IMG/VR virus record: IMGVR_UViG_3300025520_000003
Coordinates: 1-42,711 of that record
Strand: one strand, 5' to 3'
Length of the DNA stretch: 42,711 nt
Source: a virus
In this document: piece by piece, positions 1 through 42,711 of the stretch
Layout: each line of letters begins with the position of its first letter
Position numbering within the stretch: position 1 is the stretch's first letter
Made by a program: the position numbers and the translations under genes
The notes under the pieces: generated by a model
Databases searched by the model: none
What the model was told of the DNA's origin: nothing
What the model saw: only the letters and a program-made list of their open reading frames with translations

Positions 1-127
1 CAATACGTCACCGCTGGCAAAGTCTGCCGTCACCTGTAGTTGTTGGCCAGTGGCGTTGTTTCCAAAGGTCACAGTCTTGTTCGTGCCGTCCGCAATAGAG
101 CTGTATGAGATTGTCAGGATAGGGAGC
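1..127. repeat. terminal overlap copy 1 (identical to 42585..42711); marks a circular or terminally redundant genome
   Basis: By direct comparison, nt 1-127 (caatacgtcaccgctgg...gtcaggatagggagc) equal nt 42585-42711. Confidence 0.95.
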
Positions 128-609
128 TGGAATTTAGCAGAACCACCAATGGTAATTTCATCGTTGTAGGTTGAGGCCGTTCGTCCAGTTGCGCTAATCA
201 GTGTGGTCGGTAGAATGTCTCGACCGAAAGGCTGACATATGAAGGTGACACTAAAGCTACAGTGCTTTAACCCATTTGGGCGGCCGATGTCTGGCTCTTG
301 GGCTGAAGCAATATAACGTCGTGTGCCTGAACCATAGCCAATATCAAGATAGCGTTCTTCGTTATTGAAGTACGCACGGAAATCATCAAGGAAGTTATCG
401 AGGTCAGTAATACTTGTGCCAATTATCTTACCCCTGATAACAATAGTTTTGCTGTTGTGATTAACACGATTAACTGTGTTGGCGTTTGCATTGGCAAGAG
501 CGAACATTCGCATGTTCTTGTCGGCTGGCGTCTCATGTTCAATGCTACTGGTAAGGATTACTGCTGTTTGCAGGGAGTTGCCATCAAAGCTGACTGCTTG
601 TCCTGCCAT
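1..609 (-). CDS. distal tail protein (Dit)-like, 5' part of a gene split by the linearisation point (continues in 42420..42584)
   Basis: The ATG at 609-607 overlaps the TMP stop (TAATG), with a GGAGGAGG SD at 619-626. The frame stays open to nt 1 and is in phase with ORF 42420..42656 through the end overlap (257 aa in total). The gene sits immediately after the tape measure gene. Confidence 0.7.
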   Translation of the reverse strand, partial: MAGQAVSFDGNSLQTAVILTSSIEHETPADKNMRMFALANANANTVNRVNHNSKTIVIRGKIIGTSITDLDNFLDDFRAYFNNEERYLDIGYGSGTRRYIASAQEPDIGRPNGLKHCSFSVTFICQPFGRDILPTTLISATGRTASTYNDEITIGGSAKFQLPILTISYSSIADGTNKTVTFGNNATGQQLQVTADFASGDVL

Positions 610-2516
610 TATCGTATTCCTCCTCCATTAGTTGTCAGGTTCTTGCTTGCGAGTAATGAGTCATTGTCGAGCGCCTTAAAGACACCCATGCCAGCTTCGT
701 ATGTTTGAGGCTGAATAATCAATGTTTGTATTGTAACACCGCCACCACCGTTAGGTGAACTACCAGCGCCCATATTACGCATTTGTTGTTGGTTGTACAC
801 CGTACCAGATGAATTTGGCACGAATACCTCTTGCTCCATCTCACCAACAACGTATGAACGGCCTGAAGAAACTGGCCCACCAGTTGCACGTTTCTGAACC
901 GCTCCACCCTGAAGGTTTGCAGCACCTCCCTGGATTTGAGCATTAGCACCCTGAATCTTGATAGCAGTATCATTTGCCTGGTTCGTGACCTTTTGGTACA
1001 TGCCCATAATGTCGTTGGTTGTGTACTGCAGTCGTTGATTCAGTTGAATGCTTTGAGTTTGAATAAGACTGTATGCGTCTTTCCATGTAACAACAACTTC
1101 ACTCACAGCGCTTTTAAGTTCCAGGACTCCTGCAACCTGTTGTTGGTGTGCTGGGCCAACGCTTCCAACAATCTTGAGGTTAGCGTCCCAGTTGCTTGTA
1201 GCGATTGATACAGCAGAAGCTAGACCCTCTTGAGCGCCAGTTTGAAGCTCAACGGCGGTCTTGAGATTACCGATTGCAATGTTGTTATCGAGGACTGCAC
1301 CTGTCTGATTAATCAGTGCGCCATAGTAGTCGTCTGTTTTTTGCTTGAGGTTAGCAAGTGCCGCCTCGTACTGAGGTGAATTCTCACCAAACATATCGTG
1401 AGCGAGTCTCAGTTCATCTTCAGCCTGGCGAAGTTGCTGGTTGATTACAGCGGCTTCAGAACGACGAATATTGAGTTGAGCGGTGCTTTCGGTAACTCGT
1501 CCTTGTGCGATTTCCGCCATGCGGCCAGTGTCTTCGATTGCCATTTTAAGGTGGTCGATGACGTTAAAGCTCTCACGGGTTTGGACACCCATTTCTTGAG
1601 CCAGTTCACCATATCGTGACAGCTTTGGAGCTGTATCGTCAAAGGAGTTATTTAAGTCACCAAGGGCAGCGTTAGCTTCAAGCATGCCGTCACGAAGTAC
1701 GGCCATAAAGCTACCGTCACGAACATCACCTTCTTTATTGATACCGACAAGCTGTTTACCTAGCATTCCCAGGTTGTCGGTCAGAGTAGACCATTGACCA
1801 CCAAGAGATTTGCTTTGTTTCTCCATTGTGTTGTAGAACTTGCCACCCTCACCTGTCATAGCTTGGAAGGCTTTTTCAACTTCAGGGAAGCCAATCTCAC
1901 CAGCTTCAACCATCTCGTTGATTTCGGCAGTAGTCTTGTTCAGGGTTTTAGCGAGGTACTCATAGATTGGAATACCACGTTGAGCGAATTGGCGAATGTC
2001 CACTGTAAAGGCACGACCCTGTGTTCGCAGTGTACCCATTAGGTAAGCAAGGTCGCCAATAGGCGCTCCAATAGCCGCTGAGACGTCTCCTAGCTGCTTC
2101 ATAGTGTCAAAGGCGTCTTGACCTTCAAAACCGAACGCAACGAGCTGACGAGTGGCGTTAGCGAGTTCTGGGAACTCAAATGGTGTTTCAGCCGCAAAGT
2201 CTGAAATCTGACGGAGCATAGCACGAGCAGCGTCGGCAGAACCTAGCATGTTCTCTAGGCCAATACGGGTTTGCTCAAAGTCGGCGGCACTTTTAACAGA
2301 GGCCGTGCCAGCAGCTCCAGCAGCAACACCTAAAGCGACAAGCGCAAGTTTACCCTTAGTAGCAACACCAGACAGTAAGTCTGAGCTTCGGCTGGCGTTA
2401 GAGGCTGAATTACTGAGTCCATCAACGGCTTGGGCAGTCTTGTTAATAGCTGACGGGTCGCCTTTGGAGACGACATTGACCTTGATTTCGTTGTTACTAC
2501 TGCCGAGGAGTGCCAT
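609..2516 (-). CDS. tail tape measure protein
   Basis: 635 aa, predicted alpha-helical and Ala/Gln-rich. It has the TP901-type core motif (AAETPFEFPELANATRQLVAFGF). It follows the G/GT chaperone pair and precedes Dit. Confidence 0.85.
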   Translation of the reverse strand: MALLGSSNNEIKVNVVSKGDPSAINKTAQAVDGLSNSASNASRSSDLLSGVATKGKLALVALGVAAGAAGTASVKSAADFEQTRIGLENMLGSADAARAMLRQISDFAAETPFEFPELANATRQLVAFGFEGQDAFDTMKQLGDVSAAIGAPIGDLAYLMGTLRTQGRAFTVDIRQFAQRGIPIYEYLAKTLNKTTAEINEMVEAGEIGFPEVEKAFQAMTGEGGKFYNTMEKQSKSLGGQWSTLTDNLGMLGKQLVGINKEGDVRDGSFMAVLRDGMLEANAALGDLNNSFDDTAPKLSRYGELAQEMGVQTRESFNVIDHLKMAIEDTGRMAEIAQGRVTESTAQLNIRRSEAAVINQQLRQAEDELRLAHDMFGENSPQYEAALANLKQKTDDYYGALINQTGAVLDNNIAIGNLKTAVELQTGAQEGLASAVSIATSNWDANLKIVGSVGPAHQQQVAGVLELKSAVSEVVVTWKDAYSLIQTQSIQLNQRLQYTTNDIMGMYQKVTNQANDTAIKIQGANAQIQGGAANLQGGAVQKRATGGPVSSGRSYVVGEMEQEVFVPNSSGTVYNQQQMRNMGAGSSPNGGGGVTIQTLIIQPQTYEAGMGVFKALDNDSLLASKNLTTNGGGIR

Positions 2517-3122
2517 GTTCCTTTATCGCCTTTTCTTTCTTTGCTTTCGATTCAGCCTTTTTATTTGCTACGTCCGATTTGATGTTGTGGATTTCCAGCT
2601 TCCTAATGATGACATTGAGGGGTAGCCTTAACGTATCAGCGGTCGAGTCACCTGTGATGGAACGGAATTCATCAATCAGGTCAAAGATATAAGCGTCGTA
2701 TGGCTTATTTAAATCTCTTGCTCTGTCACTGGGGTCTTTGGCGTAGTATCTGATGATGTTTTTTTTTGACCATCGGTTACTACTGACTGAAGATTCTTAA
2801 TCTCGTTCTGCTTAATAAGCATGCTGAGGAATGCAAAGTCTTCGGCCTTCAATCGAGCGACGTTAGCGGCGTTGACCTCAACAGGTACACGCTCACCAGC
2901 TTCGTTCAATTCTTCAAGACCCCAATCGGTAATAAGGCTGGCAATGACAGCAAAATTACGATGACTCGGTTCATTATTAAGTTCAGCAAGTGCGACATCG
3001 AGTGCTTCGGCCGCTAGATACTGAGTCTTAATCTCAACCCACGCCTTGTCTTCTTCCTTCTCCTCTTTGAGAGTGGAAGGAAGATAGACTCGTTCAATGT
3101 TCTGCGTAGGTAGGAGTGCCAT
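2497..3122 (-). CDS. tail assembly chaperone GT-like fusion made by a -1 programmed frameshift near 2759-2767
   Basis: The -1 frame is open from the A9 run to a TAG at 2499-2497 (NIIRYYAKDPSDRARDLNKPYDAYIFDLIDEFRS...KEHGTPRQ, about 87 aa). It has no in-frame ATG and fills the otherwise gene-free 190 nt before the TMP start. Confidence 0.65.
2709..3122 (-). CDS. tail assembly chaperone (gpG-like, zero-frame product)
   Basis: 137-aa acidic protein between the tail tube and tape measure genes. It carries an A9 slippery run 50 nt before its stop. Confidence 0.7.
   Translation of the reverse strand: MALLPTQNIERVYLPSTLKEEKEEDKAWVEIKTQYLAAEALDVALAELNNEPSHRNFAVIASLITDWGLEELNEAGERVPVEVNAANVARLKAEDFAFLSMLIKQNEIKNLQSVVTDGQKKTSSDTTPKTPVTEQEI
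2759..2767 (-). promoter_or_regulatory. slippery sequence A AAA AAA (nine A on the coding strand) for the G/GT -1 frameshift
   Basis: Plus strand reads T9 at 2759-2767. The zero frame reads CAA AAA AAA ACA. Confidence 0.65.
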
Positions 3123-4306
3123 TAAATTGTAGCCTCTCCGTTGATGATAACGATTTGCATGCCTTTACCGTCAGTGGTGTCGTTGATAGGGCGGTAGTTC
3201 AGCTCCTCGTATTCGATAGAGCCACTCTCAAGCTGCGGAAGCACTGTTCCGTCTGTCTTGATGTGGTTAAAGACTGCTCGGACTTCGTACTCGTTACCTG
3301 AGCCAGTAAAGTGACGGACAACCAGTGATTGCTTAGTCAAGTTGTTGACCTGTTCAACGTCTTCACCGCCTTCAAAGATTTTCTGAATGCTAATGTTGGC
3401 TGTACCAGTAGTTCGTGGCAATGCAGCTGGGTCAAATCCACCAGAACGCATAGCACCGTCGTCATTCTCAAATGAGTGAATGATGTCGTAGCTTGACCCT
3501 TCTTCAACACGGATTTGTGTTGCGGTAAGAGCGGCCGCTGCGTCATCTGCAAATCGGAACTGGCTTCGTGACCATAGAAGGGTAGGGAGCAGGTCAAAGG
3601 TGATTGTTGATGGTCGAATGTAGATGAAGTCGCCTGCAACTGCCGTGCTGACGTCTTCACTGACGGTTACTTCAGTATCGCTGGCAACTGTATCGACAAT
3701 TGCATTGATGACCGTACCGTTAGCAAGCTGAACAGCAATCAAGTCGCCAACAACGAGGCCATCGGTCGGTGCTGGGTCGTAGAAGCTATCAAGCTCAATT
3801 GTGTATGGGCCAGTGCCAGTAACGGCTGAAATCTTACGGGTGGTAAATGATTTCAAAGCTGAACCAGTAACCTGCCATCGAAGTTCGTTGCCTTCTTTAA
3901 CAAGTGAAATCTGACCAGCCTGGAAGCCGATAAGACGCTTGACTGAGTAGCCGTTTGAAATGTCGTAAGTATAAGGGTTCGGGTCGATTGTCTTTGAAAG
4001 CTCGAAGGTGTGAGTGTATGGCCCTGCACCAGTCGTGCTAACCTTTGTCAGCAATGAGTCAAAGAGACGAGCGCTGGTGTTTGGCTCGGCTGGAACGGTG
4101 ATGTCGCCACGGTGACTGCGCTGACCTTGAAGGACGTCGAAGTTAGCAAACTTCTCGCCGTAGATAGGCATTTGGTCTACAAGGTTGTAGTTGGTATTAA
4201 CTGTCTCAGAATATAGTGGCATGAATACGTCAGGGATAACTGCCGTATCAGCAGCGGTCTGCTTTTTAACGGCAAGATAGCCGAGGTTGCCTAATTTTTC
4301 ACTCAT
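3122..4306 (-). CDS. major tail (tube) protein, assigned by position
   Basis: 394-aa ORF directly upstream of the chaperone pair, with a TAATG overlap to the chaperone. I recognised no specific motif. Confidence 0.5.
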   Translation of the reverse strand: MSEKLGNLGYLAVKKQTAADTAVIPDVFMPLYSETVNTNYNLVDQMPIYGEKFANFDVLQGQRSHRGDITVPAEPNTSARLFDSLLTKVSTTGAGPYTHTFELSKTIDPNPYTYDISNGYSVKRLIGFQAGQISLVKEGNELRWQVTGSALKSFTTRKISAVTGTGPYTIELDSFYDPAPTDGLVVGDLIAVQLANGTVINAIVDTVASDTEVTVSEDVSTAVAGDFIYIRPSTITFDLLPTLLWSRSQFRFADDAAAALTATQIRVEEGSSYDIIHSFENDDGAMRSGGFDPAALPRTTGTANISIQKIFEGGEDVEQVNNLTKQSLVVRHFTGSGNEYEVRAVFNHIKTDGTVLPQLESGSIEYEELNYRPINDTTDGKGMQIVIINGEATI

Positions 4307-4596
4307 TGTTGATTTTGCTCCTGATTAATTGGTTGCGGTTGAACTGGTGCAGTTGACTGAACAGAGTTAGGTTGTGGGGCAGCAGCAACGGTTGCCTGTG
4401 GAGCAACACCGATAACAGCACCGTCGGCAGCGACAGGAGTTGGTGCAGGTTGTGCTTGTGGTTCTGGTTGTGCTGATTCAATAAGTTGGAGACTTGGACT
4501 GTTGAGCTTTACGCTTGAAGTAATCTCTCCGTTGACGGTTTTACCGACACCTGGGATTACGAGTTCTTTACCGTTTTTGGTTTTGTATTTGTACAT
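4303..4596 (-). CDS. hypothetical protein with a Pro/Gln/Ala-rich C-terminal tail
   Basis: 97-aa ORF with a GGAGG SD at 4601-4605 and a 4-nt overlap with the tail tube gene. Confidence 0.6.
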   Translation of the reverse strand: MYKYKTKNGKELVIPGVGKTVNGEITSSVKLNSPSLQLIESAQPEPQAQPAPTPVAADGAVIGVAPQATVAAAPQPNSVQSTAPVQPQPINQEQNQQ

Positions 4597-4635
4597 ATTG
4601 CCTCCATTATCTTGTTTATGCTATGGTTTGTCAAT

Positions 4636-5124
4636 TTAACTTCTGTCTGTTATGTACACCCTTCTTAGAAGTGTTACCGTAACGAACGCTTGGTAAATCG
4701 TATCCTGGTCTGGTGTCATGTTGACGTCGTAGTTAATTTCAGCCGAACTATCAATCACATTACCGTTAAGGCTGAGGTTACGACGGAGCATTCCCATCAG
4801 TGTGGTGGGCTTAAATGAGCCTGTCGCTGGGTCGATTTCTTCGATGTAATTAGACAGCTGGCGCATGACGGTATCCTCTGAGCTAGGATTACCGAAGCCA
4901 TCTTTGCCGTTCACGTTAAGAACAATAACGATTTCCTCTGTGCGGTCATCGGTTGAGGTAGCTGAACTTGAGAATGTACCAGATACCTTTTGAATGACAA
5001 CGCACGGCAATGCGCTTTCAGGTATGTCATCTGGCGCACCAAGGAAATACTCCTTGAAGATGTCCCCAAAGGTTTCTTGAGCGATATTTCTAATCAGTTG
5101 AGCGCCATCAAGATAGGTTTGCAT
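4636..5124 (-). CDS. tail terminator / tail completion-like protein (by position)
   Basis: 162 aa, lying between an HK97-gp10/Mu-G-like gene and the tail tube gene. The ALPCVVIQK segment resembles DUF3168-type proteins (from recall). Confidence 0.4.
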   Translation of the reverse strand: MQTYLDGAQLIRNIAQETFGDIFKEYFLGAPDDIPESALPCVVIQKVSGTFSSSATSTDDRTEEIVIVLNVNGKDGFGNPSSEDTVMRQLSNYIEEIDPATGSFKPTTLMGMLRRNLSLNGNVIDSSAEINYDVNMTPDQDTIYQAFVTVTLLRRVYITDRS

Positions 5125-5588
5125 TACATTCCCCTCGAAATCTTGAGTTCTATATCACGCTTAACAATAGCGTAGACCTTACGCTCCATCACATCATTAA
5201 CGAGTAGCATTGGTCGATAAGGCATTTTGCTGCGTGGTTCAGTCGAGTTGTGATACTTAAAGTAAGCAGTCGGGTTAAAAATACGAAGTGATTTATTGCC
5301 AACATCTGACTTAAAATTGCTCCTCATCTTACCGCTTGCAACTAAGGTCTGCGTTCCACTGACCACACGGAGTCGTGACTTGCGGCGCATAGTGTCTGGT
5401 TTCACGGCTGGCCATACACGGCCCAGAACTCCACCTTGAGACTCAAAGACTTCACCTTCAACATATGAAACCAGCTCCTTGGCAATCTTTTGCATAGTTG
5501 GCTTTAGGTTTCTAAGGTGTAAATCAATACCACGCAACCGCTTGATGGTCTGCCTATCGCCAGTAATGCGAACGGTCATTTCAATCAC
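5124..5588 (-). CDS. virion morphogenesis / head-tail joining protein (Mu gpG or HK97 gp10-like)
   Basis: 154 aa with a GTG start at 5588 that overlaps the upstream stop, and an AAAGG SD. Assigned by sequence pattern and position after the connector gene. Confidence 0.45.
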   Translation of the reverse strand: MIEMTVRITGDRQTIKRLRGIDLHLRNLKPTMQKIAKELVSYVEGEVFESQGGVLGRVWPAVKPDTMRRKSRLRVVSGTQTLVASGKMRSNFKSDVGNKSLRIFNPTAYFKYHNSTEPRSKMPYRPMLLVNDVMERKVYAIVKRDIELKISRGM

Positions 5589-6556
5589 TAGAATTGCCTT
5601 TCACGGTAGCCATTAATTGAACCCATGCGGAACTGTCGTCCAGCACCACCTTGGTCACGTGACGTTCCAGCAGTATCTTCGTTTGGCCAACCGCTAAAAC
5701 CACCAGCAGAACCCTCTAGGGACGTACTAGCACCGTTCTCGTCGGTCAGGGTAACTTGTTTAGTGGCAAGTGATTTAAGGTCTGCTAAAGCGGCGCTTAC
5801 TTTGGCGTCAGCGTCGAGCTTACGCTGTGATTGATATTTATATTGTGACTGTAATAGGTATCCAGCGGCCAGGCGAATGGTGATGTCTGAAATAAATGGG
5901 TTGATTGGAGCGGTAAATGGAATCGTATAGACACCGACAAGCATACCGTTAATCTTTGACTGAGCAGCTTGGCGCTTCTCATCAATCAGTTGGTCGGTAA
6001 TATAGCGAGCGCCATTGAATCCAGCCTCTTGGCGAATAGCGGCGAGTGAAGCGTAGTTATTAACCCCACCACCACGTGCAGAGTTGCTTTGTGAGAGGTC
6101 GGTTTCTTCAAGAGTCACTGAGTTGTAGTAAGTATATTTATACCAGTAGTCAGAACCGCCAGTTGGGTCTTCGGTTGGGGTAGTGCCGCTATCAGCCTTG
6201 ATGTCAAAAGGACTACCGACCACTACAAATTGGTCATCTGTTGGCTGAGTGCCATCGACGTTAGGCGCACGATATAGCTTAACTTGATTACCAAAGAGCC
6301 GTTGAACCATTGAAGGTTGCTTGTGTGAGAGTGACAGAGCGTTAATAGTGAGCGCCACTGTACTAGCAACAGCAGATACGCTGCGGATTTCTGTGCCTTC
6401 AGCGCCAGGTGTGCCAATGGCGATAAACCCGACGTCAAATCCAGATGTATTTTGGACTGGAAGGTTGGTAGCTCCAGCGACCACATCATCAGTAAGCACC
6501 GTTTGCTGGAGGATATTATTATCGTTGTAATTCGGTATGTTTACTGTTTGAATCAT
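5588..6556 (-). CDS. head-tail connector/adaptor (DUF1320/Mu gp36-like C-terminal half) with an N-terminal extension of about 160 aa
   Basis: 322 aa. The C-terminal part (ASLAAIRQEAGF...ITDQLIDEKRQAAQSKINGMLVGVYTIPF...ITIRLAAGYLL) resembles the adaptor family. The N-terminal half is unassigned. Confidence 0.45.
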   Translation of the reverse strand: MIQTVNIPNYNDNNILQQTVLTDDVVAGATNLPVQNTSGFDVGFIAIGTPGAEGTEIRSVSAVASTVALTINALSLSHKQPSMVQRLFGNQVKLYRAPNVDGTQPTDDQFVVVGSPFDIKADSGTTPTEDPTGGSDYWYKYTYYNSVTLEETDLSQSNSARGGGVNNYASLAAIRQEAGFNGARYITDQLIDEKRQAAQSKINGMLVGVYTIPFTAPINPFISDITIRLAAGYLLQSQYKYQSQRKLDADAKVSAALADLKSLATKQVTLTDENGASTSLEGSAGGFSGWPNEDTAGTSRDQGGAGRQFRMGSINGYRERQF

Positions 6557-6566
6557 AGCTTTGTTC

Positions 6567-6824
6567 CTATATTACTATATTGTTTGTGTTTCCACTCAGG
6601 CGTTCAGGATTATCAAGACTTATGGCGCTTCTGTCGGTTGAACTGGAGAGGGTAATTGGTTTACCGACGGTTTGGCGAGCCTCAACGTATGCTGAGGCGG
6701 TCTGTGTGGCCGTCAACACGACCGAAATCTGTGCAACGGCAGTCTGTATCGCCTCTCTTTGAACCTCGTTGATAAGAGTCGGTAGCCCATTGTAGCTGGA
6801 CTGAAGATAGCCAAAGCCAAACAT
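6567..6824 (-). CDS. hypothetical protein
   Basis: 85-aa ORF with a TAATG overlap to the upstream gene. Confidence 0.55.
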   Translation of the reverse strand: MFGFGYLQSSYNGLPTLINEVQREAIQTAVAQISVVLTATQTASAYVEARQTVGKPITLSSSTDRSAISLDNPERLSGNTNNIVI

Positions 6825-7195
6825 TACCTAATCTCCTTCTTGAACTCGTAGTTGCGACCTTCCTTTGTGTATTGGTAGCCAAAATCAACCCCACTCCAGC
6901 CAGAAGCAATCACATTACCGCCCATGTCGGTGGTTGAGAAGCCGTGTCTAAACCTGATGGGTCGAGAACCTTCAGGAACTTTAGTCCAGTCGATTGTGTA
7001 CATATGGTCTCTAAAGAAGGTGGTGAGCTTTACCAGAGCGCCATGTTCTTCTTCAGGAGCTTTATTTAGTATGGCTCGAAAGACGTTCTCATCTTGGTTG
7101 TAGGGTGAGCGGTCTAACAGAGCGGTTTCATCAATAATAAAGCCGTCTGCATATTCAGCCCTGATTGATGAGTCGAGTGGTATTGGTAAATTCAT
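6824..7195 (-). CDS. hypothetical protein
   Basis: 123-aa ORF, co-directional and tightly packed with its neighbours. Confidence 0.6.
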   Translation of the reverse strand: MNLPIPLDSSIRAEYADGFIIDETALLDRSPYNQDENVFRAILNKAPEEEHGALVKLTTFFRDHMYTIDWTKVPEGSRPIRFRHGFSTTDMGGNVIASGWSGVDFGYQYTKEGRNYEFKKEIR

Positions 7196-7198
7196 ATT

Positions 7199-8566
7199 TT
7201 AAACCAGCTTATAAACTATAATTCGTGAACCAGCATAGATGTCCCAGTCACTTGCTTCAAGTCGGAAGCTTGTAATGTTCGTTGTTGGTGTGTATACCGA
7301 ATTCCAAAGTGCGCTCGCCGTATTAAGGGTGGAAAGGTTATTGTCAAGCCCAACTGTATACATTCTAGTAGGTTCGCCAGCACGTTTTGTGATAATCAGG
7401 TCAACGTATAGGTCATCGCCAGGGTTCATTGTTCCGCCAATACCAAGACCTAAGCGGTAATATGCTCCGTTTGAACCAGTAATTGCATTTGATTGGAGTC
7501 GGGTGTAGTTTGTCTTATAGTTTGAAGTTGTGCCGTCGTTGTTTAACTTCAAGTTCCAACCATTAGTGTAGGTAGGGTTAGTAAGGTGAAACACGACTCT
7601 ATACATGAAATCTGCGTCTAAATCTAGGCCAGTAACATCGTAGTTGAATGTATTAGATACAAACGTGTAGTCGAGTATCTTTTCCCACATTCCGCCGCCA
7701 CCACCGCCTCCTCCAGCCACGGCTGTATCAACGTAGTTTTTAACAGATTGCTGAGTAGGAATTTTGGTTGGAGAGTTAGAAACCATATCGTCTTCATCAA
7801 CAACAAAGCTCATAGCTGCGGTAGATGTGTCAGCGTTCATAACAGCACCAGCGGCGTCAACATTGGCATTGTCGGTTACGTCAGCCCCAGCTTCAACACC
7901 TGCAAGTTTCGTCTTTTCAGTATCGGTGAATGCTTTGTTGGTAGTACCATCAGCAAGCTCGTCAAAGCTGGTGGGAACTGTCGGTGTTCCTGTAAGGTCT
8001 GCATATGCACCGCTAGTTGCGATTGGCGCTAGTGAAGATTGGTCAGCTTTTGCGTCAAGTGCAGACTGCAGGTCAGCTTGAGATGATAAAGTGCCACCAA
8101 TCTCACCCCATGTTGGACTACCGCCAGGTGCAGGTGTATCCGTTAGGTCGTTATATGAACCACTCGAAGCAACAGGAGCTAGAGCGGTAATACTGCTCTC
8201 AAGGGTATCAATATCTGATTCAGCAGTGTTGATTGCGTTTTGAAGTTCAGCAATCTGTTCATCAACCAGAAGACACTCAACTGCGTCGCCAGCTGTATGA
8301 GGAGATGGCGTCGTCAGCACTTGGCCACGTTCAATCGTAAATACATCGACGCTAACAGAGGTCACAAGGACAGTTTCAGCATTCGGGTCATCACGTGGGT
8401 CTGGATAAGTTTCTTTGTCCCATATCGTTACCCAAAATGTGCCGACAGTAGGGAAGCGGTTGCCTGCGTCTCCTGGCTGAATTTCAAGTGTTGTGACAGT
8501 ATCATCAATCGAAGAAAGCAAGGTTGACTTGCTTCCGTTCTTGACTTGCTTGAATGCAGTCGTCAT
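7199..8566 (-). CDS. fibre-like protein located in the head module (possible head fibre or side fibre)
   Basis: 455 aa. It has a coiled-coil segment, two fibre-repeat motifs (SGSYNDLTDTP and SGAYADLTGTP), the motif KIPTQQSVKNYVD, a Gly8 linker and a C-terminal globular domain of about 155 aa. Confidence 0.6.
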   Translation of the reverse strand: MTTAFKQVKNGSKSTLLSSIDDTVTTLEIQPGDAGNRFPTVGTFWVTIWDKETYPDPRDDPNAETVLVTSVSVDVFTIERGQVLTTPSPHTAGDAVECLLVDEQIAELQNAINTAESDIDTLESSITALAPVASSGSYNDLTDTPAPGGSPTWGEIGGTLSSQADLQSALDAKADQSSLAPIATSGAYADLTGTPTVPTSFDELADGTTNKAFTDTEKTKLAGVEAGADVTDNANVDAAGAVMNADTSTAAMSFVVDEDDMVSNSPTKIPTQQSVKNYVDTAVAGGGGGGGGMWEKILDYTFVSNTFNYDVTGLDLDADFMYRVVFHLTNPTYTNGWNLKLNNDGTTSNYKTNYTRLQSNAITGSNGAYYRLGLGIGGTMNPGDDLYVDLIITKRAGEPTRMYTVGLDNNLSTLNTASALWNSVYTPTTNITSFRLEASDWDIYAGSRIIVYKLV

Positions 8567-8576
8567 GATTTAGACC

Positions 8577-9080
8577 TTAACTCTCTGTCCAGGTTGCGGT
8601 AATTGTACGACCTGCAATTGCTCCTGGGCCGCCAGCATAGCTAGATGTTGTCTGAAGCTGTGTTCGCAGAGCTTGAGCAAACATAGTGCCTCCAGCAGTT
8701 GTCGAGCTTGTACCAGCACCGAATGGTGTCGAGCTGTTGTTAAAGTTGGCAGCAAGACCAGTTGTACTCATGGCTGGGTCGCCTGTTGCAGTCGTTGCAG
8801 GCTGCACGTAAGCGGCTAGGACAGCTCCGACGATAGAAAGACCAGTAGCAGGTGCATTGTTATCAATCTTGTACGTGAGAGCGCTCAGAGAGTTCCACGT
8901 ACCAGCAAACTTGATGGCCTGAATCTTTGGCATAGAGTTTTGGTTCAGAGAACTGTTAATAGGACTGGCTGTATAAGCAGTCGTTGAGTCATCGACTCGT
9001 TTCCAGTTAGCTTCGGTGCGGCCAGTTGTTTCGGTAGCACCAGCACCGTTAAATTCACTCCATGTTTGTGTTGAAGCCAT
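8577..9080 (-). CDS. hypothetical structural protein (Ser/Thr/Ala/Gly-rich)
   Basis: 167-aa ORF in the head module. Confidence 0.55.
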   Translation of the reverse strand: MASTQTWSEFNGAGATETTGRTEANWKRVDDSTTAYTASPINSSLNQNSMPKIQAIKFAGTWNSLSALTYKIDNNAPATGLSIVGAVLAAYVQPATTATGDPAMSTTGLAANFNNSSTPFGAGTSSTTAGGTMFAQALRTQLQTTSSYAGGPGAIAGRTITATWTES

Positions 9081-9084
9081 GTTT

Positions 9085-9261
9085 TTATATTTCCTCGTCT
9101 GGTGTTACCAGTTCTTTATGCCAGCCAATAAGCTTACCTTCAGAATCAAAATCACCTTTAATAATGTATTTAACGCCCTCGCAGACAATCTCTTGTCCAT
9201 CGTTAAATCCACTCAATTTCTTGATGTCTGATGTTGTTTCGTGTGCTGGGATATCTGTCAT
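9085..9261 (-). CDS. hypothetical small protein (58 aa, below the ORF-track cutoff)
   Basis: Hand translation gives MTDIPAHETTSDIKKLSGFNDGQEIVCEGVKYIIKGDFDSEGKLIGWHKELVTPDEEI. It fills a gap but has no clear SD. Confidence 0.4.
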   Translation of the reverse strand: MTDIPAHETTSDIKKLSGFNDGQEIVCEGVKYIIKGDFDSEGKLIGWHKELVTPDEEI

Positions 9262-9280
9262 ATAAGTTCTTTAAAGCATG

Positions 9281-9321
9281 AGGAGCAGGCGCTATAACAT
9301 TACTGTCTTTGACCTGCTCCT
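9281..9321 (-). other. 9-bp perfect stem-loop downstream of the capsid gene block (possible attenuator or mRNA stabiliser)
   Basis: AGGAGCAGG at 9281-9289 pairs with CCTGCTCCT at 9313-9321. The downstream T-run on the minus strand is weak. Confidence 0.4.
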
Positions 9322-9332
9322 TTCTTGCTTAT

Positions 9333-9686
9333 TTAAATATCTGCAACGTCCTGGGCAATATCTTGAGCGATTTGCTCAGGTGATGGCTCGCCGTCGGAGT
9401 TTGGCTCTGATGGCTGAGTAGGCACTTCTGAAGTGCTTGGTGGGGTTTGCCCATCTAAAGGGACAGGGGTGACTGTCTCCTCAGTCGTAGTTGCTTCAGG
9501 AGCTTGAGGAGTGGTTTCAACCACAGCTGGCTCTGTAACTACTGGGGCATTACCGTCAACAACTTCGACGACCCCAAGAGCTAAAAGCTCTTTGAGGGCG
9601 TCTTCTGTTTCGACAGGTACAACATCTCCGATGTTAAAACGTACACCGTTGCGCTTCAGGTTAGCAGTAAATCTAACTTGAGTCAT
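9333..9686 (-). CDS. hypothetical protein with an acidic Pro/Thr/Glu-rich C-terminal half
   Basis: The internal ATG at 9686 has a GGAG SD (gtaggagtatcaaaATG). The ORF follows the major capsid gene. Confidence 0.6.
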   Translation of the reverse strand: MTQVRFTANLKRNGVRFNIGDVVPVETEDALKELLALGVVEVVDGNAPVVTEPAVVETTPQAPEATTTEETVTPVPLDGQTPPSTSEVPTQPSEPNSDGEPSPEQIAQDIAQDVADI

Positions 9687-9696
9687 TTTGATACTC

Positions 9697-10632
9697 CTAC
9701 GCAACTACGTTTTTAATGAGGTAGAAGCAGTCAGCGTTCAACAGTTCGTAGTCGTAGTAGTCACGGACAAGGACTTCTTCACCACGTGGGTTGTTGAATG
9801 CTTCACGGGTAGCTTCACGGCCTTCTTCAAGGACGAACTTGTAACCACCGTTGATTGTCTTGCGGCCTGGCTTGTCAGTAATGTAAGCCAACCAGACGTT
9901 CTTACCCCAGACAGCGCTGAGTGAGTCGGTCTGACCTTCTACAGCAGTGTTCTCTGAGACTTTACCGATGATGACATTCTTAATGCCATAAGGAGCAAAC
10001 AACTTAATGAAGTCAGCCTCGGTCATGACACCAGTTTGACTCCACTTGATACGGTCGAGGAAGTCAGGGTGGTCAACCATCTGAATCCATGCTTCCCATG
10101 AGGTAATCAGGGTGTTAGGAATCTTCAATGTGCTGGCTTTCATGGCGATAGCAGCAGTCTTGATGTCTTCAAATGGTGTTGAGTTGGTGTAGTCGCTCCA
10201 CTGGTCAGTACCAGCAAGAGTCACGTTGTTGGTGATGATTGAAGTGTTTTGCAAGGTTGTTGCAAGGTCTTTCTCATCAATCAACATAAGTTTTTGCATG
10301 ATGTTCTCAACTGCGTCACCCAAAGCGTCGTATGGGTCGTCAGTCATGGTCATGTCGTCGTGAGTCACGAAGTCACTCAGTGAGTGTTCGTGCAGTGGGC
10401 CGTAGTCGTCTTCAGTACGACCAAGGCTAACACGGCGAGCCTTAGCTTCACCTGTACGAACAGATGAGCTAGGAATTCGCAAGCTTTCCTTGGTGTATCC
10501 TGCAACCTTAAAGGTCTTTTTTGGTACTTTAACGACTGGGAACACTCGTTCTGCGATGAAGTCTTCGTCATCGTTCATGAAGGCATTTGAGATACCCGTC
10601 AAGTGTTGGTCAATATATGCTGGTTGTGACAT
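9697..10632 (-). CDS. major capsid protein (lambda gpE / Mu gpT-like family)
   Basis: 311 aa. The N-terminal pattern (FIAERVFPVVKVPKKTFKVAGYTKESLRIP) is typical of the family. The gene follows the DUF2190 and protease/scaffold genes. Confidence 0.75.
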   Translation of the reverse strand: MSQPAYIDQHLTGISNAFMNDDEDFIAERVFPVVKVPKKTFKVAGYTKESLRIPSSSVRTGEAKARRVSLGRTEDDYGPLHEHSLSDFVTHDDMTMTDDPYDALGDAVENIMQKLMLIDEKDLATTLQNTSIITNNVTLAGTDQWSDYTNSTPFEDIKTAAIAMKASTLKIPNTLITSWEAWIQMVDHPDFLDRIKWSQTGVMTEADFIKLFAPYGIKNVIIGKVSENTAVEGQTDSLSAVWGKNVWLAYITDKPGRKTINGGYKFVLEEGREATREAFNNPRGEEVLVRDYYDYELLNADCFYLIKNVVA

Positions 10633-10664
10633 TTCTTTTATTCCTCGTGTTTATTCTTTAATTA

Positions 10665-11036
10665 TTAAACAAGTTCGTTGTACTTAATATATTCAACGAT
10701 GTCGCCTGCGACAGCGGCTCGTACTGCTCGACCAAATACTCGGTTGCCAGCTGTGGTTGTTGCGACTGCTTGACCACTTGCGTCGGTAGTTAAGTAAGCG
10801 CCCTTGGCAATCGTGCCACCAGCCTTGACCTTAAATGTACCTGAGCCATTGATAAGTTGAACGGTTGCGGTATCACCTGCGACACGGCCACCATCATTGA
10901 TAACACCGATAATGTCATCGGTTGCTGCGGTTGCAAGAACGAGCTTACCTGTTGCGTCAGTTTTAGCAACGTGATATTGCTTTTCTGATAGGTCTGCTGC
11001 GGTTAATGCTGAATATTCATCACCTGGTTGGTACAT
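10665..11036 (-). CDS. DUF2190-family head decoration-like protein
   Basis: 123 aa, Gly/Ala/Thr-rich beta-type sequence in the canonical position before the capsid gene. Confidence 0.6.
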   Translation of the reverse strand: MYQPGDEYSALTAADLSEKQYHVAKTDATGKLVLATAATDDIIGVINDGGRVAGDTATVQLINGSGTFKVKAGGTIAKGAYLTTDASGQAVATTTAGNRVFGRAVRAAVAGDIVEYIKYNELV

Positions 11037-11037
11037 T

Positions 11038-12228
11038 TTATTTGCCCTCCTTTAGAGCTTCTTGTGCTTGTTTCTTTGCTTCGGCATAAGTCAACTTTGT
11101 GCCAGCTGAGGCTGCAATCTTCATGACTTCAACAGTCTTTTCTTGCAGTTCAACTGCAGCGTCAACCTTGTCTTTGCCTTCGTCACCGATTTCGTTCTCG
11201 TCAGCAACTAATTTGTTGTCTGGGAGATTTTCAAGAAGCTCTTTGTTAGCTTCGTCGGCTTCAATTAATGTTGCCCATCGTTCGAGTTGGTCGGCCTTGA
11301 TAGCACCACGAGCGATGTGCTTGTCAGTAATTTCTTGTTCGATTGCTGCACGGGTCAAAGCTTTAGTAGCTTCAGCACTTGATTCAACCTTAGCATTGAG
11401 TGCGTCTACATCTTCTTTGCTCATGACAACTTTCTTACCGTCACGAATGTCGGCTAGTACCTGTCGGTCTTCAGCGCTAAATTGGTCAGCTTCTACTGGG
11501 GCAGTAGTGAAACCAAACTTAACTTTTTCTTCTTGTGATAGCTCATCTTTGTGTGCTTCAAGAAGTGCTTTGTCGTCAGCTTCCAAGGCTGAAGCCTCAA
11601 GAATGCGAACTTCATCGAGTGTTTTTGACATCTTTAAATCCTTTTCATTTTTAATATCGCTAATGAATAACATATTATCATCATTATCATCTTCAGCAAA
11701 CTTATCAGCCTTAACAGCGGTGAGTCCCTTAAAGAACGGAATGTTCGTTAGGGCAGCGCCGACTAAGGTGTTCGGTTTTGCTTCAGAATCATAATCTTCA
11801 GGGTCTACATAGCCGCCACGGTCGCTTGGGTAGAATGATGGGCTAAGACATTTGAATCGTTTACCAAGGATAGCTGTGCGGCCTACATCAGACCACTCAA
11901 GCTTAGTTGCCCAGAGTGCGTTGCCTCGTACTTCGACTTCCTCAATCCAACCAGCGGCTTCTGCCCACTCATTGTGTGAGAAATCAATAGGGAGGCCAAT
12001 AGAGCCTCCACCAGCACGGCCAACACCATTGTCGAAATTAGCTTTCATTTCTTCAAGGTCGGCTTTGGTAATCTTGAGCGCACCCTTTACAGAGTTAGGC
12101 CATGTTCCAGACTTAACAAGCATGATTTCAGATGGTAATTCATCATTAGAATCAGCCCTAATAGGTTGTAGAGTGTGAAGCGCTCCAGCGAATTTTTCTT
12201 TTGTGTTTTTGACCGCAGGTTGTGGCAT
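11038..12228 (-). CDS. Mu gpI-like head maturation protease with a C-terminal scaffold region
   Basis: 396 aa. The N-terminal part (LVKSGTWPNS...ADLEEMKANFD...LPIDFSHNEW...AAGWI) matches Mu-like prophage protein I from recall. The C-terminal half looks like an acidic coiled coil. Confidence 0.65.
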   Translation of the reverse strand: MPQPAVKNTKEKFAGALHTLQPIRADSNDELPSEIMLVKSGTWPNSVKGALKITKADLEEMKANFDNGVGRAGGGSIGLPIDFSHNEWAEAAGWIEEVEVRGNALWATKLEWSDVGRTAILGKRFKCLSPSFYPSDRGGYVDPEDYDSEAKPNTLVGAALTNIPFFKGLTAVKADKFAEDDNDDNMLFISDIKNEKDLKMSKTLDEVRILEASALEADDKALLEAHKDELSQEEKVKFGFTTAPVEADQFSAEDRQVLADIRDGKKVVMSKEDVDALNAKVESSAEATKALTRAAIEQEITDKHIARGAIKADQLERWATLIEADEANKELLENLPDNKLVADENEIGDEGKDKVDAAVELQEKTVEVMKIAASAGTKLTYAEAKKQAQEALKEGK

Positions 12229-12272
12229 ATTAGCCCCATTATGCTATAAGCATGATTAGTTTGTAAATAGGG

Positions 12273-13127
12273 TTATTTTTTCAGCTTATCCCATTCGGCT
12301 TGATAGATAAGACGGCGACCACAACGACACCCTGGGTGGGCGGTTGGGCCTTGCAGTTTATCACCGTAGAGATAATCGAATGGAACAGGGCCTAGCTTGG
12401 CATAATCAGCACAGACATCGGTTGTACCAACTGTTTGCCAGACCTTACCAACAGCACCCGACTGGAAGCCGAACTCAGTCACACCAGTTTGATAAGCATT
12501 GACGCTTTCAGTACGGGCAATCCGTTCAGCTCGCTTTGGATTCTTTATGACCTTGTTAATACGAGCCTTGGCTTCTTCATTCGTTTCACGCAGCGCTAGG
12601 CTGGTCTTAATAGATTCAGCAATATCTTGGCGCATGGTCTTTGTAATACTGTATTCGGCTTTTGGGTTGTCGATGATTGAGCCATCTGGTTCAACTCGCT
12701 TACCAACTAGTGCCGCAACCCTATCGAGGCTTAGTTTCCTAATGATAGCGTCGGTAGAATCAATCCCAAGGTTAATACCATAGAGGTTCTCGCCTGATTG
12801 AGCGCCAGCAACCACCATGCCGACAACGTATTCAACTGAAATCTTAATGAAGTCATCTGAGTAAGGGTCGAGGTATTCATCTCGAACAATGACATCAACA
12901 TTAAAGTCGGCGTTGACCTGGAGGTGGTAATTACCCCAACTGATGTACCTATCCATCTCGTTGGCCATCTTTTTAAAGAAGCGAATCATCGCCAGCGTCC
13001 ATTTGGCTTCGTTCTTTAGGAGTGCAGCATGAGTTTCAGGGTCTTGCTGATATTGCTTTGACCAATCTTCGGCCGCACGGATAAGAGCAATGGTTTGAAT
13101 TGCCTCTCGGTCAGTAGTATCGCTCAT
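12273..13127 (-). CDS. head morphogenesis protein (Mu F / SPP1 gp7 family)
   Basis: 284 aa with the motifs RTESVNAYQTG and HPGCRCGRRLIY. It follows the portal gene. Confidence 0.75.
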   Translation of the reverse strand: MSDTTDREAIQTIALIRAAEDWSKQYQQDPETHAALLKNEAKWTLAMIRFFKKMANEMDRYISWGNYHLQVNADFNVDVIVRDEYLDPYSDDFIKISVEYVVGMVVAGAQSGENLYGINLGIDSTDAIIRKLSLDRVAALVGKRVEPDGSIIDNPKAEYSITKTMRQDIAESIKTSLALRETNEEAKARINKVIKNPKRAERIARTESVNAYQTGVTEFGFQSGAVGKVWQTVGTTDVCADYAKLGPVPFDYLYGDKLQGPTAHPGCRCGRRLIYQAEWDKLKK

Positions 13128-13129
13128 GG

Positions 13130-14596
13130 TTAATCCCTGAGAATGATGTCAATTAGTTTCTTTTTCGCTGACTTTGCGTCTGCAATGATTGAAGCATTTG
13201 TCTGCTTTTCTTCGGCGTCTTCTTTATCGAGGTCGTCCGATTCCTTTTTAGAATCTTGTGGAGCGTCTTTCTGCTTTGTGTCATCTTTCTTTTCCTCGGT
13301 TGGGGTTGTGTCAGGCTGCTTGTGTCTTTCTTCGTATTCAGCAATCTCTTTTTCACTGAGTTCAGGCAGTCCAACCAGCTTACGCAGGCGGTTCTCGGTT
13401 TCGGCATTGGCGGTAATTGCTCCTGCGTTAATCAATGCTGATACGGCTGTCGAGATAATGTTGACATCATCATCAGCAATGCCGTTAATCACGTATCGTG
13501 GATAGTCGGTAACATTACTGTAGTTAAGGTCAACCAGTGTCTTAATGAGGTCATCTTGAATCGCTTTTTGGAAGTTCTTTGCAATACCTTCAAGTGATTT
13601 GTTGAATAGGCTAGTGTGGTCTTGGCTAACTGCTCGTGAGCCGCCAGCAGATTGGCCAGAACCTAACATAAGGAACTGAGCCAGTGCAGATAGAGCAATC
13701 TGGGTGTTAAGGTGTTCGATAGTAGGCAGCACTTCTTTGGTGCTTTGAGCTTGCATATCAAGCATTTCAACATCGACACCTTCTGGAAGTTCGAGGTAGG
13801 CTTCTTCGTTTGCTCGCATTTGTCGGAGTGAGTTCCTGGCTCGGTCGAGTTCAGGTTCAGACACAGTGCTGTTCGTGTTGGTCTTTCGCAGAATCGGAAT
13901 ACCAACAGACATTCGCTCAAGGGCAATAGCGTTCATAAGTTCGAGAGCGTCTTTAATCTTCCATGGCTTGTAGGCAGAACGGAGCATTGAAATACCAGCA
14001 AGGTTATCACCTTCACGTTCGTTGGTGATAATGATGAGCTTCATGCGTGGAATGCTGACACGAGCTGGCTTACCAGTCCCGACGTTGACGATATTTTGAG
14101 TGATTCCTGGTTTACTATCTAGCGTTGCCCACGCTTCAATAGTTCGTTGTTTACGGAAGGCGAGTTTCTTCAGGCCGATACGTGGCTTACCTTCAAAAGT
14201 AGTCAGTTCAAATACAATCTCGAAGACAGCGTGGCCAAACTCAAATGATGTCGCACCTTCACGTACAAAGTCAGGCCAGGTAATGTTTCGGTGGAGTAAC
14301 TCACGCTTCACGAAACGGGCAATCTCCTCATTGATGTCACTCTCATCGTCAGCCGCCTCAATGTCATGGTCAGCACCAATAATAGGGTTCTTGACGACAC
14401 TAAGGACGGCGTGAATCGTTGGGTCGCTACGTCGCATGATGTCATACGCTTGAAGTCCACGGATTCCCGTCAGGTCGTAGTTATATTCTTCGCTTGTGAT
14501 GAAACCCTTGTAGATAAGTGTTCCACTTTCACCAATTTCACTACCTGCTTTTGCTGGTAAACTTGGTTGATTTGGTGTTGGTGTTGAGTCAGGCAT
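13130..14596 (-). CDS. portal protein (DUF935 / Mu gp29-like)
   Basis: 488 aa, located after TerL. The N-terminal pattern (LQAYDIMRRSDPTIHAVLSVVKNPI) fits the family, and the C-terminal tail is acidic. Confidence 0.75.
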   Translation of the reverse strand: MPDSTPTPNQPSLPAKAGSEIGESGTLIYKGFITSEEYNYDLTGIRGLQAYDIMRRSDPTIHAVLSVVKNPIIGADHDIEAADDESDINEEIARFVKRELLHRNITWPDFVREGATSFEFGHAVFEIVFELTTFEGKPRIGLKKLAFRKQRTIEAWATLDSKPGITQNIVNVGTGKPARVSIPRMKLIIITNEREGDNLAGISMLRSAYKPWKIKDALELMNAIALERMSVGIPILRKTNTNSTVSEPELDRARNSLRQMRANEEAYLELPEGVDVEMLDMQAQSTKEVLPTIEHLNTQIALSALAQFLMLGSGQSAGGSRAVSQDHTSLFNKSLEGIAKNFQKAIQDDLIKTLVDLNYSNVTDYPRYVINGIADDDVNIISTAVSALINAGAITANAETENRLRKLVGLPELSEKEIAEYEERHKQPDTTPTEEKKDDTKQKDAPQDSKKESDDLDKEDAEEKQTNASIIADAKSAKKKLIDIILRD

Positions 14597-14617
14597 AATG
14601 TTAGTTCAAAGTATAAG

Positions 14618-16273
14618 CTAAAAGCCTCGATTAAGTCCACTGGTTATTGGTGTCATCTTACCACTTCCTCGACTATCCGTGTCACTTTTTCTTGTTGGAA
14701 TCAATGGTTGGCGGTTAGTCGGAGTGCGGTTTCCGCTGGCAAAGGCAAGAGCTAGGGCGTCTGAGTAGTCTGGTGACTTTCCACCAGTACGCTTTTTATA
14801 GTCATCTTTTGATTCAACCTGAATCTTACCTGAGCGGTTAATAAACCAGCGTCGGCCAGCCAGTTCATCGAATAATCGTTGGTCTTTTGGAATCGAAATC
14901 TCTTTACGAATAAACCAACCACGCAGATTCCAATACAGCTCGGCCGTAATGTCATGGAACTTCTCTGGTTGCTTCATATATTCCTTGCTGGAGAAGTTGT
15001 AGGCGGCCAATTGGTATTGGTGTGGTGCTTGACCTGATTCAGCCAGCTGCTTACTAATCTGCCGCAATCGGTCAGTCGTACCACCACCGTTACCCGTGTC
15101 GTCGATGTTAATACGGACGTTGAAATCCATTGGGTCGATAATGTTGAGGATTTTATTAGCCGATTCCATCAGGTCGGTCTTGCTCCAGCCGATAATGTTC
15201 TCAACCCACCCACCATGTCGATAGATATTCACAGTCATGTCATTACCCATACGAGCCATGTCCTGCCCATATTCAGGAGCGCCATCAGGAATATTCCAGC
15301 CAGATAGTTCAGCGAATGTGAGACCAGATTCTTCGTCAATACGGCTCATCTCCATCGCTTGAGTAATCAAGTGGGTAGGAATCAACGCTTGTTCAGCTTC
15401 GCTTGGGAATTCACCCATCACCAATGATTGCCAGGCAGGTGAGTCAAGCCCCCATTCGTGATAACGAGAGTAGACGACGCTTGGGCTAATAAGTCCGACG
15501 TACACAGGGTTCATCTTCTTTTGCAGCACGGCGTCAACTCGTGCCGTCCACTCAGCTTGAGAGATTCCTCCACGTGGCGTATAGACTTCGAGTAGCTTTT
15601 CGACTGTCGTAATACCTGTTGAGGTAAAGTTGGGCGTCATGAAGGCTGATACGGTAATGCGGTTGTAGCCTAGCTCTGGCTTTGTGAAGGCGTCGAAGAA
15701 CGTACCTGTCGGGCTGGTTGGGTTTCCAATCAGAAGAACGTGAGCGTTAATGTTTGGGGTAATAGCGGCCACACCCTTAAAGATAGGTTCATCAACACCA
15801 CCTGCTTCGTCCACTACCACCAAAATGAAGTCGGCGTGGTAGCCAAAGAAGTTTTCAGGTCGTGAAGTTGATAGCCCAACCGCATACCAGTCTGTATCCA
15901 GAGAGAGTCCAGCCTGGGTCACTTCCTTATCGGACAACTTGAAGCCTCTGAGTTCGGCTTTCTTAACGGCCGTGGCAATTTCACGCCAGAGAATGTCTGT
16001 GACCTGACGCCAGGTTGGTGCGGTTGTCACAACAATCGAGCCTGGGTGAATCATCAGAAAGGCGATAACGATACGGGCAGCAATGAAGCTCTTTCCGATA
16101 GCGTTGCAGGTCTTCACGGCCGTCAGCTTGTATTTGAAGACTGACTGGATAATCTCAACTTGAGTCTCCCACGGCAGCTCACCCAATACTTCGATGATGA
16201 ATTCTTCTGGTCGGTCTTGGAAGACTTCGAGAAGAAAGTCAACCTCAGATTCCGTTATGTTCGTCGTTGACAT
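14618..16273 (-). CDS. terminase large subunit
   Basis: Walker A-like motif (CNAIGKS) and Walker B motif (LVVVDEAGG), followed by a C-terminal nuclease-size domain. I prefer the start at MSTTN (16273, SD AGGTGG) over the ORF-track start at 16306. Confidence 0.8.
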   Translation of the reverse strand: MSTTNITESEVDFLLEVFQDRPEEFIIEVLGELPWETQVEIIQSVFKYKLTAVKTCNAIGKSFIAARIVIAFLMIHPGSIVVTTAPTWRQVTDILWREIATAVKKAELRGFKLSDKEVTQAGLSLDTDWYAVGLSTSRPENFFGYHADFILVVVDEAGGVDEPIFKGVAAITPNINAHVLLIGNPTSPTGTFFDAFTKPELGYNRITVSAFMTPNFTSTGITTVEKLLEVYTPRGGISQAEWTARVDAVLQKKMNPVYVGLISPSVVYSRYHEWGLDSPAWQSLVMGEFPSEAEQALIPTHLITQAMEMSRIDEESGLTFAELSGWNIPDGAPEYGQDMARMGNDMTVNIYRHGGWVENIIGWSKTDLMESANKILNIIDPMDFNVRINIDDTGNGGGTTDRLRQISKQLAESGQAPHQYQLAAYNFSSKEYMKQPEKFHDITAELYWNLRGWFIRKEISIPKDQRLFDELAGRRWFINRSGKIQVESKDDYKKRTGGKSPDYSDALALAFASGNRTPTNRQPLIPTRKSDTDSRGSGKMTPITSGLNRGF

Positions 16274-16772
16274 CAACCACCTGACCTTCCTGGACGTTTG
16301 CCGCATTGCGACGTTTGTTAAGGAGCGCTGCCCATGAGTTGCCAGCTTCTACTTCGACTGGCTGGGTTGGCATGCGGAAGTTTGGGTCTACGTTAGCAAG
16401 GAATGTCTGCATTGCCCTGACGTCGCCTTTGCCGCTGACGGCCTTCACATACATGGCGTTGTAGACTTTCTGAACACGGGTCTGGGAGAAGATAACTTTG
16501 CGACGTTCGGCTACAAAATCCCAGAACTTTGGAATGTCACGACGCCACTTTGTCAGCGTTTCTCGTGATACACCTAGCCGTTCAGCGAACTGTCCGACGG
16601 TCATTTTCTTATACGTTCCATCTTCTTCAGTGATGAGTCCTTGCACCACACAGTAGTCAACCCAGGCTAATTGTTGTGCTGACAACATCGAAATATCAGT
16701 AATCTTACTCAACGCCAAACCACGACCAGGGTGCGGTGCTTCGTTTTGTGTCAGGCTTTTTGTATTTTCCAT
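16245..16772 (-). CDS. terminase small subunit (HTH-containing)
   Basis: 175 aa, immediately upstream of and overlapping TerL. It has an HTH-like segment (MTVGQFAERLGVSRETLTKWRR). Confidence 0.6.
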   Translation of the reverse strand: MENTKSLTQNEAPHPGRGLALSKITDISMLSAQQLAWVDYCVVQGLITEEDGTYKKMTVGQFAERLGVSRETLTKWRRDIPKFWDFVAERRKVIFSQTRVQKVYNAMYVKAVSGKGDVRAMQTFLANVDPNFRMPTQPVEVEAGNSWAALLNKRRNAANVQEGQVVDVNDEHNGI

Positions 16773-16788
16773 TTAGAAAAATAGTAGC

Positions 16789-16920
16789 TTAGTTGAGCCA
16801 TTTATTCAACGTCTGTTCTGCCTCTGCTGTTCTAATGCTATGGTCTATCACACCAATGAGCATGCCTGCTGGAATGGCCAACAAAATAAGCCACAAAGCG
16901 ATTTTATTCTCACGTTTCAT
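16789..16920 (-). CDS. small membrane protein (43 aa, below the ORF-track cutoff)
   Basis: Hand translation gives MKRENKIALWLILLAIPAGMLIGVIDHSIRTAEAEQTLNKWLN. It has an ATGA overlap with the upstream gene and one hydrophobic helix. Confidence 0.5.
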   Translation of the reverse strand: MKRENKIALWLILLAIPAGMLIGVIDHSIRTAEAEQTLNKWLN

Positions 16921-17198
16921 GCTCGATTAAATCCTTGTCCGTGGAGTGGGCAAGTCGATACCGTCATGCCTGTCCGACAAATACATGAGCCGCCAGTTGA
17001 TGTCATTCTGGTCGGGTCAAAACCTGCTGGAGCGGTTGAGCTTTCCTGGCTAGTGTAAGTGAACTGTGACTTGCTAATCTCAAGCACCTTCGCATGAGCC
17101 AGAGCGTCTTCTAAATGGCTTACAATCTTATTGCGCTGAAGGCTGTTTGGTAGTGCCTTTGCTGCAACGATTAAGTCTGAAATGTGTTCTGCAATCAT
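16917..17198 (-). CDS. hypothetical protein
   Basis: 93-aa ORF with 4-nt overlaps to its neighbours. Confidence 0.6.
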   Translation of the reverse strand: MIAEHISDLIVAAKALPNSLQRNKIVSHLEDALAHAKVLEISKSQFTYTSQESSTAPAGFDPTRMTSTGGSCICRTGMTVSTCPLHGQGFNRA

Positions 17199-17413
17199 GA
17201 TTTATCCTTTGCTTGTAAGTAACCTTCGAGTGTCTTTTTATCTATGCCTAAATGGAACGATAGCTTCTCAATCATCTTCTGTCTATCGGCTTTGATGAGG
17301 GCGAGTACCTGAGAGTGCCTAGCTCCGCATGTGTCGCAATCAACCTCGCCACAGTCTGGGAATATTTTGTCGATGGCGCTTAAAAGCTCTTGGTCTGTCT
17401 GGTTAGAGGTCAT
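17195..17413 (-). CDS. hypothetical protein with a Cys cluster (CGEVDCDTC)
   Basis: 72-aa ORF with 4-nt overlaps to its neighbours. Confidence 0.6.
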   Translation of the reverse strand: MTSNQTDQELLSAIDKIFPDCGEVDCDTCGARHSQVLALIKADRQKMIEKLSFHLGIDKKTLEGYLQAKDKS

Positions 17414-17670
17414 AACTGTTCAACCTTTCCGTCAGACCACTCAACTCGTGTGCCGTAATCTGGGTGAGCGTAGATATGGACGGTATAAAGGTCTTCGATG
17501 TCGTCCCACCAGACACAACTGCCAGAACCAACCAACCATCTTTGAGCCACTTTGCCATCTGAGAACACACACATCTCAAACTGAGGGTCTTTAGCGTCGT
17601 TATAGTTGGCTTTTTCAAACTCATCTTTAAGCTTTTGTGCTTCGGTTCGATATACGACGGCTGTTCTCAT
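17410..17670 (-). CDS. hypothetical protein
   Basis: The ATG at 17670 has a GGAG SD and overlaps the upstream stop (TGATG). The ORF track starts one codon earlier, at a GTG. Confidence 0.6.
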   Translation of the reverse strand: MRTAVVYRTEAQKLKDEFEKANYNDAKDPQFEMCVFSDGKVAQRWLVGSGSCVWWDDIEDLYTVHIYAHPDYGTRVEWSDGKVEQL

Positions 17671-17897
17671 CACTTTTCTCCAATCTTGTAGCCACGCTCA
17701 GAGGCTCGTTTACGTTGTTCTCTTTTGATGACGTTTTCGTAAGTGTCGTAAGACTGCTCTCTTGCTATATAGGTAGTGAGGGCGGCTTTGGCTTTTTGAG
17801 CTGCTGGGTAATTTTTGAGGCTACTGGCTGCCGTGGGGTCGCCGAGTAACAGTTCGGCTATCACTTCCTCTACTGTCAGTTCTTTACTGCTGGTCAT
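17670..17897 (-). CDS. hypothetical protein
   Basis: 75-aa co-directional ORF. Confidence 0.55.
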   Translation of the reverse strand: MTSSKELTVEEVIAELLLGDPTAASSLKNYPAAQKAKAALTTYIAREQSYDTYENVIKREQRKRASERGYKIGEK

Positions 17898-17939
17898 TTC
17901 CGCACTCCGTTCTCTTTGGCTGGTTCACCAGTTGTGATG

Positions 17940-18197
17940 TCAGTTGGCATTTGATTCTCCTTCTGTGTTAAGGGAGGCTTGAAGGCTTTTAACGATAGAT
18001 TGTTCGTCGTGTCCGTGTTCGCCTCGCATAATCTCGTATACGATTTCTTGTCGTTCTTCAACCACAGCCTTATCTCTCCATTGAAGGAGGGCTTTGCGAA
18101 CTATACCTTCTGCCTCTGGCATGTTGTATATGACACCAGCTCTGTAATCTCCCAGTATTTGCTCTAGCGTAGTATCTTTATGTTGTGGGGTGGTCAT
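17940..18197 (-). CDS. hypothetical protein
   Basis: 85-aa co-directional ORF. Confidence 0.55.
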   Translation of the reverse strand: MTTPQHKDTTLEQILGDYRAGVIYNMPEAEGIVRKALLQWRDKAVVEERQEIVYEIMRGEHGHDEQSIVKSLQASLNTEGESNAN

Positions 18198-18379
18198 GAC
18201 TTTTTCTCCTCTGGCATAAAGCTCACCGTGTCATCGTACATAACCATCGTCTGATAAGGATTGCCGTTTTTGTTGTAAACGACGCCTCCTACAAGTTCAA
18301 ATCCTCGGCTAGAGTAGTCCGTGACTTTTTCACATGGGACAACAACGTAATCCGATATATAACGCCAGGTCTCACTCAT
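18194..18379 (-). CDS. hypothetical protein
   Basis: 61-aa ORF with a 4-nt overlap to the upstream gene. Confidence 0.55.
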   Translation of the reverse strand: MSETWRYISDYVVVPCEKVTDYSSRGFELVGGVVYNKNGNPYQTMVMYDDTVSFMPEEKKS

Positions 18380-18381
18380 CG

Positions 18382-18597
18382 CTAATCCCTGCCTAAACTA
18401 ATTATCTTCACCAGAGCAACAATCATCAGCACGAATATGATAATTAAAATTGCCAGAATCGGTAGGGAATAGTCAACCAAATCGCTTTGAGCCTGTGGGT
18501 AATATGGTTCAGTCCCAATCATCTCACGAGTGACTTGCGCCGCTGGTTGCAGTTGGTAACTTTGGGTTTCTTCGAGTGGTAATATTTCTTGTGTCAT
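18382..18597 (-). CDS. hypothetical C-terminally membrane-anchored protein
   Basis: 71 aa with a C-terminal hydrophobic helix (LPILAILIIIFVLMIVALVKII). Confidence 0.55.
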   Translation of the reverse strand: MTQEILPLEETQSYQLQPAAQVTREMIGTEPYYPQAQSDLVDYSLPILAILIIIFVLMIVALVKIISLGRD

Positions 18598-18788
18598 TTT
18601 TCATTTCTCCCTTGTTCAGCTCCTTGGTGAGCTGCTAATACAACCAAATCTCGAATTGCTTTTAGCGTCTTCTCGTTCAGCCGACGACCAGACAATCCGT
18701 ACTCAATTGCATTTATTCTATTTATATGTTGTCGCAAGGTTAGTGGTCGCTTGCGTTTCGGTTTGAATTGTGGGATAAGTTCACTCAT
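18594..18788 (-). CDS. hypothetical basic protein
   Basis: 64 aa with 4-nt overlaps on both sides. Confidence 0.55.
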   Translation of the reverse strand: MSELIPQFKPKRKRPLTLRQHINRINAIEYGLSGRRLNEKTLKAIRDLVVLAAHQGAEQGRNEK

Positions 18789-18997
18789 CGTTTTTTGTCC
18801 TTGATTTTTGTTAGTCCTTCTTCAAGGATAGCTTCGGAAGTAACTCTTTGGTTGTACTCTTTTTCAGCCTTTGCTTCATCGTGAGCCTTGAGCTGCATAG
18901 CGTAAATCATCAACTGCAATCCTGCTTGCTCACTAAGGGTAATATCGAGAGAGAACTTCTGCGCTCTCCCTGTTGAACTGATGTTAATTCTAGCCAT
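18785..18997 (-). CDS. hypothetical protein
   Basis: I prefer the start at MARINIS (18997), which has a GGAGG SD. Confidence 0.55.
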   Translation of the reverse strand: MARINISSTGRAQKFSLDITLSEQAGLQLMIYAMQLKAHDEAKAEKEYNQRVTSEAILEEGLTKIKDKKR

Positions 18998-19220
18998 GAC
19001 AATCCTCCGCAACTGCTCGGTTAATAAATTTGTTCAAAATGGGTTCTTCTAAAATCTCGTCTAACGTCGTGAGAGCGTCTGTAAGGCCATTCAAACTTTT
19101 AGACAGCACGTTTTCCATGTACGACTGTTCAACGGCCTTACGCTGCGTCTCAGGCAGTCCTAGCCATGTTTCCCATAGCAGTTCACTTGCTTGCAGGACG
19201 GTTTGGAGTTCGTTCATCAT
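18990..19220 (-). CDS. hypothetical protein
   Basis: 76 aa with a 4-nt overlap to the replisome-organizer-like gene. Confidence 0.55.
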   Translation of the reverse strand: MMNELQTVLQASELLWETWLGLPETQRKAVEQSYMENVLSKSLNGLTDALTTLDEILEEPILNKFINRAVAEDCHG

Positions 19221-19894
19221 TTCTTTCCTTCCCTGAAGGCATAGGGGTCAACTGCGGCAACAGGAGCAAGCTTGCTTGGTGTTCGAGACCGTAAAGCTTT
19301 CACACGAGTTTCCTGTTCACGTTCTTTTTCCATGGCGATTGCGTATGACTTTTTTTGTGCAGCTGAAAGTTCTTTAGAACTATCCTGCGGCTTGTCCGCT
19401 TCATGCTTAGATTTCTTTTCTTTTAATTTCTTTATATTAGATTTAATTATATTTAATTGGGGGGTTACTGTACTCAGACTGTGGTCAGACTGTTCATTTT
19501 CAAGCAAAAAAATAGTCATTTGATTATCTTCTTTATCTGTTGATAGTTGTATTTTACTCTGTAGCCAGTCTGGTAACTCATCAATGGCTTTTTGGATTCC
19601 CTTTTTAATACTAGGATTTAGACGTTGATGTTTAATAAAGTTCGTTAAAACAAGCCAATTTCGCTCAAAATACATACGCCCATCGTTCGTAAATTTCTCC
19701 AAAGTTGCTTCAATAAATTGCTTATCCAGGTCAGTATCAAAAGCTACTTCACGTATAGATATTTCGTAAATTCCAGCCAAAGTTGTTCTTGGATTTGTAA
19801 GGAAATAAATGAACAGCAATTTTTCTTGCGGATTAAGCTCGATAATATACGAGTCTTTCCAAAAATTTACGTTGACAATTCGAGAACTAGCCAC
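19217..19894 (-). CDS. replication initiator / replisome organizer-like protein (winged-helix N-terminal domain)
   Basis: 225 aa with a GTG start. The N-terminal pattern (FWKDSYIIELNPQEKLLFIYFLTNPRTTLAGIYEISIREVAFDT...LEKF...G) is typical of phage replication-organizer N-terminal domains (from recall). The middle of the gene is AT-rich and repeat-rich. Confidence 0.5.
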   Translation of the reverse strand: MASSRIVNVNFWKDSYIIELNPQEKLLFIYFLTNPRTTLAGIYEISIREVAFDTDLDKQFIEATLEKFTNDGRMYFERNWLVLTNFIKHQRLNPSIKKGIQKAIDELPDWLQSKIQLSTDKEDNQMTIFLLENEQSDHSLSTVTPQLNIIKSNIKKLKEKKSKHEADKPQDSSKELSAAQKKSYAIAMEKEREQETRVKALRSRTPSKLAPVAAVDPYAFREGKK

Positions 19895-20210
19895 GAGGAT
19901 TTACCCAACCTTCCTTTTCTTTTTCTAAATTACATGGCTGACAACTTAACACGAGATTTGAATAATCATTAGTCCCACCTTTTGACAATGAAACTATATG
20001 GTCTACTTCAATATGTCTATAGCGATTAACCACGACACCAGCCTTTATTATTTGATAGTCTTCATAAAACTTTTCTCTACAGTAGAAGCACCTGCCCATC
20101 TGTAAAACAAATTGCTTTTCTTTGTGGCGCTTGAATCTGAGTGTCTTTTGCATAGAGCCAAACTGAGACCTTAAAACACTAAGCTCTAGTGGACTCACTG
20201 TGTATATCAT
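19887..20210 (-). CDS. HNH endonuclease
   Basis: 107 aa with CFYC...EVDHIVSLSKGGTNDYSNLVLSCQPCN, a CxxC/H-N-H/CxxC zinc-finger nuclease signature. Confidence 0.85.
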   Translation of the reverse strand: MIYTVSPLELSVLRSQFGSMQKTLRFKRHKEKQFVLQMGRCFYCREKFYEDYQIIKAGVVVNRYRHIEVDHIVSLSKGGTNDYSNLVLSCQPCNLEKEKEGWVNPRG

Positions 20211-20240
20211 AAAAAATAAAGAAGCCCCTTCTGGGACTTC
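20211..20240 (-). terminator. rho-independent terminator-like hairpin abutting the HNH start codon
   Basis: Minus strand reads GAAGTCCC-AGAA-GGGGCTTC followed by TTTATTTTTT and then the ATG. Confidence 0.55.
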
Positions 20241-20359
20241 AAGTGTGCGTAGTGCGCTGATTAGACTTACTTAAAGAATATCAAGCAAAAGCGACGCTGT
20301 AAAGCCCCTGTTTAATTTTTATTAGCAAGGGCTTGGGTCTAATCAGGCACTCGCTAGTA
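20211..20359 (-). ncRNA. candidate small structured RNA (speculative)
   Basis: A possible TTTACG-N18-TATAGT promoter has its -10 element at 20366-20371. A 10-bp long-range stem (20257-20266 with 20337-20346) encloses an inner hairpin (20302-20334). The terminator at 20211-20240 follows. No ORF is present. Confidence 0.3.
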
Positions 20360-20433
20360 ATTCCAACTATACACCAGCCAACATGCTTTCGTAAATATCA
20401 AAAACACAGACTGGGTACAGCCTGTGGAAACTA

Positions 20434-20442
20434 TGTGCATAA
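20434..20442 (-). promoter_or_regulatory. DnaA-box consensus match (TTATGCACA on the minus strand)
   Basis: Plus strand reads tgtgcataa, which matches TTATNCACA at 9 of 9 positions. The same 9-mer recurs at 29571-29579. Confidence 0.45.
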
Positions 20443-20644
20443 AAGAACTCGACCAACATCGTGCGGAGGGTCGAGTCCAGTGCGCTATACGTTCTCTAGC
20501 ACCTGAAGAACGCTTTGCTCATTACTCGCATTAGAATCTGGTCGTGGGAATCTATACTGCCAAACTCTCTCCACTTGAGTAATTAGCCTCATCATACCAT
20601 AAGGTATATGATGGTCAATAGAGCAAACTAACGAGGAATATATC

Positions 20645-20803
20645 ATGGCTACCATTGAAAAAATCTTACTAACATTATTTGTCTTCGCTGCAGCTGGAAG
20701 TTATTGGGGCTGGGGACTCGCATGGTGGGCGGCCGTCTTCGGCTTCGCTTACGTCATAGCCGTCGTTGTCAACGTATTCTTATCACAGAATACCGCCCGA
20801 TAG
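20645..20803 (+). CDS. small membrane protein (52 aa), an isolated plus-strand gene
   Basis: Hand translation gives MATIEKILLTLFVFAAAGSYWGWGLAWWAAVFGFAYVIAVVVNVFLSQNTAR. It has a GAGGAA SD and two hydrophobic helices, and it ends before the bidirectional terminator. Confidence 0.5.
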   Translation: MATIEKILLTLFVFAAAGSYWGWGLAWWAAVFGFAYVIAVVVNVFLSQNTAR

Positions 20804-20814
20804 TCAATATAACC

Positions 20815-20861
20815 TGTGGGTAAGTCGCCGTTTATCCACGATTTTTGGACAGTTATCCCCA
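20815..20861. promoter_or_regulatory. cluster of three DnaA-box-like 9-mers
   Basis: tgtgggtaa at 20815-20823 (reverse complement TTACCCACA), ttatccacg at 20832-20840 and ttatcccca at 20853-20861. Each matches TTATCCACA at 8 of 9 positions. Confidence 0.5.
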
Positions 20862-20867
20862 AACAAG

Positions 20868-20898
20868 AAAAAAGACCCTTAGCGCTGGGTCTTTTTTT
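20868..20898. terminator. bidirectional rho-independent terminator
   Basis: AAAAAAGACCC-ttagcgct-GGGTCTTTTTTT. T-runs follow the stem on both strands. It closes both the tRNA array (minus) and the 52-aa ORF (plus). Confidence 0.8.
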
Positions 20899-20941
20899 CA
20901 TTTACGAAAGTGGTTGTGGCAACCACCAAGATAATATCACA

Positions 20942-21018
20942 TGGTAGCTGGGGAGGGAATTGCACCCACGTAGACTGGCTTATGAGACCAGCTGGAGAAA
21001 CTAACACTCCACCCTGCT
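20942..21018 (-). tRNA. tRNA-Met(CAT)-like: atypical tRNA-like gene, anticodon CAT (Met/fMet/Ile2)
   Basis: 77 nt with an encoded CCA. The anticodon arm (CTGGT-CTCATAA-GCCAG) is clean. The acceptor stem has an A-A mismatch, the T stem a T-T mismatch, the T loop reads TGCAATT, and the D loop lacks GG. Confidence 0.45.
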
Positions 21019-21033
21019 GAATTAATAATATCA

Positions 21034-21108
21034 TGGTACACACGCAGGGACTCGAACCCCGATTGCTAGAGCCAAAATCTAGTGTCCTACCAGTTAGACG
21101 ACACGTGT
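21034..21108 (-). tRNA. tRNA-Gln(TTG): tRNA-Gln (anticodon TTG)
   Basis: Hand-folded 75-nt cloverleaf. The acceptor stem is ACACGTG/CGTGTGT, the D loop AACTGGTA, the anticodon loop TTTTGGC, the T loop TTCGAGT, and CCA is encoded. Confidence 0.85.
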
Positions 21109-21111
21109 ATG

Positions 21112-21186
21112 TGGCGACCCCACGGGGAATCGAACCCCGACCCACTCGCAGACAACGAGACATACTAGCCGTTATACTATGAGGTC
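21112..21186 (-). tRNA. tRNA-Asp(GTC): tRNA-Asp (anticodon GTC)
   Basis: 75-nt cloverleaf. The acceptor stem is GACCTCA/TGGGGTC, the anticodon loop TTGTCTG (T at position 37, 27:43 T-T), the T loop TTCGATT, and CCA is encoded. Confidence 0.75.
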
Positions 21187-21189
21187 ATT

Positions 21190-21264
21190 TGGCATAGGTT
21201 GAAAGACTCGAACTTTCTCTAACGGTTTTGGAGACCGCCGTGCTACCATTAACACTAAACCCAC
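21190..21264 (-). tRNA. tRNA-Trp(CCA): tRNA-Trp (anticodon CCA)
   Basis: 75-nt cloverleaf. The acceptor stem is GTGGGTT/AACCTAT (with G-U pairs), the anticodon arm GCGGT-CTCCAAA-ACCGT, the T arm GAAAG-TTCGAGT-CTTTC, and CCA is encoded. Confidence 0.85.
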
Positions 21265-21267
21265 ACA

Positions 21268-21342
21268 TGGCCCTAACGGGTGGACTCGAACCACCAACCC
21301 TTCGATTAACAATCGAACGCTCTACCGTTGAGCTACATTAGG
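21268..21342 (-). tRNA. tRNA-Asn(GTT): tRNA-Asn (anticodon GTT)
   Basis: 75-nt cloverleaf. The acceptor stem is CCTAATG/CGTTAGG, the D arm GCTC-AACGGTA-GAGC, the anticodon arm TTCGA-TTGTTAA-TCGAA, the T arm GGTGG-TTCGAGT-CCACC, and CCA is encoded. Confidence 0.9.
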
Positions 21343-21347
21343 ATATT

Positions 21348-21422
21348 TGGTCAGGATAGAAGGTGCTGCCCCCTCTGCCTCTCGCTCCCAGGGCGAGCGC
21401 TCTGCTGATGAGCTATATCCTG
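21348..21422 (-). tRNA. tRNA-Pro(TGG)-like: atypical tRNA-like gene, anticodon TGG (Pro)
   Basis: 75 nt with a perfect acceptor stem (CAGGATA/TATCCTG) and good D and anticodon stems. The anticodon loop is CCTGGGA (C at position 33), the T loop reads GGCAGCA, the D loop (ATCAGCA) lacks GG, and CCA is encoded. Confidence 0.45.
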
Positions 21423-21432
21423 AAATTAAAAT

Positions 21433-21450
21433 AAGACCCGTCGGGGTCTT
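21433..21450 (-). terminator. 7-bp GC-rich hairpin with a tetraloop, 10 nt upstream of the first tRNA (terminator or processing signal)
   Basis: AAGACCC-gtcg-GGGTCTT. The minus strand continues ATTTTAATTT. Confidence 0.45.
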
Positions 21451-21552
21451 TCTATGTTTTTACAATGCAACTAAAAATCAGACCCCTTGTGTCGTGCTTC
21501 CTGGCTGATTATCTTGCCATGTAAAAATCATATCTGAATGATACCTTATTTA

Positions 21553-21584
21553 TGACAAAACAAAAAGCCCTTCGTGAAAAGGAC
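21553..21584 (-). terminator. rho-independent terminator downstream of the glycosyltransferase gene
   Basis: Minus strand reads GTCCTT-ttcacg-AAGGGC followed by TTTTTGTTTTGTC. The G-U pair forms only in minus-strand RNA. Confidence 0.6.
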
Positions 21585-21714
21585 TTCTTGCTGTTATCAA
21601 CTCACAGCTCTACGTTTTTTTGGGCATTACGTTGTGAACAGGGCTGTGTGTAAGATACTAAACTAACTTTCTGATAGCGATGTACGAAGATTGAAACAAT
21701 CTTATGAGATTATT

Positions 21715-23136
21715 CTATGCAATATCGCCTTCAACCACAAGACTATTTGTACGCTCCTCAAACTTCTGTCCGACCGCCTTTGGAGTTGGAATCCAGGCCA
21801 TTCCCCTGACTCCAAATAGCCACTTAATAGAAGCTACGGCAGGGCCAGCTGTATCGAACAATCCACTGAAGGGTGTCATAACCAAAACTTTGGCGTGTTC
21901 TAAGAGCTTCTGAGGCACGTTCTTTTTGGTATAGCGTAGGTTCTGCCATAAACCAATTTGATTAGCTCCTAGCCACATAGCAAGGCCTGGAATGGCCGCA
22001 ATTGTCAGTGGGTTGAGAGCCTCAGTGCCAATCAGGAACGATGTAAAGTTATAACCGACATAAAACATCAGTAGTACCAGTGAAATGATAGACACGGGCA
22101 GTCCGATGGCGTAGGTGAGGACACGAAGTCGAATCACCAACTGAATCTTAATCCGCTCTCCTAACGATAGCTTCTTCCACTCAGGCAGGCTACGGACATG
22201 AGCCACACCTTGCAGCGCCCCAAGAACCCATCGCTCCCGTTGTTTGTACGCAGCCTTGACCGTGAACGGTGGCTGTTCAATCATCTCGACACCGTGCCAG
22301 CCAAACGACTTCTTTCCAAACTTCAGGAAGAACATCAGGCCAAATACCAGGTCTTCTGCGATGAGCGGTTTGTCACCTAGTGTTCCGATGTCCCACCCAA
22401 TCTTATTTTCGAGTCGTTCCTGCACGACGAGGTTTGACCCGTGAAGATGAAGTGGAGCAGGGTTGGTCATCATCAGGTAGCACTCATGGCAACCAAATGG
22501 CCGACTGGATTCCATCGTCCGACACATGATGTGAGAATCTTCCCACTCTAATGGATAGCTGATTGAACCCTCAGAGATACCCAATGGCTTCTTCAGCAGG
22601 TTACGCACCAGGCGAGCCAGGTTGTCTTCGGTAAAGACAGATTCTTCGTCGTAATGCACGATATACGAATTACGAGGAGTCTGTCGGTGAATCTCAACCA
22701 TGTAGTGCAAGGCACGAGCCTTGAGCTGCGTTCCATTGGGCGTCTGATAGTCAGCAGGCAATATGTAAGTTGTCACGGGGATTGGTGCGTCAGCGAACTC
22801 TCTATCGAGCGCCAGCTTATCTTCCATCTCCTCGGTGATTACCTCGACTGAAACAACGTGTTTAAGAATCGGATATTTGCCAACGGCTTTTATCGCATAC
22901 TCAATCCCACGCCGAACCACTGCTACTGACCCACCTTTGGTCGTAATCTGAATCACGAATAGGATTGGGTGGCGTGACTTGAGCCGTCGCTTTAGCAGTC
23001 GGCCAATCTCTTTGTTAGACACGGCCGTTCGGTCGATATGACCCTTGGAGATGGCGAATGCCGCCACCCCCCAGAAATATAGGTAGGTGAGATTAAGAAT
23101 AATCACCACTACCATAAAGGCGTCGATGGGGTTCAT
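21715..23136 (-). CDS. integral-membrane family-2 glycosyltransferase of the processive synthase type (D, DxD, ED, QxxRW)
   Basis: 473 aa. It has an N-terminal TM helix, a catalytic core with YDEES, LIAEDLVFG and KQRERW motifs, and three or four C-terminal TM helices. Confidence 0.8.
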   Translation of the reverse strand: MNPIDAFMVVVIILNLTYLYFWGVAAFAISKGHIDRTAVSNKEIGRLLKRRLKSRHPILFVIQITTKGGSVAVVRRGIEYAIKAVGKYPILKHVVSVEVITEEMEDKLALDREFADAPIPVTTYILPADYQTPNGTQLKARALHYMVEIHRQTPRNSYIVHYDEESVFTEDNLARLVRNLLKKPLGISEGSISYPLEWEDSHIMCRTMESSRPFGCHECYLMMTNPAPLHLHGSNLVVQERLENKIGWDIGTLGDKPLIAEDLVFGLMFFLKFGKKSFGWHGVEMIEQPPFTVKAAYKQRERWVLGALQGVAHVRSLPEWKKLSLGERIKIQLVIRLRVLTYAIGLPVSIISLVLLMFYVGYNFTSFLIGTEALNPLTIAAIPGLAMWLGANQIGLWQNLRYTKKNVPQKLLEHAKVLVMTPFSGLFDTAGPAVASIKWLFGVRGMAWIPTPKAVGQKFEERTNSLVVEGDIA

Positions 23137-23234
23137 TGCTTCCTGTTGCCTCCACCGAAAGCGTAATAGGCTAGGAATACGATGACCGCAGCCATAACAA
23201 TCCAGAACAGGATTCCACCAAATATTTCACTCAT
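23133..23234 (-). CDS. 33-aa membrane micro-protein translationally coupled to the glycosyltransferase
   Basis: Hand translation gives MSEIFGGILFWIVMAAVIVFLAYYAFGGGNRKQ. It has an AAGGAG SD and ATGA overlaps at both ends. Confidence 0.55.
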   Translation of the reverse strand: MSEIFGGILFWIVMAAVIVFLAYYAFGGGNRKQ

Positions 23235-23392
23235 GATTGACTCTCCTTATTTTTATTAACCAGATACCTGATAACAACTGGCACTGAGAACTTCTTTACG
23301 ATTCCGAGTGGTTGTACCTGCTCTTTATAAATCTTCTTCAGGTCTTCGACAAGCTCTTGGTCTAGACTAGCGGTTTGATATTGTGATGTCAT
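23231..23392 (-). CDS. hypothetical protein (53 aa)
   Basis: The internal ATG at 23392 has an AAGGAG SD and overlaps the YopX stop. Confidence 0.5.
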   Translation of the reverse strand: MTSQYQTASLDQELVEDLKKIYKEQVQPLGIVKKFSVPVVIRYLVNKNKESQS

Positions 23393-23790
23393 TTCTTTTC
23401 TCCTTTTATTAATTCTGGGTTTTGGTAGATGTTGCCAACTACTTCGCAATCATCAAATCCATAATGATATGAAAGTTCTCCTGGGTCGTCGTACTCGAAC
23501 CACTCCTTGCAGTAAAATCCTGGGTGGTTTGAACCAGCACCGTCCCATTTCAAATCATCAAACCACTCGACAACACCAATATAATTAACGGCTTTGACGA
23601 TGTCTCCCTCATAGATTTCAACACCATTATCGTCTTTGATTCCCGTATATTGCAGTGGTTCAGAGATTGTAAAGATTTGATTTGATTCCAGGGTTTCATC
23701 GTCATGTACGATACCTTCATCTTTATCAAGGTGAAAATAAGTCATTCGATTCAGCTCTTGAACATAGGCTCTAAACTTTAGCTCTCTCAT
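23389..23790 (-). CDS. YopX-family protein
   Basis: The MRELKFRAY N-terminus and the VVGNIYQNPELI C-terminus are hallmarks of the YopX family. Confidence 0.8.
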   Translation of the reverse strand: MRELKFRAYVQELNRMTYFHLDKDEGIVHDDETLESNQIFTISEPLQYTGIKDDNGVEIYEGDIVKAVNYIGVVEWFDDLKWDGAGSNHPGFYCKEWFEYDDPGELSYHYGFDDCEVVGNIYQNPELIKGEKK

Positions 23791-24014
23791 ATCCGCTCCT
23801 CCTCGATACCATGCTCACGCTTGTACTTTTCGATAATCTGCTGGTCACGGTACTTGATATATTTTTTTAAGCCATCGGCCATGTCGAGCCTGACCGCCTG
23901 CACCGTCTTGGTTTGCGAACGGTCAGAGCGTTGCAGATTAGGCAGGGTCAATCCTGACTCGTCCATAATGCGGTAGATGTCGCCAGTGGGATTTTTGTGA
24001 AACTCCATCAGCAT
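23787..24014 (-). CDS. hypothetical protein
   Basis: 75-aa ORF with 4-nt and 1-nt overlaps to its neighbours. Confidence 0.55.
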   Translation of the reverse strand: MLMEFHKNPTGDIYRIMDESGLTLPNLQRSDRSQTKTVQAVRLDMADGLKKYIKYRDQQIIEKYKREHGIEEERI

Positions 24015-24325
24015 TACCGCTCCCTGTACTGGTCAATGTAAATGTGTGTCCAGTTGCGTGGGTTAATAATAATCGAAAGACCCTTACGCTCATCTTTCAG
24101 CAGGTGAGTTGGCTGTTCACTGGCAATGTCGTGAGACACACTTGCATAGACTGGGTTGTTGAACAGGTAGGGAATGCCGCTCATGAGCGTGGCTCGCATT
24201 TCCTTGGCTTGCTTCAGTGGCATTGCAACCCTAATCATTGGCTCGTGTGGGTTATCCAGATATAGCGTGACGATGACCGTCTTTTTTAATTCGTCTTCAG
24301 TTTTAGTTGATTTCTTGGTTGGCAT
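24014..24325 (-). CDS. hypothetical protein
   Basis: I prefer the start at MPTKK (24325), which has an AAGGAG SD. The longer ORF-track start would overlap the upstream gene by 140 nt. Confidence 0.55.
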   Translation of the reverse strand: MPTKKSTKTEDELKKTVIVTLYLDNPHEPMIRVAMPLKQAKEMRATLMSGIPYLFNNPVYASVSHDIASEQPTHLLKDERKGLSIIINPRNWTHIYIDQYRER

Positions 24326-24596
24326 TTTCAATCTCCTTATTATTTTTCTCCTGGGCGACTTCTTCTTCGTAACAGTCTTCACAAACTGGAAAGCCGAAGC
24401 CTGTTGGGTTATGAATCGTCCTTGATGTGTAACCATCGCCAAACGTCATATTCTTGAAACAGTTTGAACAGTTAATTGGCAAATCCATATTGGTCGAATA
24501 GAGAACGATAGTCATATTTTCAGGTACGTCATGTTTCACATACTCGTGAGCTTCAAAGTCCCACTTTCCTAAAATGACGGGTGTAAACATATTCAT
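24303..24596 (-). CDS. hypothetical protein with a CxxC...CxxC zinc-ribbon-like motif
   Basis: 97 aa containing CSNC and CEDC. Confidence 0.55.
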   Translation of the reverse strand: MNMFTPVILGKWDFEAHEYVKHDVPENMTIVLYSTNMDLPINCSNCFKNMTFGDGYTSRTIHNPTGFGFPVCEDCYEEEVAQEKNNKEIENANQEIN

Positions 24597-24826
24597 TCCT
24601 GCTCGACCGCCATTTCCTGATACTCCATATCCTCATCACTCAGCTCTTTGTGGCGCACGAGGTATCGCTCTACCTCACTGATGGGATATTCCTGAATGGT
24701 TCGGTAGCTACGGACATACACCTCAACGTGTGGCTCTCGGCCGTTGCTGCCACGACCCCAGTTCTTTACGACCACTCCGATGAGGTTATTTTCTACGACG
24801 ACAATATCGCCAAATACTAGTTTCAT
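24593..24826 (-). CDS. hypothetical protein
   Basis: 77 aa with 4-nt overlaps to its neighbours. Confidence 0.55.
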   Translation of the reverse strand: MKLVFGDIVVVENNLIGVVVKNWGRGSNGREPHVEVYVRSYRTIQEYPISEVERYLVRHKELSDEDMEYQEMAVEQE

Positions 24827-25047
24827 GACACCAGCCTTTCGATTGCTTCTTTAACTTTTTGAGGTAATTCAACCAGGTAAGTGATTTGGTTGGTTCGCTC
24901 ATCAATTGCGGCTACAACTTTGTATTGAGCCGATAGGTTCTTTGTGTCAAAAGCTAGAATCTGAGACTCTTTACTATTTGCACGATTCAAGCTGTAATCG
25001 TATCGGACGTTCTTGTGCTGGATTACTTTCTTGTATGCGTAGGCCAT
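24823..25047 (-). CDS. hypothetical protein
   Basis: 74 aa with a GGAGG SD. Confidence 0.55.
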   Translation of the reverse strand: MAYAYKKVIQHKNVRYDYSLNRANSKESQILAFDTKNLSAQYKVVAAIDERTNQITYLVELPQKVKEAIERLVS

Positions 25048-25388
25048 TATTCACCTCCTTTGTATTTACGACTGTCGGCCTGAGCCAGAATCAATGGGAT
25101 TGCTTCAACTGATATGTAGCCAGCAGGGTTATTGTCATACTGTTGAATAAACCAATCCTCAAACTTGTGGTGGCCGAAGACCATAATCTCGACGGTCTTT
25201 GATTCTACCGTAGCTTCGGCTGATATTGGTGGGCTGCCGTCATGATTGGTGAGTGATTCATGTATCTCACTCAGCCTCTCGTGGTTGTCTGAGTAGCTGC
25301 CGCCACCGAAGACAATGGAAACCTGATTGCCGTTGTCGAAGCTGTACATCGTGGCAGCTCGCTTGTGACTTGATATTGTGGTTATCAT
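25047..25388 (-). CDS. hypothetical protein
   Basis: 113 aa with a TAATG overlap to the upstream gene. Confidence 0.55.
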   Translation of the reverse strand: MITTISSHKRAATMYSFDNGNQVSIVFGGGSYSDNHERLSEIHESLTNHDGSPPISAEATVESKTVEIMVFGHHKFEDWFIQQYDNNPAGYISVEAIPLILAQADSRKYKGGE

Positions 25389-25792
25389 AACGACTCCTTT
25401 AGTAATTGATTATGTAAATCTGCGACTATCTGGTAGACCGTGCGAGCTTCCTCCAGACTCTTAATCTCGCCAGTGTGGTACTGATAGCCCAGGCGTTTAG
25501 CGATGTGAGCGTATGCCTGACCTCGTTTAATCATTCCCGATTTCCACAGTGGGTCGAGTAGGTCATGAATCTTAATTCGTGCCTTCAAGATTTCTGGTGT
25601 GGCTAGGTAGCCAAGGGGTAAGGTGCGATTGGTAGTCTTGTGGTGGCAGCCAACCCATGCGCCGCAGGTATCGCAGTGCCAGAAGGGAAGTTCGGCTAGG
25701 TCTGGTCGGTGTGGATAGCGTTCAGTGCCATCGGTGAGACGAGCTTCGACTTCGGTTTCACAGCCTGTGCAGTAGATAGTCTTTGTTACCAT
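25385..25792 (-). CDS. DUF3268-like zinc-finger protein
   Basis: 135 aa with CTGC...HCDTCGAWVGCH followed by a helical C-terminal region, a pattern recalled from phage DUF3268 proteins. Confidence 0.55.
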   Translation of the reverse strand: MVTKTIYCTGCETEVEARLTDGTERYPHRPDLAELPFWHCDTCGAWVGCHHKTTNRTLPLGYLATPEILKARIKIHDLLDPLWKSGMIKRGQAYAHIAKRLGYQYHTGEIKSLEEARTVYQIVADLHNQLLKESL

Positions 25793-26025
25793 GATTGCTC
25801 CTCAACTTCCTTTATTAAAACTACGTGACCAATCTTTTTAGGCAGTCTAGCCAGCCAGTAAACCTTTAGTTGATTACCAAAGATTTGATTGACGCTTTTT
25901 TCGTTCATGGGGACTTCGGCGGTGTACTTTCTCGTCTTGTCATACATCAACACACCAGCGTCGCCGTGACTTGAGAATATTGGCCTTTGAAGTTTTACGA
26001 TTATTGGTCTTGTGTAGCCTTTCAT
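25786..26025 (-). CDS. hypothetical protein
   Basis: 79-aa ORF. Confidence 0.55.
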   Translation of the reverse strand: MKGYTRPIIVKLQRPIFSSHGDAGVLMYDKTRKYTAEVPMNEKSVNQIFGNQLKVYWLARLPKKIGHVVLIKEVEEQSW

Positions 26026-26180
26026 ATTTTCTTTCCCGTCACGACCCGAAAGCCATTCTTTTCCAGGAGGCTAATCCAGCGTCGTTTTTGATTATCGTTT
26101 GTGAGTGTCTCGGTTGCCACGTATTGACCCTTGCGAGCAGTTACGGTGAGTGATGATTTCTTTGATGTGGTTGCGTTCAT
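26022..26180 (-). CDS. hypothetical small basic protein (52 aa, below the ORF-track cutoff)
   Basis: Hand translation gives MNATTSKKSSLTVTARKGQYVATETLTNDNQKRRWISLLEKNGFRVVTGKKI. It has an AAAGGG SD and an ATGA overlap with the next gene. Confidence 0.5.
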   Translation of the reverse strand: MNATTSKKSSLTVTARKGQYVATETLTNDNQKRRWISLLEKNGFRVVTGKKI

Positions 26181-26238
26181 ATTGTTGACCCTTTGTTTAG
26201 TTATTAAGCGTATGGTGCTAGTAGCAGGTTGTCAGCGA

Positions 26239-26421
26239 TTACTCGCTAGACAATTGCTCTACGTCCCGACAAAAGGCTGAACCGCTATACTCAGATTCTT
26301 TCTCCAGTTTCCAGCTAAAGAATCCGTTAGCTTTACCAAGTTCCTTGGCTTCGTCATCACTGTTGACGATAGCCCAAGCCATTTGGTGCCAATGTCGTCC
26401 TGGATTGAATATTGCAATCAT
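26239..26421 (-). CDS. hypothetical protein
   Basis: I prefer the start at MIAIF (26421), which has a GGAAGG SD. Confidence 0.5.
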   Translation of the reverse strand: MIAIFNPGRHWHQMAWAIVNSDDEAKELGKANGFFSWKLEKESEYSGSAFCRDVEQLSSE

Positions 26422-26498
26422 AACCTTCCTTTCGTTAATAACCGACAATCTACTACCAGCACTACTACGCTCAATTGTTAATGTTCAGCCTTTGCTGG

Positions 26499-26624
26499 CT
26501 AGGCGTTCTGGATAATTTCAATCGCTTTTCGTATCTCGGCTTTGGTCATTTCCAGTGCGTCTCTCAGACCGTCCAGGTATGTGCCGTGTTCGTGGTTGGC
26601 GATTAGTTCTTCTGTTGATTGCAT
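26499..26624 (-). CDS. hypothetical small protein (41 aa)
   Basis: I prefer the start at MQSTEE (26624), which has an AAAGGAG SD. Confidence 0.45.
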   Translation of the reverse strand: MQSTEELIANHEHGTYLDGLRDALEMTKAEIRKAIEIIQNA

Positions 26625-26725
26625 TTGATTTCTCCTTTTAGTTAATGAGTATCTAGGCAGTGCCAGTTTATTAGAGTGACCCCCAGCAAGCGCTGGCTTA
26701 TATAGCACAGGTCACTGATTGTATC

Positions 26726-27052
26726 CTAGAGTGCCTGTACCGCCTTCAGCAAGTCAGCCAACTCAATTTGTGCAGCGAGAGGTATGACAACCTTGCCGCT
26801 TTTGAAGTCTCCCTTTGAACTAAGGTTCTTAGTCTCGATTGAGACGTTGCCGACTTTCCAGCCTCCCTCAAACGCTGACTTCTGAATCTTCAGCTCGACA
26901 GTTACGATTGAGGTTGGGCTTCCGAGCCAGTCCTGGCACTTGATTCCTTTGAAGAAGGTGTCTTTCTCCCAGCTGAGTGCCTTCTGGGTGAAGCCAAGCT
27001 TCTTGATTTCTGAAGCTAATTTGGCGCTGGTCTTGATTGATGTGTTGTTCAT
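26726..27052 (-). CDS. hypothetical protein
   Basis: 108 aa with an AAAGGAA SD. Confidence 0.55.
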   Translation of the reverse strand: MNNTSIKTSAKLASEIKKLGFTQKALSWEKDTFFKGIKCQDWLGSPTSIVTVELKIQKSAFEGGWKVGNVSIETKNLSSKGDFKSGKVVIPLAAQIELADLLKAVQAL

Positions 27053-27118
27053 GATTGTATTCCTTTGAGTTTAAGTTGTGTGGTTGAGCAGTTTGGTGAC
27101 TTGCTCAGGTCTGGTTGA

Positions 27119-27466
27119 TTATTCTCCAGTACCGTGCTGGCTGATTTTGCTTTCAAGGTATTCTTTGCGGAGGCGGTAGAAGTTTGAGCGGTTGCCACCG
27201 TCAAGCAGGTTGAGGTGAGTGCTGATTGGGTGAACGCTTCCATCTGTACTTACCCAGAAGTCAACTCCTCGTAGTCCTGGCTTGCCGTTTGCGTTGATGA
27301 CTGCGGTGGTAACGTGATACCAGAGGGTGCTGCCTTCGCTCGCAAGAGTGTGTGGCTCTTTGCTGACTGCTAGTACAAGGTGCGTGTGGCCAAGGCGGTT
27401 ATAAACCATTCCGTCCCATGCGGTTAGTATTCGTCCTGGCTTGATTGAGTATTTGGTTGTTGTCAT
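27119..27466 (-). CDS. hypothetical protein, first gene after early promoter copy 1
   Basis: 115 aa, preceded by the conserved leader GAAAGGCAAAAAACC. Confidence 0.6.
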   Translation of the reverse strand: MTTTKYSIKPGRILTAWDGMVYNRLGHTHLVLAVSKEPHTLASEGSTLWYHVTTAVINANGKPGLRGVDFWVSTDGSVHPISTHLNLLDGGNRSNFYRLRKEYLESKISQHGTGE

Positions 27467-27507
27467 AACGGTTTTTTGCCTTTCGTTATTGGTTGTTCCT
27501 ACCTCTT

Positions 27508-27535
27508 ATAATACGCCCTTTTGATATAATGTCAA
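27508..27535 (-). promoter_or_regulatory. sigma70-type promoter (TTGACA-N16-TATTAT), copy 1 of a paralogous promoter/leader cassette
   Basis: The -35 element is at 27535-27530 and the -10 element at 27513-27508. The leader motif lies at 27470-27484. Confidence 0.6.
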
Positions 27536-27569
27536 CTATTTTGTGTTAGATTCTGTTAAGAAATTGGTT

Positions 27570-27971
27570 TTAGGCAATTTTCCAGATGACGTAGGCTGAT
27601 TTTTCGCCGCTGTCCCATGTGTCCTTGACCTTGCCGCCGCTGACTGCGACTACATGGTTTGCCACCTGTACAACGTAAGTGTCTCTACTGAGAAGTGCCA
27701 CCTGTCGTGCGGTCAGACGCTTGCCGTTGGTCATCACAGGCAGCCGTGTTCCAATCTTATCCAAATAGGGGACAAACACTCTTTTGTCGTTTGGCGGCGC
27801 TAGGGCCTCTCTACCGAGCGCCGTCAGCTCGTCGTAGACCTCCAACCAGCTTTTGCCAGTCGCAATGCTTATAGCCCTGAATACGCAGTCTCCGACCGTT
27901 CTAATGCCCTTTGGGTGAGGATTGGTGAACTCGAAGGTTGAGGTGTTCTTTCGATATGCTGGAGTGGCCAT
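27570..27971 (-). CDS. hypothetical protein with a papain-like Cys...His...Asp arrangement (tentative)
   Basis: 133 aa containing GDCVFRAISIATG, then NHVVAVSGG, then KDTWD. Confidence 0.35.
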   Translation of the reverse strand: MATPAYRKNTSTFEFTNPHPKGIRTVGDCVFRAISIATGKSWLEVYDELTALGREALAPPNDKRVFVPYLDKIGTRLPVMTNGKRLTARQVALLSRDTYVVQVANHVVAVSGGKVKDTWDSGEKSAYVIWKIA

Positions 27972-28243
27972 TAGAGTGCCACTTTCAACGTCATACCGTC
28001 GAATGGTTCGAGGTAGAAGTCATTGTTACCGATGACGTAGACGTTCTCGCCGTAGATGATGTCTTCGACACGGCGGCTGAATTCACAGAAGTCGTAAGCG
28101 TCGTCGTTAAGTAGGATAACCATTCCGTCAGAACCACGCTCAAAGGCTTCAACTCGTGGAGTGAGTCCTTCGCCGTCGAATGCTTTAAGTTCTTTGTTGA
28201 TTCGCTTTGCGATAATTTCGTAGTGGGTCTTTGTTGCAGTCAT
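27971..28243 (-). CDS. hypothetical acidic protein, first gene after early promoter copy 2
   Basis: 90 aa with about 17 acidic and 10 basic residues, preceded by the conserved leader. Confidence 0.6.
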   Translation of the reverse strand: MTATKTHYEIIAKRINKELKAFDGEGLTPRVEAFERGSDGMVILLNDDAYDFCEFSRRVEDIIYGENVYVIGNNDFYLEPFDGMTLKVAL

Positions 28244-28280
28244 GGGTTTTTTGCCTTTCCATGTATTAACTTACTCTCTG

Positions 28281-28309
28281 ATAGTACACCCATTTTCACA
28301 TTGTGTCAA
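28281..28309 (-). promoter_or_regulatory. sigma70-type promoter (TTGACA-N17-TACTAT), copy 2 of the paralogous promoter/leader cassette
   Basis: The -35 element is at 28309-28304 and the -10 element at 28286-28281. An identical 15-nt leader motif lies at 28245-28259. Confidence 0.65.
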
Positions 28310-28346
28310 TGATTTTGCATTAAATTATATTAAGAAAGTTATCAAC

Positions 28347-28376
28347 AAAAAAACCAGCTAGATTTCTCCAGCTGGT
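28347..28376 (-). terminator. rho-independent terminator
   Basis: Minus strand reads CCAGCTGGAGA-aatc-TAGCTGG followed by TTTTTTT. Confidence 0.7.
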
Positions 28377-28599
28377 GTAAAGTCCTCACAACTCCATTTT
28401 GCTCAGTAATTCTCGCACTGCTACTGAGGGTCGGTAAGTGTCTCAACTTGGGTTCTTACCCTACCTATCATTTTAGTTCATGTAGCCGATAAATCAACAA
28501 GAAAAAGTGCTAAAAAATAAAGCACCTGTGGATAGGGTCAACTAAACCACAGGGCTTCTAAATAGGGTGGCGACTTAACAACTGTCTCCGTTTTTAATT

Positions 28600-29295
28600 C
28601 TAGCTTGAAACCTCTTGATTATCAACATCGTTCACAGCCAGGTAATCTTCACAAATTGCCGTGAGCGCATTAGCTTCTAAATCTCGATTTGCTTCGCCGC
28701 TGAAGTTGCGTTTGGTTCGCATGATGGCAATTGCTTTCTGGACAATTTCATATTGACGTTCAGTCAGGTCGAGCTTCATGCGATTTGGGTTGGACTCTGG
28801 ACTATCTTCTGAAGCTTCTTCGAGTCCAAGCAGTCGTTCAACTTCGCCTTTTGTTTGACCAGTTGCTTCCAATAGGTCGGGATTATTTTCGAGCAGCCAG
28901 CTGTCCCATTCAGCCAAAAGTTCCATGTCCCATTCACCAGAAATTCTGTTGGCGGCAATGTTTGCGGCCTTCTCAGTGGCCTCGTCCCAACGCACAACAC
29001 GATAGGCATAATGCTCGTCTTTGAAGGTCACGTAGCCTATGGCGACCGTGCCAACGCTATTTGGTTGTTCAAGCCGTGTCGTAATTTGAACCTTTTTGTT
29101 ACCCTCTAAAGCACGGAAAGCTTCGGTTCGTTGATGTCCTCCAACCAGCATTCCAGTCGCTTCATTGAAGACTATACCTGACAAATCACCGAACCTTGCG
29201 ACCGAATTCTTCAAGGCGTTGAAGTCGTGGTCATTGATTTTACGGGGGTTATTTGGGTTCGGATTTAGGTCATCTAAATCTATGATTTCTACCAT
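28600..29295 (-). CDS. ParB N-terminal (ParB/Srx-like nuclease) domain protein
   Basis: 231 aa. The N-terminus (IDLDDLNPNPNNPRKI...LKNSVARFGDLSGIVFNE...LVGGHQRTEAF) matches the ParB-like domain pattern. No ParA partner gene is present. Confidence 0.7.
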   Translation of the reverse strand: MVEIIDLDDLNPNPNNPRKINDHDFNALKNSVARFGDLSGIVFNEATGMLVGGHQRTEAFRALEGNKKVQITTRLEQPNSVGTVAIGYVTFKDEHYAYRVVRWDEATEKAANIAANRISGEWDMELLAEWDSWLLENNPDLLEATGQTKGEVERLLGLEEASEDSPESNPNRMKLDLTERQYEIVQKAIAIMRTKRNFSGEANRDLEANALTAICEDYLAVNDVDNQEVSS

Positions 29296-29378
29296 TGTTA
29301 TCTCCTAATTGATACCTTAGTTATAGCACACCCTTACCCCTATTAAAACCGTGTTAAGCATTACAACAATACAGGGGT

Positions 29379-29417
29379 AAAAAAATAAGATGACCGCTTG
29401 CGAGGGACGGTCATCTT
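29379..29417 (-). terminator. strong rho-independent terminator after the DUF559-like gene
   Basis: A 10-bp stem (AAGATGACCG with CGGTCATCTT) has an 11-nt loop. The minus strand continues ATTTTTTTAC. Confidence 0.75.
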
Positions 29418-29422
29418 GGAAG

Positions 29423-29497
29423 TTTTTGTGGAGTTTTTGTGTTGAGGTTTTTTGAGTTTTTGGCGTTTTTGTTTTTGTGTAGTGGCGACTGTTTTTT
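29423..29497. repeat. array of seven T5-6 tracts / (G/A)GTTTTTG repeats
   Basis: T-tracts start at 29423, 29434, 29448, 29457, 29466, 29472 and 29492. Most spacings are 9-14 nt. Confidence 0.7.
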
Positions 29498-29570
29498 GTT
29501 CGTCACTATCTATAGCGTAAACCATGCGGAACACCTTTGCAATAAGATTTTAACAACAATATTTACAAAG

Positions 29571-29579
29571 TTATGCACA
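29571..29579 (+). promoter_or_regulatory. DnaA-box consensus match (TTATGCACA)
   Basis: Matches TTATNCACA at 9 of 9 positions. The 9-mer is identical to the one at 20434-20442 in the opposite orientation. Confidence 0.45.
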
Positions 29580-29661
29580 CCATTATTAGTGTTCATTTTG
29601 GATTTTCTGAAAATAAAAAACGGCCATGAACACCAAAATTATCGAACCATTTTTGTACTCA

Positions 29662-30159
29662 TTATTTTCGAGCCATAAATTGCAAAACTTGGCGCTGCAC
29701 ATAGTCAGGATTTCGCCACAAATCGGCAGCCTGAATATGAAAAAGTGTCCAGCCAAATTGTCTCATATATTCATCACGCTCCATTTCTTTTACGACGTCC
29801 ATGTGCCAATCACGGCCGTCAATTTCTAAGCCACGACGACGCTCGACGTCCCCAAAGTCTACAAAGCTTTTGCCGACACGTACTTCACGTTCATAACCAT
29901 GACGTTTCAGGAAGCGCCCTAACGACACCACGTAAGCCAACGGGAATTTAGTCCGTGGGTGTCGGTCATCATAAAACGTCACCACATGGCCGCCCATAAT
30001 GCGGATAAACCGTACTTCTGCAGGGCTGATATAAAGCATGCGGCTGCGACGCCCGATTTGGGAGCGAAGGATATAATATTTCTTCTTTATTTTTAGCCAC
30101 GACATTGGTACTATTATCCCAGATGATTCCTCGGAGTCATAGCACTTTCGGTAGCACAT
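29662..30159 (-). CDS. DUF559 / Vsr-like (restriction-endonuclease fold) nuclease domain protein
   Basis: The C-terminal part (VDFGDVERRRGLEIDGRDWHMDVVKEMERDEYMRQFGWTLFHI) fits the DUF559 pattern VDF..(x)..iE.DG..H....D..R...L...GW. The start codon is uncertain because no SD is present. Confidence 0.6.
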   Translation of the reverse strand: MCYRKCYDSEESSGIIVPMSWLKIKKKYYILRSQIGRRSRMLYISPAEVRFIRIMGGHVVTFYDDRHPRTKFPLAYVVSLGRFLKRHGYEREVRVGKSFVDFGDVERRRGLEIDGRDWHMDVVKEMERDEYMRQFGWTLFHIQAADLWRNPDYVQRQVLQFMARK

Positions 30160-30233
30160 ATGTTTTATGTTCTAAGAAGTAACCTTTGATAAAAGACGCC
30201 AACCCGTTTTATATTCAACAAATTTCAATAGCG

Positions 30234-30270
30234 CCCCTGTTCTAGCTACCAACGGGGGTGTTATTTTTAT
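30234..30270 (+). terminator. terminator-like hairpin immediately upstream of the rightward promoter
   Basis: CCCCTGTT-ctagctacc-AACGGGGG (8 bp with one G-U pair) followed by TGTTATTTTTAT. Confidence 0.45.
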
Positions 30271-30271
30271 G

Positions 30272-30300
30272 TTGACATGGGAAATGATTGTACATATAAT
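30272..30300 (+). promoter_or_regulatory. perfect consensus sigma70 promoter (TTGACA-N17-TATAAT) for the plus-strand module
   Basis: TTGACA at 30272-30277, a 17-nt spacer, and TATAAT at 30295-30300. Confidence 0.8.
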
Positions 30301-30391
30301 CGTGATTAGCTATTTAACACGAAAGGGTCAACAGGTATTGAATAGATAAGTTCTTATTATCGTCTATTTATATTAACAATTAGGGGGAAGC

Positions 30392-30511
30392 ATGGTCGTA
30401 AGGGTTAAGCACCAGCCCATTATCAAAATTCCATTTACAGTTATTAAAACAAGAATGAAAATCGTGCCAGTCGTGATTGAAACATCATGGCGTGAATTCA
30501 TAGCAACATAA
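30392..30511 (+). CDS. small leader ORF (39 aa)
   Basis: An AGGGGGAAG SD precedes the ATG. Hand translation gives MVVRVKHQPIIKIPFTVIKTRMKIVPVVIETSWREFIAT, ending 8 nt before the next gene. Confidence 0.4.
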   Translation: MVVRVKHQPIIKIPFTVIKTRMKIVPVVIETSWREFIAT

Positions 30512-30519
30512 GGAGAGTT

Positions 30520-30942
30520 ATGGCTACCAAAGACATAGACGCAATTAAGCAAGAGCTGGCGCAAGACGTTCAGTCTCTCATTCCGATTCAAAACGACATT
30601 CTTCAATTACAGCAATCACCAGAGGTGGTTAAGTATCTTGAGAAGGTCAATCAGTTCAAGAATAAAGAGGCCGCTATCCGTGAGGTCATTCAGGGCCAGA
30701 TGGAGAAGCACGGTATCAAAAGCATTAAGGGTGAGAACTGGGGTTCAATGACCATTCGTGAGAACACCAACTTCTCGGCCGAAGACCTTGACTCAGTGCC
30801 ACCGAAGTTCATCAAGAAAGCACTCGATACCACTAAGCTGCGAGCGCACCTCAAGCTATCTGATAAGCTTCCAAAGGGAGTTGAAGTCACACACACCCGT
30901 TCTCTTGTGATTAAATTAAAAAGTCCAACCGAGGAATCCTAG
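30520..30942 (+). CDS. siphovirus Gp157-like protein
   Basis: 140 aa with an N-terminal coiled coil. The C-terminal pattern (MTIRENTNFSAEDLDSVPPKFIKK...LK...LPKGVEVTHTRSLVIK) fits the family. It is the first gene of the RecT module. Confidence 0.55.
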   Translation: MATKDIDAIKQELAQDVQSLIPIQNDILQLQQSPEVVKYLEKVNQFKNKEAAIREVIQGQMEKHGIKSIKGENWGSMTIRENTNFSAEDLDSVPPKFIKKALDTTKLRAHLKLSDKLPKGVEVTHTRSLVIKLKSPTEES

Positions 30943-30943
30943 C

Positions 30944-31048
30944 ATGCTACGTGCAATGGACGAAGACGACCTGATGGACGAACGAATGCGTGAGCAAGAA
31001 GAAAGCGAACGCCAATATCAAGAATCAATCCTAAACGAGAATCAATAA
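30944..31048 (+). CDS. small acidic ORF (34 aa)
   Basis: Hand translation gives MLRAMDEDDLMDERMREQEESERQYQESILNENQ. It has a GAGGAA SD and a TAATG overlap with recT. Confidence 0.35.
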   Translation: MLRAMDEDDLMDERMREQEESERQYQESILNENQ

Positions 31049-31914
31049 TGTCAAACCTACCATCTAAAATCACCATCAAAGAATACATCTCAGCACCAGC
31101 CGTTCAAAAGAAAATGAACGAAATGCTTGTCGATAAAGATACTATCCGTAACTTTACCACCAGTCTTATCTCTATCTCTGGTCAGGACGCACTCTTGGCT
31201 GAAGCAGAGCCTCGTTCACTATTCAATGCAGCACTCGAAGCTGCCAGCATGAACCTCCCAATCTCTAAGAGCCTTGGGTTCGCTCACATCATCGGCTACA
31301 AGAACAACAAAAAGGGTGGCGTTGTTGAAGCGCAGTTCCAAATGGGCGCACGTGGCTTTAAGGAGCTTGCCCAACGAACTGGCCGCTACACCATCATTAA
31401 CGAAACTGAAGTCAAAGAAGGTGAGGTCAAGAGCCGAAACCGTCTGACTGGTGAAGTCGAGTTTGCTTTCATCGAAGATGATGTTGAACGTGGCAATGCC
31501 AAGACCATTGGATATGTTTCATTCTTCCGACTCGACAATGGCTATGAGTCAACCCTCTACTGGACAAATGAACAGATTGAAGCTCACGCTCGTAAATACT
31601 CTCAATCATTCAAATCTGGCTACGGGCCTTGGAAAGATAACTTTGACGCAATGGCACTGAAGACCGTCATGAAGCGCAACATCAAAAACAACGGGCCACT
31701 TGATATTAACTTGCAACGAGCGCTTGACGTTGACCAGGCGATTATCCGTGACGACAAAATTGACTACATCGACGGCAATGACCTACTGGCTAATGAGGAA
31801 GCCACAGACGTTGAGGAAGACGCTATCCTTGCAGCCCAAGAAGAAGCGGCTGAACTCGAAAAGAACACCGACAAAACAACTGGCGAAATCAAAGACACCA
31901 AGAAAGGTAAGTAA
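31048..31914 (+). CDS. recT: RecT-family single-strand annealing recombinase
   Basis: 288 aa with the core (AQFQMGARGFKELAQRTGRY...GYVSFFRLDNGYE...). It is adjacent to the YqaJ exonuclease gene. Confidence 0.8.
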   Translation: MSNLPSKITIKEYISAPAVQKKMNEMLVDKDTIRNFTTSLISISGQDALLAEAEPRSLFNAALEAASMNLPISKSLGFAHIIGYKNNKKGGVVEAQFQMGARGFKELAQRTGRYTIINETEVKEGEVKSRNRLTGEVEFAFIEDDVERGNAKTIGYVSFFRLDNGYESTLYWTNEQIEAHARKYSQSFKSGYGPWKDNFDAMALKTVMKRNIKNNGPLDINLQRALDVDQAIIRDDKIDYIDGNDLLANEEATDVEEDAILAAQEEAAELEKNTDKTTGEIKDTKKGK

Positions 31915-32531
31915 TGCCCCGTGCAGTCATCACCTTCCATGACGTCGAACAAGGGTCTCCCGAATGGCTGGAAGCTAGAGAAGGTATGTACACAGGCTCG
32001 AACGCCGATAAACTTCTTAACGGTATTGGAGACTTGGAATATGCTAAAGCCAGAGAGTCATCATTTGGCGGTAATTTCTGGACAAAGCGTGGTCATCTTC
32101 TCGAATCCCAGGCTGTTAAGCTCTACGAAAAAAAGAACGGCGTTGTAGTCGTCACCACTGGATACGTGACCAACTCACTGTATCCAGGGTGTCTCTACTC
32201 TCCAGATGGTCTCCCGACTGACATCGTGCTAGAGGTCAAGTGCTTCAGTAAAGACAAGCACCTCGAACTCTACAATGCAAAGTCGGTGCTTAACCTACCA
32301 ACTAAAATCGTAGCGCAAATCCATTACGGCATGCTCATCACAGGGCGTCGAAAGGCTATCTTGCTTATCTTCAACCCGATGTTTGCAAAAAAGTATTTCG
32401 AGGACGAGAATGGCGTTAAGACCGAGAATCCCGATTACGACCCAATCAAAGCCTACAAAGAAATTGTCATTCGATACGACAAAGATATTGCCGACAACTT
32501 TAAGAGAAAAATAACAGGAGTACCAGTGTGA
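31914..32531 (+). CDS. YqaJ-like (lambda Exo-type PD-(D/E)xK) exonuclease
   Basis: 205 aa containing QGSPEWLEAREGMYTGSNADKLL and SPDG...LEVKC. Confidence 0.8.
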   Translation: MPRAVITFHDVEQGSPEWLEAREGMYTGSNADKLLNGIGDLEYAKARESSFGGNFWTKRGHLLESQAVKLYEKKNGVVVVTTGYVTNSLYPGCLYSPDGLPTDIVLEVKCFSKDKHLELYNAKSVLNLPTKIVAQIHYGMLITGRRKAILLIFNPMFAKKYFEDENGVKTENPDYDPIKAYKEIVIRYDKDIADNFKRKITGVPV

Positions 32532-32701
32532 GTGAAGCAGGCAAAACCGCCATCGACCAGATAAAAATAGTCACTGAAATGACCGAAGATAAGGCCGTGA
32601 AGCAGCTGGCAAAAATCTTGGCTAACTACATTAAAGATACTGAGAAGCAGGAAGCAGGCTTCGTAGCTGGAGGGAAAGATGACCGACAAAAGAAGCATTA
32701 G
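32528..32701 (+). CDS. hypothetical small protein (57 aa, GTG start)
   Basis: An AGGAG SD lies 7 nt upstream of the GTG at 32528. The ORF overlaps both neighbouring genes. Confidence 0.4.
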   Translation: MSEAGKTAIDQIKIVTEMTEDKAVKQLAKILANYIKDTEKQEAGFVAGGKDDRQKKH

Positions 32702-32909
32702 CACCTACGGTCTCAAGAAGTACCTCGATGGCACTGCTTGGAAGCACAATAACAATGACTACTCAGACCTGCTGCGTATGCTCAAAGAGAATAAGAAAGA
32801 CCCTAAGCGGTTTCCTATTATGGAAATCGGCAGGCACTTCAACGTAGACCGCCGCACCGTTACCAACTGGCTAGAATTACTTAAAAAGGAGAACCCTAAT
32901 GCCCGATAA
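32679..32909 (+). CDS. helix-turn-helix DNA-binding protein
   Basis: 76 aa with an HTH segment (IMEIGRHFNVDRRTVTNWL) and a GGAGGG SD. Confidence 0.6.
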   Translation: MTDKRSISTYGLKKYLDGTAWKHNNNDYSDLLRMLKENKKDPKRFPIMEIGRHFNVDRRTVTNWLELLKKENPNAR

Positions 32910-33864
32910 AAAACCGCCTGTCGATGTATTTGAATACACCAACAAGCTCGATAGCGTAAAGAAAGAGCTGCACGTTGAACTGTTCCTGTTTAATAAGAAC
33001 TTCACCCCATATGCTACTCGCATTTCAGACGTAGTGTCAGAGCAAATTAAAACCCTCTTTGTATCTGAGTTCATTAATGAAATTCAGATTGGCGCTGGTA
33101 CTGGTTTGAGCGTCCGTGACATTGACTTTCAGAGCGACAATACGAATGTATTGGTGCGTGAAGATTTATCCAAAGTCCATCATGCAAATAACCTTGTTCA
33201 CTTTATCGAGAATGACCGTGACGACATCGTTTACTTCTCAGAAGCCGAACATGAGTTTAGGCGCATGAAAGGACTTATGGTGCGTGTTACACATGCAACC
33301 GACCGAGACCTCAAGTTTTATGTTGTACGCATGCTAGAAGCGTCAAAGGTGGTCACAGAGAATGGTTGGCAAGTGGCCGATGATTTGATTGACGTACTTC
33401 AGCCTCCAGTAGCTTTTAAGTTCCCGACCGACAACCAAACCGTCATCATCGGTGATGACATTTTCACCTTCAACCAAAGCAAGTTTGAGAAGACATTTAA
33501 CTACGATTACGTTCGTCTGATTCAGGCCGATAACAAGGCCAAGGATTTCGTAAAGAAGTTTAAGATTTCAGTTGCCAGCGATGTAGGCAACGACCTGGGT
33601 AACATCTTGAGAGAGAACACCAGCCTGCTCAACAAGTTCCTAAAGACCGACATCGAATTAATGAACCAAGAAACCGTTATCGAGCTGGCAGACACCATGC
33701 AGCTTGAGCTGATGACCGACGACCAAGGCGCAATTATCATCTTAGATAAGCAAGATTTGAGCGTCCTACTCGACATCATGAACGACAATTACTTCGAGAG
33801 TCCAGCAACGGGTAATCACTACGTCGCTAAAACTAAGAAAGCCATTGTGGTGGCGGAAGGGTAA
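32899..33864 (+). CDS. hypothetical protein, possibly DUF4868 (KwaB-like); unverified
   Basis: 321 aa. Only the size and general sequence character recall DUF4868. I can cite no diagnostic motif. Confidence 0.3.
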   Translation: MPDKKPPVDVFEYTNKLDSVKKELHVELFLFNKNFTPYATRISDVVSEQIKTLFVSEFINEIQIGAGTGLSVRDIDFQSDNTNVLVREDLSKVHHANNLVHFIENDRDDIVYFSEAEHEFRRMKGLMVRVTHATDRDLKFYVVRMLEASKVVTENGWQVADDLIDVLQPPVAFKFPTDNQTVIIGDDIFTFNQSKFEKTFNYDYVRLIQADNKAKDFVKKFKISVASDVGNDLGNILRENTSLLNKFLKTDIELMNQETVIELADTMQLELMTDDQGAIIILDKQDLSVLLDIMNDNYFESPATGNHYVAKTKKAIVVAEG

Positions 33865-33865
33865 T

Positions 33866-34459
33866 ATGAACGACAAGCAATATCCACTATCCTGGCCTCC
33901 AGGCTGGAGACGGACAGATGAACCAGACAGTTCACGATTTGGTAATGTCTCTATCAGCCGAGAGTCTGATGAGGTTGTTCACCAGCTTGAGATGATGGGT
34001 GCAACCAACATCATCATCAGTAGCAACATGCGCTACCGTAATGATGGAATCCCGTATGCAAACCAGGGCTACATTGAAGATAAAGGCGTTGCAGTCTACT
34101 TTAACCTCAACGGTGAGCAGCAATGTATTCCCTGTGACAAGTGGAACAGCCTTGGAGATAATCTTCGTGCCATCAACAAGACGGTAGAGGCTCTCCGTGG
34201 CATTGAACGATGGGGCGCTAAGGAAATGGTCAACGCAGCCTTTAAGGGCTTCAGGGCGCTTCCTGAGACTATCATCATGGGTGAACACACCTCACGACTA
34301 TGGCATGATGTCCTGCAGGTATCGCCAACTGCCGACTACGACATCGTTCAGTCAGCGTACAAGCGCATGCTTCACAAGAGCCACCCCGACACTGGTGGTA
34401 GCGACTTCGCCTTCCAGGAGGTTCAGACAGCATGGAAGCAATACAAGGAGATGAATTAA
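33866..34459 (+). CDS. J-domain (DnaJ-like, HPD motif) protein with a novel N-terminal domain
   Basis: The C-terminus reads WHDVLQVSPTADYDIVQSAYKRMLHKSHPDTGGSDFAFQEVQTAWKQY. I prefer the start at MNDKQ (33866), which has a GGAAGGG SD. Confidence 0.75.
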   Translation: MNDKQYPLSWPPGWRRTDEPDSSRFGNVSISRESDEVVHQLEMMGATNIIISSNMRYRNDGIPYANQGYIEDKGVAVYFNLNGEQQCIPCDKWNSLGDNLRAINKTVEALRGIERWGAKEMVNAAFKGFRALPETIIMGEHTSRLWHDVLQVSPTADYDIVQSAYKRMLHKSHPDTGGSDFAFQEVQTAWKQYKEMN

Positions 34460-34753
34460 ATGTCTTTAGGAATATTCTTGTACATCGTATCAATGCTGCT
34501 GTTTGGTGCAGCAGTAATAACCCTGGTGAGGAACGAGGCAGTGATGACCTACCGAAAGGAGCTACTAGACAGGGTATCTGCTATGGCCTCTGATGACATC
34601 GCAAGAGGTTTTGAATGGAAGTGGCGCTATGAGGCATTTGAGTCGGTTAGCTACAACGAGATGGTCTATAAGGTATGGAAATCTTTGGATAGTTTCTATC
34701 CAGATATGTCCTTTATTAATCGACAGGAGGTTGCTGCAAAGATTGATAAATAG
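34460..34753 (+). CDS. hypothetical membrane-anchored protein
   Basis: 97 aa with an N-terminal TM helix (IFLYIVSMLLFGAAVITLV). Confidence 0.55.
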   Translation: MSLGIFLYIVSMLLFGAAVITLVRNEAVMTYRKELLDRVSAMASDDIARGFEWKWRYEAFESVSYNEMVYKVWKSLDSFYPDMSFINRQEVAAKIDK

Positions 34754-35024
34754 TAGCCTTGCACATTAATGCAACTTCAATTACATTAAGATTACAAATA
34801 ACTAAAAACAAAAAACAAAGGGTCAAAAAATGCAAAAAACAGCAAACCTTTTAGTGAAGATTGGTGACAGCATTCGTCTGTGGCCAACTGAACTATAAAT
34901 ATAAAACAATAAGCGGTATAATACCGCTATGAAGCCTGATTCTCTTTACGACGAAAAAGCCGCCGATAAAGAGGTCATCAGCAGCTTATTAAGACACATT
35001 AAGAAAATTACTAAGGAGAATCGC

Positions 35025-35339
35025 ATGCCATTATTTAAAGACGAGAACGGCTCAGTCAGCCGTGCAGTATCTTATGAACCAGTTAGCCGTGAAGAACTCG
35101 TTGCCAACTTTGAAAAAGCACAACGTGAACTGAACGAATATGATTCATTGAACAGCGCCCCTGAAGTTAAGACCGACGAACAGTCAGCTCCAGAAGTTGA
35201 AGTGAGCGCTCAAGAAGATTCAGTTCCAATTGAGCCAGCTGTCATCGACAATCAAGCTCAAGTGATTGAACAACCGATTGCTCAACCAGTCGAAACTGAA
35301 GTCACACCAGAAGCACCTGCTCCAGTCACTATCGCTTAA
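35025..35339 (+). CDS. hypothetical acidic Pro/Glu-rich protein
   Basis: I prefer the start at MPLFK (35025), which has an AAGGAG SD. The ORF track starts at 34929, where no SD is present. Confidence 0.5.
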   Translation: MPLFKDENGSVSRAVSYEPVSREELVANFEKAQRELNEYDSLNSAPEVKTDEQSAPEVEVSAQEDSVPIEPAVIDNQAQVIEQPIAQPVETEVTPEAPAPVTIA

Positions 35340-35371
35340 TTAACAATCGAGAAAAATAAACATGCAGCACG

Positions 35372-35426
35372 AAACCCCTTCATGGCAGGAATTTTTACTA
35401 TCATTCCTTGTTGTGGGGGTTTTTTT
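35372..35426 (+). terminator. nested-hairpin rho-independent terminator closing the plus-strand module
   Basis: The outer stem pairs AAACCCC with GGGGTTT. The inner stem pairs AGGAAT with ATTCCT. A T7 run follows. Confidence 0.65.
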
Positions 35427-35488
35427 GCGTGGCATAATCATTCCCTGGCTGGGTAAAATGACGGTCAATATCCTCAAGGAAGCCTTTA

Positions 35489-36049
35489 TTAAAACTGAGG
35501 AGGAATTTGCTCTTTGGGTTCACTTTCACGAGAAGGGGAAAAAGAGTCATCGGAGAGGAAAGCGAACTCTTGATTGAGCGTACCGAAATAGCCATCAATT
35601 AACTTGATGGCATTTTCATATCCAATAGCGAATCGGGCTAGGTAGCCTTCTTTGTTGTAGCGCTCCAGCATGGCTGCTTGGTCAGCCAAGTGGTCTCCCT
35701 TCTTAATAAATATCTTTCCACCAGACTTGTACTTACGTGTGTAGGGCTGCTTCCTAAGCTCTCCGTTGCGCTTATAGATAACAGTGCCTTCTTTCTTCAG
35801 CTCAATTCGTAAGCCGTGATAGCCGTGTCGTGCGGCGTCAATCATAATATCAGGCTGGCCATCGTGACTTCGCATGGCCATCATACGCATGCGCTGTCCA
35901 TTCGTTAGGTTGAGTCCTGCCGCATAATCCGACACAAATATAACATGAGGGTAGTTCTTACGAATGTAATTACTTACCCTCAGTTGTATATTTTCCTCAG
36001 TACGCTTTTTATGAGGCTTGAAGTTGGTTGGTGCAAAGATAGCACCCAT
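35489..36049 (-). CDS. VRR-NUC domain nuclease
   Basis: 186 aa containing GQPDIMIDAARHGYHGLRIELKKEG, then DQAAMLERYNKEGYLARFAIGYENAIKLIDGYF (PD-(D/E)xK of the VRR-NUC type). Confidence 0.65.
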   Translation of the reverse strand: MGAIFAPTNFKPHKKRTEENIQLRVSNYIRKNYPHVIFVSDYAAGLNLTNGQRMRMMAMRSHDGQPDIMIDAARHGYHGLRIELKKEGTVIYKRNGELRKQPYTRKYKSGGKIFIKKGDHLADQAAMLERYNKEGYLARFAIGYENAIKLIDGYFGTLNQEFAFLSDDSFSPSRESEPKEQIPPQF

Positions 36050-36055
36050 GATATA

Positions 36056-36505
36056 TTACCCCTCGAATTCGTCAGCGATTGGAAGTTGCTTAGGAGTATC
36101 AACGACTGGTTCAGCGACAACCGCAGGGGTTGCGACCGTTCCTAGCTTCTTAGCTTCTTGGAAATCCTTGACCTCACCTAAAAAGCTCGTAGCAGGTTGA
36201 ACTGCGAAGCGATACAGAATAGTCGATATACCGAGGGTCACAGTAGTATATTGACCAAGTAGGTTTGGGTCGTTAGTAGCACTCAAAACGAATACTTCCA
36301 GGCCAGCTGCGGCAAACGAGAAGATGGTTGCCAGCGTCAAGATAACCTTTGGGCTAGAGAGCTGGAACTTCTTTTTGATACCCTGGAGGATTACTGATAC
36401 ACCAAGAGATGAGGCTAGTAATGCCCAAACGGTTGGTGGCACTTGAGATGGCAAAGCGACCAACCACGTGAGTACGTCGAGAACTGAGTTTAAAATTTCT
36501 AACAT
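36056..36505 (-). CDS. holin (multi-TM)
   Basis: 149 aa with three or four hydrophobic helices and a charged C-terminal tail. It lies directly downstream of the endolysin gene. Confidence 0.65.
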   Translation of the reverse strand: MLEILNSVLDVLTWLVALPSQVPPTVWALLASSLGVSVILQGIKKKFQLSSPKVILTLATIFSFAAAGLEVFVLSATNDPNLLGQYTTVTLGISTILYRFAVQPATSFLGEVKDFQEAKKLGTVATPAVVAEPVVDTPKQLPIADEFEG

Positions 36506-36508
36506 TTT

Positions 36509-37912
36509 TTATTCCTTTGTTTTTTTGCCGAGAGTGCTGAACCAGCCAGTTACTAATGCGACAAATTTAATTAGTTTTTCTTTTAAGGTAAGGTTGGCGA
36601 CAATATCATCAATGTCCAGGTCGAACACATCGTCGGTGTCCAGCAAGGTATCAATTGATTGAGTCTTGAACGGAATACCATACCACCAGCCATTTTCAAC
36701 GCTGCGCTGGGTACGATAGTATTTTACCCCGTCTTTTTCAAACTGACCAGCCACGTGAACAGTTTGTCCCTGTCGGAGTGCAATATCTTGCTTCTCACCA
36801 GAGATGTCTTTAATCACTGAGTCAAGGCGAGCTACGAACTCATTAGGAGCGGCCGTGTATGACTCTTTCCATTTGTTTGGGTCTGGTGGCGTGACCTTAA
36901 CAGGGATAGATACAGAACCGTCGTCCTGTTCGACAGGAGGTTCGGGTGTATCAGAAACAGGAGTTTCTGTGACAGGTTGTGGTTCTTGTATCACTGGTGT
37001 TATAGGTTCAGCTGGCTTGACTGACTCAGGTACGGGGACTGGAGCAGGTGAAAGGTCAACCGTGTTTACCCCGTAAGGGTGAGCAGGCGTACCATCAACA
37101 TCGGCATTACCGAAGCTGAAGTCGGTCATGAAGTAGACACCACCAAGAGGGTGTTTATACTTACCGACTGCAACAAATGGCTCACCTTTTTGCAGCGTCT
37201 TGACTTTAGCGACATTCAATTCTTCCCATGTCTTTTTAGACAAATCGAAGGCGTAGGTTGGGTCTTTATTAACAATGAGATTAATAGGGCCGTTCTCAAA
37301 GCGTGTGTAAGGGTTCTCCAGGGGCTTTGGGGCTGGAGTTGGTACTGGAGCAGGTTTTGGCGCTACAACGACTGGAGGGTTGTTTATATAGCCCACAATG
37401 GCGTCTCGTGCTTCCATGATACGTGCAGGACACTGGGTTGCAGTCAGAGATACCTCGTAGTGGCCATAGACGGCGGTTGCGCCATTAAGTTTTTGGTCTT
37501 GAGGTCGCCAGAAAGCAGCAATAACTTTACGGTCGCCATCACGAAGGGTGTCGTTTCGTGCGTCCATAAGATTCTCAATACCGATAGAAGTTTGGTTTAC
37601 TGGCCAGTTACCAGCGTGATAGGTAATCACATTCCATGGGTTGTCAACTAGCTTCACGAGTCGGAATCCTGCGGTACGTTCGGCGTCACTAGCGTCTGGT
37701 GTGCGGCTGTCTACTCGTTGACCAGCAAAGTGGGCCATCGCATAAGAGCGCTGGCCTGTGTACGGGTTGATGAGGCCATTCCAGTTGTTAGGGTTAGAGC
37801 CATATCCACGACTAAAACCGAGGTCGGAGAACCACTGAGCGAGCCAGGCTTTTGACTTTTCTTCCCACGTTGGCGTAACGGCGTGGTGGAGTAATAGCTT
37901 ATCCTTAGTCAT
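36509..37912 (-). CDS. endolysin: N-acetylmuramoyl-L-alanine amidase (Amidase_2/PGRP) plus two SH3-like wall-binding domains
   Basis: 467 aa. The N-terminal amidase carries HH...H...C zinc ligands. Two Pro-rich linkers separate two domains of about 90 aa (GWWYGIP). The C-terminal segment is hydrophobic (LIKFVALVTGWFSTLG). Confidence 0.8.
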   Translation of the reverse strand: MTKDKLLLHHAVTPTWEEKSKAWLAQWFSDLGFSRGYGSNPNNWNGLINPYTGQRSYAMAHFAGQRVDSRTPDASDAERTAGFRLVKLVDNPWNVITYHAGNWPVNQTSIGIENLMDARNDTLRDGDRKVIAAFWRPQDQKLNGATAVYGHYEVSLTATQCPARIMEARDAIVGYINNPPVVVAPKPAPVPTPAPKPLENPYTRFENGPINLIVNKDPTYAFDLSKKTWEELNVAKVKTLQKGEPFVAVGKYKHPLGGVYFMTDFSFGNADVDGTPAHPYGVNTVDLSPAPVPVPESVKPAEPITPVIQEPQPVTETPVSDTPEPPVEQDDGSVSIPVKVTPPDPNKWKESYTAAPNEFVARLDSVIKDISGEKQDIALRQGQTVHVAGQFEKDGVKYYRTQRSVENGWWYGIPFKTQSIDTLLDTDDVFDLDIDDIVANLTLKEKLIKFVALVTGWFSTLGKKTKE

Positions 37913-38103
37913 TATTCGCTTACCTCAAGTTTGCCAGGTAGGTTTTGCCAGACATCTTCTGGGACAACTCCAGGGCCAGAACCATCACCAGGTAGATTAA
38001 AGCTCTTTCCCTCTTGGGCTTGGGCAATAGTCTTCTCCTCGATTTCCAATTGATTTTGCTTTTGGATTTCCGCTACTTCTTCTGGTGTTGGTATGTACGC
38101 CAT
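37912..38103 (-). CDS. hypothetical protein
   Basis: 63-aa ORF with a TAATG overlap to the endolysin gene. Confidence 0.5.
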   Translation of the reverse strand: MAYIPTPEEVAEIQKQNQLEIEEKTIAQAQEGKSFNLPGDGSGPGVVPEDVWQNLPGKLEVSE

Positions 38104-38141
38104 CTCTGTTTTTACCTCTTATGCTTAAAGTTTAACATATA

Positions 38142-38738
38142 CTATGCAGTTCGCTTCCAAATGTAGGTGGTAATCGAAGGCTGAATGTTGGTGTGTGAAC
38201 CACCGCCACCGCTGTTAGCAGTAGTGAATGTGTGGTTGTGAGAGCCAGCAGAGCTAATCGCAAGGTCGCCCCATTCAAGTTGCTGACCAGAGCCGCCACT
38301 AAGGTAGGTGCGCTGATTGCCGCTTGGTGAAGTGGTTACTGCGTCTTGAGTCAGGCCGTGTGAGTGGCTGCCGTCTGTTGATGTTGTACCCGTGTGGTTG
38401 TGTGCTGGAATCTGAGCAGTCGTCAGAGTGACTGTTTCAGCACCGACCTCTGTTTCAACACCAGCAAATGTTCCAGCAGCAGCAACACCGACTATGGCAC
38501 GACCTTCAGCGAAAGCTTCCCATGTACCGAAGCCGAAAGTATCGTTTGGATTTTCGCTATCGACAGTTAAGTAAAGTGAGCCGATTGGATACACGAATGG
38601 CAAGACGAGGCTCTGAAAGAGACCTGCAAGGTTGAGCCATTTTAGCTTTTTTGTTACGCCAGTTGTGATGTCCACCGTGACGGTAAAATCGTCTGTCGAT
38701 GGTGAGGTATCTTCTGGTAATCCTGTTATTTTTCCCAC
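38142..38738 (-). CDS. tail fibre / receptor-binding tip protein with HxH metal-binding repeats (tail-collar-like)
   Basis: 198 aa with a GTG start. It contains the motifs AHNHTG, SHSHG, SHNHTF and GGGSHTNIQPSITTYIWKRTA. Confidence 0.6.
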   Translation of the reverse strand: MGKITGLPEDTSPSTDDFTVTVDITTGVTKKLKWLNLAGLFQSLVLPFVYPIGSLYLTVDSENPNDTFGFGTWEAFAEGRAIVGVAAAGTFAGVETEVGAETVTLTTAQIPAHNHTGTTSTDGSHSHGLTQDAVTTSPSGNQRTYLSGGSGQQLEWGDLAISSAGSHNHTFTTANSGGGGSHTNIQPSITTYIWKRTA

Positions 38739-38761
38739 TGTGTATTTCCTTTTCCCTAATT

Positions 38762-41700
38762 CTAGCTTGGTGAAGCTGGGTTAGCAATGGTCTGGAGATT
38801 TTGAACGTCTCGAACCGTCTGCTCAATTGATTTATTAATTTGTGGAGGCAGCGCACCAAGAAGCAACGTCGCTTTTTGTGGCCGATACTCTAGTCGAACA
38901 ATCTGAAGAACGAGCGAGTCAACAAATGAGCCGAAGCCCTGGAATCCCACGGTCATACCTGGCTTCAGAAGTGTAATGTCCATCATGCCATCTACCAACT
39001 CAAGGATTGTTTGGAACTGCTCATCTTTGTTCTCGTCAATGTAGCTATTTCCAATTGCGTCTGCGGTTGCGTCAAGTGTCACTCGACCATCGCTTTTGAT
39101 ACCAACCCGACGACCATAGAAGCTGATACTCGTTGGGTCATCGTAGGTTTTATATAGGTTAAATCCAGAGCCGTCATCGCCACCTGAGAAGTAAAGTGAG
39201 TTGCTTAGGTTCTCGATAGTTGCGACAACTCGTAACGAGTTAATCTCAGCACCCTTGGTCACGTAAATATCTGGAGTCGTTGAGCGCTCCTTGAAGAAGA
39301 ACTCACTGTCACCTACATCAACGTAGTAATAGAAGTCAGACGGAGCAAGGTCTAGGATTGTACGCATACCATCACTCACCCTTTGGGTGTTGAAGGTGTA
39401 TGGAACTGATAGTCCCGTTGCGTCAATAGACGTTAGGCTGTATGTAATCCGTCCACCCTGGGCATTGTAAGTATCAAGAATAGTAACAGCCATGTCTACG
39501 GTTGGGTCTTGGCTGGCGAAAATAGCGGTGGTCTCACCAGCGTTTCGGTAAGTACGGAAGTAAAGGTCACTATCAGGAATAGCCCCAATCGGAGTAATAA
39601 TCCAGTTGGTGCTTCCGCCGCCGCCACCGAATGACGATACATACATTGAGCCATCTGCGTATATATTCGTGTCCTCGTAGTGAATCTTGATTGACTGGCC
39701 AGAAGCAACCGAGGCGGCAAAGAAATATGTTGCACCTGGTGTGGTTGTAATAGGAGTAGAGAAAGCCATCTGAACAACCTCTGGGCCAGTTGTATCTACT
39801 GCAACGGTTGTTACGCCGATTGGAGTGCCAGAGGTAGGGTTTGTTGGAACTGAGCTATATACCTTAACGGTTACATCGGCTTGGCCGTCTAACATAAGGT
39901 CGATTGCTCCAAGGTTTGTTACTGAAGCCCCAACCTCCCAGGTCTGACCAAACTGACTGTATGTACCAGTTCCACCGATGTTGTTTTGTATGACTGTATT
40001 GGCGGTCTGTGTAGTCTGAGAGACGTCATTAACATAAGGTGAGCCAGTGACGAGATAGTTGTTCATGTCCTGACCTTCAGAATAGGCGTAAAGTCTTATG
40101 CCTTCTTTGCCAGTACCGAATTCAGCTTCCCATCTTTCGACCGTACCAATAAACATACGCTTGCCATTAGGGTGATACTTACTGTATTCCCAGACCTCTA
40201 GGCGATTGGCGTTACGAATAAGAGTCTCAGTGGACACACCGACACCAACAAGGTTGACCGCACCTTCAGTCGTAAGGTCTTCGTCATCTTCTGTCTGGAG
40301 TACATCACCATCTTCTTCAAGAAGGGTGTCTGTGGCCGCAAGGTTACTCGTATCGGCTGACACACCAACCTCGACGGCAATCTGCGTTCCGAGGGTATTC
40401 ATATCTTGACTAAAACCGAATTCAGATGTGACATTTGGAAGAAGGCCAAGGTATTGGCCACCAGCAAACATTTTGTATAGGTGAGTTTTTTGAATATCAC
40501 CAGTCTCGACAATCCAGGCTGAAGCGGTTTGAGTAAGCTCGCCTGAACCTGCAATAACCGCTGCGGCAGGCTGAGTTTTAGTAGGATTGGTGGCAACGTG
40601 TCCGATAGCAGGCTGCGTCTTTGTGACATCGTTTGCGATTTGAGCCGTAGCAGGCTGCGTTTTAGTAAGTGTGACAGGGAGTACATTTAAGTTATCGAAA
40701 GTAACTGTCGTGGTTGTTGCTTCGGCAGCGTAAGTTCCAGCGGAGATTTCCACAAGAAGCTGACCGACATGAATTGGGTTAGTTGCGCTGTGAAGCGTAG
40801 ACCAAGAAGTTCCGTTGGCTGATGTTTCCCAATACGTTGTACCGCCAGACTCTCTGATTTGTAGCCAGCGGTGGTTTGTAGAGTTATAGGTCGTAGTTGC
40901 AAGTTGCGTACTAACACCATTTACTCTCCGATATGCAATTAATGCCCCTCCAGCAATCAAAAAGAATATTGAGTTGGTGTTGCCAGACTGGTATAGGTTG
41001 AGTGGGTACACTTCGAGTGAAACGAGCGACTGATTTCCAGCACTCACAACCTCTACGTTTACAGAAGCGCTGGTTAAGTCGTAGTAGAGTTTAGAGGTGA
41101 GACCTCTATAAATACCACCAAGCGTTGTAGTGATGTCTAGTTTATTGCTTGCCTCTGACGGTGAATTAAATGCTGTCCACTTAGCGACGTCTATCGAGTT
41201 ATCATCAAAATTATCTGAGATATTTTCAATGGAAGAACTGTAATTAATCGAATCCCAATAGCTAGTGATATTAGAGGGAGATTGCGTTCTCAGTGAAGGA
41301 TACATTCCTTCTGGTCGAATTGCTAAACCACTTGAAGCAGTTGAAGCCAAAGCAGTCCATGTCATATTATCAGGTGAACTATCCCAGAATATCGTACCGC
41401 CCGATTCACGGATTCTTAGATAGCCAGTGTAGGTAGTGCCTATTGACGTCGTGCTGTAATGTGTGGTCTTTGTACCTGCTACGTTGTAGGAAACGGCCGC
41501 AAGTGTTCTTGTAGAGCCAGACCTTGTTATCTCCCACGCAATGTACTGACCAGCAACCGATGTGGTCGGATAGCTACGCAACGCAAATATATGATTAACA
41601 GTTGTTCCAACGCTTACATCGGCAGAAACATATGTGCTGAGAGATGAGCCAATTAAGGAATATGGGTGGTCGGAAGATATGATTCCTTCGCCATCTGCTA

Positions 41701-42412
41701 CACCGCTATTTAAGACAAGCTGACCACCACTAACAACAGCAGAGCCTCCATTCGAAGATAGGTCGTTCCATTTTGCCGTATCTAGTGAAGAAGGAAAGTT
41801 ATCATAAAAACCTGCCGAAACAACAGGCATAATGTTTGCTGAAAATTGTACCCAAGGCGACAATGTTACGTCGGTGCTACCAGACGTTAAATCTGCACCT
41901 GTAGCAAAACGGTCGATTACAACACCATAAGATGTCGTTACGGTATTATTTGCACGATACCCAATCTCTACAACAATTCTGTCACCTTTTTGCATTGATA
42001 CGGCAGACAGTGTTTTAGCTCCTTCTGTCCGACCCGTGCTTGTTGTGGGAAACTCAGTTGCACCAATATTATCAGAGAGCAGTGTACCTCTCACTGTGTT
42101 CGATGGCGTCATTACATAAGCATGTACGTGATAAAAGGCATTCATGGCCAAGTCGGTTTCCCTAACAGCAAAGAGCCACTCGATAGTATCAGAAGCTGTA
42201 AATGAGTATGCCTCAAGCGGCTCAGTTACCAACGTCATCATTAAAACGTCCCATGCGTTTGTTGCCGAAGTTTCAAGATATGTAGCCTGGGAACTTCCAG
42301 CTTTATGGAATCCTAGATTCCTATATATCACCGAAGCGGTTGAATCCCATGCACCACGGTTAGTTGGTGTTGTAGAAGCTGCGGTATTATTTGGATAAAG
42401 CCTAGTTGCCAT
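38762..42412 (-). CDS. large tail tip / tail-associated protein with tandem lectin-like (LamG/ConA-like) domains
   Basis: 1216 aa, lying directly after Dit. Two paralogous domains of about 190 aa are present (FYDNFPSS..AKWNDL...LRIRESGGTIFWDSS and ISDNFDDN..AKWTAF...LQIRESGGTTYWETS). Three TKTQPA repeats follow, then a C-terminal tail-protein-like region of about 570 aa. Confidence 0.65.
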   Translation of the reverse strand: MATRLYPNNTAASTTPTNRGAWDSTASVIYRNLGFHKAGSSQATYLETSATNAWDVLMMTLVTEPLEAYSFTASDTIEWLFAVRETDLAMNAFYHVHAYVMTPSNTVRGTLLSDNIGATEFPTTSTGRTEGAKTLSAVSMQKGDRIVVEIGYRANNTVTTSYGVVIDRFATGADLTSGSTDVTLSPWVQFSANIMPVVSAGFYDNFPSSLDTAKWNDLSSNGGSAVVSGGQLVLNSGVADGEGIISSDHPYSLIGSSLSTYVSADVSVGTTVNHIFALRSYPTTSVAGQYIAWEITRSGSTRTLAAVSYNVAGTKTTHYSTTSIGTTYTGYLRIRESGGTIFWDSSPDNMTWTALASTASSGLAIRPEGMYPSLRTQSPSNITSYWDSINYSSSIENISDNFDDNSIDVAKWTAFNSPSEASNKLDITTTLGGIYRGLTSKLYYDLTSASVNVEVVSAGNQSLVSLEVYPLNLYQSGNTNSIFFLIAGGALIAYRRVNGVSTQLATTTYNSTNHRWLQIRESGGTTYWETSANGTSWSTLHSATNPIHVGQLLVEISAGTYAAEATTTTVTFDNLNVLPVTLTKTQPATAQIANDVTKTQPAIGHVATNPTKTQPAAAVIAGSGELTQTASAWIVETGDIQKTHLYKMFAGGQYLGLLPNVTSEFGFSQDMNTLGTQIAVEVGVSADTSNLAATDTLLEEDGDVLQTEDDEDLTTEGAVNLVGVGVSTETLIRNANRLEVWEYSKYHPNGKRMFIGTVERWEAEFGTGKEGIRLYAYSEGQDMNNYLVTGSPYVNDVSQTTQTANTVIQNNIGGTGTYSQFGQTWEVGASVTNLGAIDLMLDGQADVTVKVYSSVPTNPTSGTPIGVTTVAVDTTGPEVVQMAFSTPITTTPGATYFFAASVASGQSIKIHYEDTNIYADGSMYVSSFGGGGGSTNWIITPIGAIPDSDLYFRTYRNAGETTAIFASQDPTVDMAVTILDTYNAQGGRITYSLTSIDATGLSVPYTFNTQRVSDGMRTILDLAPSDFYYYVDVGDSEFFFKERSTTPDIYVTKGAEINSLRVVATIENLSNSLYFSGGDDGSGFNLYKTYDDPTSISFYGRRVGIKSDGRVTLDATADAIGNSYIDENKDEQFQTILELVDGMMDITLLKPGMTVGFQGFGSFVDSLVLQIVRLEYRPQKATLLLGALPPQINKSIEQTVRDVQNLQTIANPASPS
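40566..40691 (-). repeat. three tandem 42-nt (14-aa) repeats inside the tail tip gene
   Basis: gcaggctg(a/c)g(t)tttagt cores lie at 40566, 40608 and 40650. The peptide units are TKTQPATAQIANDV, TKTQPAIGHVATNP and TKTQPAAAVIAGSG. Confidence 0.8.
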
Positions 42413-42419
42413 CTCTAAT

Positions 42420-42711
42420 CTACTTCCAATACCTGTAATGAATCAAATCATAGTCCATCGTTCGTGCCGTAAAGTCATCACCGTAATATGCGGTCTGTGC
42501 GCCACGTTCAAACTCAGGAAATGCGCCGCTGAAGTTCTGTTCAGCACCATTCAGAAGAATCTTTCGCTCAACGACGTTAAAGGCCAATACGTCACCGCTG
42601 GCAAAGTCTGCCGTCACCTGTAGTTGTTGGCCAGTGGCGTTGTTTCCAAAGGTCACAGTCTTGTTCGTGCCGTCCGCAATAGAGCTGTATGAGATTGTCA
42701 GGATAGGGAGC
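42420..42711 (-). CDS. distal tail protein (Dit)-like, 3' part (the same gene as 1..609)
   Basis: The stop codon is at 42420-42422. The frame is open to the window end and continuous with 1..609 through the overlap. Confidence 0.7.
   Translation of the reverse strand, partial: LPILTISYSSIADGTNKTVTFGNNATGQQLQVTADFASGDVLAFNVVERKILLNGAEQNFSGAFPEFERGAQTAYYGDDFTARTMDYDLIHYRYWK
42585..42711. repeat. terminal overlap copy 2 (identical to 1..127)
   Basis: Confirmed by direct comparison with nt 1-127. Confidence 0.95.

What the first reader, a model, noticed from the sequence alone, without database searches (positions are those of the whole stretch)
20942..21422. Six-gene tRNA array, all with encoded CCA; the first and last members lack canonical D-loop and T-loop elbow nucleotides
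Four members fold as standard cloverleaves: Asn-GTT, Trp-CCA, Asp-GTC and Gln-TTG. The flanking members (Pro-TGG-like at 21348-21422 and Met-CAT-like at 20942-21018) keep good acceptor and anticodon arms. Both lack the D-loop GG, and both replace the T-loop TTC with GGCAGCA and TGCAATT respectively. The Pro-like member has C instead of the near-universal U33, and the Asp tRNA has T at position 37. Phage tRNAs with altered anticodon loops have been proposed to escape host anticodon nucleases. The two aberrant members could also be decoys, processing signals or pseudogenes.
Basis: partly seen in the sequence, partly recalled or inferred. Interest (0 to 1): 0.6.

Follow-up and report, generated by a model that had tools for sequence, protein, structure and literature searches.

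The report
Phage tRNA operon with alternative-elbow tRNAs
A small phage carries six tRNA genes, and the two that look defective share a recurring alternative way of building the tRNA "elbow" (A18 with G55 instead of G18 with U55) that I also found in hundreds of tRNAs from other phages and from bacterial tRNA arrays, so they are probably working tRNAs of an overlooked design rather than junk.

Summary
Six tRNA-like genes with encoded CCA lie head to tail on the minus strand (21422-20942) of a complete 42.6-kb siphophage genome. Four are ordinary (Asn, Trp, Asp, Gln). The first (Pro-UGG) and last (Met-CAU-like) lack D-loop GG and T-loop UUC.

They are not random wrecks. Both keep G19 and C56, and both have the same paired change: A18 in the D-loop with G55 in the T-loop. 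In 885 distinct tRNAs from viral contigs, G55 goes with AG/no-GG in 16 of 17 cases and U55 with GG in 847 (p=3e-30). Selecting by an A18 D-arm alone gave G55 in 30 of 30 viral and 51 of 53 cellular tRNAs.

The Pro-like gene has 21/21 stem pairs and the Pro identity set. Its GGCAG T-loop recurs in two other viral-contig tRNAs. The Met-like gene belongs to a large family of CAU tRNAs on phage and viral contigs, with G55/A18 members in phage Mx1 and 13 viral contigs. C33 and U37 (Asp) also recur in other tRNAs from viral contigs. Long arrays of such tRNAs occur in Verrucomicrobiota.

Expression, charging and the selective reason are untested, and the host is unknown. I found no paper describing this elbow. 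Verdict: probably functional variant-elbow tRNAs; pseudogene or decoy readings are less likely.

The parts
21433..21450 (.). G+C-rich hairpin followed by a T-run on either strand, 10 nt upstream of the first tRNA. It is terminator-like, probably ends the upstream glycosyltransferase gene, and must be read through or processed for the array to be made.
   Evidence: A hairpin plus AT-rich tail also lies directly upstream of the first tRNA in the related contig L014. No sigma-70-like promoter was found between the hairpin and the tRNA.
21348..21422 (-). tRNA-Pro(UGG), alternative-elbow type: D-loop AUCAGCA (A18-G19), T-loop GGCAGCA (G54-G55-C56-A57-G58), anticodon loop CCUGGGA (C33), C1-G72, A73, encoded CCA.
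   Evidence: Rfam 40.1 bits. 21/21 stem pairs, with 54 compensatory changes against 8 homologues. Same T-loop type in L341 and L393. ARAGORN misses it.
21268..21342 (-). tRNA-Asn(GUU), canonical, encoded CCA.
   Evidence: Rfam 69.9 bits; ARAGORN.
21190..21264 (-). tRNA-Trp(CCA), canonical, encoded CCA.
   Evidence: Rfam 54.4 bits; ARAGORN.
21112..21186 (-). tRNA-Asp(GUC) with canonical elbow but anticodon loop UUGUCUG (U37, G38), a U27xU43 mismatch, and encoded CCA.
   Evidence: Rfam 47.1 bits. U37 recurs in five other tRNA-Asp genes on viral contigs. The identical loop occurs in the verrucomicrobial array tRNA-Asp.
21034..21108 (-). tRNA-Gln(UUG), canonical elbow, loop UUUUGGC, encoded CCA.
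   Evidence: Rfam 56.7 bits; ARAGORN.
21019..21033 (-). 15-nt AT-rich spacer (TGATATTATTAATTC). Apart from its last base it is identical to the trailer after tRNA-Gln in L014, and it is partly repeated (TGATATTAT) after the Met-like gene. This suggests the Met-like gene was added behind an older array end.
   Evidence: The 17-mer CCATGATATTATTAATT otherwise gave only chance hits in viral contigs.
20942..21018 (-). tRNA-Met(CAU)-like gene, alternative-elbow type: D-loop UGUUAGUUU (A18-G19), T-loop UGCAAUU (U54-G55-C56-A57-A58), A1-U72, A73, encoded CCA, with mismatches A4xA69 and U50xU64.
   Evidence: Rfam 29.6 bits. ARAGORN calls tRNA-Met. Member of the phage CAU family, with G55/A18 relatives in phage Mx1 and 13 viral contigs.
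20868..20897 (-). Intrinsic-terminator-like hairpin with a T-run; the likely 3' end of the tRNA transcript.
19887..20210 (-). HNH endonuclease gene about 730 bp downstream of the array; a possible homing function that moves the cassette.
   Evidence: Pfam HNH PF01844, E=4e-12. Homing endonucleases beside tRNA arrays are reported in PMC8421152.

Best explanation
This is a six-gene tRNA operon on the minus strand of a complete 42.6-kb siphophage genome. It is bounded by terminator-like hairpins and made as one precursor that is cut into CCA-ready tRNAs.

All six are most likely real tRNAs. The first (Pro-UGG) and last (Met-CAU type) use an alternative elbow. The outer G19-C56 pair, the flat surface that RNase P, the ribosome and other partners stack on, is kept. 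The inner G18-U55 contact is replaced by A18-G55. In the Pro tRNA, U54-A58 is also replaced by G54-G58.

Shown here: the sequence features; their covariation in both directions across many isoacceptors and lineages; conservation of the cloverleaf through compensatory changes; retention of Pro identity nucleotides.

Inferred: that A18 and G55 touch each other as G18 and pseudouridine-55 do; that the RNAs are expressed, processed, charged and used in translation.

Further inferred, and weaker: the variant elbow matters because it removes the substrates of the host enzymes that modify G18, U54 and U55, or the target of some elbow- or T-loop-directed nuclease. That would suit tRNAs that travel between hosts.
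For: 1. Both odd members share A18-G19 with G55-C56.

2. Forward test: among 885 distinct ARAGORN tRNAs from fetched viral loci, U55+GG 847, G55+AG-without-GG 16, G55+GG 1, U55+AG 3; Fisher p=2.8e-30. The G55/AG type occurs in Met, His, Ile, Phe, Pro, Leu and a CUA suppressor.

3. Reverse test: hits chosen only by the D-arm GCUC-A..CAGCR-GAGC gave 30 well-formed tRNAs in viral contigs, all with G55, and 53 in cellular genomes, 51 with G55.

4. In the CAU family tree with the loops masked, G55 and AG change together in 9 of 9 contrasts on the best tree and 3 of 3 on well-supported branches.

5. The Pro-like gene has 21/21 stem pairs, C1-G72, A73 and G35-G36-G37. Eight homologues show 54 both-sided compensatory changes at 13 of 21 stem positions with one break. 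The GGCAG T-loop recurs in L341 (Pro-UGG, same variable loop AGGCA) and L393 (Ile-GAU).

6. The Met-like gene matches many annotated phage tRNA-Met genes. Relatives with the same elbow occur in Myxococcus phage Mx1 and 13 viral contigs.

7. Where position 56 is not C, the D-loop partner tends to stay complementary (U19-A56 in 10 cases, A19-U56 in 4, C19-G56 in 2).

8. The tymovirus tRNA-like element has D-loop CAGU and T-loop UGCAACU in the Rfam consensus. [quoted passage not shown]

9. Regular 3-5 nt spacing, encoded CCA on all six, and flanking terminator-like hairpins fit one operon.
Against: No expression, processing or aminoacylation data exist: no RNA run holds this DNA.

Rfam scores are low (40.1, and 29.6 against a threshold of 29), and ARAGORN misses the Pro-like gene.

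The Met-like gene has two stem mismatches and a weak D arm, and it is absent from the only related phage with an array (L014). It could therefore be a recent, poorly working addition.

RNAfold prefers a non-cloverleaf fold for the Pro-like sequence by 2.1 kcal/mol, although the canonical tRNA-Gln here also fails to give a cloverleaf as its minimum-energy fold.

The A18-G55 contact is inferred from covariation, not seen in a structure.

The samples used for the statistics were fetched with patterns and are not a census. Sequences within lineages are related, so the Fisher p overstates independence.

The proposed benefit (escape from host modification or nucleases) has no direct support.
Confidence: 0.65

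Rival explanations
1. One or both end members are pseudogenes: decaying copies of a tRNA-Pro and a tRNA-Met that ride along in the operon.
For: Low Rfam scores, and ARAGORN fails on the Pro-like gene. The Met-like gene has A4xA69 and U50xU64 mismatches and a 3-bp D stem. L014 has a canonical tRNA-Pro in the same first position and no Met-like gene. Most terminase relatives carry no tRNAs at all, so the cassette is dispensable. In the Anabaena array 3 of 26 genes are silent pseudogenes (PMC8421152).
Against: The Pro-like gene keeps 21 of 21 stem pairs while at least five near-invariant loop positions differ. Neutral decay would hit stems as well. The changes are the same co-ordinated ones seen in many intact tRNAs elsewhere. 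Identity nucleotides and CCA are intact. In my rough count of unpaired positions in ARAGORN's brackets (which also counts unpaired 1:72 ends), two per gene is common in the CAU family (29 of 87).
Confidence: 0.2
2. The two end members are tRNA-like RNAs that do not decode. They could be decoys that soak up a host anticodon nuclease or other tRNA-targeting defence, or structural caps that guide RNase P and 3' processing and protect the ends of the precursor.
For: They sit exactly at the 5' and 3' ends of the operon. Non-canonical elbow and C33 could weaken ribosome use while keeping the anticodon arm as bait. Tools score them poorly. Phage T4 has stable non-tRNA RNAs in its tRNA cluster (my recollection, not tested).
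Against: Both keep a 7-nt anticodon loop, a discriminator base, CCA and, for Pro, the full C1-G72/A73/G35-G36 set, which a decoy or cap would not need. The same elbow is used by whole sets of isoacceptors in arrays and sits at internal positions in other arrays, so it is a general tRNA design and not an end-cap device.
Confidence: 0.1
3. The Met-like unit is a remnant of an attachment site or of a recombination with a host tRNA gene, not a phage tRNA gene in its own right.
For: It follows a duplicated trailer motif (TGATATTAT), as if inserted. Temperate phages often carry the 3' part of a host tRNA.
Against: No integrase was seen among the proteins scanned, and the genome closes on itself as a separate 42.6-kb unit. 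The T-loop is non-canonical, unlike the bin's own tRNAs. The whole gene, not only a 3' part, matches the phage CAU family.
Confidence: 0.03

Closest known systems
Phage tRNA gene clusters (for example T4, T5 and mycobacteriophage tRNA sets), and the idea that phage tRNAs carry loop changes that escape host tRNA nucleases (van den Berg et al. 2023, PMC10264068)
   Same: Short co-oriented cluster of tRNA genes in a lytic-type phage genome, encoded CCA, and anticodon-loop peculiarities (C33 in Pro, U37 in Asp) relative to the bin's tRNAs.
   Different: That paper deals with anticodon loops only; its text has no mention of D-loop or T-loop. Here the notable change is at the elbow (A18/G55), and the host and its nucleases are unknown.
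[quoted passage not shown]
   Same: Supernumerary tRNA genes in tandem, often next to HNH or homing endonuclease genes, and reported in Verrucomicrobia among other phyla. The variant elbow of the window's two tRNAs dominates the verrucomicrobial arrays I fetched.
   Different: The window has six genes, not 20 or more, and lies in a phage. The one experimentally studied L-array (Anabaena pCC7120delta) is canonical in 23 of 24 ARAGORN-called members. The papers I read do not mention elbow variants.
Valine-accepting tRNA-like structures of tymoviruses (Rfam RF00233)
   Same: D-loop CAGU with T-loop UGCAACU in the family consensus, that is AG in the D-loop and G at the position equivalent to 55. 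This is the same combination as in the Met-like gene. A review reports that this RNA forms a tRNA-like D/T-loop association.
   Different: It is not a member: the score is 20.7 bits against a threshold of 40. The window's unit has a normal paired acceptor stem rather than a 3' pseudoknot, is DNA-phage encoded, and has a CAU rather than a valine anticodon.
Bacterial initiator tRNA-fMet
   Same: The CAU family to which the Met-like gene belongs often has the initiator-like acceptor stem (xGCGGGG...CCCCGCA-A-CCA) and U8-G9-G10-A11-G12 with A11-U24.
   Different: The window's copy has a paired A1-U72 and only two G-C pairs plus U31-G39 in the anticodon stem, so the defining initiator features are not met.
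Metazoan mitochondrial tRNAs with non-canonical elbows
   Same: They lack G18-G19 and the T-loop UUC, and they are still functional (review PMC4810234).
   Different: Those tRNAs have lost the elbow, and their partners co-evolved. Here the elbow is kept in a specific alternative form with G19-C56 intact, in a bacterial setting.

Membership tests
tRNA (Rfam RF00005) | Score at or above the curated gathering threshold (29 bits) | tested here: met
   Pro-like 40.1 bits; Met-like 29.6 bits, found only with the permissive filters on the short stretch; the other four 47-70 bits.
tRNA (Rfam RF00005) | Cloverleaf with 7/4/5/5-bp stems and a 7-nt anticodon loop | tested here: met
   Pro-like 21/21 pairs. 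The Met-like unit has two mismatches and a 3-bp D stem in ARAGORN's fold (or a 4-bp GGAG/CUCC stem in my own reading, with one nucleotide at the junction).
Canonical bacterial tRNA elbow | G18 and U55 (pseudouridine-55) contact | tested here: not met
   A18 and G55 in both odd members.
Canonical bacterial tRNA elbow | G19-C56 Watson-Crick pair | tested here: met
   G follows A in both D-loops, and C56 is present in both T-loops. The pairing itself is inferred.
Canonical bacterial tRNA elbow | U54-A58 reverse-Hoogsteen pair in the T-loop | tested here: inconclusive
   Kept in the Met-like unit (U54, A58). Replaced by G54 and G58 in the Pro-like unit. The same GGCAG loop recurs in L341 and L393.
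Alternative-elbow (A18/G55) tRNA class, as defined here | AG but no GG at D-loop positions 18-19, together with G55-C56 in a 7-nt T-loop | tested here: met
   Both members. Class defined.
Bacterial tRNA-Pro | C1-G72, A73, G35, G36 (ProRS identity set, established knowledge), with G37 for m1G37 | tested here: met
   All are present in the Pro-like gene and in its eight homologues. Charging was not testable.
Bacterial tRNA-Pro | U33 preceding the anticodon | tested here: not met
   C33. C33 is also present in 4 of 7 variant-elbow Pro(UGG) genes and in about 4% of the tRNAs sampled from viral contigs.
Bacterial initiator tRNA-fMet | Unpaired 1x72 and three consecutive G-C pairs (29-41, 30-40, 31-39) | tested here: not met
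   A1-U72 is paired. The anticodon stem has G29-C41, G30-C40 and U31-G39.
Tymovirus tRNA-like structure (RF00233) | Gathering score of 40 bits and a 3' pseudoknotted acceptor | tested here: not met
   20.7 bits, E=0.07; a normal acceptor stem.
L-array / tRNA array unit | Twenty or more tRNA genes at two or more per kb (PMC4758250) | tested here: not met
   Six genes in 481 bp. The density is met but the number is not.
Nuclease-escape phage tRNAs (PMC10264068) | Anticodon-loop differences from the host isoacceptor at nuclease recognition sites, and a host that carries the nuclease | not testable with these tools
   The loops differ from the bin's tRNAs for Pro, Asp, Asn and Gln and are the same for Trp and Met. 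But the contig is a separate circular unit with 46% GC against 36% for the bin, and no host link was found.

The most novel reading that the evidence does not exclude
A18-G55 is a second natural solution for the tRNA elbow. Companion variants are A54-U58, G54-G58 and complementary 19-56 swaps. It seems concentrated in tRNA sets that are extra to the housekeeping set: phage operons and long bacterial arrays, notably in Verrucomicrobiota. Under this reading it is selected because it changes how host factors that read G18, U54 and U55 treat these tRNAs. Those factors include the modification enzymes TrmH, TrmA and TruB, and possibly elbow- or T-loop-directed defence nucleases. The window's Pro and Met tRNAs would be two working examples.
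Probability: 0.3. Interest if true: 0.85.

Novelty: new variant of a known kind. Interest (0 to 1): 0.7.

Why it matters
G18, G19, pseudouridine-55 and C56 are treated as near-universal in cytoplasmic tRNAs, and gene finders lean on them. ARAGORN missed one of these genes and Rfam barely passed the other.

If the A18/G55 elbow works, three things follow:
- A class of phage and array tRNAs is being under-called or labelled as pseudogenes.
- There is a clean natural covariation with which to probe what the inner elbow contact is for.
- The question of why mobile tRNA sets differ from housekeeping ones becomes testable: does the variant escape host modification, quality control or tRNA-targeting immunity?

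For this phage, it would mean that all six genes, not four, count as its translational toolkit.

Tried and rejected
- **RNA evidence:** no RNA holder is listed for this DNA. The only other run held unrelated tRNA fragments and low-depth pieces of a near relative outside the array.
- **Relatives through the neighbouring 473-aa glycosyltransferase:** one hit (L001), with no tRNAs and no similarity past that gene.
- **Relatives through the terminase:** 80 viral and 80 metagenome loci. ARAGORN, run on 60 of them including all the closest, found an array only in L014.
- **Exact pattern from the Pro-like T arm:** no hit in viral contigs.
- **Conserved spacer as a probe:** only chance hits apart from L014's own contig.
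- **Tymovirus TLS membership:** rejected on score.
- **Assembly artefact:** rejected.
- **Prophage or attachment-site reading:** not supported. The contig ends overlap by 4,167 bp, giving a 42,584-bp circle, and no integrase turned up among the proteins scanned.
- **Host assignment:** the bin has 36% GC against 46% for the contig. The terminase was not found in 60 relatives of the bin or in 201 genomes of the verrucomicrobial phylum sample.
- **Published functional data:** the Anabaena L-array has one G55/AG member, tRNA-Glu(CUC). The paper's text does not say whether it is among the 23 charged tRNAs or the 3 silent ones, and no supplements are held.
- **Flanks of verrucomicrobial arrays:** ordinary metabolic genes and ORFans, nothing phage-like, so I cannot say those arrays are mobile.
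- **Literature:** searches for an A18/G55 elbow found nothing relevant. This covers only the held library.
- **Not done:** codon-usage comparison, because there is no credible host.
Full report
**1. What is there**

On the minus strand, from 21422 down to 20942, six tRNA-like units follow each other with 3-5 nt spacers. A 15-nt spacer precedes the last unit, and every unit ends in CCA.

The Rfam tRNA model scores them as follows, against a gathering score of 29:

| Unit | Bits |
|---|---|
| Asn | 69.9 |
| Gln | 56.7 |
| Trp | 54.4 |
| Asp | 47.1 |
| Pro-like | 40.1 |
| Met-like | 29.6 |

ARAGORN calls five of them. It never finds the Pro-like one, even at relaxed thresholds.

**2. Context**

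The window is most of contig C63 of a 132-contig bin. C63 has 46% GC against 35.8% for the bin. Its two ends are an identical 4,167-bp overlap, so it is a closed 42,584-bp unit. A public assembly of the likely source run gives the same circle at depth 93.

The genes are those of a tailed phage: portal, head protease, tape measure, endolysin, replisome organiser, RecT and ParB-like.

The array lies between a membrane glycosyltransferase gene and a non-coding region. Terminator-like hairpins bracket it at 21450-21433 and 20897-20868. An HNH endonuclease gene lies about 730 bp downstream.

The 32 other tRNAs ARAGORN finds in the bin are all canonical, and most lack an encoded CCA. I found no host link. 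The terminase is absent from 60 relatives of the bin and from 201 genomes of the verrucomicrobial sample.

**3. Relatives of the phage**

Among 160 loci fetched through the terminase, ARAGORN was run on 60, including all the closest, and only one, L014, has tRNAs.

- **L014's array:** Pro(UGG), Asn and Gln. Its tRNA-Pro is canonical (61 bits) and starts and ends like the window's (CAGG...UGACCA).
- **Shared spacer:** the 17 bases after tRNA-Gln are identical in both phages.
- **The Met-like gene:** the window's copy sits behind that spacer and is followed by a partial copy of it, as if added later.

**4. The key regularity**

Both odd members keep a G at the place of G19 and a C at 56. Both have A where G18 should be and G where U55 should be.

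| Unit | D-loop | T-loop |
|---|---|---|
| Pro-like | AUC-AG-CA | G-GC-AGCA |
| Met-like | UGUU-AG-UUU | U-GC-AAUU |

A review of the elbow (PMC4810234) describes the canonical geometry. G19-C56 is the exposed Watson-Crick pair. Residue 18 intercalates between 57 and 58. G18 makes a single hydrogen bond to pseudouridine-55. So the outer platform is kept and only the inner contact is changed.

**5. Is that chance? Forward test**

The Met-like gene matches many annotated phage tRNA-Met genes. One of these, unannotated in Myxococcus phage Mx1, has D-loop UUAGACA and T-loop UGCGAUU.

- A scan of viral contigs for the family's anticodon arm joined to a G55 T-loop gave 14 hits. All have AG and no GG in the D-loop.
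- The same scan with a U55 T-loop gave more than 120 hits, essentially all with GG.

ARAGORN run on every fetched viral locus gave 885 distinct tRNAs with a 7-nt T-loop:

| Position 55 | D-loop | Count |
|---|---|---|
| U55 | GG | 847 |
| G55 | AG, no GG | 16 |
| G55 | GG (also has AG) | 1 |
| U55 | AG | 3 |
| U55 | other | 8 |
| C55 | GG | 10 |

Fisher's exact test gives p=2.8e-30. The G55/AG tRNAs include neighbours that were not selected for in any way: His, Ile, Phe, Pro, Leu and a CUA suppressor.

**6. Reverse test**

I selected only by a D-arm with A18 (GCUC-A..CAGCR-GAGC).

- **Viral contigs:** 41 distinct hits, of which 30 form a proper cloverleaf. All 30 have G55. The T-loops are UGCAA 17, UGCGA 6, AGCAA 3, GGCAG 2, AGCAU 1 and AGCGA 1. 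They span at least 12 anticodons.
- **Cellular genomes:** 53 well-formed hits, 51 with G55.

**7. Independence**

In a tree of 87 CAU-family genes with the D-loops and T-loops removed, G55 and AG change together in 9 of 9 contrasts on the best tree. They do so in 3 of 3 contrasts that rest on well-supported branches. The tree is weak because it has only 62 columns.

The same pairing in unrelated isoacceptors adds further independent cases. The p-value above overstates independence, but the direction is uniform.

With a crude register for 7- and 8-nt D-loops, the 18/55 combinations are G/U 470, A/G 159 and G/G 47. The G/G figure includes register errors. Where 56 is not C, position 19 tends to stay complementary: U-A 10, A-U 4 and C-G 2.

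**8. The Pro-like gene in detail**

- It has 21 of 21 stem pairs, U8, A14, A21, G46, C1-G72, A73 and G35-G36-G37.
- Eight homologues were compared: L341, L358, L267, RpAliso's annotated tRNA-Pro(CGG), L014, and three from verrucomicrobial arrays. They differ from it by 54 both-sided compensatory changes at 13 of 21 stem positions, with one broken pair in all. All keep C1-G72 and A73.
- L341 is a Pro(UGG) with D-loop AAUCAGCA, the same variable loop AGGCA and T-loop GGCAGAA. L393 is an Ile(GAU) with T-loop GGCAGAG. So the window's strangest feature, G54 and G58, recurs.
- C33 is present in 4 of 7 variant-elbow Pro(UGG) genes, against 2 of 44 canonical-elbow tRNA-Pro genes in the sample.
- A gene drifting neutrally far enough to lose five near-invariant loop bases would not keep all 42 stem bases paired. 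That argument is my inference.

**9. The Met-like gene in detail**

- It shares the family's anticodon arm and an initiator-like 5' part (xGCxGGG-UG-GAG with A11-U24).
- It has a paired A1-U72 and lacks the three G-C pairs, so I do not file it as an initiator. Whether it is read as Met, fMet or, after lysidine formation, Ile cannot be told from sequence.
- It has two stem mismatches. In my rough count from ARAGORN's bracket strings that is within the family's range, but it makes this the weaker of the two.

**10. Other oddities**

- U37 in tRNA-Asp recurs in five other distinct tRNA-Asp genes on viral contigs.
- The identical loop UUGUCUG occurs in a tRNA-Asp that is conserved across many verrucomicrobial bins.
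- C33 is present in about 4% of the sampled tRNAs from viral contigs.

These are recurrent designs in tRNAs from viral contigs, in line with the anticodon-loop theme of PMC10264068. That paper does not discuss elbows.

**11. Beyond the window**

The cellular hits fall into conserved sets:

- **Bathyarchaeia:** tRNA-Thr(CGU).
- **DPANN archaea:** tRNA-Thr(CGU).
- **Chloroflexota:** tRNA-Val(CAC).
- **Verrucomicrobiota:** tRNA-Asp(GUC) and tRNA-Gln(UUG).

In Verrucomicrobiota, and in a few bins of other phyla, they sit in dense arrays of up to 15 tRNAs per 8 kb. These arrays cover most amino acids, and nearly every member has a non-canonical elbow. Over distinct tRNAs in those loci the counts are G55+AG 235, U55+GG 117, G55+GG 26 and G55+other 13.

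Three such genomes hold 55-67 tRNA hits, most of them high-scoring canonical ones elsewhere. The arrays therefore look like a second set.

Long, horizontally spread tRNA arrays are known and are reported in Verrucomicrobia (PMC8421152). I found no mention of their elbows. The studied Anabaena array is canonical in 23 of 24 ARAGORN-called genes. The exception, tRNA-Glu(CUC), has the G55/AG elbow, and its fate in the published charging assay is not stated in the text.

The flanks of the verrucomicrobial arrays are not phage-like.

**12. Precedent**

The Rfam consensus for tymovirus valine-accepting tRNA-like structures has D-loop CAGU and T-loop UGCAACU. [quoted passage not shown] This is a lead, not a test: I did not see the residue-level contacts.

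**13. Conclusion**

The array is a phage tRNA operon. The two end members are best read as working tRNAs with an alternative elbow (confidence about 0.65; higher for Pro than for Met). Pseudogene (0.2) and decoy or cap (0.1) readings remain open until RNA data exist.

Why the elbow differs is unknown. G55 cannot become pseudouridine, A18 cannot become Gm18, and G54 cannot become m5U. That follows from the enzymes' known substrates. Any link to host modification, quality control or defence is speculation.

I found no description of this covariation in the held literature. That does not prove there is none.

Noticed in passing
L434, L459, L446, L409, L441, L424, L458, L505, L452, L512, L437, L454, L403, L506 (Verrucomicrobiota); L465, L406, L485 (bins of other phyla): Dense arrays of up to 15 tRNA genes per 8 kb cover most amino acids, and nearly all members have non-canonical elbows: T-loops UGCRA, AGCGU or CGCGA with A18-G19, and also UGAAAAU, UGAGAAU or UGGAAAU with D-loops lacking G19. 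The genomes also hold a canonical set elsewhere. Flanking genes are ordinary or ORFans, not phage-like.
   Followed up: partly
L412, L422, L423, L427, L432, L451, L464, L481, L490, L499, L509, L510 (Bathyarchaeia and allies): A near-identical tRNA-Thr(CGU) with D-loop AGCCCAGCA and T-loop AGCAAAG (A18/G55, A54) is conserved across many archaeal species bins. It looks like a native gene rather than a mobile one.
   Followed up: no
window 21112-21186 and L207, L219, L286, L296, L318; L406-L519 (verrucomicrobial tRNA-Asp): A pyrimidine at position 37 (U37) recurs in tRNA-Asp(GUC) on viral contigs. The exact loop UUGUCUG of the window's tRNA-Asp is shared with the array-borne tRNA-Asp of Verrucomicrobiota. 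Two tRNA-Glu(UUC) genes on viral contigs also have U37.
   Followed up: partly
L522 (Nostoc/Anabaena PCC 7120 plasmid delta, about 52,006-52,083 of NC_003273): In the experimentally studied L-array, one member, tRNA-Glu(CUC), has D-loop AAAUAAGAUAA and T-loop UGCAACU (G55/AG). The other 23 ARAGORN-called members are canonical. The published acid-gel data should show whether it is charged.
   Followed up: partly
L226 (viral contig) and L458 (Verrucomicrobiales bin): A CUA-anticodon tRNA (amber suppressor type, called 'Pyl' by ARAGORN) has the A18/G55 elbow. A UUA-anticodon tRNA (ochre suppressor type) lies inside a variant-elbow array.
   Followed up: no
whole contig C63 (window plus flanks): The contig ends repeat 4,167 bp exactly, giving a 42,584-bp circle. 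It has 46% GC against 35.8% for the bin, which has 5.9% estimated contamination. The phage contig is probably mis-binned, so the bin should not be taken as its host.
   Followed up: yes
window 21019-21033 and 20933-20941; L014 5204-5218: The AT-rich trailer after tRNA-Gln is conserved between two phages that share only 59% terminase identity, and it is partly duplicated after the Met-like gene. It could be a processing site or a recombination scar.
   Followed up: partly
window 32899-33864 (+) and 33845-34459 (+): There is a weak, below-threshold Pfam match to the Kiwa protein KwaB (E=1e-4), next to a protein with a C-terminal DnaJ domain. RecT lies at 31048-31914.
   Followed up: no
L199 (Ruegeria phage RpAliso) 1508-1583: The annotated tRNA-Pro(CGG) has a canonical D-loop but T-loop AUCGUGA, that is A54 and U58 swapped relative to U54-A58. 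The same A54...U58 swap is common in the G55 class (AGCGU).
   Followed up: no
viral loci generally: Ten distinct tRNAs have C55 (T-loop UCCGA) and keep GG in the D-loop. This is a second recurrent departure from U55 that does not covary with position 18.
   Followed up: no

Follow-up and report, generated by a model that had tools for sequence, protein, structure and literature searches.

Processive family-2 glycosyltransferases (GT2), such as BcsA/CesA, the hyaluronan synthases (HAS, including CvHAS), the chitin synthases, NodC, PgaC/IcaA and the Mycoplasma capsule synthases, place a GT-A domain between an N-terminal transmembrane (TM) helix and C-terminal TM helices. They carry QxxRW on an amphipathic interface helix and share the motif order KA(G/R), DxD, ED, QxxRW and aromatic-x-x-T-x-K. 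Small partner proteins (PgaD, IcaD) and cognate hydrolases (BcsZ, PgaB) also belong to synthase systems. KAG is listed among the UDP-sugar motifs of synthases (PMC11658790), and the FxVTxK loop of BcsA/CesA, whose F, T and K are essential, comes after interface helix IF3 (PMC9934533). Chloroviruses encode hyaluronan and chitin synthases of their own, membrane GT2 enzymes that are made early and coat the infected cell. On the bacterial side, GtrABC of P22/SfX-type phages and the prophage-encoded TarP of Staphylococcus aureus are phage-borne GT2 systems that alter host surface glycans and thereby affect adsorption and immunity. GtrB is a polyprenyl-phosphate glycosyltransferase of Pfam family PF00535 that needs GtrA and the GT-C enzyme GtrC, and TarP is a soluble trimeric GT-A enzyme. 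To our knowledge, every phage enzyme that remodels host surface glycans is a soluble GT-A enzyme or belongs to a lipid-carrier system of the Gtr type. A further GT2 enzyme, the beta-1,4-mannosyltransferase Egghead (Drosophila) or BRE-3 (C. elegans), resides in the animal Golgi/ER and acts once on glucosylceramide with GDP-Man as donor, its acceptor being a sugar on a lipid. Egghead, of about 457 aa, has one TM helix at its N-terminus and further ones towards its C-terminus.

Here we analysed a window comprising the whole stretch of 42,711 nucleotides of the IMG/VR virus record IMGVR_UViG_3300025520_000003, which encodes a 473-aa membrane-integrated family-2 glycosyltransferase (Table 1). Our best explanation as a whole, in which we place somewhat more trust than doubt, is that this protein is a membrane GT2 of synthase architecture, made early in infection, that remodels the surface glycans of the host. 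The proposed logic is the same as for GtrABC and TarP. Unlike the 473-aa protein, however, GtrB and TarP have neither QxxRW nor interface helices, and neither tblastn nor PHROGs revealed any similarity between them and it.

Table 1. Glycosyltransferase gene, predicted elements of its product and neighbouring features (positions are those of the window; residues are numbered in the 473-aa protein)
Feature	Position	Strand	Basis or remark
473-aa membrane-integrated family-2 glycosyltransferase	21715..23136	-	ORF; PF13632; predicted fold; homologues
Predicted N-terminal TM helix, residues 3-30, N-terminus outside	23047..23130	-	Helix in model; mean KD 1.78; positive-inside analysis
K139-A140-R141 (KAR), candidate counterpart of the BcsA nucleotide-binding KAG	22714..22722	-	Invariant; match by order and spacing only
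D163-E164-E165 in HYDEES, DxD-type metal/nucleotide-sugar motif	22642..22650	-	Invariant in 36 sequences; end of strand 157-163, GT-A core
E261-D262 in AEDLVFG, counterpart of the TED/ED catalytic base	22351..22356	-	Invariant; start of helix 261-273
Q299-R300-E301-R302-W303, QxxRW acceptor-binding motif	22228..22242	-	On amphipathic helix 293-314
Two predicted C-terminal TM helices, ~337-368 and 376-400	21937..22128	-	Short uncharged outside loop between them; model and hydropathy
Amphipathic helix 407-440, candidate third interface helix (IF3-like)	21817..21918	-	Mean KD 0.59; hydrophobic moment 0.94; not a clear TM helix
W448-I-P-T451-P452-K453, C-terminal tail motif, candidate gating loop	21778..21795	-	Inferred from pattern and position
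33-aa single-TM ORF MSEIFGGILFWIVMAAVIVFLAYYAFGGGNRKQ	23133..23234	-	ATGA overlaps on both sides; maximum KD 2.74 (17-residue window)
53-aa soluble ORF (from ATG; 72 aa from upstream TTG)	23231..23392	-	ATGA overlap with the 33-aa ORF
Terminator-like hairpin between glycosyltransferase and tRNA genes	21433..21450	-	7-bp stem, 4 GC pairs, T-rich tail
Five tRNA genes (Asn, Trp, Asp, Gln, Met)	20942..21342	-	373 nt downstream of the glycosyltransferase gene; context only, outside its module

Motifs, fold and topology of the glycosyltransferase

The 473-aa protein matched Pfam PF13632 (Glyco_trans_2_3) over residues 158-362 (E = 1e-15; 58.6 bits against a gathering cut-off of 27), which bears out the family membership proposed by an earlier sequence-only reading of this DNA. 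The same domain was present in all listed homologues, the protein had 266 homologues conserved over their full length, and Pfam returned no match to PF00535. In NCBIfam, only weak matches to PRK14716/PRK15489 ("glycosyl transferase family protein", presumably NfrB-like) were observed, far under the cut-off (E = 0.1-0.2).

Motif invariance was scored on an alignment of 36 sequences reaching down to 39% identity. The GT2 signature that had been recognized from the letters alone, namely DxD (YDEES), ED (LIAEDLVFG) and QxxRW (KQRERW), was invariant in this alignment, E301 being the variable position of QxxRW, with its Q, both R and W conserved throughout. Since the ED and QxxRW motifs occur together, a sugar hydroxyl is implied as the acceptor. 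In the tail motif WxPTPK, W448, T451 and K453 were invariant and P452 was at least 90% conserved across the family. We compared this motif with two types of gating loop, FxVTxK (cellulose type) and WGTR/KG (HAS/Chs type). Its spacing, aromatic-x-x-T-x-K, is that of FxVTxK, a match by pattern only, and no TM helices follow the motif as they do in the processive synthases, since it is part of the C-terminal tail. The order KAR, DEE, ED, QRxRW, WxPTPK is colinear with KAG, DxD, TED, QxxRW and FxVTxK of BcsA. A counterpart of the first D/DD motif of the synthases is uncertain, possibly T101-E102.

The AF2 model of the protein was of high confidence (pLDDT 90.2, pTM 0.90), with a Rossmann-like core of alternating strands and helices at residues 59-290. 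Its best fold matches in the PDB were the Chlorella-virus and Xenopus hyaluronan synthases and yeast Chs1 (E of about 1e-8, TMq 0.44-0.54), and PsChs1 was also among the top matches. These top synthase matches had a probability of 1.00 and 11-14% identity. All fold matches were GT-A enzymes, with high rmsd (8-17 Å) and TM-scores of about 0.5. The soluble enzymes TarS, TarP and RmlT matched less well (TMq 0.31-0.34, with TarP at 0.31), and the Pyrobaculum membrane mannosyltransferase PcManGT was found at rank 13. At the sequence level, the protein differs from the solved synthases, as searches of the PDB with phmmer and with two profiles, one of full length and one restricted to the catalytic domain, gave spurious matches only. 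It is Pfam and the fold that link the protein to the synthases.

The sequence-only reading had also suggested comparing a predicted structure with the synthases. Modelled alone, the protein had the fold closest to hyaluronan and chitin synthases, but only three TM helices were predicted, whereas the channels of BcsA, HAS or Chs have more. The N-terminal TM helix that had been claimed was clear, and the loop after it, with nine Lys/Arg, was read as cytoplasmic. The helix that bears QxxRW (mean KD -0.09, moment 1.15) is by hydropathy of the interface type and directly precedes the second TM helix. The three or four C-terminal TM helices previously counted were an overcount, since only two look membrane-spanning and the helix at 407-440, which follows a K/R-rich cytoplasmic loop (RYTKKNVP), is amphipathic. 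The predicted topology thus consists of three TM helices and two amphipathic helices. Mycoplasma galactan and glucofuranan synthases have been modelled with three TM helices plus three interface helices (PMC11658790), and by analogy with them a three-TM synthase can possibly export a polymer. Unlike processive synthases, the protein has no PilZ or other regulatory domain. With PF13632 above the gathering score, a confident model, synthase fold matches and an invariant series of motifs as its basis, we predict that the 473-aa protein is an active inverting GT2 of the cellulose/chitin/hyaluronan-synthase architectural class.

Phage genome, host and distribution of the family

The phage genome is complete (42.6 kb), its ends closing into a free circle through a 127-bp assembly overlap. 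The best matches of its portal and terminase were to Microbacterium, Arthrobacter, Rathayibacter and Streptomyces phages, and relatives of the phage encode Lsr2 and a CHAP+CW_7 endolysin. Its host is therefore probably actinobacterial. Inference of the host from the endolysin gave no match among phages. A protein identical to the 473-aa glycosyltransferase sits in a metagenome-assembled genome binned as "Flavobacteriales", which we took as a binning label and not as a host, because the phage genome closes on itself. The gene is the last of a block of small early genes and is followed by the terminator-like hairpin and then by the tRNA genes, confirming the location read earlier at the end of the early block next to the tRNAs. 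The count of terminator-like sites in the region was not above shuffle expectation, and among relatives tRNAs follow the glycosyltransferase gene only in the closest one (L002).

The glycosyltransferase family is small, with 868 representative clusters among 1.84 billion proteins, uncharacterised, and native to Actinomycetota and Chloroflexota. As had been claimed, the protein is unlike the usual phage glycosyltransferases. No tblastn match was found in 50,697 GenBank phage genomes and no match in PHROG, and phage structures matched the soluble GT-A core alone (TMq ≤0.33). In the viral structure library BFVD, the top matches were chlorovirus hyaluronan and chitin synthases, which differ from the 473-aa protein in belonging to viruses of eukaryotic algae and to other sequence families. 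Neither BFVD nor the GenBank phages yielded a counterpart from a bacteriophage.

The phage copies of the gene grouped in a single diverse clade, whose sister group consists of actinobacterial copies carried on islands. The phage clade comprised about 45 clusters (90% identity) on several phage-type contigs of 36-53 kb with different gene neighbourhoods, and it is carried by siphovirus-type phages. All catalytic residues were retained within it, with dN of 0.16-0.37 and saturated dS (no ratio). Judged by these sequences, the glycosyltransferase gene is a real, maintained phage gene. In three bacterial orders, the gene of the sister cellular clade lies in a conflict setting, with a type I restriction-modification system on one side and a large serine recombinase on the other.

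Cellular relatives and the nature of the product

A conserved two-helix membrane partner adjoins the glycosyltransferase in 113 of 166 loci, all of them cellular, and is absent from all phage loci. It finds a parallel in the small partners PgaD/IcaD of the processive synthases. Because the phage clade is without this partner, the phage enzyme alone may not form a channel. Natural fusions of the partner to the glycosyltransferase, counted only where the called protein contains both modules, were found in P0121 and P0219, followed in one case by a GH113 beta-mannanase domain. Another 13 matches of the partner HMM "inside" the glycosyltransferase frame were not taken as fusions, since stop-to-stop frames run on in high-GC DNA. 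An apparent cluster of tandem glycosyltransferase paralogues was an artefact of single-linkage clustering, each locus holding one such gene. No conserved export or outer machinery was observed in the neighbourhood of the cellular loci.

The GH113 domain, which parallels the cognate hydrolases BcsZ and PgaB, stands behind an extra predicted TM segment and, as read from the linker sequence, would be outside the membrane. GH113 is a family of beta-1,4-mannanases (PMC9032380). Other natural fusions of the glycosyltransferase involved a PMT_2 GT-C domain (one member), a sortase and N-terminal IPT/TIG repeats, and in Ktedonobacteria genes for PIG-V and PMT_2 mannosyltransferases lie near it. Many members of the family bear the automated, KEGG-derived JGI names "egghead protein" or "beta-1,4-mannosyltransferase", Egghead/BRE-3 being the only characterised protein that lends the family such a name. 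Taken together, the fusions (GH113, PMT_2, sortase, TIG) indicate a surface product, possibly mannose-based, with distant members of about 40% identity, and the automated label, as the sources of the hint of mannose. A literature search returned nothing relevant on bacterial egghead homologues or on phage synthase-type glycosyltransferases.

More tentatively, the protein could be the first processive exopolysaccharide synthase known from a bacteriophage. The infected actinobacterial cell would then be coated with a beta-linked homopolymer, possibly resembling beta-1,4-mannan, that one early gene makes and exports, doing so without the two-helix partner of the cellular systems and perhaps with the 33-aa helix in its place. 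If true, it would be the bacterial-virus counterpart of the chlorovirus hyaluronan and chitin synthases.

The sequence-only reading had retained a lipid glycosyltransferase as the alternative to a processive synthase, and this is a live rival. It is possible, although we hold it doubtful, that the enzyme is a non-processive egghead-like beta-glycosyltransferase working at the inner leaflet, where it adds one hexose to a glycolipid of the membrane or to a lipoglycan anchor (e.g., glycosyl-diacylglycerol or a lipomannan precursor). The product would be flipped or extended by machinery of the host and a surface glycoconjugate would be altered likewise, with no polymer synthesis and no channel. 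Egghead is also a GT2, similar in layout and length, and the automated names point to it. Indeed, Egghead/BRE-3 works in a stepwise glycosphingolipid pathway (PMC10337751), so QxxRW alone is not diagnostic of processivity. The three predicted TM helices and the cellular loci with no conserved export or outer machinery are in keeping with a single transfer, and the GT-C mannosyltransferases, fused or nearby, could extend a lipid-linked primer. The invariant, gating-loop-like WxPTPK after the IF3-like helix argues against it, as do two kinds of fusion that characterise polymer synthase systems, one to a GH113 mannanase that is apparently extracellular and one to TIG repeats. Polymer synthases are also the best fold matches, from a PDB library that contains no egghead structure to compare. 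Egghead/BRE-3 is likened to the family by name, and we know of no glucosylceramide synthesis in the bacterial hosts of this family.

Upstream reading frames and proposed role

Both junctions of the chain formed by the 473-, 33- and 53-aa ORFs were ATGA overlaps, as first described. The 33-aa ORF has a good Shine-Dalgarno sequence (AAGGAG at 23248-23243, 8-nt spacer). Translational coupling fits the glycosyltransferase, because its own GGAGG sits 12 nt from its ATG and is thus poorly spaced. Small TM ORFs are frequent in phage early regions. The 33-aa ORF belonged to no family in Pfam or PHROG and had no homologue beside the glycosyltransferase in about 14 phage-type loci. For the 53-aa ORF, neither a Pfam family nor a BLAST-detectable homologue in related loci was found. 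In the closest relative (L002, glycosyltransferase 78% identical), the glycosyltransferase start abuts an unrelated 59-aa soluble ORF, whose homology to the 53-aa ORF was unsupported by BLAST. A 49-aa ORF of L088 ("GIVFWII") was also rejected as a homologue of the 33-aa ORF, reaching only E = 2.5-3.7 in a tiny database. Independently, a 30-aa TM ORF in L171 (62% identical) also overlaps the glycosyltransferase by ATGA, and in L005 a membrane ORF of 118 aa lies at the glycosyltransferase. The 33-, 30- and 118-aa ORFs had no detectable similarity to each other or to the HMM of the cellular partner. We conclude that the 33-aa ORF is probably a real gene for a translationally coupled small membrane protein, and probably a lineage-specific accessory rather than a defining subunit. 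The coupled micro-protein, earlier presented as a feature of the system, is specific to this phage.

It is unlikely that the synthase requires the 33-aa protein as a co-translated subunit, in the way that IcaA/PgaC goes with IcaD/PgaD. The ATGA overlaps, the contrast between its Shine-Dalgarno sequence and that of the glycosyltransferase, its strong hydrophobicity and the membrane ORFs of L171 and L005 would all suit such a subunit. PgaCD is a known precedent (10.1101/2021.10.13.464265), and cellular relatives need or keep a small membrane partner. On the other hand, the closest relative and most other phage loci are without such an ORF, the three membrane ORFs are dissimilar to each other and to the cellular partner, and ORFs of this kind are common where the gene lies.

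Still less probable is a polyprenyl-phosphate-sugar synthase (GtrB/DPMS/ArnC-like) that charges undecaprenyl or decaprenyl phosphate so that a host GT-C enzyme decorates wall polymers outside, as in Gtr-type serotype conversion: the PMT/PMT_2 GT-C fusion in one family member, the PMT_2 and PIG-V genes in Ktedonobacteria and the PcManGT fold match speak for it, but the invariant ED and QxxRW mark enzymes that transfer to the hydroxyl of a sugar and not to phosphate, the Pfam family is PF13632 and not PF00535, and no GtrA-type flippase, GtrC or other GT-C was present among the genes called genome-wide, which also sets the protein apart from the characterised serotype-conversion enzymes named earlier as counter-evidence. 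Glycosylation of virions or DNA was set aside because the enzyme is membrane-anchored and has a motif for a sugar acceptor, and because its gene is in the early and not the structural block.

Returning to a membrane GT2 of synthase architecture, we propose that the enzyme would be made early in infection, as its place at the end of the small-gene block suggests, and would insert into the host membrane. From outside N-terminus to tail, its layout would be a TM helix, the cytoplasmic GT-A domain, the QxxRW interface helix, two TM helices, the amphipathic helix and a cytoplasmic WxPTPK tail. It would use a host nucleotide sugar, with mannose as the best guess, and at the inner membrane face would attach this sugar through a beta linkage to an acceptor that is itself a sugar, probably repeatedly. 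The product would be a glycan or lipid-anchored glycan that reaches the cell surface. Envelope glycans of the infected cell would be changed or masked, so that competing phages could be excluded and progeny kept from adsorbing to infected cells or debris. No PADLOC model matched the glycosyltransferase, its island-borne homologue P0046, P0100, or the 33- or 53-aa ORF, and the exclusion role therefore rests on analogy with phage envelope-modifying enzymes.

The phage thus probably re-coats the surface of its host. A glycosyltransferase of synthase architecture, kept throughout a clade of uncultured phages that probably infect actinobacteria, would add a one-gene route to host re-coating, a matter of interest for the exclusion of superinfecting phages, the masking of receptors and the prediction of host range. 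As the enzyme is small and self-contained, it should lend itself to testing by heterologous expression. This compact, uncharacterised GT2 family, with its unannotated two-helix partner, offers a tractable entry to an unknown surface-glycan pathway of Gram-positive soil and freshwater bacteria.

A phage-borne, membrane-integrated GT2 of synthase-type architecture

The window encodes a real, conserved, phage-borne and membrane-integrated family 2 glycosyltransferase (GT) with the architecture and motifs of the synthases, and it belongs to an uncharacterised family without counterpart among sequenced cultured phages. Residues 158-362 of the protein matched Pfam Glyco_trans_2_3 with 58.6 bits (cut-off 27). 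Nothing meaningful was retrieved from PHROGs, NCBIfam or PADLOC, tblastn found no homologue in any GenBank phage, and the region had no DNA-level match in 50,697 GenBank phage records. An AlphaFold model based on an alignment of 36 family sequences (39-79% identity) reached a pLDDT of 90.2 and a pTM of 0.90. Its top PDB fold matches were the Chlorella-virus and Xenopus hyaluronan synthases, yeast Chs1 and a Phytophthora chitin synthase (E ~1e-8, TMq 0.44-0.54, 11-14% identity), whereas the soluble wall-teichoic-acid glycosyltransferases TarS, TarP and RmlT matched the GT-A core alone (TMq 0.31-0.34). Among predicted viral structures, giant-virus GT2s matched best, and phage proteins matched the core only. 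No PDB sequence was matched in sequence or profile searches, even with the catalytic domain alone, indicating that the family is remote from every solved synthase.

We predicted the topology from hydropathy, hydrophobic moment and the positive-inside rule. The C-terminal membrane helices described in the sequence-only reading were recovered, but not their count of three or four, as the predicted total is three TM helices and two interface-type helices. Across the 36 sequences, K139-A140-R141, D163-E164-E165, E261-D262 and Q299-R300-x-R302-W303 were invariant, as were the family-specific blocks ITT(K/R)G, RPxGCxEC, HLHGSN, GWD, FGWH and EQPP. Near the C-terminus, W448, T451 and K453 were also invariant, with P452 conserved in at least 90%. 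The invariant ED and QxxRW motifs argue for an acceptor with a sugar hydroxyl. In BcsA/CesA, the gating loop that comes after interface helix IF3 reads FxVTxK; the Phe stacks against the QxxRW Arg, and both the Thr and the Lys are required. The corresponding motif of HAS and Chs is WGTR/KG (PMC9934533). Judging by order and spacing rather than alignment, the invariant aromatic-x-x-T-x-K after an IF3-like helix would correspond to this gating loop, and KAR may likewise correspond to KAG, a nucleotide-binding motif listed for synthases (PMC11658790).

Coordinates of the glycosyltransferase, its predicted helices and associated genes
Feature	Location	Strand	Description
GT ORF	window 21715-23136	-	473 aa
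Micro-ORF	window 23133-23234	-	33 aa; one strongly hydrophobic helix
Upstream ORF	window, ATG at 23392	-	53 aa from ATG
tRNA genes	window 20942-21342	-	Met, Gln, Asp, Trp, Asn; tight cluster, 3-15 nt spacers, same strand as GT, downstream
Endolysin candidate	window 36509-37912	-	467 aa; Amidase_2-like, sole endolysin candidate
TM1 (predicted)	GT residues 3-30		N-terminus outside; then cytoplasmic GT-A domain
Amphipathic helix (predicted)	GT residues 293-314		carries QRERW
TM2 (predicted)	GT residues ~337-368		then short uncharged outer loop
TM3 (predicted)	GT residues 376-400		then K/R-rich cytoplasmic loop
Amphipathic helix (predicted)	GT residues 407-440		then cytoplasmic tail with WIPTPK
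Single-TM ORF of phage-type locus L171	L171 4912-5004	+	30 aa, MKRLVYLTAILLLPLSIAVVAIELIKKRNP; ATGA overlap with GT start, as in window
Two-helix partner ORF of cellular locus L055	L055 9383-9739	+	beside GT

Small membrane proteins beside the enzyme

The three ORFs overlap as first described: an ATGA joins the end of the 53-aa ORF to the start of the 33-aa ORF, and another joins the 33-aa ORF to the GT in the same way. A canonical AAGGAG lies 8 nt upstream of the 33-aa ORF; the GGAGG of the GT is 12 nt from its start, a poor spacing that fits translational coupling. Co-translation of the 33-aa ORF with the GT is therefore plausible in this phage. The further proposal that the micro-protein is an obligatory, defining synthase subunit was not supported, since it is missing in the closest relative (L002, GT 78% identical), where a 59-aa soluble ORF directly adjoins the GT start and no membrane micro-ORF is present, and it has no counterpart in the other phage-type loci. 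Small membrane ORFs are frequent near the GT in these loci but unrelated to the 33-aa ORF: the 30-aa ORF of L171 shows no sequence similarity to it, L005 has a 118-aa membrane ORF near the GT, and elsewhere such ORFs lie one to three genes away.

For the family as a whole, the pairing of a synthase with a small membrane protein is right, though not through the 33-aa peptide. Directly beside cellular GTs there is very often an ORF for a small two-TM hairpin protein, with Y-[IL]-x-[IV]-P-L in helix 1 and E-x-x-[LI]-...-[IL]-L-K-T at the end of helix 2; besides L055, it was seen beside the GT in L048, L045, L059, L066, L067, L047, L053, L110, L134 and L168. An HMM of its 62-column core matched 113 of 166 GT loci, always on the strand of the GT and at most 700 nt away (downstream in 65 loci, upstream in 35). 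This partner matched no Pfam family and was not found in any phage-type locus or in the sister actinobacterial group. The obvious parallel is the PgaCD complex (10.1101/2021.10.13.464265). In two called proteins, P0219 and P0121, the partner is fused to the GT.

The phage, its relatives and their hosts

An exact 127-bp direct repeat at the window ends (1-127 and 42585-42711), an assembler k-mer overlap, shows that the window is no prophage but a complete genome, assembled as a 42,584-bp circle. The same genome was found as independent Logan and ENA contigs. It encodes a terminase, a Mu-like portal, a Mu-F-like head protein, a tape measure, an SPP1-type Dit, a 1216-aa tail protein and a baseplate Gp10_C protein, together with RecT/YqaJ, Sipho_Gp157, YopX and a DnaD-like organiser. 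Neither an integrase nor other glycan genes (GtrA, GT-C, NDP-sugar enzymes) were present among the genes called genome-wide. The endolysin candidate scored 21.6 bits against Amidase_2, under the curated cut-off of 26; as neither tblastn against 50,697 phage genomes nor PHROGs gave it a match, the lysis module is also novel. A terminator-like hairpin separates the GT from the tRNA cluster, at whose position L002 keeps just the Asn and Gln genes. "Flavobacteriales", the name on an identical protein, is a MAG-binning label, the genome being that of a free phage. Portal and terminase share ~30% identity with their counterparts in phages of Microbacterium, Arthrobacter, Rathayibacter and Streptomyces, and the phages carrying the GT very probably infect Actinomycetota.

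When 1.84 billion representatives were searched exhaustively with a profile, no more than 868 proteins passed E <= 1e-3 and 99 passed E <= 1e-30, which defines a compact, distinct family. Its cellular members occur in Actinomycetota (Micrococcales, Mycobacteriales, Propionibacteriales, Acidimicrobiales), Chloroflexota (Ktedonobacteria) and a few other groups. In a neighbour-joining tree without support values, one clade united ~45 phage-type clusters that share 55-79% identity with the window protein, an actinobacterial group (~50% identity) was its sister, and the other cellular members made up the other half. All catalytic residues are kept across phage-type GTs, and dN was 0.16-0.37 with saturated dS, indicating a maintained accessory gene of phages.

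The phage-type contexts are varied, some relatives sharing a RecT/YqaJ/DUF559 layout and a GC content of 39-47%. One phage contig (38,618 bp, NZ_JAALEG010000062.1; IMGVR_UViG_2576861707_000001; L006/L004) lies within the Rhodococcus aetherivorans DSM 44752 assembly, with a GT 67% identical and a GC of 0.565; the R. aetherivorans chromosome has a much higher GC. Perhaps that culture harbours it as an extrachromosomal or carrier-state phage, which would make the strain a lead to a host that can be cultivated. Another phage has a CHAP+CW_7 endolysin immediately 3' of the GT. In L089 (7411-9987 and 12021-12923), an RNA-repair cassette (tRNA repair; RlaP, T4-type RNA ligase 1 and a PNKP-like kinase/phosphatase) precedes the GT, and an IS1595-family transposase gene is located just downstream. 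A full-length 538-aa Cpn60/GroEL-type chaperonin is encoded on a 40-kb phage contig that also carries the GT (L088, 1118-2734, minus strand). On the 105-kb contig L173, genes for a 751-aa TraG/TrwB-like protein and for an Lsr2 homologue (1366-4497) precede the GT, and terminase genes come after it; the contig represents a large actinophage or else an element resembling a phage-plasmid.

A possible cell-surface pathway and proposed role

A hydrolase that acts on the system's own polymer is a common component of synthase systems, e.g. BcsZ or PgaB. The fused protein P0121 (963 aa) runs from the GT through the partner hairpin and a further hydrophobic segment to GH113, a beta-1,4-mannanase family (PMC9032380). 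Other natural GT fusions (P0130, P0131/P0102, P0123/P0126-P0129) carry a PMT/PMT_2 GT-C domain, a sortase domain or N-terminal IPT/TIG repeats, and in Ktedonobacteria a few genes separate the GT from PIG-V-type and PMT_2 genes. Many members bear the JGI pipeline label "egghead protein / beta-1,4-mannosyltransferase"; Egghead/BRE-3 works in a stepwise glycosphingolipid pathway (PMC10337751). These fusions, neighbours and labels point to a surface-directed, possibly mannose-containing product, the members behind them being only ~40% identical to the phage enzyme. They suggest that the family acts in a cell-surface, possibly mannan-type, glycan pathway of Actinomycetota and Chloroflexota.

In the sister cellular group, the same gene block was found in three orders, in Gulosibacter (L007), a Coriobacteriaceae MAG (L008) and Propionibacterium cyclohexanicum (L009), with nearly identical 490-aa GTs at 8001-9380 or 8001-9410. 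It comprises, in order, a YgjP-like peptidase, HsdR and HsdM (type I), the GT and an anchored 226-aa protein, with a large serine recombinase nearby (after the block in Gulosibacter); PADLOC gave no model matches. The block looks like a horizontally moving, defence-type island, a neighbourhood consistent with the GT taking part in conflict between phage and host at the cell surface. The phage GT would be made early in infection and would use an acceptor sugar located on the inner side of the membrane. Its product would be surface-exposed, with mannose as the best guess for the sugar, and may serve to mask or alter receptors.
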